39,704 nt of DNA from an uncultured Gammaproteobacteria bacterium (lineage in GTDB: Bacteria; Patescibacteriota; Patescibacteriia; 2-12-FULL-57-11), in contig CAZQBA010000003.1 in assembly GCA_964591635.1 (NCBI GenBank), positions 1-39,704 on the forward strand. The letters run 5' to 3'. A program made the translations under genes and the position numbers. Shown here in pieces: positions 1-39,704 of the stretch (position 1 is the first letter of the stretch; each line of letters begins with the position of its first letter). Below the pieces are notes generated by a model that saw nothing but the letters and a program-made list of their open reading frames with translations, was not told where the DNA came from and did not search any database.

Positions 1-338
1 CCGCCACCGCGCAGGTCATCTGCCTCAATCGTGATCTCTTCTTCAAAGGAGAGGCCCATCTCGCTCGCCACGAGCGCAGTCATCAATTTGGTGAGTGAGG
101 CCACGGGCTGTACCCGGTCCGCATCTTTGGAGAACAGTTCCTGGCCAGAAGCAGCATCGGCGACGACCGCGCTTTTTGCAGTCACGTCTATACCAACCGA
201 TTCTGGACGAATTCGATATGCGATGGGTGGCGGCGGAGGCACCCGCACTGCGGCCGGGGGTAAGCCCGAAGAAACGCTGGCCACGGTGGGAAGCGCCAGG
301 GCGAACAGGAATTGGAAAAAGGTGCCGAGGATGCTCAT
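1..338 (-). CDS. D-alanyl-D-alanine carboxypeptidase (peptidase S11 / PBP5-like), N-terminal part; gene runs off the window
   Basis: Not in the ORF track because there is no stop in the window. The ATG at 338 overlaps the scpB stop (ATGA). My translation is MSILGTFFQFLFALALPTVASVSS...SAVVADAASGQELFSKDADRVQPVASLTKLMTALVA. It has a signal-peptide-like N-terminus and the SxxK active-site motif in the S11-typical context ASLTKLMTA. Confidence 0.7.
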   Translation of the reverse strand, partial: MSILGTFFQFLFALALPTVASVSSGLPPAAVRVPPPPPIAYRIRPESVGIDVTAKSAVVADAASGQELFSKDADRVQPVASLTKLMTALVASEMGLSFEEEITIEADDLRGG

Positions 339-901
339 GCCTGGGTGGTTTCCTTGGGTTCAGCGGCCGCAGCAAGCATGTCGGTGACATGCGGGTGGGC
401 CGTAAGCTTGGCGTAATCCGGAAGCTCGCGCACCGAACCCACACCTAGGAATTTGAGAAAATCCATGCTCACCCGGTAGGTCGGCTGCATCAACTTCTTG
501 TCTTCTGCCACTTCCACTAAGCCGCGCATCAGGAGGTTGCGCAGAATGAGCGAACAGTTCACCCCACGGATCTGCTCAATCTCCGGTTTGGTGACGGGCC
601 CGCGGTAGGCAATGATGGTAAGCGTTTCTAAGGACGGCCGGGTCAGCTCACCGGTAGTTTCGTCTTTCAGGAAGGCCGCAACTGTATCCGCGGTTTCTGG
701 GCTGGAGACCAATTGAACCTGCTCGCCGTTCTGCAGCAAGACAACCCCTCCCGTGCGGCTGGCATACACGCCTGCAAGTTCTTCCACCGCCTCTGCCACC
801 TCTGCTTTTTTGACATCCAGAAACTGGGCCAGCTTGGTGTACGAGAGCGGTTTGGAAGAAACAAACAGGAGCGCTTCCAATGTTTGGATAAGCGGGGTCA
901 T
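335..901 (-). CDS. scpB: Segregation and condensation protein B (ScpB)
   Basis: 188 aa. EALLFVSSKPLS..LA, LTIIAYRGPVTKPEIEQIRGV and LLMRGLV are typical ScpB winged-helix repeats. The ATG overlaps the scpA stop (ATGA at 898-901). Confidence 0.9.
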   Translation of the reverse strand: MTPLIQTLEALLFVSSKPLSYTKLAQFLDVKKAEVAEAVEELAGVYASRTGGVVLLQNGEQVQLVSSPETADTVAAFLKDETTGELTRPSLETLTIIAYRGPVTKPEIEQIRGVNCSLILRNLLMRGLVEVAEDKKLMQPTYRVSMDFLKFLGVGSVRELPDYAKLTAHPHVTDMLAAAAEPKETTQA

Positions 902-1626
902 AGCGCCGTCACTTCAATCAACGGGGAGATCGGCACCTTGCCTTGTTCAATGGTCATGTCGGTAAACAGGCCGTCCTGGTCCACGCGGATGGACCCTTGC
1001 TTCATCAATTCCAGGATGGCCAAGAAGCTTACCACCACGTCGGCACTGGTCTTCGCTGAACGCAGGTACAAGCCAAAACTGACCCGCTTCTTTTCCCCTA
1101 AGAGCGTCCGCAGGTGGTGGATGCGCTCTTCAATGGAAACGGCCCGTTCAATGGCTGCCTTGGGCAGACGCACAATTGGTTCCAACGCGGAAATAATCTC
1201 CCGGAAGACCTCGGCCAATCGGTCGGGCGTGACCCCAACGGGTGGCGTAAAGACACCGGCCACCACCGGAGCCCGTTCCCGGCTAAAGGAAAACCGCTTG
1301 GCCTGCAACCGTTCCTCAATCCCCTTGCTCGCTTCCACATACTCCTTGTACATCCGGAGTTGTTCTTCCAACGAAATCCCCTCTTCCGCTTCAAGCGGCA
1401 GGCTCGGAACCAGGAGGCGCGACTTGATGTACAAGAGTTTGGCAGCGATCACCAAAAAATCGGCCAGCTCTTCCGGCGGGACGCGTGCGTGTTCCAGCTG
1501 CTCTACATATTGGTCTGTGACCTCGGCCAAGGAGACCTCAGTAATAGGCAACTCCTCGCGCTCAATAAGCTGTAAGAGGAGGTCGAGCGGCCCTTCAAAA
1601 CGTTCTATTTTGAATTGATGCGGCAT
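898..1626 (-). CDS. scpA: Segregation and condensation protein A (ScpA kleisin)
   Basis: 242 aa. FEGPLDLLLQLIEREELPITEVSLAEVTDQY is the canonical ScpA N-terminus. It lies directly upstream of scpB. Confidence 0.9.
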   Translation of the reverse strand: MPHQFKIERFEGPLDLLLQLIEREELPITEVSLAEVTDQYVEQLEHARVPPEELADFLVIAAKLLYIKSRLLVPSLPLEAEEGISLEEQLRMYKEYVEASKGIEERLQAKRFSFSRERAPVVAGVFTPPVGVTPDRLAEVFREIISALEPIVRLPKAAIERAVSIEERIHHLRTLLGEKKRVSFGLYLRSAKTSADVVVSFLAILELMKQGSIRVDQDGLFTDMTIEQGKVPISPLIEVTAL

Positions 1627-1628
1627 GG

Positions 1629-1949
1629 TTAGGATGCAAGGGGAAGATGCTGCTGTTCACCAGCCAAACGCTTGGCTAGACGCCGACCTTCCGGAGTCAA
1701 ACGAACGTCCTTAATATACCATTTTTCCGCGGTCCGAATGCCGAAGCCCACCAGGAACCCTTTCTCAATCAAACGCTCCATGGTTTTGGTAATGATCTTG
1801 ACGCGAAGTGTGGGTAGCACGCGGCTGTCTTTGGCGTAGAACCCGTCGAACAGGCGACGCGGTACTTTTCCGGAACGCGCCAATACTGTCTCCAAAATGA
1901 ACCGTTGGAGTTTTGAGAGCCGAATGTTAGGTGAAACGGATGTGGACAT
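1629..1949 (-). CDS. Small basic hypothetical protein, possible winged-helix DNA-binding fold
   Basis: 106 aa, ATG verified. The LSKLQRFILETV...MERLIEKGFL pattern looks like helix-turn-helix plus wing. It overlaps the aspS 3' end by 23 nt and sits 2 nt upstream of scpA. No family recognised. Confidence 0.55.
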   Translation of the reverse strand: MSTSVSPNIRLSKLQRFILETVLARSGKVPRRLFDGFYAKDSRVLPTLRVKIITKTMERLIEKGFLVGFGIRTAEKWYIKDVRLTPEGRRLAKRLAGEQQHLPLAS

Positions 1950-3312
1950 CAGTCAGGGCCTGATCGGGTACCGAAGCAGGGGCATCCATCATGAGGTCGC
2001 GCGCGTCCCCCGTCTTTGGCAACGGGATCACTTCGCGGATGTTTGGCTCGCCCGCAAGCAGCATCACCAAGCGATCAAAACCCCAAGCAATGCCGCCGTG
2101 CGGCGGTGCACCAAAGGCAAAGGCCTCGAACATGTGGCCGAACTGGGCATCGATATCCGCGTCTGACATACCCATGATTTCGAGCACTCGACGCAGAGCG
2201 TCTGGCTGGTGGTTGCGGATGGAACCGCCGGCGATTTCATAGCCATTCAGGACCACGTCATATTGGGTGGTGAGAATCTGGTCGATAGACGTTTTGCCCA
2301 TAAGCCAAGCCTGGTGCTCCGGCTTGGGGGCGCTGAACGGGTTGTGTGTGAACGTCCACCCTCCGTCGTCGGTCTTCTCAAAAAACGGGAAGTCCACCAC
2401 CCAACAGAAGGCGAGCAGGTTTGGGTCGTTCTTGTCTTCGCGGATATCCGGGCGGTCCGTGCCGTACTTTTCCATGGCCTCGGCATAGGAAATGCGCGGG
2501 AAGGGAACGCTTTGGATGCGTTTCTCCGGAGCCAGCGCTTTGACGAGCGCAATCAACAATTCTTCGTTCAAACGCATCACATCCTCGCGCTCAACAAAGC
2601 TCATTTCCATATCGAGCTGGGTGAACTCCGGCTGGCGATCTCCGCGCTGGTCTTCGTCCCGGAAGCAGCGGGCGAACTGGAAGTAGCGCTCGAGCCCGGC
2701 CACCATGAGGAGTTGCTTGAATTGCTGGGGCGACTGTGGCAAGGCGTAGGCCTGCTTGGGATGGACGCGTGACGGCACCAAGAATTCGCGGGCCCCTTCC
2801 GGTGTGCCGCGCGTCAGATACGGCGTGTCGATGTCCAAAAAGTCCTGGCCATGAAGCCAATCGCGGCAAAAGGCCATCATCCGGTCGCGCAGCATGATAT
2901 TTTTCTGCATCCGCTCGGTCCGCAAGTCCAGGTAGCGGTACTTCAAGCGTAACTCTTCGTTGATACCACGCGTATCCTTATCGAGCTCAAACGGCGGTGT
3001 CTTGGCCGTGTTCAAAATTTCCAAGCTCAACGCTTCCACTTCCACTGTGCCCGTAGGACTGTTTTCGTTCACCTGCTTGGCCGGCCGGGCATTGACCTTC
3101 CCAATAATTTTCACGACAAATTCGCTCCGGAGCTCACCGGCCTGGGCAACCAACTCCTTGTTCTCTGGGGTGAACACGACCTGTACCAAACCGCTCCGGT
3201 CGCGCAGGTCAATAAAGATGAGTTTGCCCATGTCACGACGCACGTGGACCCATCCCGCGAGCTCCACATCTCTGCCAACGTTGGCTACGGTGTCTTTAAT
3301 CCAAATACGCAT
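1927..3312 (-). CDS. aspS: Aspartyl-tRNA synthetase, bacterial-type core without the GAD insertion domain
   Basis: Motifs ALPQSPQQFKQLLMVAG, FRDEDQRGDRQPEFTQLDMEMSF and GGIAWGFDRLVMLLAGEPNIREVIPLPKT. The track ORF (to 3462) overlaps asnS. I chose the ATG at 3312 (MRIWIKDTVANVGR...), which lies 2 nt after the asnS stop. 461 aa. Confidence 0.9.
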   Translation of the reverse strand: MRIWIKDTVANVGRDVELAGWVHVRRDMGKLIFIDLRDRSGLVQVVFTPENKELVAQAGELRSEFVVKIIGKVNARPAKQVNENSPTGTVEVEALSLEILNTAKTPPFELDKDTRGINEELRLKYRYLDLRTERMQKNIMLRDRMMAFCRDWLHGQDFLDIDTPYLTRGTPEGAREFLVPSRVHPKQAYALPQSPQQFKQLLMVAGLERYFQFARCFRDEDQRGDRQPEFTQLDMEMSFVEREDVMRLNEELLIALVKALAPEKRIQSVPFPRISYAEAMEKYGTDRPDIREDKNDPNLLAFCWVVDFPFFEKTDDGGWTFTHNPFSAPKPEHQAWLMGKTSIDQILTTQYDVVLNGYEIAGGSIRNHQPDALRRVLEIMGMSDADIDAQFGHMFEAFAFGAPPHGGIAWGFDRLVMLLAGEPNIREVIPLPKTGDARDLMMDAPASVPDQALTDVHIRFT

Positions 3313-3314
3313 AG

Positions 3315-4610
3315 TTACGGGGTCAGACGGTTCAAGAGTCGGGGGAATGGGATAGTCTCGCGCACATGCTCCAAGCCGCAGATCCAAGCCACGCTGCGCT
3401 CCAAGCCAATGCCGAAGCCGGCATGCGGCACCGATCCATAGCGGCGGATATCGAGATACCACTCAAACGCTTCTTTGGGGAGCTTGTGTTCGGCAATGCG
3501 TTGTTCCAAGAGTGCCAGGTCATCAATGCGCTGGCTGCCGCCAATCACTTCGCCGTATCCTTCCGGAGCCAAAAGGTCGTTATTCAGCACATGGTCCGGT
3601 TCGTCCGGGTCCGGCTTCATGTAGAAGGCTTTGATAGCGGCCGGGTAGTGGTGGATGAAAATCGGACGGTCGTACTGCTTGGTCAAAAGCGTCTCGTCGT
3701 CGCCACCAAAGTCGTCTCCCATTTTGATGTCGGAGCCGAGTTTTTGGAGCTGGGTAATGGCGTCTTTGTAATGGATGCGGGGGAAATTGCCCTCAGTGCT
3801 TTTTTGGAGTGTGGTGGTGTCACGCTCCAGGGTTTTCAAGTCATCCGCCCGTCGCTCCAAGACGCGCTTCAAGATAAAAACCATCATGTCTTCCTGGAGT
3901 TGGATGTTCGCCTGCCAGTCCATGAATGCCGCCTCCGCTTCCAACATCCAAAACTCCGTGAGGTGGCGGCGCGTCTTGGATTTTTCCGAACGGAATGTCG
4001 GACCAAAACAATAGGTCTTGCCCAAGGCCGCGCTCGTCGCTTCCAGGTAGAGCTGCCCGGATTGCGACAGGTAGGCCACGTCATCGAAGTACTTCACCTC
4101 AAACAAATCTGTGGTGCCCTCGACCGCGTTCGGAGTGAAGATCGGCGAGTCCGTATTCACAAACCCACGTTCATAAAAGAAGGAACGGAGCGCGAAGGCA
4201 ATTTCGTTACGGATGCGCAGGATGGCTTCCTGGCGCGGGGAACGGATCCAGAGGTGGCGGTTGTTGAGGAGGAAATCGGGGCCATGGTCTTTTTTGCCAA
4301 TCGGGTACTCAGCTGCAACGGCGATGACCTCGACCCCCATGCCCTGGAGTTCCACTCCGGACGGCGAGCGCGGTTCGGCCTTCACCACTCCGGTTACGGC
4401 TACTGAAGATTCAATGGTCAGTCGCTGTAAATCAGTCCAAACATGCTCCGGCACGTCTGCCTTGGAATAGACCACCTGGATACGGCCGCTGCCGTCCCGC
4501 AACTGCAAAAAGAAGATGCTTCCGGACGACCGGAAGTTGTAGACCCACCCCTGCAGCACGACGTTTTCTCCTACCTGTTTTCCTGCCTCGGAGACCAATA
4601 ATTCAGCCAT
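3315..4610 (-). CDS. asnS: Asparaginyl-tRNA synthetase
   Basis: 431 aa. LWIRSPRQEAILRIRNE, YLSQSGQLYLE, FGPTFRSEKSKTRRHLTEFWMLEAE and GFGIGLERSVAWICG are class IIb AsnRS signatures. Confidence 0.9.
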   Translation of the reverse strand: MAELLVSEAGKQVGENVVLQGWVYNFRSSGSIFFLQLRDGSGRIQVVYSKADVPEHVWTDLQRLTIESSVAVTGVVKAEPRSPSGVELQGMGVEVIAVAAEYPIGKKDHGPDFLLNNRHLWIRSPRQEAILRIRNEIAFALRSFFYERGFVNTDSPIFTPNAVEGTTDLFEVKYFDDVAYLSQSGQLYLEATSAALGKTYCFGPTFRSEKSKTRRHLTEFWMLEAEAAFMDWQANIQLQEDMMVFILKRVLERRADDLKTLERDTTTLQKSTEGNFPRIHYKDAITQLQKLGSDIKMGDDFGGDDETLLTKQYDRPIFIHHYPAAIKAFYMKPDPDEPDHVLNNDLLAPEGYGEVIGGSQRIDDLALLEQRIAEHKLPKEAFEWYLDIRRYGSVPHAGFGIGLERSVAWICGLEHVRETIPFPRLLNRLTP

Positions 4611-4633
4611 ATTTCATGAAATTCAGCCTCACT

Positions 4634-4662
4634 ATGGTACGGGTCTGGCCTTGGGATGGCAA
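4634..4662 (-). promoter_or_regulatory. Sigma70-like promoter candidate upstream of asnS
   Basis: Minus strand reads TTGCCA-17 nt-TACCAT in the 57-nt gap between the Wzy-like stop and the asnS ATG. Found by eye only. Confidence 0.3.
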
Positions 4663-4667
4663 GCGGC

Positions 4668-6701
4668 TTATTCCCCGTCCGGACGTGCCCCGCGCACCCG
4701 CTCGACGAAGGCGGGGTCTGTATCCCCCACCATCTCTACGACCTCGGCAAGTTCAGCTGCACCCAAAAAACGGTAATACGATTTTACCATCGGCAAAAAA
4801 TGATGGACTTCGGCAGACTCACCCCGCATGTGTGCAATCCGCGCTTGCAGCCACCACCACTCTGCTTCTCGTTCCAGAGCAAAAACCGGCGCGCGCAACA
4901 TGTCGGCAGCGGCTTCTGGTTTGTGTCGGGCCAGAGCAAGGCGCGCCAAAGTGTACCGGATTTGCGGACGCCCCGGTGAACGTTCCAAAGCCGGTAGAAG
5001 TATCTCCCATCCCCGCTCCCACAATATAGGATCCTCTTCGCCCAAAGTCAGTGCCAGTTGCGCAAAGGAAAGCCGATCGATCACATCTTGCGGACGATCC
5101 TGCATGTTCTGCTCCCACTGACGCAAGGACCAAGCGTACGCCACGCCTGCATCGGGTGGATGGATGGCGTCCACGACTTCGGCTACCTCCTTGGCGGTAT
5201 AAAACCGCAACTCAGGACGATAGAGCGGCGACAACTGGAAAGCAGTATCATACAACACAATGGCCCGTTGCACCTGACCGGTATACAACAAGCGTGTGGC
5301 CCGTATCACTGCAATATTAGCTTGGGCAGGAATCAACACAAAAAAGAAAGCGGCGACGATAGCCCCGCCCACCGCCAGTCCACTCGCAATCCATACAAAC
5401 ACGGACGTGTAAACGCTTCCTTCCCGGGTACTCCAGCGAGGTGTTTGTACCGCATAAGTTGCGAACAGAAAAAAAAGCATGTGCGGGCCGAATGTCTGAG
5501 GAGACAGTTGGTGGGTCGCAAGATAGGCCACGGACCCCCCTACCCAAGCAGCTGACGGCCAGAGATGACCATCCCGCACCGAACGCACCGCCCCCCAACC
5601 GACCATCCCTAAAAGCACCACATACGCTAGGGCGCCCAGCAGGCCAGAAGAGAGCAAAACATCGAGCGTCAGGTTATGCGATTGATCGGACCAACGCGCG
5701 TCCTGCAAAAAAATGTAGTCGACGGAACGATAGTGTTTGTTGAAAAGGGAGAAAAACTGCTCTGCGCCAACACCGAAGTACGGCTGGAGCTGGATCCCCT
5801 GCCAGGCTGCACGACCCAAAAGAACGCGATCGTACAAACCACTCTCCCACAGACGGGTTATTATCTGCCCGCCCCGCGCGGTAACACCGAACAGAACACC
5901 AACCGCGAGTATGGCGACCACCACCAGAGCCCCAGTCGCACCCCATAGGTACTTGCTATACCAACGCCCCCGCGTACCCCACAGGAAGACCAAAAAAACA
6001 GCACTGCTGCCTGCGACCAGACCCAACAGACCAGCCCGACTATCCGTCAAAAAAAGTGCGGTCAGAATACAGGCGACTGCCACGCAGAGGCCTGCAGTCA
6101 AAGCAGGCCTGCGCCGAGAAACGGGTACAAATGGCAGGGCAAAAAATGGAGCGCAGGCTAGATAGGCCGCCAGAATGTTGGCATTCCCTGTGGTCGCCCA
6201 AATCCGGCGATGGAGTTCGGTGGATAGGAACCCGCCAAACTGCCATTCCCAAAAACCCATGATGGATAAAATCACCGCAATGCCCAACATCCACCCAGAA
6301 AACACACGACGCTCGCTTGGCGACCGGAAGGCCAGGGCAACGAACCCGCCCCACGCAGCAGCATGGAGCCAGCCAGCCGCGCCCAGCATCCGCTCAGCTG
6401 TAGAGAACCAGGCACGCAGCGGGTTCTCCGCATACGTAGCGGCTATGGCCATGGCTCCCAGAAAAAAAAGGAACGGAAGAAACCGCTTCCACTCCAAGCG
6501 ACGTTCGGGATACCAGCACCAAACCAGGACAGCCACTGGCAGCGACAACTCAACTACCAAAGAAAAAAACCAAGCCTTGGGTGTGACAAACGGAAACAGG
6601 ACGTGGACGGAATACAAAAAAATACAGAGAGGAGCAGTCAGTAGCAACCCCTGCAATCCCCGCAAGGCCAGTCGCCGATAGATAAGCCCGACAGCCTCCA
6701 T
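4668..6701 (-). CDS. O-antigen ligase/Wzy-like polytopic membrane protein with a helical-repeat (TPR-like) C-terminal domain
   Basis: 677 aa with more than 10 hydrophobic segments. The central TDSRAGLLGLVAGS motif resembles the Wzy_C/O-antigen-ligase loop. The last roughly 230 aa are soluble and helical. Confidence 0.6.
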   Translation of the reverse strand: MEAVGLIYRRLALRGLQGLLLTAPLCIFLYSVHVLFPFVTPKAWFFSLVVELSLPVAVLVWCWYPERRLEWKRFLPFLFFLGAMAIAATYAENPLRAWFSTAERMLGAAGWLHAAAWGGFVALAFRSPSERRVFSGWMLGIAVILSIMGFWEWQFGGFLSTELHRRIWATTGNANILAAYLACAPFFALPFVPVSRRRPALTAGLCVAVACILTALFLTDSRAGLLGLVAGSSAVFLVFLWGTRGRWYSKYLWGATGALVVVAILAVGVLFGVTARGGQIITRLWESGLYDRVLLGRAAWQGIQLQPYFGVGAEQFFSLFNKHYRSVDYIFLQDARWSDQSHNLTLDVLLSSGLLGALAYVVLLGMVGWGAVRSVRDGHLWPSAAWVGGSVAYLATHQLSPQTFGPHMLFFLFATYAVQTPRWSTREGSVYTSVFVWIASGLAVGGAIVAAFFFVLIPAQANIAVIRATRLLYTGQVQRAIVLYDTAFQLSPLYRPELRFYTAKEVAEVVDAIHPPDAGVAYAWSLRQWEQNMQDRPQDVIDRLSFAQLALTLGEEDPILWERGWEILLPALERSPGRPQIRYTLARLALARHKPEAAADMLRAPVFALEREAEWWWLQARIAHMRGESAEVHHFLPMVKSYYRFLGAAELAEVVEMVGDTDPAFVERVRGARPDGE

Positions 6702-6709
6702 ACCAGCTG

Positions 6710-7516
6710 TCAGGCCACGACTCGTTCCCGGTGTACAAGCGGTGGCTGGCGCGTATCAGCAAACAAGCGGGCCAGCATATCCACATTCCCGAATGCTCCC
6801 AACTGCACGAATAAGGTAGCTGCCACGGCAGCGCGCACTTGTTCTTGGTTAGTGGCCAAACTCAGGACCGGGGGTAAACAGCGCATGGGTAGATCAACGA
6901 CCGCTCGAACCCAACGCACGGCATCCAATGAGAGTTGGAAGGCGTCCCCTGCGCTCACGCAACGCGGACACCACAAGCCGCTGCCATCCGTAGGCATGCC
7001 CCACACACCCATCACTTCGGAGCTGGATGGACGCCCACAAGAAGAACAGGCGGCGAACGACGGGAAGACGCCCAGGACCGAGGCGCACTTCCAGACAAAC
7101 CGATCTCGCAAGGCAAGGCGACTGGCCCGATCTGTCAGGTCTTCTGCCGCAGCCAGGGCTTCCCGTACCAACGGGAACAGTAGGCGGTCTGCCGCGTCCA
7201 AGCGCAAGATGCTATCAACAAACCCCAAAAGCGTGAGGGCAAACACCCGGGCTGCCGGATCGCGTGTGGCCTTGGGAAACGGCTCCATCCGTACCGCGCT
7301 CGTCACATGGGCATAGGCCCGACCGGCCACGCCATGCAACGCCACCACCCCCACCGGTTCCAAGGCACCGGCCAATTTACTGGTCACTTTCCGGCTGCCG
7401 CGCGCCAGCAATTCCATCTTGCCGCCGGCTGGCGTCAGGACCCGGTATACCCGGTCGGTTTCCCGGTGCGGCCGGTAGCCCAAGACAATTCCAACCGTTT
7501 CAAAATACCCGTTCAT
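6710..7516 (-). CDS. recO: DNA repair protein RecO
   Basis: 268 aa. OB-fold N-terminus (GIVLGYRPHRETDRVYRVLTPAGGKMELLARGSRK) and a Cys4 zinc site (CSSCG...CPRC). Confidence 0.8.
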   Translation of the reverse strand: MNGYFETVGIVLGYRPHRETDRVYRVLTPAGGKMELLARGSRKVTSKLAGALEPVGVVALHGVAGRAYAHVTSAVRMEPFPKATRDPAARVFALTLLGFVDSILRLDAADRLLFPLVREALAAAEDLTDRASRLALRDRFVWKCASVLGVFPSFAACSSCGRPSSSEVMGVWGMPTDGSGLWCPRCVSAGDAFQLSLDAVRWVRAVVDLPMRCLPPVLSLATNQEQVRAAVAATLFVQLGAFGNVDMLARLFADTRQPPLVHRERVVA

Positions 7517-7920
7517 ACCGTGCGGTCATGCCGAGCGCGATCCAAATAATTTTGCAAAATAGCGGCAGCGGCCAAGGCATCCCGGGAAGCGGAAGCGCCT
7601 GCCATACGGGAACGGTCTGCCAGCCGGGAACTCATGCGCTCATCTTCCAGGTAGATCGGCACATCCACCGCCTCGCGCACATCTGCCACAAACTCATCAA
7701 TCAGGTGAGCCATGTGGGCCTGCGTACCGCGCAAGGTGGTCGGGTACCCAACCACGACAGCACCAATCCCCTCTTCCTCCACGGTCTTCGCCAACAGACC
7801 CACTAAAAGATCACGCGTCCCATGCGTGAATACCTTCCAAGGGCCCGCCACGCCACTCTCGTCATCCCCAAGCGCCAGGCCGACTCGGGCTGTTCCATAA
7901 TCAATGCCCAGGTACCTCAT
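7513..7920 (-). CDS. ruvX: Holliday-junction resolvase-like nuclease RuvX/YqgF
   Basis: 135 aa. MRYLGIDYGTARVGLALGD is the YqgF N-terminus, with a DERMSS motif near the C-terminus. 4-nt overlaps with both map and recO. Confidence 0.85.
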   Translation of the reverse strand: MRYLGIDYGTARVGLALGDDESGVAGPWKVFTHGTRDLLVGLLAKTVEEEGIGAVVVGYPTTLRGTQAHMAHLIDEFVADVREAVDVPIYLEDERMSSRLADRSRMAGASASRDALAAAAILQNYLDRARHDRTV

Positions 7921-8696
7921 ACCGGCAGCGGAGTGATAATGTCGTAGCCTGCCTCCGTCACAATGACCGTCAATTCAAAGTGTGCCGAACGGGAACCGTC
8001 GGTCGTTACCACCGTCCAGTGATCGGCGGCCGTATCCACCTGCCAATCACCGGCCGTGACCATGGGTTCCACGCACAACGCCATCCCGGCTTGAAGAGTG
8101 ACCGGCTTCAAAGCGCGGTCCACATAATTCGGAATGTGCGGCGGCTCATGCAGGTCTTTGCCAATGCCGTGCCCGACGAGTGCCCGCACCACGCCAAAAC
8201 CGTTCTCCTCCACATATGCTTGTACGGCCCGACCAATATCCACCACCTGCTTGCCTGGGGCAATTTCGGCAATGCCGCGCATCAGAGCTTCCCGCGTCAC
8301 GGCTATGAGCCGGCGAGATTCCTTGTCCACCTCGCCCACCGGAACCGTCACCGCCATGTCCGTGCAATATCCTTCAAACCGGACACCAATGTCGAGACCG
8401 ATCATGTCGCCCGCGTTGAGCGTGCGTGCAGGCACAGCTGGCGCATGGACCACTTCGTGGTTAATGGAGGTGCAGAGGGTGGAAGGAAAGGGTGGTTCAT
8501 CGCCCCGGGCCCGGTATCCAAGAAAAGACGGCTCGCCGCCACCCTTTCGCATCACTGCAGTGGCAATTGCATCCAGTTCCGCCGTGGTCACCCCCGGACG
8601 GACCGCGGCCACCACGGCAGCCAGGGCTTGGGATAACAAAGCACCGCCCGCCCGCAAGGTGGCAATTTCTTCGGGTGTTTTAATAAGGGTGGCCAT
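7917..8696 (-). CDS. map: Methionine aminopeptidase type I
   Basis: 259 aa. Metal ligand contexts are DIGVRFEGYCTDMA, GHGIGKDLHE and EPMV. It occupies the usual position after adk. Confidence 0.9.
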   Translation of the reverse strand: MATLIKTPEEIATLRAGGALLSQALAAVVAAVRPGVTTAELDAIATAVMRKGGGEPSFLGYRARGDEPPFPSTLCTSINHEVVHAPAVPARTLNAGDMIGLDIGVRFEGYCTDMAVTVPVGEVDKESRRLIAVTREALMRGIAEIAPGKQVVDIGRAVQAYVEENGFGVVRALVGHGIGKDLHEPPHIPNYVDRALKPVTLQAGMALCVEPMVTAGDWQVDTAADHWTVVTTDGSRSAHFELTVIVTEAGYDIITPLPV

Positions 8697-8704
8697 GCGA
8701 GTTC

Positions 8705-9340
8705 TTATGAAGTGTGCTTACGAACTGCTTGCCAGACATCTGCGGCAACCGCGTCAATTTCCTGCGTTCCATTGATCGTCACTAACCGCTTGCGTCGACG
8801 GTAGTAGTCAATCACCGGTTCCGTGGAGTCATGGTAAATGGCAATGCGTTTTTTAATGGTCGCCGGCCGGTCATCGGCTCGCTGGATGAGTTTGCCGCCA
8901 CACCGGCAATGCTTGGCACCCGCCGCCAGCATGGTGGCGTGGTAGATTTTGCCGCAGCGGTCGCAGATCCAACGGCCAGACAACCGATGCAGTGCTTCGG
9001 CATCACTAATATGGACGTTGATGACGACAGCCGGCGGCCGGAAGTCTGCCAAGAAGTGGGCCTGGCCCAAGGTGCGCGGGTATCCGTCCAAAATCACGCT
9101 CCGTTCCCCACGGTGCATGAGGGCGAAACGGAGCATGACGCTCGTCACGTCATCTGGCACCAAGTGCCCTTTGGCCACGAACGGTGCAGCCAATTTCCCG
9201 AACTGGGTACCAGCCGCAATCTGCTCGCGAAACAAGGAACCAATGGAGAATGTCTGGACCCGTAAGCGACGGGCCAGGAGCTCGGCCTGGGTGCCTTTAC
9301 CCGAGCCTTGGACGCCTAAAAGGACAATGGTATGCGGCAT
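8705..9340 (-). CDS. adk: Adenylate kinase (zinc-lid form)
   Basis: 211 aa. P-loop GVQGSGKGTQ, DGYPRT, and lid CDRCG...CRCGG. Confidence 0.9.
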   Translation of the reverse strand: MPHTIVLLGVQGSGKGTQAELLARRLRVQTFSIGSLFREQIAAGTQFGKLAAPFVAKGHLVPDDVTSVMLRFALMHRGERSVILDGYPRTLGQAHFLADFRPPAVVINVHISDAEALHRLSGRWICDRCGKIYHATMLAAGAKHCRCGGKLIQRADDRPATIKKRIAIYHDSTEPVIDYYRRRKRLVTINGTQEIDAVAADVWQAVRKHTS

Positions 9341-9345
9341 GGTGG

Positions 9346-9376
9346 AAGAAACAAAAGATCCGGGATTTCCCGGATC
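9346..9376 (-). terminator. Intrinsic terminator or attenuator-like hairpin between secY and adk
   Basis: Minus-strand RNA is GAUCCGGG-AAAU-CCCGGAUC, a perfect 8-bp stem at 9357-9376. It is followed by UUUUGUUUCUU, 30 nt after the secY stop. Confidence 0.5.
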
Positions 9377-9408
9377 AGGGTAACACGCAGGAGTGCCGGA
9401 GACAACGC

Positions 9409-10689
9409 TTAGGCCCGGTCGTAATCGTGCATCTGGACCTGCGCCTGGATCTGCTTGACGATTTCAATAACGACCGAAACGACGATTAAGAGCGACGTGC
9501 CACCGATCACGAACGACTGGTTTCCCGTGGCCTGCTGGAGGGCCAGCGGCAAGACGGCAATCGCTCCCAAGAAGAGGGCGCCGGCCAAGGTGATGCGCTG
9601 CACGATGCTCGTCAAATACTGCACGGTGGACTGCCCCGGACGGATGCCTGGAATGAACCCGCCCTGCTTCTGGAGATTCTCAGCCACCTCTTCCGGTCGG
9701 AAGACGATTGCCGTGTAAAAGTAGGTAAAGGCCACCACCAGGACGAAGTACAGTACGCCGTACACGATCTGATTTTGGAAAGTGACAATCACCCACTGCG
9801 CGGCCGAAACGACCCAGGCGCTCTGGGCCCGCACGAAGAACTGGGCAATGAGCGGTGGGAAGAGGATGAACGAAATGGCGAAGATGATGGGGATGACACC
9901 CGCAATGTTCACCCGAAGTGGTAGATGATTGGTTGCACCACCCACCAAGCGGCCGCCGCGCATCTGCTTGGCATAGGATACCGGCACGTTGCGCTGGCCT
10001 TCCGTCACAAACACCACGCCGACGATCATTGCCACTGCCCCCAGTGCCAAGAGAATCAGGAGAATCGTGTCGGCCGTATCGAAAGTAAGGACGCCCTGCT
10101 GGATCCGCTGTGGGAGTGCGGCCACGATGTTGGCAAAAATCAGCAAGGAAATGCCGTTCCCCATTTTGCGCTCCGAAATGATTTCACCAATCCACATCAA
10201 GAACAGTGAGCCAGCCGTCATGGTGATCATGGTCACGACCCAACCAAACAGGTCCAGGTTCCCTAAGACGTTCTGCGGAGATTGGCGCAGGAGGGTCAAG
10301 ATACCAAAGGCCTGCAAGAGCGCCAACGGCACCGTCAGGTAGCGCGTCCATTGATTGATCCGGGCGCGACCGGCCTCCCCCTCTTTCTGGATCGCCTCCA
10401 GTTTCGGAATAATGATGGTCAACAATTGGAAAATGATGGACGAGGTGATATACGGCCCGACACCCAAGGATACGACGGAGAAGTTCTCAATAGCACCTCC
10501 CGAAAAAAAGGAGAGAAGCCCCAAGAACTGGTTCGTTTGGAAGTAGAGGCGCAGTTGTTCTGCATCCACCCCCGGAATCGGGATGTGAGCGAGCACGCGG
10601 TACAAAGCCAGGGCGCCAATAATCACGAGGAGCCCGGTACGGACCTCGCGGATCGTCCACATTTTTTTGATCGTATCCCCCACAGCCAT
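9409..10689 (-). CDS. secY: Preprotein translocase subunit SecY
   Basis: 10-TM pattern with GGAIENFSVVSLGVGPYITSSIIFQLL and GEIISERKMGNGISLLIF. The start is set at the ATG at 10689 (MAVGDTIKK...), which avoids a 32-nt overlap with rplO. The track start at 10731 remains possible. Confidence 0.88.
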   Translation of the reverse strand: MAVGDTIKKMWTIREVRTGLLVIIGALALYRVLAHIPIPGVDAEQLRLYFQTNQFLGLLSFFSGGAIENFSVVSLGVGPYITSSIIFQLLTIIIPKLEAIQKEGEAGRARINQWTRYLTVPLALLQAFGILTLLRQSPQNVLGNLDLFGWVVTMITMTAGSLFLMWIGEIISERKMGNGISLLIFANIVAALPQRIQQGVLTFDTADTILLILLALGAVAMIVGVVFVTEGQRNVPVSYAKQMRGGRLVGGATNHLPLRVNIAGVIPIIFAISFILFPPLIAQFFVRAQSAWVVSAAQWVIVTFQNQIVYGVLYFVLVVAFTYFYTAIVFRPEEVAENLQKQGGFIPGIRPGQSTVQYLTSIVQRITLAGALFLGAIAVLPLALQQATGNQSFVIGGTSLLIVVSVVIEIVKQIQAQVQMHDYDRA

Positions 10690-10699
10690 AGGTATGCGG

Positions 10700-11146
10700 T
10701 TACGCGGCAACGCTGCCGCCAGCACGTTCAATCGCGGCGCGCGCGCCAGACGAACAGGTCACCCCTGCACCAATCGTCAGGGCCTTAGAAATCGTACCGG
10801 TCTGCACCACCTTGGCGGCAGTCGCGTCCGCCGGGACCAATGCGCGTTGCTTCAACAACTTCAAAGTCACTGTTTCGCCAGCCTTCATATGACGTTCCAA
10901 GCGCGCCAAAAGAACGGTTGCGGGATGCACGTGCAAGCTGGTGAAGCCACCCAATTTGGGCAAGGCAGCGATAATCCGCTTCATGCCGAGCTTCTTCAAG
11001 CCGGCCCGACCACCGGAACGGGCCCGCTGGCCTTTCATGCCGCGGGTCGAGTAGGTGCCGTGGCCCGAGGCATTGCCCCGGCCGATCCGCTTCTTCTTGC
11101 GGCGCGACCCGGCAGCCGGACGCAGTGAGTGCAATTCAAGAGACAT
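10700..11146 (-). CDS. rplO: 50S ribosomal protein L15
   Basis: LRPAAGSRRKKKRIGRGNASGHGTYSTRGMKGQRARSGG. The start is moved to the ATG at 11146 (MSLELHSL...), 10 nt after the rpsE stop. Confidence 0.9.
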   Translation of the reverse strand: MSLELHSLRPAAGSRRKKKRIGRGNASGHGTYSTRGMKGQRARSGGRAGLKKLGMKRIIAALPKLGGFTSLHVHPATVLLARLERHMKAGETVTLKLLKQRALVPADATAAKVVQTGTISKALTIGAGVTCSSGARAAIERAGGSVAA

Positions 11147-11156
11147 AAGAGAAAAA

Positions 11157-11690
11157 TTAGGCGGTTGGTGCCTGTTCAGCACGTGCGCTCCGGCGCGGTG
11201 CGCGTGACAGTTTGCCCAGGGCCAAGAACGTGGCTTTCACGTTGTTGATCTTGTTTCCAGAACCCAGAATCTTTGAAACGACGTTTGGCACCCCGGCGAT
11301 TTCCAAGACCGCGCGTACTGCACCGCCGGCCTTAATACCGGTTCCTTTGGGGGCAGGCTTGAGCAGTATCTTGGCTGCGCTCCACTTGGCTTCCACGGCA
11401 TGTGGAATCGTCTCACGCACAAAAGGAATAGTCACCAGCTGCTTCTGGGCCTTGCGCGTGGCCTTATCCACCGACATCTGGACATCGGCGCCTTTGGCCA
11501 AACCAAAACCCACACGACCCTTGTGGTCGCCCACAATAACGAGCGCACGGAAACGCATGCGCTTGCCCCCCTTGGTCACACGAGTGACCCGGGCCAACTC
11601 CAACGTGCGGGAATCAAATTCACGCTGTTCTTGGTCGCGCGGTCCGCGGCGACCTCCCCCATCGCGGTTAGTACGTGGTGCTCCAGGCAT
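11157..11690 (-). CDS. rpsE: 30S ribosomal protein S5
   Basis: RVTRVTKGGKRMRFRALVIVGDHKGRVGFGLAKG ... GSGNKINNVKAT. Position in the spc operon supports the call. Confidence 0.95.
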   Translation of the reverse strand: MPGAPRTNRDGGGRRGPRDQEQREFDSRTLELARVTRVTKGGKRMRFRALVIVGDHKGRVGFGLAKGADVQMSVDKATRKAQKQLVTIPFVRETIPHAVEAKWSAAKILLKPAPKGTGIKAGGAVRAVLEIAGVPNVVSKILGSGNKINNVKATFLALGKLSRAPRRSARAEQAPTA

Positions 11691-11695
11691 AGAAT

Positions 11696-12082
11696 TTAGA
11701 ATTGCAAACCTCCATCACGAGCTCCTTCGGCCACGGCACGCACCCGGCCATGGTAGGCCCGGCCGCCACGGTCAAACACGACCATGGAAATACCAGCCTC
11801 TGTAGCGCGCTCGGCCAGAAGTTTCCCGACCGCATAGGCAGCGGCCACCTTTGCCTTCCGATCCCCAGCCGCGGCCAGCATGTCTTTTTTGAGCTCCGTA
11901 TCCACTGCGCTCACCAACGTCCGTCCCAGCGTATCATCCACAAGCTGGACGCGCATGTGCGCCAAACTCCGGGCCACGGAAAGCCGCGGCCGTTCGGACG
12001 TGCCCTGAACCCGCGCCCGGATCCGGCGTTGCCGGCGGGCTTTGAGTGCTTGTTTGCGTTTATTGGGATTGCTCACGCGCAT
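11696..12082 (-). CDS. rplR: 50S ribosomal protein L18
   Basis: RPRLSVARSLAHMRVQLVDD ... VFDRGGRAYHGRVRAVAEGARDGGLQF. Confidence 0.95.
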   Translation of the reverse strand: MRVSNPNKRKQALKARRQRRIRARVQGTSERPRLSVARSLAHMRVQLVDDTLGRTLVSAVDTELKKDMLAAAGDRKAKVAAAYAVGKLLAERATEAGISMVVFDRGGRAYHGRVRAVAEGARDGGLQF

Positions 12083-12091
12083 ACGAAGAGA

Positions 12092-12652
12092 TTACTTGGC
12101 GCCGGCCTTAGCGGCCTTCCCGGCCTTGCGGCGAATGTGTTCGTCAACATACTTGATGCCCTTCCCCTTATACGGTTCCGGCTTGCGGATTTCCCGAATA
12201 CGGGCGGCCACCTGGCCGAGCAGTTCGTTGTTGGCGCCGGAAAGAGTGATGGTGTTCTTGTCCACGGCAGCAGTAATGCCTTCGGGCATAGCAATCGGCA
12301 CATCATGCGAGTAGCCCACGTCGAGCGTAATGCTCTTGCCGCCCCCCGCCACTTTGTAGCCGACACCGACCACTTCCAGCTTCTTTTCAAAACCTTGGGT
12401 CACGCCCGTCACCATGTTGGCGATGAGGTTGCGGAAGAGGCCCCACAAGGCGCGATCCTGGGTATTCTCCGGATCCGCGACCGTCACGGTGACCGCCTTC
12501 TGCCCTTCAAATTCACCTACCACTGCCTGGACGTGTGGGTGCAACGTGCGGGTCAATTCCCCCTTCGGGCCGCGTACCACAATCTGATCCGCATCAATGC
12601 GAACCTCCACGCCGGCCGGGATCACTACGGGGTTTTTTCCAACACGAGACAT
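12092..12652 (-). CDS. rplF: 50S ribosomal protein L6
   Basis: MSRVGKNPVVIPAGVEV...VRGPKGEL...PEPYKGKGIKY. Confidence 0.95.
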   Translation of the reverse strand: MSRVGKNPVVIPAGVEVRIDADQIVVRGPKGELTRTLHPHVQAVVGEFEGQKAVTVTVADPENTQDRALWGLFRNLIANMVTGVTQGFEKKLEVVGVGYKVAGGGKSITLDVGYSHDVPIAMPEGITAAVDKNTITLSGANNELLGQVAARIREIRKPEPYKGKGIKYVDEHIRRKAGKAAKAGAK

Positions 12653-12658
12653 AGGGGT

Positions 12659-13051
12659 TTAGTAGACTTCGCACAAAAGCTCGCCGCCCACTTTGCGGGC
12701 CCGGGCTTCGCGGCCAGATAGAATGCCTTGCGGCGTGGAAATAATGGCCAAACCGTACCCGGAACGGATGCTCGGGATATCGGCATAACCCACGTACACG
12801 CGGCGGCCGGGCGTTGAGACGCGGGACACCCCATGGATCGGGCTTTCCGTACCGGAGTAAGCAAGGGCAATCTTGATGTGACGGGCCACACCTTCACCTT
12901 CGGTCACGGCCGATCGGATGTATCCTTCGCGCGCCAGGATTTCGGCAATGGCAAGCTTCATGCCGGAGTAGGGCACGGTCAATTCCGTCTTTCGGACGCG
13001 CACCGCGTTGCGGATGCGGGTCAGCATGTCGGCGATGGGATCGGTCATCAT
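12659..13051 (-). CDS. rpsH: 30S ribosomal protein S8
   Basis: MTDPIADMLTRIRNA...ILAREGYI...GGELLCEVY. Confidence 0.95.
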   Translation of the reverse strand: MMTDPIADMLTRIRNAVRVRKTELTVPYSGMKLAIAEILAREGYIRSAVTEGEGVARHIKIALAYSGTESPIHGVSRVSTPGRRVYVGYADIPSIRSGYGLAIISTPQGILSGREARARKVGGELLCEVY

Positions 13052-13065
13052 ACAGGTACAACGAG

Positions 13066-13251
13066 CTACCAGCTCGACTTCTTAACGCCCGGGATCTCGC
13101 CCCGGTTGGCCAGCTCGCGGAAGCAGATACGGCACAATTCAAAGGCCCGCATATACCCGCGTTTGCGGCCACAGCGCCAGCAACGGCGAACCAGCCGCGA
13201 GGAAAACTTCGGCGGACGAGCGGATTTCACGATTTGACCTTCGGTTGCCAT
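13066..13251 (-). CDS. rpsN: 30S ribosomal protein S14, zinc-binding type Z (61 aa)
   Basis: [61 protein letters not shown], with CxxC...CxxC. The start is trimmed from the track ORF to the ATG at 13251, 7 nt after the rplE stop. Confidence 0.92.
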
Positions 13252-13258
13252 AGCACGG

Positions 13259-13804
13259 TTAGTTGGACTCTTTAAAAGGGAACCCGAGATGGGTGAAGAG
13301 CGCCCGGCCTTCTTCACGCGACGTGGCACTGGTCACCACCGTCACTTCCAGGCCGTGCAGCCGCTCCACTTCGTCCGGGGAAATTTCCGGGAACGCGATG
13401 TATTCGCGGAAGCCAATGGCCAGGTTGCCACGATCATCCAGGCACTTCGGGGAAATGCCGCGGAAGTCGCGAACACGCGGCAGGGTGATATGGATGAGCT
13501 TATCCATAAAATCGTTCATGCGCTTGCCGCGGAGCGTGACCATAGCGCCAACCACCATCCCCTGGCGGATCTTGAAGTTGGAGATGGATTTTTTGGCCAA
13601 GGTCTTCACCGGCCGCTGCCCGGTAATGCGTTCCAAAACCGTGAGCACCGTTTCCTGGAGCTTCGGATCTTTGTTGCCGGCCGGGATGCCCACGTTCAAG
13701 ACCACCTTCATGAGGCGCGGAACATCGTGTGCATTGCGGTACCCGTACGCTTCCTTGAGCGCGGGGACGGCGACAGTGCGGTAACGGTCTTGGGTCAACG
13801 ACAT
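13259..13804 (-). CDS. rplE: 50S ribosomal protein L5
   Basis: [13 protein letters not shown]...[19 protein letters not shown]...[17 protein letters not shown]. Confidence 0.95.
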
Positions 13805-13808
13805 ATGT

Positions 13809-14114
13809 TTAGCTAATGACTTCCCCGGAGCGAGCTGCCACGCGGGTCATCTTCCCGGCTTCCCGGCGGATGCGGACGCGGGTCGGTTTGCTCGTCTTTG
13901 GGTCAACGAGCATAACGTTTGACACATGGATGGGGCCGGCGAAGCTGACCTTCTGGCCAGCAGCGCCCTTCTGGCGGCGCAAGTACTTGGTCATCTGATT
14001 GACACCTTCCACCACCACCTTGTCCATCTCTGGGAAAGTCTGGGTAATCTTGCCGGTCTTTCCTTTGTCTTTGCCGGCCATCACGATGACGCGGTCTCCA
14101 GTCTTGAGTTTCAT
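13809..14114 (-). CDS. rplX: 50S ribosomal protein L24
   Basis: KOW motif MKLKTGDRVIVMAGKDKGKTGKI. The start is trimmed to the ATG at 14114, 4 nt after the rplN stop. The upstream part of the track ORF overlaps rplN. Confidence 0.93.
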   Translation of the reverse strand: MKLKTGDRVIVMAGKDKGKTGKITQTFPEMDKVVVEGVNQMTKYLRRQKGAAGQKVSFAGPIHVSNVMLVDPKTSKPTRVRIRREAGKMTRVAARSGEVIS

Positions 14115-14118
14115 AGGA

Positions 14119-14490
14119 TTACAGCACCTCAGGCGCGAGGGAGATGATCTTGGAAAAACCCGCGGCGCGCAGTTCGCGGGCCACCGGCCCGAAGATGCGC
14201 GTGCCCTTCGGTTCCTTGCTCTTCTTGTCCACGACCACGCCGGCGTTATCGTCAAAGCGGATGTAGGAACCGTCCTTGCGGCGCGTTTCCTTGCGGGTGC
14301 GGACCAACACAGCATGCACCACTTCGCTCTTTTTGACGGCGCCCCGGGGCTGCGCTTCCTTCACCACGCAGGTGACAATGGACGCCAAACCAGCGGTCCG
14401 GCGCTTGTAGCCGCCCAAGACCCGAATCACCTGGAGCTTTTTTGCCCCGGTGTTATCGGCCACGGCGAGCATGGTGCGATGTTGAACCAT
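14119..14490 (-). CDS. rplN: 50S ribosomal protein L14
   Basis: [27 protein letters not shown]...[11 protein letters not shown]...[10 protein letters not shown]. Confidence 0.95.
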
Positions 14491-14494
14491 AGGA

Positions 14495-14752
14495 TTAGCG
14501 AGAAGGCGTTACCGAAATCAGGCGCCAGCGCTTGTCGCGGGAAATCGGGCGACACTCTTCAATCACCACCTGATCACCCAGCTTGGCAGCACCAACTTCG
14601 TCATGCACCTTGTAGCGCTGACTTTGGACGTACCGCTTGTGGTACTTGGCATGGACCTTCATGCGGTCCACGCGCACGACCACCGTCTTCTGCATCTTGG
14701 CAGAGACGACGGTGCCCGACAGGCGGCGGTGTTGTGCAAGTGTCGTAGTCAT
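14495..14752 (-). CDS. rpsQ: 30S ribosomal protein S17
   Basis: [20 protein letters not shown]...HAKYHKRY...YKVHDE...[18 protein letters not shown]. Confidence 0.95.
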
Positions 14753-14756
14753 ATGT

Positions 14757-14960
14757 TTAGGAGGCGGTGACTGAGGGCGCCCTGCGAGCCTGGGCCGTCA
14801 ACAACCGGGCAATGGTCTGACGTACCGCCCGAATACGGCGATGTTCCTTGAGACTGCCCTCTGCCGCGGCAAAACGCAAGCGGCGTAGCTCCTCGCGCTG
14901 TTCCGCGAGGTGCTTGGCAATATCTTGAGGCGCGAGCCGTTGAATGTCCTGGTGTTCCAT
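14757..14960 (-). CDS. rpmC: 50S ribosomal protein L29
   Basis: 67 aa. LAEQREELRRLRFAAAEGSLKEHRRIRAVRQTIARLLT. The start is trimmed to the ATG at 14960, 4 nt after the rplP stop. Confidence 0.9.
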   Translation of the reverse strand: MEHQDIQRLAPQDIAKHLAEQREELRRLRFAAAEGSLKEHRRIRAVRQTIARLLTAQARRAPSVTAS

Positions 14961-14964
14961 AGAA

Positions 14965-15378
14965 TTAGATACGTCGGACCACCTTGGTCTTGACCGGCAG
15001 CTTATAGGCGGCCAATTGGAAGGCTTCCTTAGCTGGCTGGTCGGCAATGCCGCCCAGTTCGAACAAGACGGTGCCCGGACGGACAATGGCCACGTAGTAA
15101 TCCACGGCGCCTTTGCCACCACCCATAGTGCTTTCGTTGCCATGGGCGGTCACTGATTTGTCCGGGAAGATGCGAATCCACATTTTTCCACCGCGCTTCA
15201 GGGCGCGCGCCACACAGCGGCGGCCGGCTTCAATCTGGCGGGAGGTGATCCACCCGCCCTCCGTTGCCATCAACCCAATCGAACCGTAACTCACGGTCGT
15301 TTTTTGGGTGGCCGTCTTGTGCATGCTGCTGCCCAGTTTATGCTGCTTGCGGAATTTTACTTTTTTTGGAACCAACAT
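14965..15378 (-). CDS. rplP: 50S ribosomal protein L16
   Basis: MLVPKKVKFRKQHK...ITSRQIEAGRRCVARALKRGGKMWIRIFPDKSVT...MGGGKG. Confidence 0.95.
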   Translation of the reverse strand: MLVPKKVKFRKQHKLGSSMHKTATQKTTVSYGSIGLMATEGGWITSRQIEAGRRCVARALKRGGKMWIRIFPDKSVTAHGNESTMGGGKGAVDYYVAIVRPGTVLFELGGIADQPAKEAFQLAAYKLPVKTKVVRRI

Positions 15379-15383
15379 AGGGG

Positions 15384-16055
15384 TTAGGCAGCTTCAGCCA
15401 CCGGGGCCTTTTCCTTCTTTTCAAACACTTCGCCACGGTAGATCCAGACCTTGACGCCAATGGTGCCGTAAATGGTTTTGGCTGTCCCCACGGCGTAGTC
15501 AATGTCGGCCCGCAAGTTCTGCAACGGCACGCTGCCGCGGGAGAGCGTTTCCGTACGGGCGATTTCGGCACCATTGAGGCGGCCGGCCACTTCCAGCTTC
15601 ACACCTTTGGCGCCGGCCTTCTCCACCCGCTCGGCCGTAGTCTTGAGGACGCGGCGGAACGGCAGGCGGCGCTCGATGTCGGAGACCATCCCCTGCATCA
15701 CGATCGACGCCGACAGGGACGGACGCGAGACTTCCACGATGTTCAGGTTGAGAGTGACTTTGCGGCCCGTGAAGAAACGGTCGCGGATTTTCTTCTTCAA
15801 ATCCTCAGCGCCAGCACCGGAGCGACCGATAATAAAACCAGGCTTGGCTGTGTGGACGACGACCGTGACGCTATTTTGGGTGCGCTCGATTTCAATACGG
15901 TCAACAGCTGCTTCCTTCAAAAGCTCCTGGACCGCGCCACGCAGCTGCACATCCTCGCGCAAAAGCGCCGGGAACTGTTTTTTGGAAAACCAACGGCTGG
16001 CCCAGCCCTGGACCGTACCGATGCGGAATGCTTTCGGGTGTACTTTCTGTCCCAT
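15384..16055 (-). CDS. rpsC: 30S ribosomal protein S3
   Basis: MGQKVHPKAFRIG...KH-domain IIGRSGAG...GRLNGAEIARTE. Confidence 0.95.
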   Translation of the reverse strand: MGQKVHPKAFRIGTVQGWASRWFSKKQFPALLREDVQLRGAVQELLKEAAVDRIEIERTQNSVTVVVHTAKPGFIIGRSGAGAEDLKKKIRDRFFTGRKVTLNLNIVEVSRPSLSASIVMQGMVSDIERRLPFRRVLKTTAERVEKAGAKGVKLEVAGRLNGAEIARTETLSRGSVPLQNLRADIDYAVGTAKTIYGTIGVKVWIYRGEVFEKKEKAPVAEAA

Positions 16056-16059
16056 AGGA

Positions 16060-16473
16060 TTATGCGGCAGTCGCGGCTTGAGCGCGCGGCTTTATTGCTT
16101 TCTTCTTAGTCAGAGCCGGTCGCTTGGCCTTCGGAGGCCGCGCTTCATCGGTCAGTACCAAAATAATATGGCTGGTCCGTTTCTTGATTTCGGCCGCCCG
16201 GCCCATGGCCCGGGGACGGTAGCGCTTCAGGACCGGCCCACCGTCAACGAGGATGGTCTTCACGCGCAAGGTATCGGCAGCCAGTTTAAAATTATGTTCG
16301 GCATTGGCCACGGCAGAAGCCAAAAGTTTGCGCACCGGAAGCGCTGCGGCCTTCGGCAAGAAGGACAGCCGGACTTCCGCTTCACGCGCGGGCAAGCCGC
16401 GGATGACATCGGCAACCAGGCGCACCTTGCGGGGCGACATGCGAAGATAACGGAGTTTAGCCTGGATGTCCAT
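16060..16473 (-). CDS. rplV: 50S ribosomal protein L22
   Basis: LRYLRMSPRKVRLVADVIRG...ANAEHN...VDGGPVLKRYRPRAMGRA. Confidence 0.95.
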   Translation of the reverse strand: MDIQAKLRYLRMSPRKVRLVADVIRGLPAREAEVRLSFLPKAAALPVRKLLASAVANAEHNFKLAADTLRVKTILVDGGPVLKRYRPRAMGRAAEIKKRTSHIILVLTDEARPPKAKRPALTKKKAIKPRAQAATAA

Positions 16474-16478
16474 AGAGG

Positions 16479-16796
16479 TTATTTAGCAGCTGGAGCAGCG
16501 GCGGCCGGTGGGGCTTTGGCTGCGGTTTCCATGTCCTTCTGCATCTTTCCACCATGACGGACGAACTTGCGGGTCGGGGCGAATTCGCCCAACTTGTGTC
16601 CGACCATGTTTTCGACCACATACACGGGCACATGCACCTTGCCATTGTGGACATTGATGGTGATGCCCACCATTTCCGGCACAATCGTCGAAGCCCGGGA
16701 CCAGGTCTTTATAGACTTGTCCCCCGGCTTGGCACGCTGAACACGCATCAGGAGCTTGGGATCTACGAAGATGCCTTTTTTAAGTGAACGGGACAT
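16479..16796 (-). CDS. rpsS: 30S ribosomal protein S19 (Ala/Pro-rich C-terminal tail)
   Basis: [12 protein letters not shown]...[50 protein letters not shown]. Confidence 0.95.
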
Positions 16797-16802
16797 ACGA
16801 AT

Positions 16803-17639
16803 TTAGTTCGCCTTGCGGCGCTTGACGATAAGTTTGTTGCTCCACTTCTTGGCGCGGCGCGTCTTCACGCCCAAGGCATGCTTGCCCCACTTGGTCTTGG
16901 CGTACTTCATACCAATCGGGTGCTTGCCTTCACCACCGCCGTGGGGGTGGTCGACCGGGTTCATGACCTTCCCGCGGACGGTCGGGCGGATGCCCTTGTG
17001 GCGCATGCGACCGGCCTTACCCAAACGGATGAGCCGGTGGTCCGGGTTTCCAACAGCACCAATCGTGGCCAGGCACTGCCCGGAAATGCGGCGGACTTCA
17101 CCGGATGGGAATTTGACCTGGGCATAGCCAGCTTCCACGGCCATAAGCTGGGCCGAAAGACCCGCACCACGAACGAGCTTGCCGCCTTGGTCTGGCACCA
17201 GTTCGATACTGTGGATGAGCTGACCAACTGGAATGCGGCCAAGCGGCATGCGGTTCCCTGGCTTCACTTCCACGCGCTCCTTAGAAGAAAGGAGGACCTG
17301 CCCCACGGTCACGTCTTGCGGGGCAATGATGTAGCGACGTTCGCCATCACGATAGAGCAACAAGGCCAAACGGGCACCACGAGCCGGATCGTATTCCAAA
17401 GCTTCCACGCGGGCCGGGATATCAAACTTGTCGCGGCGGAAATCCACCATGCGGATGAAGCGGCGGGCGCCACCACCGCGGTGACGGACCGTGATCTTGC
17501 CTTGGTTGTTGCGGCCGCCGGTCCGTTTCTGGAAATAGACCAGATTTTTTTCTGGACGCTTGTTCGTCAAATCCTTCGTTACTGCCGAAGAGGCGAAACG
17601 ACGGCCGGGCGTGGTAGGTTTAAACAGTTTAATCGGCAT
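16803..17639 (-). CDS. rplB: 50S ribosomal protein L2
   Basis: [19 protein letters not shown]...IGNPDH...[33 protein letters not shown]. Confidence 0.97.
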
Positions 17640-17643
17640 ACAA

Positions 17644-18039
17644 TTAGGCAGTGGTCCCGGTAATCTGGTGGCCTACCGGCAAGGTCACCACGGCTTTCTT
17701 CCAGTTTTTCTGGCGGCCATGGGTCCGACCGAAATTGACCTGCTTGCCTTTGACCCGGATCATGTTGACGGCCACCGGGCGCACGCCATACACGTTTCGG
17801 ACGGCGTCTTTGACCTGGAGCTTGGTAGCAGACAAGGCCACAGCAAACACGTACTGGTTCTTGGCGTTCAGGCGGGCCGATTTTTCCGTGGTGTGCAGGC
17901 GCGTCAACACACGCAAGGCAATGCCGGTGTCTTTGGCATCTACCTTGGCAGCAGGCTTTGCGCCTTCTTTGACCGCCACGGCCTTCTTGGCCTGCGGCGG
18001 CTTTTTGGTAAATTTGAATTTGTCGAACAAGGACGGCAT
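17644..18039 (-). CDS. rplW: 50S ribosomal protein L23 (with about 35-aa Lys/Ala-rich N-terminal extension)
   Basis: [52 protein letters not shown]...KKAVVTL. Confidence 0.9.
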
Positions 18040-18043
18040 ATGT

Positions 18044-18670
18044 TTAGGACAGCACTGCAGTGATCTTGGAAACGCCGTCTTGGGTGGTCAGCACCGTGTC
18101 GTGGCTCAACACGTCCATGAGCGACAGGCTGCCGATGGGCACAGACGTGGCATGCGGCAGGTTGGCCAGCGATTTCACGACCTTGGCATCGTGACCGGGT
18201 AAGGCCACCAAAATGGAGCGACCAACCGGCAAGGCCTTCAAGGCCTTGGCCATGGTTTTGGTGGAGTAATCTACCGTGGTAAGCGCGTCCAACACCACCA
18301 GGCGCTCTTGGGCGACCTTGTCGGTAAGCGCCATGCGCAAGGCGGCTTGCTTGGTCTTGCGGTTGATCTTCAAAGAAAAATTGCGGTCTGCGCGCGGACC
18401 AAAGGTGATACCACCACCCACCCAAATCGGTGAACGGCTGGAACCGTGGCGAGCCCGACCCGTCCCCTTTTGCTTCCACGGCTTTTTTCCACCACCGCGC
18501 ACTTCGCCCCGAGTCTTGGTGTTAGCCACTGCTTTGCGGGCGTTGGCTTGCTGGGCAACTGCGGCTTCATGCACCACGGACGGGTTAATGCGCACACCAA
18601 ACACGGCCGGGGACAATTCCTGTTCCCCAACCTTTTTGCCGTCCATGTTGTAGAGCGGTGTGGTCACCAT
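18044..18670 (-). CDS. rplD: 50S ribosomal protein L4
   Basis: TKTRGEVRGGGKKPWKQKGTGRARHGSSRSPIWVGGGITFGP. Confidence 0.95.
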   Translation of the reverse strand: MVTTPLYNMDGKKVGEQELSPAVFGVRINPSVVHEAAVAQQANARKAVANTKTRGEVRGGGKKPWKQKGTGRARHGSSRSPIWVGGGITFGPRADRNFSLKINRKTKQAALRMALTDKVAQERLVVLDALTTVDYSTKTMAKALKALPVGRSILVALPGHDAKVVKSLANLPHATSVPIGSLSLMDVLSHDTVLTTQDGVSKITAVLS

Positions 18671-18675
18671 ATGGG

Positions 18676-19416
18676 TTATGCTGCGGGTGTTTCAGGAACC
18701 TGAGGAACAGTTACTTCGGCAATAGGCGCTTCCATGACTGCTGCTTCCGGAGCTGGAGTCGGTTCAACGTCAGCCGCCGGAGTTGTAGCTTCTACAAACA
18801 CGAGCGGACCATCGGCTTCAATGGAAACCATGGTGCCGCGGGCGCCCGGAATGGCACCTTTGACCACCAATTCATTCTGTTCGGTGTCCACGGCGATCAC
18901 TTCCAGCCCATGGACCGTGACCTGTTCGCCGCCCATGCGGCCAGCCATGCGCTTACCGGGAGCAACCGGACCTTGGCGCTTGGAACCAATCGAACCGGGC
19001 ATGCGGAGCTGGTCTTTATGGCCGTGCGACGCGGGGTGACCGCGGAAGCCGTGGCGCTTGACCACACCTTGGAACCCTTGACCTTTAGAAACACCGCGAA
19101 CCGTAACCATTTCGCCCGGCGTAAAAGTGGTGAGCGCAATTTCCTTACCAGGCGTGGCACCAGCCACGTCATCAGCCCGAAATTCCTGGAAGTGCGCGAA
19201 GCTGCGGCCCAAGGCCTTGGTATGCCCGACCTGCGGCTTGGCAATGTGGCGCTTGGAACCAACGCCGATTTGGATGGCGCTGTACCCATCCCGTTCCGGG
19301 GTGCGGACTTGGGTGACCGTGCACGGGGCAACCGAAATACGGGTGACCGGCACGACCGAACCGTCATCGCGGAAACGCTGGGTCATTTCAATTTTCTTTC
19401 CAAGGAGGAATTTCAT
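18676..19416 (-). CDS. rplC: 50S ribosomal protein L3 (Pro/Ala/Glu-rich C-terminal tail)
   Basis: MKFLLGKKIEMTQRFRDDGSVVPVTRISV...GFQGVVKRHGFRG...SHGHKDQLRMPGSIG. The start is set at the ATG at 19416. The 22 upstream codons of the track ORF begin at a non-ATG codon and are not L3-like. Confidence 0.93.
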   Translation of the reverse strand: MKFLLGKKIEMTQRFRDDGSVVPVTRISVAPCTVTQVRTPERDGYSAIQIGVGSKRHIAKPQVGHTKALGRSFAHFQEFRADDVAGATPGKEIALTTFTPGEMVTVRGVSKGQGFQGVVKRHGFRGHPASHGHKDQLRMPGSIGSKRQGPVAPGKRMAGRMGGEQVTVHGLEVIAVDTEQNELVVKGAIPGARGTMVSIEADGPLVFVEATTPAADVEPTPAPEAAVMEAPIAEVTVPQVPETPAA

Positions 19417-19721
19417 AACTCTGGCAGATCCCTCCGCCCCAAGGCGGGCAGCAGGGTAAACAAAAACCAGAAGTCCATACACAATCGCCCGGGTGGGATT
19501 CTGTAGGCACTTCTAGTCGCTCGACCTTCACACAAGGCGGGCGGATGCAGTGTCAATGAGAGGGCGGGATTTCTTGCCTGGTGACAAATCGCTGCCGGGT
19601 CTGTCCCCTTTCGCTCCTTCTGGAGCTACGGAGGGACACCAACACAACAGGAATCGGGGCCAGGATAGTGGTCCGGACCTGAGCCTGAGGGGCGTTTCCC
19701 TCGGGACAGGTCCTGACCGGG
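19417..19721 (-). other. 305-nt GC-rich structured non-coding spacer splitting rpsJ from rplC; unidentified leader, attenuator or small RNA
   Basis: All other junctions in this operon are 4-10 nt. No convincing ORF. The spacer has a nested hairpin at about 19669-19720 (12-bp outer stem with one mismatch plus an 8-bp inner stem). It also has GCUCC-N4-GGAGC inside GUCCC/GGGAC (about 19601-19637) and CCGCC-N4-GGCGG (about 19434-19447). An 8-bp stem followed by UUUUUGUUU lies about 55 nt before the rplC ATG, and there is a perfect TTGACA at 19549-19554. Confidence 0.5.
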
Positions 19722-20072
19722 TTACATCTTGATTTCAACGTCGACGCCAGCCGGCAAGTTCAGGTTCATAAGGGCGTCGATGGTGCGGGGCGTGGGGTCC
19801 ACAATATCGATCAACCGCTTGCTCGTCCGCATTTCGTACTGTTCGCGGCTATCTTTGTGGACAAAGGTCGAACGGTTCACCGTGAACTTCTTCTTTTCCG
19901 TGGGCAACGGGATGGGGCCGATGACCGTGGCGCCCGAGCGCTGGGCCGTTTCAATGATCGTCCGGACCGACTGATCAATGATCTTGTGGTCGTAGGCCCG
20001 AACCTTGATGCGGATGCGCTGCTTTTCATCCTCCTTGGCCTTGGCCGCTGGTTTTTTTGTTGCCACGTTCAT
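19722..20072 (-). CDS. rpsJ: 30S ribosomal protein S10 (short Lys/Ala-rich N-terminal extension)
   Basis: [73 protein letters not shown]. The start is trimmed to the ATG at 20072, because the track ORF overlaps the tuf 3' end. Confidence 0.93.
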
Positions 20073-20086
20073 GGGAGAGTCGGGAA

Positions 20087-20118
20087 GCGCCCTGGCCGGA
20101 AGACCCGAGCCAGGGCGC
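20087..20118 (-). promoter_or_regulatory. Perfect 10-bp GC-rich hairpin in the 55-nt tuf-rpsJ spacer
   Basis: GCGCCCUGGC-12 nt-GCCAGGGCGC. No U-tract follows (UUCCCGAC), so it is not a canonical terminator. It could be a processing or stability element or a weak attenuator. Confidence 0.45.
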
Positions 20119-20127
20119 AGTGGGATG

Positions 20128-21318
20128 TTATTTGACGATCTTCGTAACGACACCGGCGCCGACCGTACGGCCGCCTTCGCGGATGGCGAAACGGGTCTTT
20201 TCTTCCAAAGCCACCGGAGCAATCAGTTTGACGCCCATAGTGATGGTGTCGCCCGGCATGACCATTTCCGTCCCAGACGGCAGGGCGATTTCGCCCGTGA
20301 CGTCGGTGGTGCGGATGTAGAATTGCGGCTTGTAGCCATTGAAGAACGGCTTGTGGCGGCCACCTTCTTCCTTGGTCAAGGTATAGACCTCGGCCTCGAA
20401 TTCGGTGTGCGGCTTCACGGAGCCGGTCTTGGCCAAGACCATACCGCGCTCCACTTCGTCCTTCTTGGTACCGCGCAGGAGCAAACCGGCGTTGTCGCCA
20501 GCCCGGCCTTCGTCCAACTGCTTGTTGAACATTTCCACGCCGGTCACCACCGTTTTTGTGGTGTCGCGGAAGCCGACCAATTCGACTTCTTCGTTGACCT
20601 TGATGATACCGCGATCGATACGGCCGGTGACCACCGTGCCGCGGCCTTCAATGGAGAAGACGTCTTCAATCGGCATGAGGAACGGCTTGTCGGTGTCGCG
20701 GACCGGTTCCGGGATGTATTCATCCAGGGTCTTCAGGAGTTCCAAGATGGGTTTGGCAGCTTCGGCATCGCCCGGGTTCTGGAGGGCCTTCAAGGCCGAA
20801 CCGCGGATGATGGGGGTGGTGTCGCCCGGGAATTCATACTTCTTGAGCAAATCGCGGACTTCTTCTTCCACCAAGTCAATCAGTTCCTTGTCATCCACCA
20901 TGTCCACCTTGTTGAGGAAGACGACAATGGACGGCACGCCGACCTGGCGGGCCAAAAGGATGTGTTCGCGGGTCTGGGGCATGGGACCGTCTGCAGCGGA
21001 CACGACCAGGATAGCACCGTCCATCTGGGCTGCACCGGTGATCATGTTCTTCACGTAGTCGGCGTGGCCCGGGCAGTCGACGTGCGCGTAGTGGCGCTTT
21101 TCCGACTCGTACTCACAGTGGGCCGTGGCAATGGTAATACCGCGGGCGCGGGATTCCGGTGCCTTGTCCAAATCTTCGACGCCCTTTTTCTGGGCGGTCA
21201 TGCCATTGGCACCCAAGACCGACAAAATAGCGGCGGTGAGTGTGGTCTTCCCGTGGTCAACGTGGCCAATAGTGCCGACGTTCACGTGGGGTTTGGAGCG
21301 ATCAAATTTCTCTGCCAT
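20128..21318 (-). CDS. tuf: Elongation factor Tu
   Basis: 396 aa. [38 protein letters not shown] and the rest are near-canonical EF-Tu. Confidence 0.98.
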
Positions 21319-21391
21319 AGGTCGTTCTTGGATCCGCCGAAGGTGCGGCGCGACTTAAGGAATGAATGGATTTAAAAGGTAAAGCGCAAAG

Positions 21392-21420
21392 AATATAGCA
21401 TGGCTTCGGAATTCCTGCAA
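21392..21420 (-). promoter_or_regulatory. Sigma70-like promoter candidate for tuf
   Basis: Minus strand reads TTGCAG-17 nt-TATATT in the 124-nt gap upstream of tuf, in a locally AT-rich stretch. Confidence 0.45.
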
Positions 21421-21442
21421 GCCCCGCTGTCAAGCCTGGAAA

Positions 21443-21748
21443 CTACTCGATCGGCTCCAGGTAGAAGCGGTCTTCTTCGGCACTTGCAGGCTCCCCTGCC
21501 CCCGCCATATTTCCCTTATTTTTTGGGGAAATCGGGGTGGGTTCGGCCCAGACCGGCTCTGGCCAAGAAGGCTCCGGTGGGGCGGCGGGCAGAGGCACGG
21601 CCGGTGAGCCGGTTTTCCCCACCAGGCGCTCATAGGCCGAAAGCGGTAGGAGGACGAGCGGTTCCGGCAGACTGGGGTCAAAGACGATGTGGCGCTCCCC
21701 GGTGTGGGCGACCAGGGCGAGCAATCGTGCAAGGACAGCTGGCTGCAT
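21443..21748 (-). CDS. Orphan 101-aa protein translationally coupled to fusA; N-terminus faintly Phd/YefM-antitoxin-like, Pro-rich middle, acidic C-terminus
   Basis: The ATG at 21748 lies 1 nt after the fusA TAG (TAGTATG). The sequence is MQPAVLARLLALVAHTGERHIVFDPSLPEPLVLLPLSAYERLV, then a PxP-rich linker, then EEDRFYLEPIE. Two other frames are also open here because of high GC, so the coding call is moderate. Confidence 0.5.
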   Translation of the reverse strand: MQPAVLARLLALVAHTGERHIVFDPSLPEPLVLLPLSAYERLVGKTGSPAVPLPAAPPEPSWPEPVWAEPTPISPKNKGNMAGAGEPASAEEDRFYLEPIE

Positions 21749-21749
21749 A

Positions 21750-23843
21750 CTAGCGACGGGAGACGCCAGCCCGGGATTCGATGATCCCTTGGGCCACGTT
21801 TGGCGGGATCGGTTCGTAGCTGGCGAATTCCATGGAGTAGCTGGCCCGGCCTTGCGACATGGAGCGCAACTGGGTGGCGTAGCCGAACAGTTCCGCGAGC
21901 GGCACCTTGGCGGTGATCACTTTGAGTCCGCCGGTGCGATCCGTCATTTCCTGAATTTGACCGCGCTTGGAGTTGAGGTCGCCGATCACTTCTCCCATGA
22001 AATTTTCCGGGGTGATGACTTCCACATTGAAGACCGGTTCAAGCATGATCGGTCCGGCTTTCTTAACGGCTTCCTGCAGCGCGAACGATCCGGCCATTTT
22101 GAAGGCCGCTTCCGAAGAGTCGACGTCGTGGTACGAACCGTCGTAGACCACGGCCTTGACGTCGACGAGCGGGTAGCCGGCCAGAACGCCGCGTTCACAG
22201 GCTTCTTTAGCACCCTTTTCAATCGGACCAATAAATTCGCGCGGAATGACGCCACCCTTGATGTCGTCTTCGAATTCGAAGCCCTCGCCCCGATTGCGCG
22301 GTTCAACGCGAAGCCAGCAGTGGCCATATTGGCCGTGACCGCCGGTTTGGCGGATGTACTTGCCTTCACCTTCGGCTGATTTGGTAATGGCTTCTTTGTA
22401 GGAGACCTGCGGCTTCCCCACGTTTGCTTCCACCTTGAACTCGCGCTTCATGCGGTCCACGATGATGTCCAAGTGCAGTTCGCCCATGCCGGCGATGATG
22501 GTCTGCAACGTGTCTTCGTCGGTGCGGACTCGGAAGGTGGGGTCTTCTTCGGCAAGTTTTTGCAAAGCCACGCCCATCTTTTCCTGGTCGGCCTTGGTTT
22601 TGGGCTCAATGGCGAGCTGGATCACCGGTTCCGGGAAGGTGATACGTTCCAAAAGAATCGGCTGGTCTTCATCGGACAGGGTGTGTCCAGTGAAGGTTCC
22701 CTTCAAACCCACGGCCGCGGCAATGTCGCCAGCAAACACTTCATCCACGTCTTCGCGGGTGTTGGCATGCAGACGGACGATACGGCTAATGCGTTCGCGT
22801 TCGCCGGTGGAGGTATTGAGGACATAGGAACCGGACGAAAGATGCCCGGAATAGACCCGGAAAAAGCAGAGCTTCCCGACAAACGGGTCAGCCGCCACTT
22901 TGAAGGCCAGCGCTGTGAACGGTTCGGTGTCTGAGGCGTGGCGCTCCACGATTTTTTCGAGGTCATCCGGATCCGTACCTTTGACCGGCGGCACATCCAA
23001 GGGACTCGGCAGGTACTCTACAATGGCATCCAACATGTGCTGCACACCCTTGTTCTTCAAGGCGCTGCCGCACAAAATCGGCACGATTTCAAAGGCGATC
23101 GTTTGCTTGCGCATCAATTCCTTGAGCTTGGCGAGCGGCACTTCTTTGCCGGCCAGGTAATCGGTCATGGCGGCTTCGTCGGATTCCACCAGCTTTTCAA
23201 TGAGGGCGGCCCGGTAGGTTTCAACCTTCTCCTTCATGTCCTCTGGCACCGGCTCTTCGCGCACGTCCTTGCCCATGTCATCCATGAAGACAAACGAGGT
23301 GCGGGTCAGCAGGTCCACGATTCCCTTGAAGTTGTCTTCGGTGCCAATCGGTAGCTGCACCGGGTAGGCGTTCTTGGTGAGCCGGGTGTGGATGCTCTCC
23401 ACGTCTTTGTAAAAATCAGCTCCGGTGCGGTCCAGTTTGTTAATGAAGCACAGGCGCGGCACTTTGTATTCGTCGGCATAGCGCCAGTTGGTTTCCGACT
23501 GCGGTTCCACACCAGCCACGCCGTCAAAAATAACAACGGCGCCATCCAACACGCGCAACGAGCGCTTCACTTCGACCGTGAAGTCGATGTGGCCCGGCGT
23601 GTCGATCAAGTTCATGCGGTTTCCCTTCCAGAAGCAGGTGGTAGCAGCCGCGGTAATGGTGATACCGCGTTCCTGTTCTTGTTCCATCCAGTCCATGGTG
23701 GCTTCGCCTTCGTGCACTTCGCCAATCTTGTGCTTCTTACCGGTGTAATACAGCACGCGCTCGGAGACCGTGGTCTTCCCGGCGTCAATGTGGGCGATAA
23801 TGCCGAAATTCCGAGTGTTTTCTAACGAATATTCGCGCGGCAT
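21750..23843 (-). CDS. fusA: Elongation factor G
   Basis: 697 aa. [36 protein letters not shown] and [10 protein letters not shown]. An AGGAG lies 8-12 nt upstream of the ATG. Confidence 0.98.
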
Positions 23844-23864
23844 ACAGGTACTCCTAAGCTGAAA

Positions 23865-24332
23865 TTACCGAGCAAAATGAGCAAACGCTCGATTGGCTTC
23901 GGCCATTCGTTGAACGTCCATGCGCTTTTTGACGGCCGTGCCTTCTCCTTTGGCGGCTTCCATGATTTCGGCAGCCAACTTTTCCGCCATCGGCTTGCCT
24001 TTGCGGCTGTTGGCCGCGCCAATCATCCAGCGGAAGGCCAAGGCCACACGGCGTTCGCCACGGACCGGAGTGGGGATCTGGTAGTTGGCGCCGCCCACGC
24101 GGCGGCTCACGACTTCCACTTGCGGCGTAACGTTCTTCATGGCCGTTTCAAAGACGACGATGGGGTCGTCCTTGGTTTTTTCGGCAACAATGCTGAGGGC
24201 GCCATAGACCACTTTTTGGGCCGTGGCCTTCTTGCCCCGCTTCATCACGGAGTTCACGAGTTTGGCAACCACAGCAGACCCGAATTTCGGGTCCGGAACG
24301 ATTTGGCGTTTAGGTGCAGCTTTCCCGCGCAT
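23865..24332 (-). CDS. rpsG: 30S ribosomal protein S7
   Basis: PDPKFGSAVVAKLVNSVMKRGKKATAQKVVY...EVVSRRVGGANYQIPTPV...NRAFAHFAR. Confidence 0.95.
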   Translation of the reverse strand: MRGKAAPKRQIVPDPKFGSAVVAKLVNSVMKRGKKATAQKVVYGALSIVAEKTKDDPIVVFETAMKNVTPQVEVVSRRVGGANYQIPTPVRGERRVALAFRWMIGAANSRKGKPMAEKLAAEIMEAAKGEGTAVKKRMDVQRMAEANRAFAHFAR

Positions 24333-24337
24333 AGCAA

Positions 24338-24763
24338 TTAGCCTTTACTCTTTGGTTTCTTATTCCCGTACAACGAACGGCCTTTGCGGCGCGATTCCAC
24401 GCCCTGGGTGTCATACACGCCGCGGACAATATGGTAGCGCACACCCGGAAGATCCTTCACGCGGCCGCCGCGGATCATGACGATGGAGTGTTCCTGCAGG
24501 TTATGGCCTTCTCCCGGAATGTAGGCCGTGACTTCCATGCCGTTGGAGAGACGGACACGGGCGATTTTGCGCAAAGCCGAGTTCGGCTTTTTGGGGGTCA
24601 TGGTGGTGACCTTCACGCACACGCCGCGCTTAAAAGGCGAGCCTTTGCTCAAAAAGCTGCGCTTGCGGCGGATGGTGTCCAAGACCGACTGGAGGGCCGG
24701 TGACTTGGTCTTTTTGGCCGTCACCGTACGGCGGTGGCGGACCAGCTGGTTGATAGTAGGCAT
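24338..24763 (-). CDS. rpsL: 30S ribosomal protein S12 (long form with the insertion before KRGVC)
   Basis: [10 protein letters not shown]...[71 protein letters not shown]. The start is trimmed to the ATG at 24763. Confidence 0.95.
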
Positions 24764-24854
24764 TTCGGGGTAAAAAAAAGACTGAATGTTCGGGAATGGA
24801 TTGTCCTCCGGCAGCCAGCCATAACCGCGGAAGGGGTCTCCAGAATGCGCGGGT

Positions 24855-24883
24855 AAGCTATCACGGGGCGAAAAAGTGGTCAA
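24855..24883 (-). promoter_or_regulatory. Sigma70-like promoter candidate for the str operon (rpsL)
   Basis: Minus strand reads TTGACC-17 nt-TAGCTT, which would give a roughly 90-nt leader ending in a U8 run just before the rpsL ATG. Confidence 0.35.
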
Positions 24884-24889
24884 TATGGC

Positions 24890-25570
24890 TCAATAGATGC
24901 CGACGTCTATGCGCAACAGTGGGAAAAAGATGAGTCGGTAGAGCGTAGAAAAGAAGATGCCAAAAATCGAAATGCCGAAGAGCACCTGGAGCATCATGAT
25001 GCCGATCAGGATAAGCGGGCCGCGCGTTTCCAAGAACAACCGCTTGGCCGCATGTTGCGGGGCGGAGAGCGCATCGAGGAGGAGTTTGGAACCGTCGAGC
25101 GGCGGCAGGGGCAGCAGGTTAAACAAGCACAGCCCGGTGTTGATGAGGAAGTAATACCCAAGAAAAGCAATGAGCGGGCTTTCCATGGGGAAACCGGAGG
25201 CCAGCGTAGCTCGCAAGGCAAACGCCGCAACGGTTGCTTGGATGAAGTTGGAGAGTGGGCCAGACAAGGCCACCAAGGTCGGCCCCCACTTTTTGACGCG
25301 CAGGTTGTGCGGATTGAATGGAACGGGCTTGGCCCAACCAAATCCGGCCACGACCGCCAAGAGGAGACCCATGGGATCGACATGGACCATTGGGTTTAAA
25401 GACAACCGTCCTTCACTTTTGGCCGTCCCATCCCCAAGCAGCGTGGCCATGAGCGCGTGGGCGAATTCGTGGAGCGACAAGGCCAGGACGATGGCGGCGA
25501 GCCACAGTAAGATGGTGAATGGCTGGGTGAAATCCAGGTAGTTCGGAACTGCGACTTGGAGATATGGCAT
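24890..25570 (-). CDS. Site-2 protease family (peptidase M50) membrane metalloprotease
   Basis: 226 aa, polytopic. HEFAHALMA (HExxH within a TM segment), LSLNPMVHVDPMG, and LLPLPPLDGSKLL (the second metal-ligand Asp motif). Confidence 0.85.
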   Translation of the reverse strand: MPYLQVAVPNYLDFTQPFTILLWLAAIVLALSLHEFAHALMATLLGDGTAKSEGRLSLNPMVHVDPMGLLLAVVAGFGWAKPVPFNPHNLRVKKWGPTLVALSGPLSNFIQATVAAFALRATLASGFPMESPLIAFLGYYFLINTGLCLFNLLPLPPLDGSKLLLDALSAPQHAAKRLFLETRGPLILIGIMMLQVLFGISIFGIFFSTLYRLIFFPLLRIDVGIY

Positions 25571-25575
25571 GGGGG

Positions 25576-25604
25576 TTGCTCAAAACGCAGGTCTATGGTA
25601 GCAT
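25576..25604 (+). promoter_or_regulatory. Sigma70-like promoter candidate for rpmB
   Basis: TTGCTC-17 nt-TAGCAT, ending 24 nt before the rpmB ATG, in the divergent gap shared with the M50 gene. Confidence 0.4.
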
Positions 25605-25628
25605 ACCGCCGCTTTCTTCTATACCCAT

Positions 25629-25808
25629 ATGCGTATCTGCGATACATGTGGACGCGGTCCCACCACAAGTGCGACCCGGAGCCACTCCAACATCAAGACC
25701 AAGCACGTGCGCCACGTGAACCTGCAAACCAAGCACTTTGCCGGCAAGACCCTTAAAGTCTGCACCAAGTGCCTGAAGACCCAGGCCAAGGCCATGCGTA
25801 CGGCCTAA
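25629..25808 (+). CDS. rpmB: 50S ribosomal protein L28 (59 aa, below the ORF-track threshold)
   Basis: My translation is MRICDTCGRGPTTSATRSHSNIKTKHVRHVNLQTKHFAGKTLKVCTKCLKTQAKAMRTA*. The C..CG...G...SHS...K..F.PNLQ...VC..CL pattern is L28. It is the only plus-strand gene in the window. Confidence 0.85.
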   Translation: MRICDTCGRGPTTSATRSHSNIKTKHVRHVNLQTKHFAGKTLKVCTKCLKTQAKAMRTA

Positions 25809-25866
25809 AAGAAAAATCCGCCCCTCTATTCCATCAACAAAATGGAGAGCGGGGCGGATTTTTTAT
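25809..25866. terminator. Bidirectional intrinsic terminator between the convergent rpmB and the 155-aa gene
   Basis: CCGCCCC (25818-25824) pairs with GGGGCGG (25851-25857), plus 3 further bp after a 2-nt bulge. An A-run lies on the left and a T-run on the right, so both transcripts end in a stem followed by a U-tract. Confidence 0.55.
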
Positions 25867-26330
25867 TGCGCGGGAGTAAGGAGGAACCAGCCAACGGGCA
25901 TGCGCCAGCCAAAGAAGAGCTGGATGGACATGCGGCCCAAGAGCGAACCGTCGGGACGGCGGACCACTTCGTCTATGACCCGGCGGACAAACCAGCTGTT
26001 GGCCGGTTGGTCATACGAAATTTCGATGTTGGTGCCGACGGCGCGGAAGGTGAATGGATAGCGGGTCTCCCCTGCCCAGCGGTTCACTCCAGTACCGCCT
26101 GCCATAAATTGCTTACCTTGCCACTTGCTGGGGATAGCTGGGGCCAGCAGCACACCATCATACACACCGGTGAGCGTACCGGGGGCAGTGCCTTGTTCAA
26201 ATTCTTTTCCGTATTGCCAGGCCACGGGATGGACGTTCAAAAAAACGTATAAGAGGACAAAAAGCAGGGCAATGATCCCAATGACCATGCTGAGGAAACG
26301 ACCGACTTGCCGGAACACACCAAGCTGCAT
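25863..26330 (-). CDS. Hypothetical N-terminally membrane-anchored protein (weak GXWXG/DUF4334-like pattern)
   Basis: 155 aa with one N-terminal TM segment (FLSMVIGIIALLFVLLYVFL). SKWQGKQF...GTGVNRW... and VRRVIDEVVRRPDGSLLGRM recall the GXWXG/DUF4334 family. This is from memory only. Confidence 0.5.
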   Translation of the reverse strand: MQLGVFRQVGRFLSMVIGIIALLFVLLYVFLNVHPVAWQYGKEFEQGTAPGTLTGVYDGVLLAPAIPSKWQGKQFMAGGTGVNRWAGETRYPFTFRAVGTNIEISYDQPANSWFVRRVIDEVVRRPDGSLLGRMSIQLFFGWRMPVGWFLLTPAQ

Positions 26331-26356
26331 GGCTCTATTGTACCAGAAAATCTATG

Positions 26357-26429
26357 TCGGGCTAGCGGGACTCGAACCCGCGGCCTCTTGCACCCCATGC
26401 AAGCGCGCTACCAACTGCGCTATAGCCCG
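26357..26429 (-). tRNA. tRNA-Pro (anticodon GGG), 73 nt, CCA not encoded
   Basis: I folded the reverse complement by hand into a cloverleaf. Acceptor CGGGCUA/UAGCCCG, D-stem GCGC/GCGC, anticodon stem CUUGC/GCAAG, loop AUGGGGU, T-arm GCGGG-UUCGAGU-CCCGC, G37, discriminator A. Confidence 0.93.
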
Positions 26430-26458
26430 ACGCAGACTTCCTTTCTTTGAGCGACGGC

Positions 26459-26487
26459 AATGTAGCAGTGCGGACAGACTTCTTCAA
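26459..26487 (-). promoter_or_regulatory. Sigma70-like promoter candidate for tRNA-Pro
   Basis: Minus strand reads TTGAAG-17 nt-TACATT, about 30 nt upstream of the mature tRNA 5' end. Confidence 0.4.
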
Positions 26488-26489
26488 GG

Positions 26490-26529
26490 GCAAAGAAAAA
26501 AGGCGCCCCCACTGTGGGAACACCTACGC
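26490..26529 (-). terminator. Weak terminator-like element after purB
   Basis: An imperfect GC hairpin (GGCG...CCC-ACAGU-GGG..CGCC) is followed by UUUUUUCUUUG. The stem has a 6-nt bulge, so confidence is low. Confidence 0.3.
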
Positions 26530-27960
26530 CTACCTTCTTGCGATGGACAGATCCATGAGATGCCGTTCGGCGATGTGTTGGGCATTCTCACTGGCAATGC
26601 CGGTGTAGTTCGCCGGATCCCCAGAAAGAAGGGCCACCTGCTGTTCGTTGAACTTCTCCAGGTAGGGCGCCAGTGACGCGTCTTGTTGGGCGAGGGCAAA
26701 AAGGGATGTACCCTCTTCCAATGCTCGCCGCGACAACACCCGAACCGCTTCGTGACCATCGGGATGCCCATTGACGGACAGGAGCACCTGCAACGGCTCT
26801 GCCAAGAGTTGGTCGCCGGTCATGGCCAGGTTCGTTCGCATCCGGTTACGGAAGATACCGAGCTTGGACAGGATCCCCGCCATGCGGTTGTGCGCGTAGT
26901 GTGCGTACTCCAGGATCTCCCCGGTCGTGGCCCGCCCGGAGGCCGAACCAGTAAGGTCCCGCTGATGCTCGGACACCTGGTCCTCGTAGGCGACCGTGAG
27001 GCGACCACGCACCGTCTTCCAGATCGACTCGGTGTTCTCGTTGCCGATCGGGTTCTTCTTCTGCGGCATGGTGGACGAGCCGACCTGGGCCCCATCCTGC
27101 GACTCCATGACCTCGCCGATCTCTGTTCGTTGGAGATGGCGGAGGTCGCGGGCCAGATTCGCCAAGACGCCGCAGGAGATGACCACCTCCGACAACATCC
27201 GGAGCAGTGGTTCGGGTGGCGCGATTTGCGTTGAAGCTTCGGCCGGATGAAGTCCTAAGCGCCGGAGCACTCGCTCCTCGAAACGAAGCGGGTCGAGTCC
27301 GAGTGCATGGGTGGCGTTGTAGCAGCCCACTGCCCCCGAGAACTTGGACCGGAGCCCGGCAACGGCAGATTGCGTGGTGCGAATGACCGCACACAACCGG
27401 GACCCAAAACCGGCCAGATACATGCCGAAGGAACCCGGCTCCGCATGCTGCCCATGAGTCCGGAAGACCTGCTTGGTACCAGCTTCGGCCAGAGCTGTGG
27501 TGCAGAGTTGCGTAGCGGTCCGCTCCTGCGCCGGGATGAAGGCGGCCCGCATGAAGTCCTGGTAACGCCAAATGTTGGCCGTGGTGATGATGTCGTAGGA
27601 GGTGGCTGGCACGTGCAGGAAGCACTTCCGTTCGGAACCCATCCGGCGGCCGAGGACATTCACCAAGGCGCGGATGTCGTGACGGATGCGCTCTTCCTCC
27701 TCATACACTTCCCGGGTGAATATCTCAGCAGCCTCGTCGTCATCCAAGGCCGTGACGACCTTCGTGAGTTCGACTACGGCTTCTCCCGGCGCCACGCCGA
27801 ACTCCACCAATGTCTCCAAGAGGGCGAGCTCGACACGCGCTAGGCGGCGCATGTACTCCACCTCGGACAGGTAGGCCTGCGATTCCTCCGTCAGGTACCG
27901 AAATCCCGATGGGGAAACGCCCCAGAAATTACGACGTTTCTTCCCTTTCGATTTCATCAT
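26530..27960 (-). CDS. purB: Adenylosuccinate lyase (fumarate-lyase superfamily)
   Basis: Signature GSSTMPQKKNP, plus SKFSGAVGCYNA and a PurB-like N-terminus (RY...E..YL...). The start is set at the ATG at 27960, preceded by GGAAAGGGGAG. A 7-bp hairpin (CCGGACA/UGUCCGG, 27970-27987) lies just upstream. Confidence 0.85.
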   Translation of the reverse strand: MMKSKGKKRRNFWGVSPSGFRYLTEESQAYLSEVEYMRRLARVELALLETLVEFGVAPGEAVVELTKVVTALDDDEAAEIFTREVYEEEERIRHDIRALVNVLGRRMGSERKCFLHVPATSYDIITTANIWRYQDFMRAAFIPAQERTATQLCTTALAEAGTKQVFRTHGQHAEPGSFGMYLAGFGSRLCAVIRTTQSAVAGLRSKFSGAVGCYNATHALGLDPLRFEERVLRRLGLHPAEASTQIAPPEPLLRMLSEVVISCGVLANLARDLRHLQRTEIGEVMESQDGAQVGSSTMPQKKNPIGNENTESIWKTVRGRLTVAYEDQVSEHQRDLTGSASGRATTGEILEYAHYAHNRMAGILSKLGIFRNRMRTNLAMTGDQLLAEPLQVLLSVNGHPDGHEAVRVLSRRALEEGTSLFALAQQDASLAPYLEKFNEQQVALLSGDPANYTGIASENAQHIAERHLMDLSIARR

Positions 27961-28009
27961 CTCCCCTTTCCGGACACGATTGTCCGGGCAGGACAGTAGC
28001 ACGCGTTTC

Positions 28010-28069
28010 TAGAAAAACAAAACCCCGCCCCGCCATTCTATTCGTAAGAAGTGGAGGGCGGGGCGGGGT
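28010..28069 (-). terminator. Intrinsic terminator after the DUF975-like gene
   Basis: Perfect 13-bp stem ACCCCGCCCCGCC (28022-28034) / GGCGGGGCGGGGU (28057-28069). On the minus-strand RNA it is followed by UUUUGUUUUUCU. Confidence 0.75.
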
Positions 28070-28087
28070 TGAGTGTGCAGGTGATGA

Positions 28088-28783
28088 TTAGACCGTCGGC
28101 GCAGGGGTGGGGTGCGGGAATGCGGCGTGGCGGTTGCGCAGCTGGGTGTAGACGTGGGCGCAGGCCAAGCCAGAGAGCGGGATGGTGATGAGGAGCCCCA
28201 GGCCCAGGGCCAGAACGCCCAAGATGTTAATGCCAAAGAGGGCCAGGCCGAAGACGAAAAGGTCCCATTTGGCACCGCGGGTCAGATCCATGCTCTCCTG
28301 GAGCGCGAGGAGCGGACCCACATTCTTCTCAATCATGATGTACGGGTAGAACTGGAACATCAGGGTCACGATGATACCTGGGATGATGAGGAACAGATAC
28401 CCGATCATGGCCATGAGCCCGTACAGGAACGCGGCCAACATGTAATAGACGTACTGGAGGAACGATGATTTGAGGTCGGCGTATCCAGTTGGGACAGCCG
28501 TGACGGATTTGAGGAAGATCCGTTTGATGCCGAACTCCAGGTACGACGAGAGCAGGCTCGCGGCCAGCCCGACCAGCATAAGAAGCGCGCCGACCAAGGC
28601 AAAGACCGGAGAGGATTGGTCTGCGTCAGCGTTCCGCACCCCCATGCGGTACAAGAAATCAAACATCTGAGGGAGCACCGTCACGCCAAAGACAATGGCT
28701 TGGAGCGACAGGATGTATATAAAGTGGTTCAGCGTGGTTTTCCAGCCGAACTGAACGGCGTTCCCGATGGAGATAGTAGCCAT
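28088..28783 (-). CDS. Integral membrane protein, DUF975-like
   Basis: 231 aa with about 5-6 TM segments. The N-terminal GNAVQFGWKTTLNHF and the ESMDLTRGAKWDLFVFGL pattern recall the DUF975/YciC-like family. Confidence 0.55.
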   Translation of the reverse strand: MATISIGNAVQFGWKTTLNHFIYILSLQAIVFGVTVLPQMFDFLYRMGVRNADADQSSPVFALVGALLMLVGLAASLLSSYLEFGIKRIFLKSVTAVPTGYADLKSSFLQYVYYMLAAFLYGLMAMIGYLFLIIPGIIVTLMFQFYPYIMIEKNVGPLLALQESMDLTRGAKWDLFVFGLALFGINILGVLALGLGLLITIPLSGLACAHVYTQLRNRHAAFPHPTPAPTV

Positions 28784-28831
28784 AGGAAGAGATGAGTAAT
28801 GACTTTATGATGGAACGAACAGCGCGGGACG

Positions 28832-30403
28832 TCAACGCGGCCGACGCTGGCCGCCATGGCCGCCGCGCCCCCCACCGTGCCCGCCACGGTTAAACTTGCG
28901 TCCGCCGAACTTGCCGCCGCCGGACCGGCGGTTCTGTTGGCCGGGAATCGGGCCGATCGGTTTCCGGCTCTCCCAGAACGATTCCACGCCCGGCAGTGCG
29001 CCGGGGTTGGGTGGGGCAATGGGAATGTACGGTGTACTTCCGCCGGTCGCACGACGCGGACCGCCGAAATTGCCGCGCTGATCCGGACGCCGCTTGCCGC
29101 GGACGGAGCCAGGCATGAAGCCCCAGGTTTCGTCGGGCGTGCCCGGCCGGTTGGTGGGACGGCGCTGGGCGGTGTTGGCGTGCGGGCGTTGGAACGGCCG
29201 GCCGTGCGGCATGTGTGTAGCAGTGTGGGTGGGTGCGAGCGGGCGCGGGGTGCGAAGCGGTGGCGCCTTGGGGGCGAAGGCCGACAAACCGGATGGCAAC
29301 GGCGAGACCGGCACAGCTGCCTTAAGCAACCGTTCAATCGCCTTCAGATATTTCCGCTGGTCGGCCGAAACAAAGCTCGTGGCGTTCCCCGTAGTTTCCG
29401 CCCGGGCCGTGCGGCCGATGCGGTGCACGTAGTCTTCGGACACGGTGGGCAAATCGTAGTTGACGATGTGGGCGATGTTGGCCACATCAATGCCGCGGGC
29501 GGCGATGTCGGTGGCAATGAGAATGCGATGCTTGCCGCTCTTGAATCCTTCTAAGGCACGCAGGCGTTGGTTCAGGCTGCGGTTGGAATGGATACGCTCC
29601 ACTTTGTGGCCGGCGCCCATCACAATCTTGGCCACCTTGTCGGCTCGATGTTTTGTTCGCGTAAAGACCAACACCGTACCCGGCTCTTCGCCCAACAACC
29701 AGAGAAGCAGTTGGACCTTCTGTTGCTCTTCTACAAAGAACAGACGCTGGGAGACGCCAGCCGCCGTAGTGCCGCTCCGCGCGATTTCAATGCGCACCGG
29801 CTTCTGCATTTGGCCGTTGGCCAGCTGGGTAATTTCCGGCGGCATGGTGGCGGAAAAAAGCATGGTCTGACGCTGCTTGGGAAGAGCGGCAAAGATGCGC
29901 CGGATCTGCGGCCAGAAGCCCATGTCGAGCATACGGTCGGCTTCGTCCAAAACAACTATACTGAATTGGGAGAGGTCCAACGTCTTGCGTTCCATGTGGT
30001 CCAAGAGCCGACCTGGTGTGGCAATCACCACGTCTGGCCGGTTGCGGAGCGCCGTGATTTGCGGGCCCATGCCGGCGCCACCGATGACGACGGCCCGACG
30101 CACGCCCAAGCCGCGCGACAGTTTGGAAAACGTGTCGTCAATTTGGATGGCCAGCTCGCGTGTTGGGGCCATGATGAGCGAACGGGTGCCTTTGGTAGCC
30201 AACATGCGGGAGAGCATGGGCAGAGCAAAGGCCGCGGTCTTGCCCGTGCCAGTTTGGGCAATACCCACCACGTCACGGCCAGCCAAGGCCGGACGAATAG
30301 CTTCGGCTTGGATGGGCGTTGGCGTGAGATACCCGGCGGCTTCAACCGCCTGCAGAATTTTTGCCGGCAAGCCGAGTTCGGAAAACGATGTAGGAGTGTT
30401 CAT
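28832..30403 (-). CDS. DEAD-box ATP-dependent RNA helicase with a long Arg/Gly/Pro-rich C-terminal tail
   Basis: Q-motif FSELGL...GYLTPTPIQ, AQTGTGKTAAF, PTRELA, VLDEADRMLDMGF, SAT, ARGID and HRIGRTARA. The start is trimmed to the ATG at 30403 (MNTPTSF...). The tail ends GGGKFGGRKFNRGGHGGGRGGHGGQRRPR. Confidence 0.92.
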   Translation of the reverse strand: MNTPTSFSELGLPAKILQAVEAAGYLTPTPIQAEAIRPALAGRDVVGIAQTGTGKTAAFALPMLSRMLATKGTRSLIMAPTRELAIQIDDTFSKLSRGLGVRRAVVIGGAGMGPQITALRNRPDVVIATPGRLLDHMERKTLDLSQFSIVVLDEADRMLDMGFWPQIRRIFAALPKQRQTMLFSATMPPEITQLANGQMQKPVRIEIARSGTTAAGVSQRLFFVEEQQKVQLLLWLLGEEPGTVLVFTRTKHRADKVAKIVMGAGHKVERIHSNRSLNQRLRALEGFKSGKHRILIATDIAARGIDVANIAHIVNYDLPTVSEDYVHRIGRTARAETTGNATSFVSADQRKYLKAIERLLKAAVPVSPLPSGLSAFAPKAPPLRTPRPLAPTHTATHMPHGRPFQRPHANTAQRRPTNRPGTPDETWGFMPGSVRGKRRPDQRGNFGGPRRATGGSTPYIPIAPPNPGALPGVESFWESRKPIGPIPGQQNRRSGGGKFGGRKFNRGGHGGGRGGHGGQRRPR

Positions 30404-30451
30404 GAAATAAGTGAGAGTTGAGAGACCTGTTTTGCTCCATGCCGAGAGGCG

Positions 30452-30560
30452 GTCATTTTTGGATGGAGCGCAAGGCGCGGGGATGCGAGGAGCGAGGCGT
30501 ACTTTTTGTACGTTGAGCGACGAGCGGGGCCCCGCAACGCCGCGATCCGCCAAAAATGAC
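30452..30560 (-). promoter_or_regulatory. 109-nt extended imperfect palindrome in the helicase upstream region
   Basis: A perfect 11-bp closing stem GTCATTTTTGG / CCAAAAATGAC, about 15 further pairs, an apical CGTAC-TTTTT-GTACG, and a pyrimidine-rich internal loop. It starts 49 nt upstream of the helicase ATG. An adjacent 7-bp hairpin GTGGAAC/GTTCCAC lies at 30565-30585. Confidence 0.5.
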
Positions 30561-30846
30561 TGCCGTGGAACTTAAAAGGTTCCACCTCCTAATGAATCTG
30601 GTTTCGGCTAAAAGCCAAGTGGGTGCCCGCGCCGCCCACCCACGGGTGTGCGGTATAAGAGCCCGGGGTCTCCGTACGGAGCCCGGATTCTGCCTGCGCG
30701 GCATCCCGGCGGTCGGGCGTATGCCCGGCGTCAGGATGCGTTTTGGCAGAACTCCCATGAAAACAGGTTGTCCCGAAACCAAATTGCACAGAGAGCATGG
30801 AACCAGAACCAGCATAGCCCATCTATCCAACGAGTGCCAGTGCTGC

Positions 30847-31833
30847 CTATTCAGGGACGATACTCAGCATTTGAGTAAGGAGCGGTCGAATATCTCGACC
30901 GATTGCCGGATACACGGCGGTGCTAATCCACTCCTCCCCATCACGCATGGCGAATGTACGTCGAAGAATATCAGCGATCTTTCCACGTCCAAACCGATAT
31001 TCAACACGATCCCAGAAACAAGCCGCGGTGTAATAAGAATGCACCTTCGGTTCTGCGTTAAACTCGGCCGTATCGAGTTTCCGATACGGTATCACCGCAT
31101 CAGATCCAACAAGAACAAAACCGCTCCCACGACATTCACGTAAGTTCTCGGAAGCTGGGGTTCCGGGTTCTGCGCGGAACTTCTCCTCAATGTACTGCGC
31201 CAAACCCTCATTGAACCAATACGCTATCCGTGAGGTGTGGACGAACCGATGCAACTCTTCATGGCCACTCAAACATGCGGTCACGAAATCTGCATCAGAT
31301 CGTTTCCAATACACGTCGTCGCCAAAAAAACGATAATTCAAGTCACCTGCTGATTCAATGTTGTTTATAGGATAATCCGGCGCCTCGCCGCAACACGTAC
31401 TGATGCGAGTTGTTGGGTGGGATTTGTATACTAACGCAATAGTTGTTCCCAGATATGGTCGCACACCAATGTACCGCTCAATCTTTTCAGTGCAAACTTT
31501 AAGCTGATGAAGAGACATCCGGGCATAATCCCCTGCTGCTCGATCCGAAACAGTCACTTTATATCGACCGTCACTCAGTACTAAATTCCCTTCAACATCT
31601 ACACTGCTTCGTAAATCAGTAAATGTGAGTGCGTCCACGCGCTGTTTCCAAAGTGGTTTTGGAGTGACAACTGCCTTGGCTGGAATTCGTTTTTGAACGC
31701 GAGGAAGAGCGCTGGATCGCACTTTTTTCTGCAATGAGGGATATATCGCCCAGGCGGCCGCACCGACGAGTAGACACCCAACGACAGTGGCGGTAATGAC
31801 TTTCGTCCGTGTTTTTACCGACACTCTGGTCAT
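30847..31833 (-). CDS. Membrane-anchored putative zinc metallopeptidase (HExxH...NEGxA, peptidase-MA-like), lower-GC gene
   Basis: 328 aa with an N-terminal TM segment (VITATVVGCLLVGAAAWAI). GHEELHRFVHTSRIAYWFNEGLAQYIE matches the gluzincin HExxH-(x)n-E / WLNEGxA logic. My hand-counted GC of several lines is about 43-58% (mostly about 50%), against about 60-67% in the flanks. Confidence 0.6.
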   Translation of the reverse strand: MTRVSVKTRTKVITATVVGCLLVGAAAWAIYPSLQKKVRSSALPRVQKRIPAKAVVTPKPLWKQRVDALTFTDLRSSVDVEGNLVLSDGRYKVTVSDRAAGDYARMSLHQLKVCTEKIERYIGVRPYLGTTIALVYKSHPTTRISTCCGEAPDYPINNIESAGDLNYRFFGDDVYWKRSDADFVTACLSGHEELHRFVHTSRIAYWFNEGLAQYIEEKFRAEPGTPASENLRECRGSGFVLVGSDAVIPYRKLDTAEFNAEPKVHSYYTAACFWDRVEYRFGRGKIADILRRTFAMRDGEEWISTAVYPAIGRDIRPLLTQMLSIVPE

Positions 31834-31848
31834 GAGAGAATCATATAA

Positions 31849-33858
31849 TCATTTCGTTTTCTTCACAATCGTCCCATCCCAATCTGCGGGTGGGGCTTCG
31901 TTGAGGAAGCGTTCGCAGCGGGTGACGTAGAGTTGCGGGAGAGGATGGTGGGGGTGGGATTGAACCAAGGCAGCGAAGGCATCTTGGGCTTTGCCGAACT
32001 CGCGGCCGAGATAGAGGGAGCGGGCGGCAGAAAAGTCACGAACGAAATTTCGCATAGCGTCATCTGCCCGGCTCTCTTCTTCCACCACGGAAAAAATCTC
32101 CACGGGTTCATTTTTCCCCTTCACGGCCACGCGATCAATTGCCAAAAGCAGGAAATGATCACCAAGAGCTGCAGCCGTAGTTTCCGTGACCAAGATGTCA
32201 GTGCCGTAATCCTTGTTTAAGCCTTCCACGCGCGACCCCAGGTTCACGCTGTCCCCCATCACCGTGTAATCAAACCGTTTGGCACTCCCAATGTTGCCGA
32301 CCACCATGGGGCCGGTGTTCACGCCGACACCGACAGACAAATGCACATTGTGGGGGAAGGCTCCTTCGGCATTAAGTGCGGCCAAACGGCGACGCATGGC
32401 AAGCGCAGTCTCCACGGCATGCACGGCATGGTTGGCATCCGCGAGCGGTGCTCCCCAGAAAGCCATGATGGCGTCTCCCATGTACTTGTCGATGACGCCA
32501 TGATGGGCAAACACGATATCCGTCATCTCCGAGAGGTAGCGGTTGAGCACAGCCACCAATTCTTCGGGCTTCAATTTTTCCGAAAGCGAAGTGAAGCCGC
32601 GCAGGTCGGAAAAAAGCACCGACATGTCCTTGCGCTCGCCGCCCAAGGCCAGCATGTCTGGCTTGGCAATGAGTTCGGCAGCAACGGAAGGTGACACGTA
32701 GCGTTCCAAAATAGTCTGGGTGCGGGTCCGTTCTACCTTTTCCTGCACCAACCGTTGGAACAGGCCAACCACGGCCGCCAATATGCCGGCCATTGGGACA
32801 AAGAACACGTCCAACAACCAGCCGGCTTCCACTACTACAAACGCGGCAATCACATAGCCGGCACCCAACAGCCCCAAAAGTGGTACGGCCAGGCGCAGGC
32901 TCAAGCCCAGCACCAGCCCACCCACCAAAAGGATGGCGGCGAGGATGACCAGGTCGCGAATGAGTGGAGGGAGTTCTTGGAGCGTCTGCCCAGAGAGCGC
33001 CGTGGCAATGGCGTTGGCATGGACCTCAATGCCGGGCATGGGTTCGCGCTTTGCCGTGGGCGTGAGCAGGACGTCATGCAAGTCCGGTGCCGTGGCCCCG
33101 ATCATGACAATGGCGTCCCGGAATAAGGTGGCGTCCATCCGGCCGGCCAAAACGTCTGCGGCCGAGACCGTGGGGAAGGTGCCTTTGGGTCCGGCAAAGT
33201 GGACGAGGAAGACGCCGCCTCCAGCACATGCAGTGTTGGGCAGCGACGCCTCGCGGATCACGGCGCAGAAAAACGGCTGGTTGCGTTCGGCTGCCACGCC
33301 ACCCACGGTGAGCGGCAGGCGGCGGAAGACACCGTCCGCATCCGCTGGGGTGTTCACGAAGCCAAGCGTGCTCACGGCCGTCAGTTCGGGGATGGGTGTG
33401 ATGGGACGGACGGCAAGCGGCGCACTGGCTCCGGCCTGACGGACAAATGTGGCTTCCAAGGGCAGCACCACGTTGCCAGCCTGTTCTATAGCCGCGGCCA
33501 AGAGCGCATCATCACCGCAACGTTCTTCACCACGGTCGGCACTTGAACAGGTTGGTTCCGGAAAATTGACGTCGTAGCCGATGGCCCGCGCACCAGACGC
33601 AGCCACTTTTTCTATAAGCGCGGCATGCACATTCCGCCGCCACGGCCAGCGACCGACTTCGCGGATGGACGCGTCGTCGATGGCCACAACGACGATGCCC
33701 GGTGGCGGTTCGTAGCCGACCATGAGGACGTCCGAAAGCACACCGCGGGCCGAAGCAAATAAATGGAAGTGCGCGGCAGCAAGAACAAGCACGGCTACCG
33801 CAATGAGCGGCACGGCGCCGCCCAACACCTGTGTGGCCTTACCCGGCCGGCGCAACAT
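31849..33858 (-). CDS. CHASE2-sensor class III adenylate/guanylate cyclase
   Basis: 669 aa. CHASE2 N-terminus (VVVAIDDASIREVGRWPWRRNVHAALIEKV...GYDVNFPEP), then 3 TM segments, then the cyclase core. Core motifs are VLFSDLRGFTSLSE, KYMGDAIMAFWGAP, GVNTGPMVVGNIGS and YTVMGDSVNLGSRVEG. Confidence 0.88.
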   Translation of the reverse strand: MLRRPGKATQVLGGAVPLIAVAVLVLAAAHFHLFASARGVLSDVLMVGYEPPPGIVVVAIDDASIREVGRWPWRRNVHAALIEKVAASGARAIGYDVNFPEPTCSSADRGEERCGDDALLAAAIEQAGNVVLPLEATFVRQAGASAPLAVRPITPIPELTAVSTLGFVNTPADADGVFRRLPLTVGGVAAERNQPFFCAVIREASLPNTACAGGGVFLVHFAGPKGTFPTVSAADVLAGRMDATLFRDAIVMIGATAPDLHDVLLTPTAKREPMPGIEVHANAIATALSGQTLQELPPLIRDLVILAAILLVGGLVLGLSLRLAVPLLGLLGAGYVIAAFVVVEAGWLLDVFFVPMAGILAAVVGLFQRLVQEKVERTRTQTILERYVSPSVAAELIAKPDMLALGGERKDMSVLFSDLRGFTSLSEKLKPEELVAVLNRYLSEMTDIVFAHHGVIDKYMGDAIMAFWGAPLADANHAVHAVETALAMRRRLAALNAEGAFPHNVHLSVGVGVNTGPMVVGNIGSAKRFDYTVMGDSVNLGSRVEGLNKDYGTDILVTETTAAALGDHFLLLAIDRVAVKGKNEPVEIFSVVEEESRADDAMRNFVRDFSAARSLYLGREFGKAQDAFAALVQSHPHHPLPQLYVTRCERFLNEAPPADWDGTIVKKTK

Positions 33859-35677
33859 AGACGGAAGCGTTGGCAGATTGGGTTTGTCCGGCCTCGCTGA
33901 ACGTGGCGGTCACGATGCCGGAGCCGTAGGAGTTTATGGTGGTGCGCAGGGTGCCGGCCGACATGCTCCCGACCTGCGGATTGTTCAGGCTCCAGCCGGC
34001 CTGAGTGGTGACGTCCTTACTGGAACCGTCGCTATATTCGGCCGTGGCCCGGAAGGTGACTTGGCCGCCGGCAGCAAGCGTAGTGTTGGCCGGCGTGAGC
34101 AGCAGGCGCGTCAGCGTCGCTGCCTGAAGCTGTTGGACTCGTATATCTACGGACGCACTCATACCTTGGTATGCAGCCTGGACAGCGCCGAGGCCGGGCA
34201 GGGTAGTAGTCAAAAACCCACGCGTCACGGTGCCGAGCGGCGGATCACCCAGAACCATCCACGTAGCCTCGTTCGTGACATCCCGGGTGGAGTTGTCACT
34301 TAAAGTGAGGATGGCCCTGAGCTGTTGGGTGTCGGACGCATTCATAATGGTCCGCGTGGCCACCACAGAAAGGCGCAGCGTGGTGGGCGCGGGCAGGTTG
34401 GTGTTGGTGTTCGCATTGGCATTCGCGTTGATGACCGGCTGGTTGATGTTGGTGTTCATAGCCTCTCCTGCCGGGGCATCCGTTGTGGTGGCAGGCGCCG
34501 ATGGGGTGAGAACCGGACGCAAGGCCGGACGGAAGACCGGGCGAGCCGTCACCATGGCCGTAACCAAGGTGCCGAACTCGGACTCCGGCGAAAGCTCGCG
34601 CTCCAAGAACGCCGGGAGGTCGATGGGCGTGCCATTGACCGGCGCCACCATACCGCGAGCTTCCATGAGCCGCCCCAACAGCCGGACCCGGCCGTCGGCA
34701 TCCATACCCTGATCAATGGCCCAGATCGTACGGAGGTATGCCTTCCACGAACGAGTGCTTTGTTCCTGTTTCCCGGCACGGCCCAAGGCCATGGTTTCGG
34801 CAAAACGGCGTGTGGCGAAATCCATGGCCAACGCCCGCCGGTCGGCTGCATTGGTGGTGAGGGCCACGCGGACCGACTCGCCCAAACGGCGGAGCGGGTA
34901 GAGCGGCGACCCGGGCAAGACCGCGCTCGCCCGACGCAACACGGCTTCACGCTGCTCACGGATGTGCTGCAAAAAACGTTCGTCAGCAGCCTGCATTTTC
35001 TTAAACCAGGCAGAACCGCGCATCTCGCCCGGCGTGGCCCGACGACGCATCCCCTCCCGGGTCCGACGCTCGGCCGACTTGGCTCCCCAGGCTTCTTCGC
35101 CGGCCGTCACATTCTGCCAGGCATCTGCATCTGCCACATCCTTCTTTTCTTGCATGGCCACGCCCACCGCGCCCTCCACCACCTGGACCACATCACCCTC
35201 GGCGTCACGGACATCAACAACAAAGGCCGTACCACGGACAGTCGCCACCATAGACGTGGTTTCCACTTGGAAGGCCGCCTCCGGATCGAGCAGCTTCACG
35301 ACCCGCGACCAGACCCGGCCGCCCACCACCTGAAGGGTGACCACGGATCGCATGTGGTTGTCCTGGTCCACGCCCGCCTGAGTGACGGTCACTTCGCTGC
35401 TTTCGTCGAGGCGGGCCGTTGCGCCATCAAAAAAATTGACTGTGGCCTGGCTCCTGGCATTGGTCCGGATGTGCTCTCCCGGCACCACTACCGAGTCGAC
35501 CGTCACCGGCCGCCAAGATCCGGGTGTGCCAATGAAGGCCTCGCCCTCATCCACCGTCACTGCAGCCACCGGTGTGGCCCGTTCTTCGGGCGCACTCAAG
35601 GCCCAGGCGTTCACCCCACCCACGCCAAACAGCACGCCGATGATAAGGAAGGCCGCAAGGAATGTCCGCTTTTTCAT
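33839..35677 (-). CDS. Secreted or anchored FecR-domain protein with a central helical region and two C-terminal Big_2-like Ig domains
   Basis: Signal peptide MKKRTFLAAFLIIGVLFGVGGVNAWA. FecR-like beta region (GEHIRTNARSQATVNFFDGATARLDESSEVTV...ATVRGTAFVVDV). The C-terminal repeats resemble Big_2. It overlaps the cyclase start by 20 nt. The ATG at 35677 is preferred over the TTG at 35701. Confidence 0.75.
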   Translation of the reverse strand: MKKRTFLAAFLIIGVLFGVGGVNAWALSAPEERATPVAAVTVDEGEAFIGTPGSWRPVTVDSVVVPGEHIRTNARSQATVNFFDGATARLDESSEVTVTQAGVDQDNHMRSVVTLQVVGGRVWSRVVKLLDPEAAFQVETTSMVATVRGTAFVVDVRDAEGDVVQVVEGAVGVAMQEKKDVADADAWQNVTAGEEAWGAKSAERRTREGMRRRATPGEMRGSAWFKKMQAADERFLQHIREQREAVLRRASAVLPGSPLYPLRRLGESVRVALTTNAADRRALAMDFATRRFAETMALGRAGKQEQSTRSWKAYLRTIWAIDQGMDADGRVRLLGRLMEARGMVAPVNGTPIDLPAFLERELSPESEFGTLVTAMVTARPVFRPALRPVLTPSAPATTTDAPAGEAMNTNINQPVINANANANTNTNLPAPTTLRLSVVATRTIMNASDTQQLRAILTLSDNSTRDVTNEATWMVLGDPPLGTVTRGFLTTTLPGLGAVQAAYQGMSASVDIRVQQLQAATLTRLLLTPANTTLAAGGQVTFRATAEYSDGSSKDVTTQAGWSLNNPQVGSMSAGTLRTTINSYGSGIVTATFSEAGQTQSANASVYVAPAG

Positions 35678-35703
35678 ACCGGCGCACTTTAGCAAAAACA
35701 AGC

Positions 35704-35737
35704 CAATAAAAAAAGGTTCCGCGCTCGGTGCGGAACC
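35704..35737 (-). terminator. Strong intrinsic terminator directly after the 460-aa orphan gene
   Basis: GGUUCCGC-7 nt-GCGGAACC (8 bp, 35715-35737) followed by UUUUUUUUAUU. It begins 2 nt after the TAG at 35740. Confidence 0.8.
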
Positions 35738-35739
35738 GC

Positions 35740-37122
35740 CTATCCCTCCAGCACTTGGGCCCGAATGCAGGGGTCGGACCAGTCCACCCAGAAGACCTCC
35801 CGCGGATGGAGGATGGGCAGGATCCGGAGCGCCTGCCGGAGCTTGTACCGCCGGTGATTGACCGCGCCAGTCGAGGTCCGGCTCACGAGGGCATTCGACA
35901 GGCTGTGCAGCTGGAGCTCAGCCGGCAGCCCATGGAAGAGGAGGTCCATGCGGACCACGCGGAACTGCTGGGACGATTCCGGGTTGCGCTGGTGGCGCTC
36001 CGGGCGGAAGAGGCGCGTATCCTCAATCCCCCGGACAACGCCGGGCATGGTGAAGACCCGTTCGCACAAGGCCTGCATGCCCAAGGCCATCTGCGGCTCG
36101 TTCTTGAATACCAGCTCGCCGCGTAAGAGGTCGTTCAGCATCCAGGGGTCGGTCTTCCCCCGGGCCATCATCTTGAAGAGCGTGTCCCACAACCGCTTCT
36201 GGCCTGCCGGGTTGTAGAAGACCGGATAGAACCGCTCCGCCGGTTCCGCCCGGTCGCCCGGTGCGTCCGGCTGGCGAAAGGCTGGCCCGCGGAAGTAGCG
36301 CGTGATGAACGGGGTGACCACCAACTCCTCGCCTTCGGCCAGGTGCATGTTCACGCCTTCGGCCGCAATGCGCACGGGGATCCCCGAATCCTTGCGGATG
36401 ATGACGTGGACTTCCGTTACCCGGTGCATGCCCGGGACGAAGAAGTGCTGCTCCAGGGCGTCGGTGAGGAGTGACTGGAACGACCGGCCGTTCGTGATCT
36501 GTTCCATGAAAACCCAGATGCCGAACAGGCGTTGGGCCAGGGCCACGTCGCGCCGCATCCGGAACAAGAGGATGCGCCGCAATCGGTCCGGATCGTCCAT
36601 CTGCGGCCGCGGTGGCGGTATGGACAAGGGGCAGCGGGCGATTTCACGCAACATCTCAATCGGATCGTGGCGCGTCTCCAAAGCGCCTTCCGAGGTCAGG
36701 TTGAACTGCAGCTCGTCGGCCACGTACCGCTCGTTGAACCAGGTGACGGCGGCACGGGCGTCCTCCACGAAGCTGCACAACCGCTCATAGAGCTGGTCGT
36801 CGGTCATCGTCTCGCGGTGGATGCCATGTGTCACCCGCAGCTCGGCAACGAGATGTGACCGCGCCTTCTTGTGGCAGCCAGCCGCCGCCAAACGGCGCAT
36901 GAGCCCGGCGTACAGCCGCTGCTTGTGCAGATACTGGTACGACAACCGTTGGTTTTGCTTGCGCAATGCCCGGATGTAGGCCCGCAAACCAGCTTGGTCC
37001 ACCGGCCAGTGGGCATGCAGCTCCTCAAACCCGCGGGGGTCGACCGGCGCATGCTCCGGCTGGTGGCGCGCCTCGCGGAACTCCTGCGCGTCCCCAAACG
37101 ATTCCAAGTGTTGTTCGGCCAT
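35740..37122 (-). CDS. Orphan 460-aa protein; C-terminal region (about residues 305-430) resembles a divergent RelA/SpoT (RSH) nucleotidyltransferase domain
   Basis: It is the longest frame, with strong third-position G/C bias. The ATG at 37122 is preceded by GGAGGAG. The motif series is QKRLWDTLFKMMARG / NDLLRGELVF / QQFRVVRMDL / PAELQLHS / NHRRYK. It parallels the RSH synthetase motifs RxKxxxSxxxK / DxxGxR / YRSxH / ExQxRT / HxxxYK in order and spacing. The N-terminal 300 aa were not recognised. Confidence 0.6.
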   Translation of the reverse strand: MAEQHLESFGDAQEFREARHQPEHAPVDPRGFEELHAHWPVDQAGLRAYIRALRKQNQRLSYQYLHKQRLYAGLMRRLAAAGCHKKARSHLVAELRVTHGIHRETMTDDQLYERLCSFVEDARAAVTWFNERYVADELQFNLTSEGALETRHDPIEMLREIARCPLSIPPPRPQMDDPDRLRRILLFRMRRDVALAQRLFGIWVFMEQITNGRSFQSLLTDALEQHFFVPGMHRVTEVHVIIRKDSGIPVRIAAEGVNMHLAEGEELVVTPFITRYFRGPAFRQPDAPGDRAEPAERFYPVFYNPAGQKRLWDTLFKMMARGKTDPWMLNDLLRGELVFKNEPQMALGMQALCERVFTMPGVVRGIEDTRLFRPERHQRNPESSQQFRVVRMDLLFHGLPAELQLHSLSNALVSRTSTGAVNHRRYKLRQALRILPILHPREVFWVDWSDPCIRAQVLEG

Positions 37123-37177
37123 TGCTCCTCCATTCAATAGCCCATCTGCAACAGCACCATGCATGCCGCAGAAACCG

Positions 37178-37206
37178 AACCTACCAACCCCCGCCCCTTC
37201 TGGCAA
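37178..37206 (-). promoter_or_regulatory. Sigma70-like promoter candidate for the 460-aa orphan gene
   Basis: Minus strand reads TTGCCA-17 nt-TAGGTT, immediately after the upstream terminator U-tract and about 55 nt before the ATG. Confidence 0.35.
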
Positions 37207-37239
37207 GAAAAAACGGACATGCCCCGTGGGGAATGTCCG
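37205..37239 (-). terminator. Intrinsic terminator between the 211-aa and 460-aa orphan genes
   Basis: CGGACAU-(U)CCC-CACG-GGG(C)-AUGUCCG (37214-37239) followed by UUUUUUCUU, 23 nt after the 211-aa gene stop. Confidence 0.7.
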
Positions 37240-37262
37240 GTACTGCGGCGGGCGCCTGCCAA

Positions 37263-37898
37263 CTAGGCCAGCGTGGGACGGAGCCCGCGTAATGCATGGG
37301 GCAAGGTCCGCATGATGCTGACGATCTGTTCGCGGCTCTTTGCCGCAATGAGCACGGTCGCCAGGCGTTCTTGCACCCGGCCGTTGGGCAGGTCATCGTC
37401 GCCCAAGGCGCGGATGGTGATCCCAGATTTGTTTGCCAGCGGCAGGCAGGCCGTCACCATGTCCCGTGTCGCCGACTCCATGAGCGGGATGCGTGCGATG
37501 CAGGAGTAGGTGCTGCGCTGTCCCGCACACATGACCACGTCCCGGTACCAGCCACGGAGGTCCGGTTCCTCCTTCAGGCGGACCTGATCGCGTCCCAGCC
37601 CGTTGATGACCAGGCGGACGCAATGGTGCCCCCGCAGCCCGCGCATCTTCTTCTGAACCGCCTGCAGCGTTGCCGCGGTCCGCAGGTCGTTCAGGACGTC
37701 CGGGCTGAAATCGCTAGGGTGCCAGAGCTCCAGGCCGATGCCCCCCCGGCGTTCCTCGACGATCCCCGTCACTGCCACTTCACCGCTCTCTTGGATGAAA
37801 CAGTGGACACGCGCGACGGGTCGCTGGGCGACCGCTGGCACGACTCCTGTGATGGGATCGACCCGTTCCTCCATCAGCATCTCTGCCGTCTTCTCCAT
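37263..37898 (-). CDS. Orphan 211-aa hypothetical protein upstream of the RSH-like gene
   Basis: The ATG at 37898 is preceded by GGAGGAGGAGAG; the track start at 37919 is a TTG. No motif recognised (no HD, Walker or HTH signature seen). Third-position G/C bias is consistent with coding. Confidence 0.55.
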   Translation of the reverse strand: MEKTAEMLMEERVDPITGVVPAVAQRPVARVHCFIQESGEVAVTGIVEERRGGIGLELWHPSDFSPDVLNDLRTAATLQAVQKKMRGLRGHHCVRLVINGLGRDQVRLKEEPDLRGWYRDVVMCAGQRSTYSCIARIPLMESATRDMVTACLPLANKSGITIRALGDDDLPNGRVQERLATVLIAAKSREQIVSIMRTLPHALRGLRPTLA

Positions 37899-37977
37899 CT
37901 CGTCTCTCCTCCTCCGCAACGAGAAAGAACCCTTTCGGGTTCCATATCCGAGCGCGTGTCACTGCCCGCGCTTTTGC

Positions 37978-38006
37978 ACCATATCGGTTGAGGCCGAAGC
38001 CGTCAA
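37978..38006 (-). promoter_or_regulatory. Sigma70-like promoter candidate for the 211-aa orphan, followed by a structured leader
   Basis: Minus strand reads TTGACG-17 nt-TATGGT, starting 4 nt after the ndk stop. The roughly 70-nt leader contains GCGCG-N10-CGCGC. It also contains GAACCC-GAAA-GGGUUC followed by UUUCUCGUU (about 37921-37943), which is terminator- or attenuator-like. A pyrimidine run in the leader could pair with the SD. Confidence 0.4.
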
Positions 38007-38009
38007 CCG

Positions 38010-38468
38010 CTAGCCGTAGATGAAGTCGTAGTCCACCTTCTTGTAGGCGAAAATTTCGTTCTCCGTAAAAAAGCGGGTGATTTCCTGTTCTGCATTCTCT
38101 GGGGAGTCCGAGGCATGGACCAGGTTCATGTTGCCCATGGAGAGGTCGCCACGGATGGAACCGGCGTCGGCTTCGTTGCCGCGGGTCTTGCCCACAATGA
38201 TCCGCACGGCATTGACGCAATCCACGCCTTCCAACACCACGGCCACGACCGGCGCGGACATCATGAACTTCTTGAGGTCACCGAAGAACGGCTTCTCTTT
38301 ATGGTGGGCATAGTGCTCGTCCAAATGCACATCAGCCAGGGCCATCATCTTGAGGCCGACCACCTTCAATCCCTTGAGCTCAAAGCGCCGAATAATTTCG
38401 CCGAGCAAGTTACGCTGCAGGGCGTCGGGTTTGAGGAGGATAAGTGTGCGTTCAACTGTGGATGCCAT
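38010..38468 (-). CDS. ndk: Nucleoside diphosphate kinase
   Basis: 152 aa. ERTLILLKPDALQRNLLGEII, and GSIRGD...N.VHASDS with the catalytic His context NLVHASD. Confidence 0.93.
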   Translation of the reverse strand: MASTVERTLILLKPDALQRNLLGEIIRRFELKGLKVVGLKMMALADVHLDEHYAHHKEKPFFGDLKKFMMSAPVVAVVLEGVDCVNAVRIIVGKTRGNEADAGSIRGDLSMGNMNLVHASDSPENAEQEITRFFTENEIFAYKKVDYDFIYG

Positions 38469-39687
38469 AGCGGGAAAATACCGATGAATGTTGGCGACAG
38501 TGTAGCCGATCCGGCCGGGCTTGGCAAGGTGCCAACCGTTCCCGATAGCTCACCCACAGCACGAGGAGGGCGTACCAGACCACACCGGCCCACACCGGAA
38601 ATTCCCCGCCCGTGAGCTGTCCGGGCCAACTCGCCCCCCACTCCACAAGTGCGAGCAGCAGATATGCTGGAACGGCAAAAGGAAAAAGGTATGGGAGGAC
38701 CACGTCAGGAACCAGGCCCGCTATGAGAATAAGAACAGCTCCCAAAAGCGTAGTGAGCGGCACGAGGGGGGCGATGATGGCATTGATGATCGGCGCCAGG
38801 AGCGGCAGCCTACCGAAGCTACCGACGGTGATAGGCACAGTCGTCAGCGTGGCCGCCGTGCTATCCGACAATCCGGAACGGATCATGTTTGGCAACGAGC
38901 GGAAGATTGGGAGCTCAGTGAGCATGGCGTCGATGATGGGCGAGAGCCACAAGAGCCCGGCCACCGCAGAAAAGGAAAGGAGGAAGCTAAGTGAAAATTG
39001 TTCCTGCGGTGCCAACGCGAGCAAGCACGCCATGCCAAACAGAAACACATTGGCCCTATCTGCCTTGCGTCCCGACGCTCGAGCCCAGATAAGTACGACG
39101 CCCATCACGGCCGCCCGCAACACCGGAGCCTGGCTCCCCACAAACACGGCAAAGGCCACCATGCTACCGGCGACTACAAGGAATGTTTGGCGTCGCGGCA
39201 CACCAAGGAAACGTAAGATAGTACTCACTACGGTGGCAGTGACCCCCACGTTATACCCAGACACCACCATAATGTGTGCCGTGCCTGTGGCGCGAAACAG
39301 GTCTTTGGTTGCCTTGGCCATGCTGCCGGCCTGGCCAATGGTCATGCCGGTGACGAGTGATGCTACGTCGGATGGGAGAAAAGAAATGAGCCGTGTTTCC
39401 CAAGTCTCTTTCATTCCGACAAACAAGGTGTCTGGCAAAAAAAAGTCGGCGCCACATGAACGCCACGCCCCGAATGAGAACAACAGCACCGCCAAAGCCA
39501 CCGAACGAACTGCTGGCATCTGGCGACAGGCGAACCACACCGCCACGCCTGCCCCCATGCCTGGCCAGACCAACCACTCGAGCAGGTATTGCCCCAAGGC
39601 AATGCCCGCTACCACAGCAGCGCACCACACCCGAAACCGCAACGAGGCTGAGGCGCGCAAGGCGCACCAGAGATGTAAAACCGGCAT
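38452..39687 (-). CDS. ComEC/Rec2-family competence channel protein (membrane domain only)
   Basis: 411 aa, polytopic. FRATGTAHIMVVSGYNVGV matches the ComEC competence-domain motif (..G..HLLAISG.H..). No beta-lactamase-fold domain is present. It overlaps the ndk start by 17 nt. Confidence 0.75.
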   Translation of the reverse strand: MPVLHLWCALRASASLRFRVWCAAVVAGIALGQYLLEWLVWPGMGAGVAVWFACRQMPAVRSVALAVLLFSFGAWRSCGADFFLPDTLFVGMKETWETRLISFLPSDVASLVTGMTIGQAGSMAKATKDLFRATGTAHIMVVSGYNVGVTATVVSTILRFLGVPRRQTFLVVAGSMVAFAVFVGSQAPVLRAAVMGVVLIWARASGRKADRANVFLFGMACLLALAPQEQFSLSFLLSFSAVAGLLWLSPIIDAMLTELPIFRSLPNMIRSGLSDSTAATLTTVPITVGSFGRLPLLAPIINAIIAPLVPLTTLLGAVLILIAGLVPDVVLPYLFPFAVPAYLLLALVEWGASWPGQLTGGEFPVWAGVVWYALLVLWVSYRERLAPCQARPDRLHCRQHSSVFSRYGIHS

Positions 39688-39704
39688 ACCTCTAGGATAT
39701 GCCG

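Follow-up and report, generated by a model that had tools for sequence, protein, structure and literature searches.

A very divergent RSH synthetase-type domain joined to a helical N-terminal domain in a previously unannotated protein family of Patescibacteria

A 460-aa protein encoded in the window (the whole stretch of DNA analysed here, 39,704 nucleotides of contig CAZQBA010000003.1) is a three-part enzyme, consisting of a helical domain, a beta-arm and an RSH (RelA/SpoT-like) domain, and belongs to a previously unannotated family so far found only in Patescibacteria. Judged from sequence profiles and a structural model, residues ~296–440 are a genuine, very divergent RSH synthetase-type domain with a predicted Pol-beta-like nucleotidyltransferase fold. 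The gene runs on the minus strand from an ATG at 37122–37120 to a stop codon at 35742–35740. The open reading frame of the original prediction was real, with the right coordinates. Since the homologues begin at the same methionine, this ATG was preferred over an upstream TTG at 37206. The five RSH-type motifs quoted in the original prediction were all found at their claimed places in the translation. The coding features were as follows.

35740..37122, minus strand: coding sequence of the RSH-like protein, stop codon included (open reading frame and translation; start backed by homologue N-termini)
36442..37122, minus strand: N-terminal all-alpha domain, residues 1–227 (AlphaFold2 pLDDT 92 at full length, 88 for the domain alone)
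36238..36441, minus strand: beta-rich arm, residues 228–295, with long strands at 228–243 and 265–280 (secondary structure of the model)
35803..36237, minus strand: divergent RSH synthetase-type nucleotidyltransferase domain, residues 296–440 (profile, hhalign, model and Foldseek)
36130..36132, minus strand: codon of D331, the predicted Mg2+-coordinating Asp (Asp of DxxGxR), invariant in 51/51 sequences
35917..35919, minus strand: codon of E402, the predicted catalytic or metal-binding Glu of ExQ, invariant in 52/52 sequences
Residues 308–322 of the RSH-like protein: motif QKRLWDTLFKMMARG
Residues 330–339 of the RSH-like protein: motif NDLLRGELVF
Residues 385–394 of the RSH-like protein: motif QQFRVVRMDL
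Residues 400–407 of the RSH-like protein: motif PAELQLHS
Residues 422–427 of the RSH-like protein: motif NHRRYK

A word-indexed search returned a single relative, with 55% identity, whereas an exhaustive HMMER search recovered 52 cluster representatives (E ≤ 1e-3). The earlier description of the protein as an orphan was thus partly correct at best. The relatives came only from Patescibacteria (Uhrbacteria and Magasanikbacteria), and those checked singly had been deposited as 'hypothetical protein'. Other searches added little: three matches were obtained in a homologous-protein search with the family alignment, no relative in genome contigs searched with the two closest sequences, no relative in one scan of viral contigs with query-specific peptide patterns, and in metagenome contigs no locus for one clade and three loci for another. 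A canonical long RSH was present in at least one Patescibacteria MAG (L064), so the family need not be the only alarmone synthetase of the lineage. The literature searched contained no paper linking RSH enzymes with Patescibacteria.

The assignment to the RSH enzymes came from the family rather than from the query. The 460-aa sequence alone had no Pfam match even at E ≤ 10 and no NCBIfam, PADLOC or PDB-sequence match. A profile built from the 52 relatives matched the PDB sequences of Bacillus subtilis Rel (8acu, E 5e-6), 6yxa (E 1e-5) and Staphylococcus aureus Rel (7oiw, E 3e-4), and the RxK and DxxG motifs of these solved Rel enzymes were aligned in register. With hhalign, the family matched E. 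coli SpoT (E 2.8e-5) and RelA (E 1.1e-5), with the motifs covered through HxxYK, and the family HMM also picked up SpoT and RelA from a local set of open reading frames. Pfam RelA_SpoT (PF04607) matched ten of the 52 relatives at E ≤ 0.1 (best E 3.9e-5); the 20 of the 52 that were scanned singly scored 14–20.5 bits, below the curated cut-off of 27 bits.

The full-length AlphaFold2 model (pLDDT 92, pTM 0.89) showed the RSH order of strands and helices: beta1, the K309..K317 helix, the D331 strand, a helix, beta3, the F387/R391 strand, the E402-x-Q404 strand and the H423-x2-Y426-K427 helix. In a Foldseek comparison of this model with the PDB, the top 28 matches were all RSH enzymes (probability up to 1.00), among them Rel, RelSeq, RelMtb, Tas1, SpoT, CapRel, RelP, an exported SAS and FaRel2. 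The top matches in BFVD were phage RelA/SpoT proteins (E 1.2e-4). It is extremely improbable that the motifs resemble those of RSH enzymes by chance and that the domain is unrelated to them. Such a reading could point to the lack of any significant match for the query alone and to the modest Foldseek E-values of the full-length model (3e-3 at best against the PDB), but four independent lines of profile and structural statistics place the resemblance beyond chance: the profile match to the PDB at 5e-6, the hhalign matches to RelA and SpoT at E ~1e-5 with all motifs in register, the RSH enzymes heading both the PDB and the viral structural matches, and the sub-threshold PF04607 matches in ten relatives. 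No columns of the family alignment were more conserved than those of the motif residues. Profile, hhalign and AlphaFold/Foldseek comparisons agreed on the cryptic RSH-fold domain that had been proposed for the C-terminal third, and the 52 relatives with their conserved Asp and Glu supported the proposal of a new RSH-fold family with a large N-terminal domain.

Both acidic residues were kept throughout the family, as had been anticipated. In the profile and hhalign alignments, D331 and E402 fell on the corresponding Asp and Glu of SpoT, RelA and Rel; hhalign paired E402 with the EVQIRT/EIQIRT glutamate of SpoT and RelA. Four further motif residues were conserved in nearly all relatives (K309 and K317 in 50/51 each, H423 in 49/52, Y426 in 51/52), as were N380 and S383 in the family alignment, and position 387 was aromatic (F/Y) in most members. 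The query itself carried the canonical RSH residues K309, K317, D331, F387, E402, Q404, H423, Y426 and K427. Replaced were the Arg of RxK (G307), the Gly (R334) and Arg (E336) of DxxGxR, the Ser and His (R391) of GYxSxH and the ExQxRT Arg-Thr pair. In the wider family, RxK is retained (40/51 sequences), and so is DxxG/A. Where GYxSxH is expected, the active site has N-x2-S-S and F-R-x2-K/R. The placement of GYxSxH was ambiguous: hhalign placed the motif at N380, while the earlier gap-free mapping, in which F387 corresponds to Tyr and R391 to His, fitted the spacing of the beta-hairpin better.

The several missing canonical residues mean that altered chemistry or lowered activity is possible. 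In the extreme case the protein would be a pseudo-enzyme or nucleotide-binding regulator, in which the RSH fold is kept and catalysis has been lost in the sub-clade or switched to another transfer. The replacements at G307, R334, E336, R391 and the Arg-Thr of ExQxRT and the complete failure of Pfam RelA_SpoT to detect the query are in line with this, but we consider it quite unlikely. The sub-clade retains the two acidic residues and the two lysines, together with an aromatic position 387 and most of HxxYK, and even in SpoT the DxxG glycine is replaced by Ala (hhalign). The distribution of arginines also argues against it. All ten sequences with R334 lacked R307, and all 40 with R307 had G or A at position 334, a perfectly complementary exchange across 50 sequences. 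One of the ten R334 sequences (P0052) fell outside the main R334 clade in a neighbour-joining tree, and the swap thus probably has two or more origins. A complementary exchange that probably arose twice is the pattern expected of compensation under selection for ATP binding. The change from R307 to R334 in the sub-clade looks like a relocated ATP-contacting Arg and not a lost function, with its spatial part deduced from strand geometry.

The N-terminal 227 residues are, in the model, a confident all-helical fold without known relative. A large uncharacterised N-terminal region had been predicted, and it resolved into this domain and the beta-arm. The domain model gave no convincing Foldseek match in the PDB (best E 2.3, probability <0.1), the N-terminal profile had no significant match among PDB sequences, and residues 1–227 had no Pfam or NCBIfam match. 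A degenerate HD pseudo-hydrolase as in RelA was rejected, as the family alignment contained no conserved His/Asp motif in residues 1–227 and hhalign gave a probability of 0.3% against the HD domain of SpoT. Two observations had led to the HD reading, namely an HMMER alignment reaching the 'LADRLHNMR' helix of Rel and a poor 403-column Foldseek alignment to SpoT (rank 21). In the beta-arm, F228 was present in 49/49 relatives and R275 in 48/50.

Among known systems, the long RSH enzymes (Rel, RelA, SpoT; PF04607) gave the best profile and structural matches. The RSH-like protein has the same succession of strands and helices as these enzymes. In register with theirs are its RxK lysine, the other lysine of that helix, the Mg2+-binding Asp, the ExQ glutamate and HxxYK, and it too has an aromatic residue at the acceptor-stacking position. 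Unlike them, the RSH-like protein has no HD hydrolase or pseudo-hydrolase domain and no TGS, helical or ZFD/ACT-RRM C-terminal domains, ending 33 residues after HxxYK. A 70-residue beta-arm with F228 and R275 precedes its catalytic domain, and in the query clade the Arg is shifted from RxK to DxxR. Small alarmone synthetases (RelQ, RelP, RelV) are likewise stand-alone, chromosomal synthetases without hydrolase or ribosome-binding domains, and are non-toxic; RelP structures were among the Foldseek matches (6fgj, 6ex0, 6ewz). However, they are single-domain proteins of ~200–250 aa, whereas the RSH-like protein has 460 aa with ~295 extra N-terminal residues, and the profile similarity to them (3l9d, E 0.078; 6fgk, E 0.18) was weaker than to long Rel. 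Tas1, a (p)ppApp-synthetase effector of type VI secretion, shares the RSH fold (6ox6_A, E 2.5e-2, TM 0.39 normalised to Tas1) but differs in its appended domain; the RSH-like gene has no secretion-system or immunity-gene context, and its host is a reduced-genome Patescibacteria member. The toxSAS and CapRel toxins, which pyrophosphorylate tRNA (FaRel2, PhRel2, CapRel), also share the fold (structural matches 7ztb, 9erv and 8pu4). The CapRel enzyme is gated by a regulatory domain within its own polypeptide, and the RSH-like protein also has a fused domain. CapRel carries a C-terminal pseudo-ZFD antitoxin/sensor, whereas the extra domain of the RSH-like protein is N-terminal and matches no solved structure, and CapRel matched the model through the catalytic domain only (Foldseek).

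The gene had expression signals of its own.

37125..37131, minus strand: Shine-Dalgarno site GGAGGAG, 2 nt before the ATG of the RSH-like gene
35705..35737, minus strand: intrinsic terminator, GGTTCCGC-loop-GCGGAACC then TTTTTTTATT, directly 3' of the stop codon
37178..37206, minus strand: putative promoter-like element TTGCCA-N17-TAGGTT, below the threshold of the sigma-70 scan

The strong Shine-Dalgarno (SD) motif and the strong terminator of the original prediction were both found, the latter with an 8-bp stem (six G-C pairs) followed by T7, which together span 35737..35715; the homologue at locus L001 has an equivalent terminator 3' of the gene. A strong AGGAG/GGAGG motif lay 10–20 nt before the start in eight of the nine homologous loci inspected (L001, L005, L006, L007, L094, L096, L013 and L065), counting in L013 a motif that precedes an in-frame TTG and in L065 a motif by position only. 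In the ninth, L012, no SD-type motif was seen near the assumed start. The predicted promoter-like element was visible by eye (8/12 consensus positions) and recurred at the equivalent position in L001 (TTGCCA-N17-TAGGGT) and L006 (TTGCCG-N17-TAGGTT), where the intergenic DNA around TTGCC(A/G)-N17-TAGG(T/G)T otherwise differed visibly by eye, but it failed the sigma-70 scan. No riboswitch or other known RNA was detected in the leader with Rfam at E ≤ 1. On these sequence features, the gene is predicted to be monocistronic with its own SD, an organisation kept across loci, which agrees with the self-contained transcription unit proposed earlier.

Most genes of the window lack an SD motif, in line with the earlier remark on its core genes: in a rough count of strong motifs ahead of a potential start among the first 60 codons, four of the 36 minus-strand open reading frames had one. 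These were EF-G, the RSH-like gene, the open reading frame just upstream of it and a 431-aa class II tRNA synthetase reading frame, in which the motif precedes an internal GTG at codon 17. A fifth candidate, before an internal TTG at codon 45, was implausible. The RSH-like gene and its upstream neighbour also had the two highest GC3 values of the window (0.86 and 0.81); other sampled genes had 0.59–0.76, except a low-GC 328-aa reading frame (0.44). By their GC3 and rare strong SD motifs, these two genes stand slightly apart from the core genes.

The gene order ComEC-NDK-(variable ORF)-RSH-like was kept in relatives down to 31% identity. NDK directly adjoins the RSH-like gene in L012, L065 and L094, with no reading frame between, and L094 keeps S12-S7-EF-G downstream, like the window. 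The position near ndk and the ribosomal-protein/EF-G region was stable among lineages with ~20–37% protein identity; more distant family members had other, unrelated housekeeping genes as neighbours. The gene has been passed on vertically and keeps a stable housekeeping position (comEC-ndk-X ... S12-S7-EF-G), and its linkage to ndk may be plain conserved gene order. A 328-aa reading frame lies downstream in the window and another of 328 aa beside the L094 homologue, between which no homology was found. The latter belongs to the SAMHD1-like HD proteins rather than to the RSH hydrolases.

Stand-alone RSH-fold proteins raise the question of a role in toxin-antitoxin or phage-defence systems, at which the word 'effector' in the original prediction had hinted. 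The protein would then be a toxSAS/CapRel-like effector, with toxin and sensor fused in one chain, that pyrophosphorylates the 3'-CCA of tRNA or makes toxic (pp)pApp, and its N-terminal domain would keep it inactive in cis, to be released by a trigger such as an infecting phage. CapRel (7ztb), FaRel2 (8pu4) and Tas1 (6ox6) were among the structural matches, and the large non-catalytic domain on the same polypeptide is reminiscent of CapRel. The strong SD and unusual GC3 of the gene, and a basic synthetase domain (pI 10.0 in the query, family median 8.8), also fit, although the pI or net charge of the catalytic domain was not decisive as a hint of tRNA binding. tRNA as a substrate is compatible with the sequence, and according to the RSH literature, toxSAS that modify tRNA carry no clear signature in their sequence (bioRxiv 10.1101/2021.04.30.441581). 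In the close clade, a hypervariable non-homologous reading frame of 170–245 aa lies just upstream and might encode a rapidly evolving antitoxin or immunity protein.

We consider this reading unlikely. The upstream 211-aa reading frame of the window was rejected as a conserved antitoxin: it has no detectable similarity to its counterpart in the closest locus, and such a frame is absent in L012, L065 and L094. Between it and the RSH-like gene lie a hairpin resembling a terminator and some 140 nt. On our reading, the RSH-like protein is not part of a toxin-antitoxin pair. PADLOC gave 0 matches, no partner gene was conserved, the one viral-contig scan with query-specific patterns found no relative, and the bi- or tricistronic layout with a cognate antitoxin gene and the defence-island or phage context of toxSAS are missing. 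The best sequence and structure matches were housekeeping long Rel enzymes rather than toxSAS, and the N-terminal domain, having no Foldseek match, resembles no solved CapRel domain. The survey of homologues and neighbourhoods found housekeeping surroundings, not defence islands, around a vertically inherited gene in several divergent lineages, and the defence interpretation was accordingly not upheld.

Downstream, the RSH-like gene is followed on the same strand by genes for a FecR/DUF5667 protein and a CHASE2-class III nucleotide cyclase, an order kept in L001, L005–L009, L012, L013, L065 and L096 that persists to proteins weakly similar to the query (phmmer E 6e-21). The three could form one signalling module in which an envelope signal controls both cNMP and the RSH product, but this is very unlikely. 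A strong terminator lies between the RSH-like gene and fecR, as in L001; in 77 of 80 loci the FecR-CHASE2 pair, common in Patescibacteria, had no RSH-like gene with it; and RSH-like genes occurred without the pair in L010, L011, L094, L098 and L099. Synteny extends over the entire block with comEC and ndk, so that shared ancestry accounts for the adjacency, and we rejected functional coupling in favour of lineage synteny.

We lean towards the view that the protein is an active ATP-dependent pyrophosphotransferase, most probably a synthetase of the alarmone type that its N-terminal domain gates. It would bind ATP-Mg2+ via K309, K317, D331 and E402, and an acceptor stacked on F387 would receive the beta,gamma-pyrophosphate at its 3'-OH. 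The acceptor would most likely be a purine nucleotide, in which case the protein would serve growth control as an alarmone synthetase of the (p)ppGpp/(p)ppApp type, with the N-terminal domain and the beta-arm as a putative regulatory or gating module. A somewhat unlikely reading is that the family is a Patescibacteria-specific RSH class in which the helical domain and beta-arm sense a signal particular to these ultra-small, host-dependent bacteria and the rebuilt site makes a product other than (p)ppGpp; this product would be either a nucleotide messenger of a new type or a macromolecule with an added pyrophosphate.

The RSH enzymes form the central switch by which bacteria control growth, and every newly characterised branch of them has brought new chemistry to light, such as (pp)pApp synthesis, tRNA pyrophosphorylation and the phage-sensing CapRel. 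The family described here was missed by standard annotation (Pfam, NCBIfam and PADLOC), in Uhrbacteria and Magasanikbacteria, whose physiology is almost unknown. The analysis yielded a family of 52 representatives with a confident structural model, catalytic positions for mutagenesis, an ATP site naturally altered by what looks like a relocated Arg and a new N-terminal domain as a candidate regulator, which make alarmone-type signalling in CPR bacteria, and its molecule, directly testable in vitro. If the reading as a Patescibacteria-specific RSH class is true, the family would bring to light a pathway of growth control, within the candidate phyla radiation, to which annotation is currently blind.

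Closest homologues of the RelA/SpoT homologue (RSH)-like gene start at the same Met-Ala/Asp, and the 460-aa form was therefore taken as the gene, a longer ORF being conceivable from a TTG at 37206. The five motifs quoted in the original prediction were all located in this protein at the positions described, and its account of the ORF, Shine-Dalgarno (SD) motif and terminator was confirmed, coordinates included. The relevant features were as follows.

35740-37122, minus strand: RSH-like coding sequence, 460 residues, ATG at 37122, stop codon at 35740-35742
36130-36132, minus strand: D331 codon
35917-35919, minus strand: E402 codon
37125-37131, minus strand: SD motif GGAGGAG, 2 bases ahead of the ATG
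37206..37178, minus strand: promoter-like element TTGCCA-N17-TAGGTT, with counterparts in the related loci L001 and L006
35737..35715, minus strand: terminator hairpin, an 8-bp G+C-rich stem followed by T7, immediately after the RSH-like stop codon
37263-37898, minus strand: 211-aa ORF between ndk and the RSH-like gene, with its own strong SD, GC3 of 0.81 and a terminator-like hairpin at 37227..37213
26357-26429, minus strand: tRNA gene, the window's only Rfam match at the gathering threshold

Searched alone, the protein matched nothing in Pfam or NCBIfam at E ≤ 10, nor any PADLOC model or PDB sequence, and besides the query a word-indexed protein search brought up a single protein, of 55% identity. 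When 1.84 billion cluster representatives were scanned exhaustively with HMMER, 52 proved related at E ≤ 1e-3, mostly 360–470 aa long and conserved over residues ~296–458; those with names were deposited as 'hypothetical protein' from Candidatus Uhrbacteria and Candidatus Magasanikbacteria. The residues originally laid onto the RSH motifs proved to be the most conserved columns across these relatives, with the acidic pair and the lysines intact and an aromatic at the acceptor-stacking position. The family consensus (R-x-K ... K, D-x-x-G/A, E-x-Q, N-H-x-x-Y-K/R) was closer to canonical RSH than the query. Conservation in the 52-sequence alignment was:

K309: kept in 50/51
K317: kept in 50/51
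D331: kept in 51/51
N380: kept in 49/51
S383: kept in 46/51
Position 387: mostly F or Y
Position 391: mostly K, R or H
E402: kept in 52/52
Q404: kept in 42/52
H423: kept in 49/52
Y426: kept in 51/52

Pfam RelA_SpoT was matched by 10 of the 52 members (best E 3.9e-5), the query not among them; members examined one by one scored 14–20.5 bits, below Pfam's curated threshold of 27 bits. When the family profile was run against all PDB sequences, E was 5e-6 for B. subtilis Rel 8acu, 1e-5 for 6yxa and 3e-4 for S. aureus Rel 7oiw, and further Rel, RelA and small alarmone synthetase (SAS) entries came lower in the ranking; family 'sRvKdpfdillKm...DlcgiklVf' was aligned over 'GRPKHIYSIYRKM...DLLAVRILV' on the PDB side. 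With hhalign, the N-terminal halves of E. coli SpoT (E 2.8e-5) and RelA (E 1.1e-5) were aligned to the family with RxK, D, ExQ and HxxYK in register. An AlphaFold2 model built from the 52-sequence alignment (mean pLDDT 92, pTM 0.89) displayed the RSH element order past residue 296:

296-308: strand
311-321: helix, K309 just before
333-339: strand, D331 just before
342-356: helix
363-368: strand
390-396 and 399-407: strands, E402 in the latter
423-438: helix, H423 at its start

The top 28 Foldseek matches of this model in the PDB were exclusively RSH enzymes (best E 3e-3, probability 1.00, 120–186 aligned columns), including S. aureus Rel, RelSeq, M. tuberculosis Rel, Tas1, B. subtilis Rel, SpoT, CapRel, RelP, an exported SAS and FaRel2, and among predicted viral structures the best matches were phage 'RelA/SpoT' proteins (E 1.2e-4). 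A chance resemblance of motifs was ruled out by these four independent comparisons (Pfam, profile, hhalign and structure). We regard homology of the family to RSH synthetases as very nearly certain.

The ATP site appeared to be rebuilt in part of the family. R-x-K was combined with D-x-x-G/A in 40 of the 50 relatives spanning both columns; the other 10, including the query, carried Gly or Asp at 307 and Arg at 334 (D-x-x-R), an exchange without exception in either direction. Nine of the 10 R334 sequences formed a single clade in a neighbour-joining tree, and since one relative, P0052, was placed elsewhere, the exchange seems to have arisen at least twice. In known RSH structures, the arginines of RxK and DxxGxR contact donor ATP at its adenine and its phosphates. 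R334, two residues before the DxxGxR Arg on the same strand, would face the same side. The alignment pattern is consistent with a compensation that preserves ATP binding, and on this reading we infer that the query clade is still enzymatic.

Residues 1–227 were predicted with confidence to be all-helical (pLDDT 88 modelled alone). The idea that they are a degenerate HD hydrolase like that of RelA, and the protein hence a shortened long RSH, was rejected: the family alignment contained no conserved His or Asp in this region, and hhalign against the SpoT HD domain gave a probability of 0.3%. The N-terminal domain profile found nothing relevant in the PDB, and Foldseek gave no match to the model of residues 1–227 (best E 2.3, probability <0.1). 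Residues 228–295 were predicted to form long beta strands that run on into the catalytic domain's first strand. This arm contains two of the best-conserved positions in the family, F228 (49/49) and R275 (48/50), which may contribute to the active site.

The end of the upstream ORF lies 140 nt from the RSH-like start, with the hairpin at 37227..37213 in between, and a hairpin plus T-run stood behind the preceding gene in 8/9 homologous loci inspected. A strong AGGAG/GGAGG was located 10–20 nt ahead of the assumed start in 8/9 (in L013 before an in-frame TTG, in L065 by position only); L012 had no strong SD motif within ~110 nt of the assumed start. As had been noted, most window genes lack an SD: in a rough count that took any possible start among the first 60 codons, 4/36 minus-strand ORFs had a strong motif, namely EF-G, the RSH-like gene, its immediate upstream neighbour and a 431-aa class II tRNA synthetase ORF, where the motif precedes an internal GTG at codon 17. 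The RSH-like gene (0.86) and the upstream ORF also had the highest GC3 among 16 window genes sampled. The proposed promoter-like element held up in its conservation (TTGCCA-N17-TAGGGT in L001, TTGCCG-N17-TAGGTT in L006), the surrounding intergenic DNA differing visibly by eye, unaligned, between the three loci; as a promoter it was weak, with no sigma-70-type match in a consensus scan of the leader. The gene forms an independent expression unit that is conserved. Each of eight RSH-like leaders (window 37123-37180, minus strand; L001, L005, L006, L007, L065, L094, L096) contained a stable hairpin, rich in G+C, a few bases 5' of the SD, with a sequence differing from locus to locus and z-scores of -2.2 to -3.1 in 6/8. 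In the predicted folds, a second stem in the window leader (GGCUAUUG paired with CAAUGGCC) masks the AUG, and CCUCC pairs with GGAGG in L065. These hairpins may provide translational control; the RSH-like leader had no Rfam match.

The window covers a core part of the chromosome (SecY, L2, L3, EF-Tu, EF-G, two class II tRNA synthetases, adenylosuccinate lyase, DEAD-box helicase). Loci found via the neighbouring CHASE2 cyclase were titled Patescibacteria, mostly Candidatus Uhrbacteria. The order glmS-comEC-ndk-(variable ORF)-RSH-like-fecR/DUF5667-CHASE2 cyclase in the query clade persisted to 31% identity. No similarity could be detected among the ORFs between ndk and the RSH-like gene (170–245 aa), not even in the two closest loci; the 211-aa ORF had no Pfam match, and three loci had no ORF there, ndk being directly adjacent in L012, L065 and L094; this position behaves as a hypervariable slot. 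L094, whose RSH-like protein is only distantly related (E 2.8e-5 to the query), shared S12-S7-EF-G downstream with the window. In other clades the flanking genes were HU and malic enzyme in L010, superoxide dismutase and a Na/H exchanger in L011, glycolytic genes in L098, and RuvX, RecO, ValRS and TyrRS in L099, a 763-kb contig. One scan of viral contigs with query-specific peptide patterns found no relatives. The picture is of a vertically inherited, monocistronic, housekeeping-type gene with stable chromosomal inheritance, and the suggested toxin-antitoxin or phage-defence flavour was not borne out: unlike toxSAS/CapRel, the gene has no conserved partner and no defence model, carries a different fused domain and does not resemble a mobile module. 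This context speaks against the main rival, a self-gated toxin of the CapRel type that acts on tRNA, with which the sequence is compatible because tRNA-modifying toxSAS have no clear sequence signature (bioRxiv 10.1101/2021.04.30.441581).

Several neighbouring features were observed. FecR/DUF5667/Big_2 and the CHASE2-class III nucleotide cyclase (window 31849-35701, minus strand; L012–L091) were tightly coupled and often overlapping, a widespread two-gene unit without the RSH-like gene in 77/80 loci and kept independently of it across numerous Patescibacteria lineages as well as in some Nitrospira, Chloroflexota and others. The same pair occurred in third-party MAGs labelled 'uncultured Gammaproteobacteria' (L013, L017, L018, L021–L023, L025–L027, others), with cyclases 36–60% identical to that of the window, similar to Uhrbacteria/Patescibacteria ones, so we suspect that these labels are mistaken; L013 and L027 also had ndk nearby. 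In L094, the gene after the RSH-like one (8705-9691, plus strand) encodes a SAMHD1-like HD phosphohydrolase (PDB 2q14, E 5e-11; SAMHD1, E 4e-9), giving an order of ndk, RSH-like and HD-dNTPase-like with a nucleotide-metabolism theme in this one lineage. Near the CHASE2 cyclase of L064, a Patescibacteria MAG, lay a canonical long RSH (1748-3277, plus strand; ~510 aa; E 5e-103 to E. coli SpoT); ordinary Rel enzymes are therefore present in Patescibacteria, and the query family need not be their sole RSH. A 328-aa ORF (window 30847-31833, minus strand; no Pfam match) may be foreign DNA, its G+C of 0.49 (GC3 0.44) being markedly lower than the 0.59 of the remaining window. Two class II tRNA synthetase genes of the Asp/Lys/Asn type lie next to each other (window 1927-3462 and 3315-4610, minus strand); these genes, each with an OB anticodon-binding domain, overlap by ~150 nt as longest ORFs, so one start probably lies further downstream.

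The protein is probably catalytically active. It would act as a Mg2+-dependent ATP pyrophosphotransferase whose acceptor would most likely be a purine nucleotide, yielding an alarmone-type product, and its N-terminal domain and beta-arm would regulate access or activity; that the product is a nucleotide alarmone has somewhat less than an even chance. The catalytic domain would work like the RSH synthetase domains to which it is homologous, of which those of long Rel enzymes are nearest. Long RSHs have HD and C-terminal domains, whereas the query has neither, and small alarmone synthetases are single-domain, which the query is not. No relevant literature was found tying RSH enzymes or alarmone synthetases to Patescibacteria, Uhrbacteria or the candidate phyla radiation, and the text of the 2020 RSH classification does not mention these groups. 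One more divergent RSH branch is by itself not very surprising; the family is classified as a new RSH subfamily, distinguished by its novel domain architecture and rebuilt ATP site.
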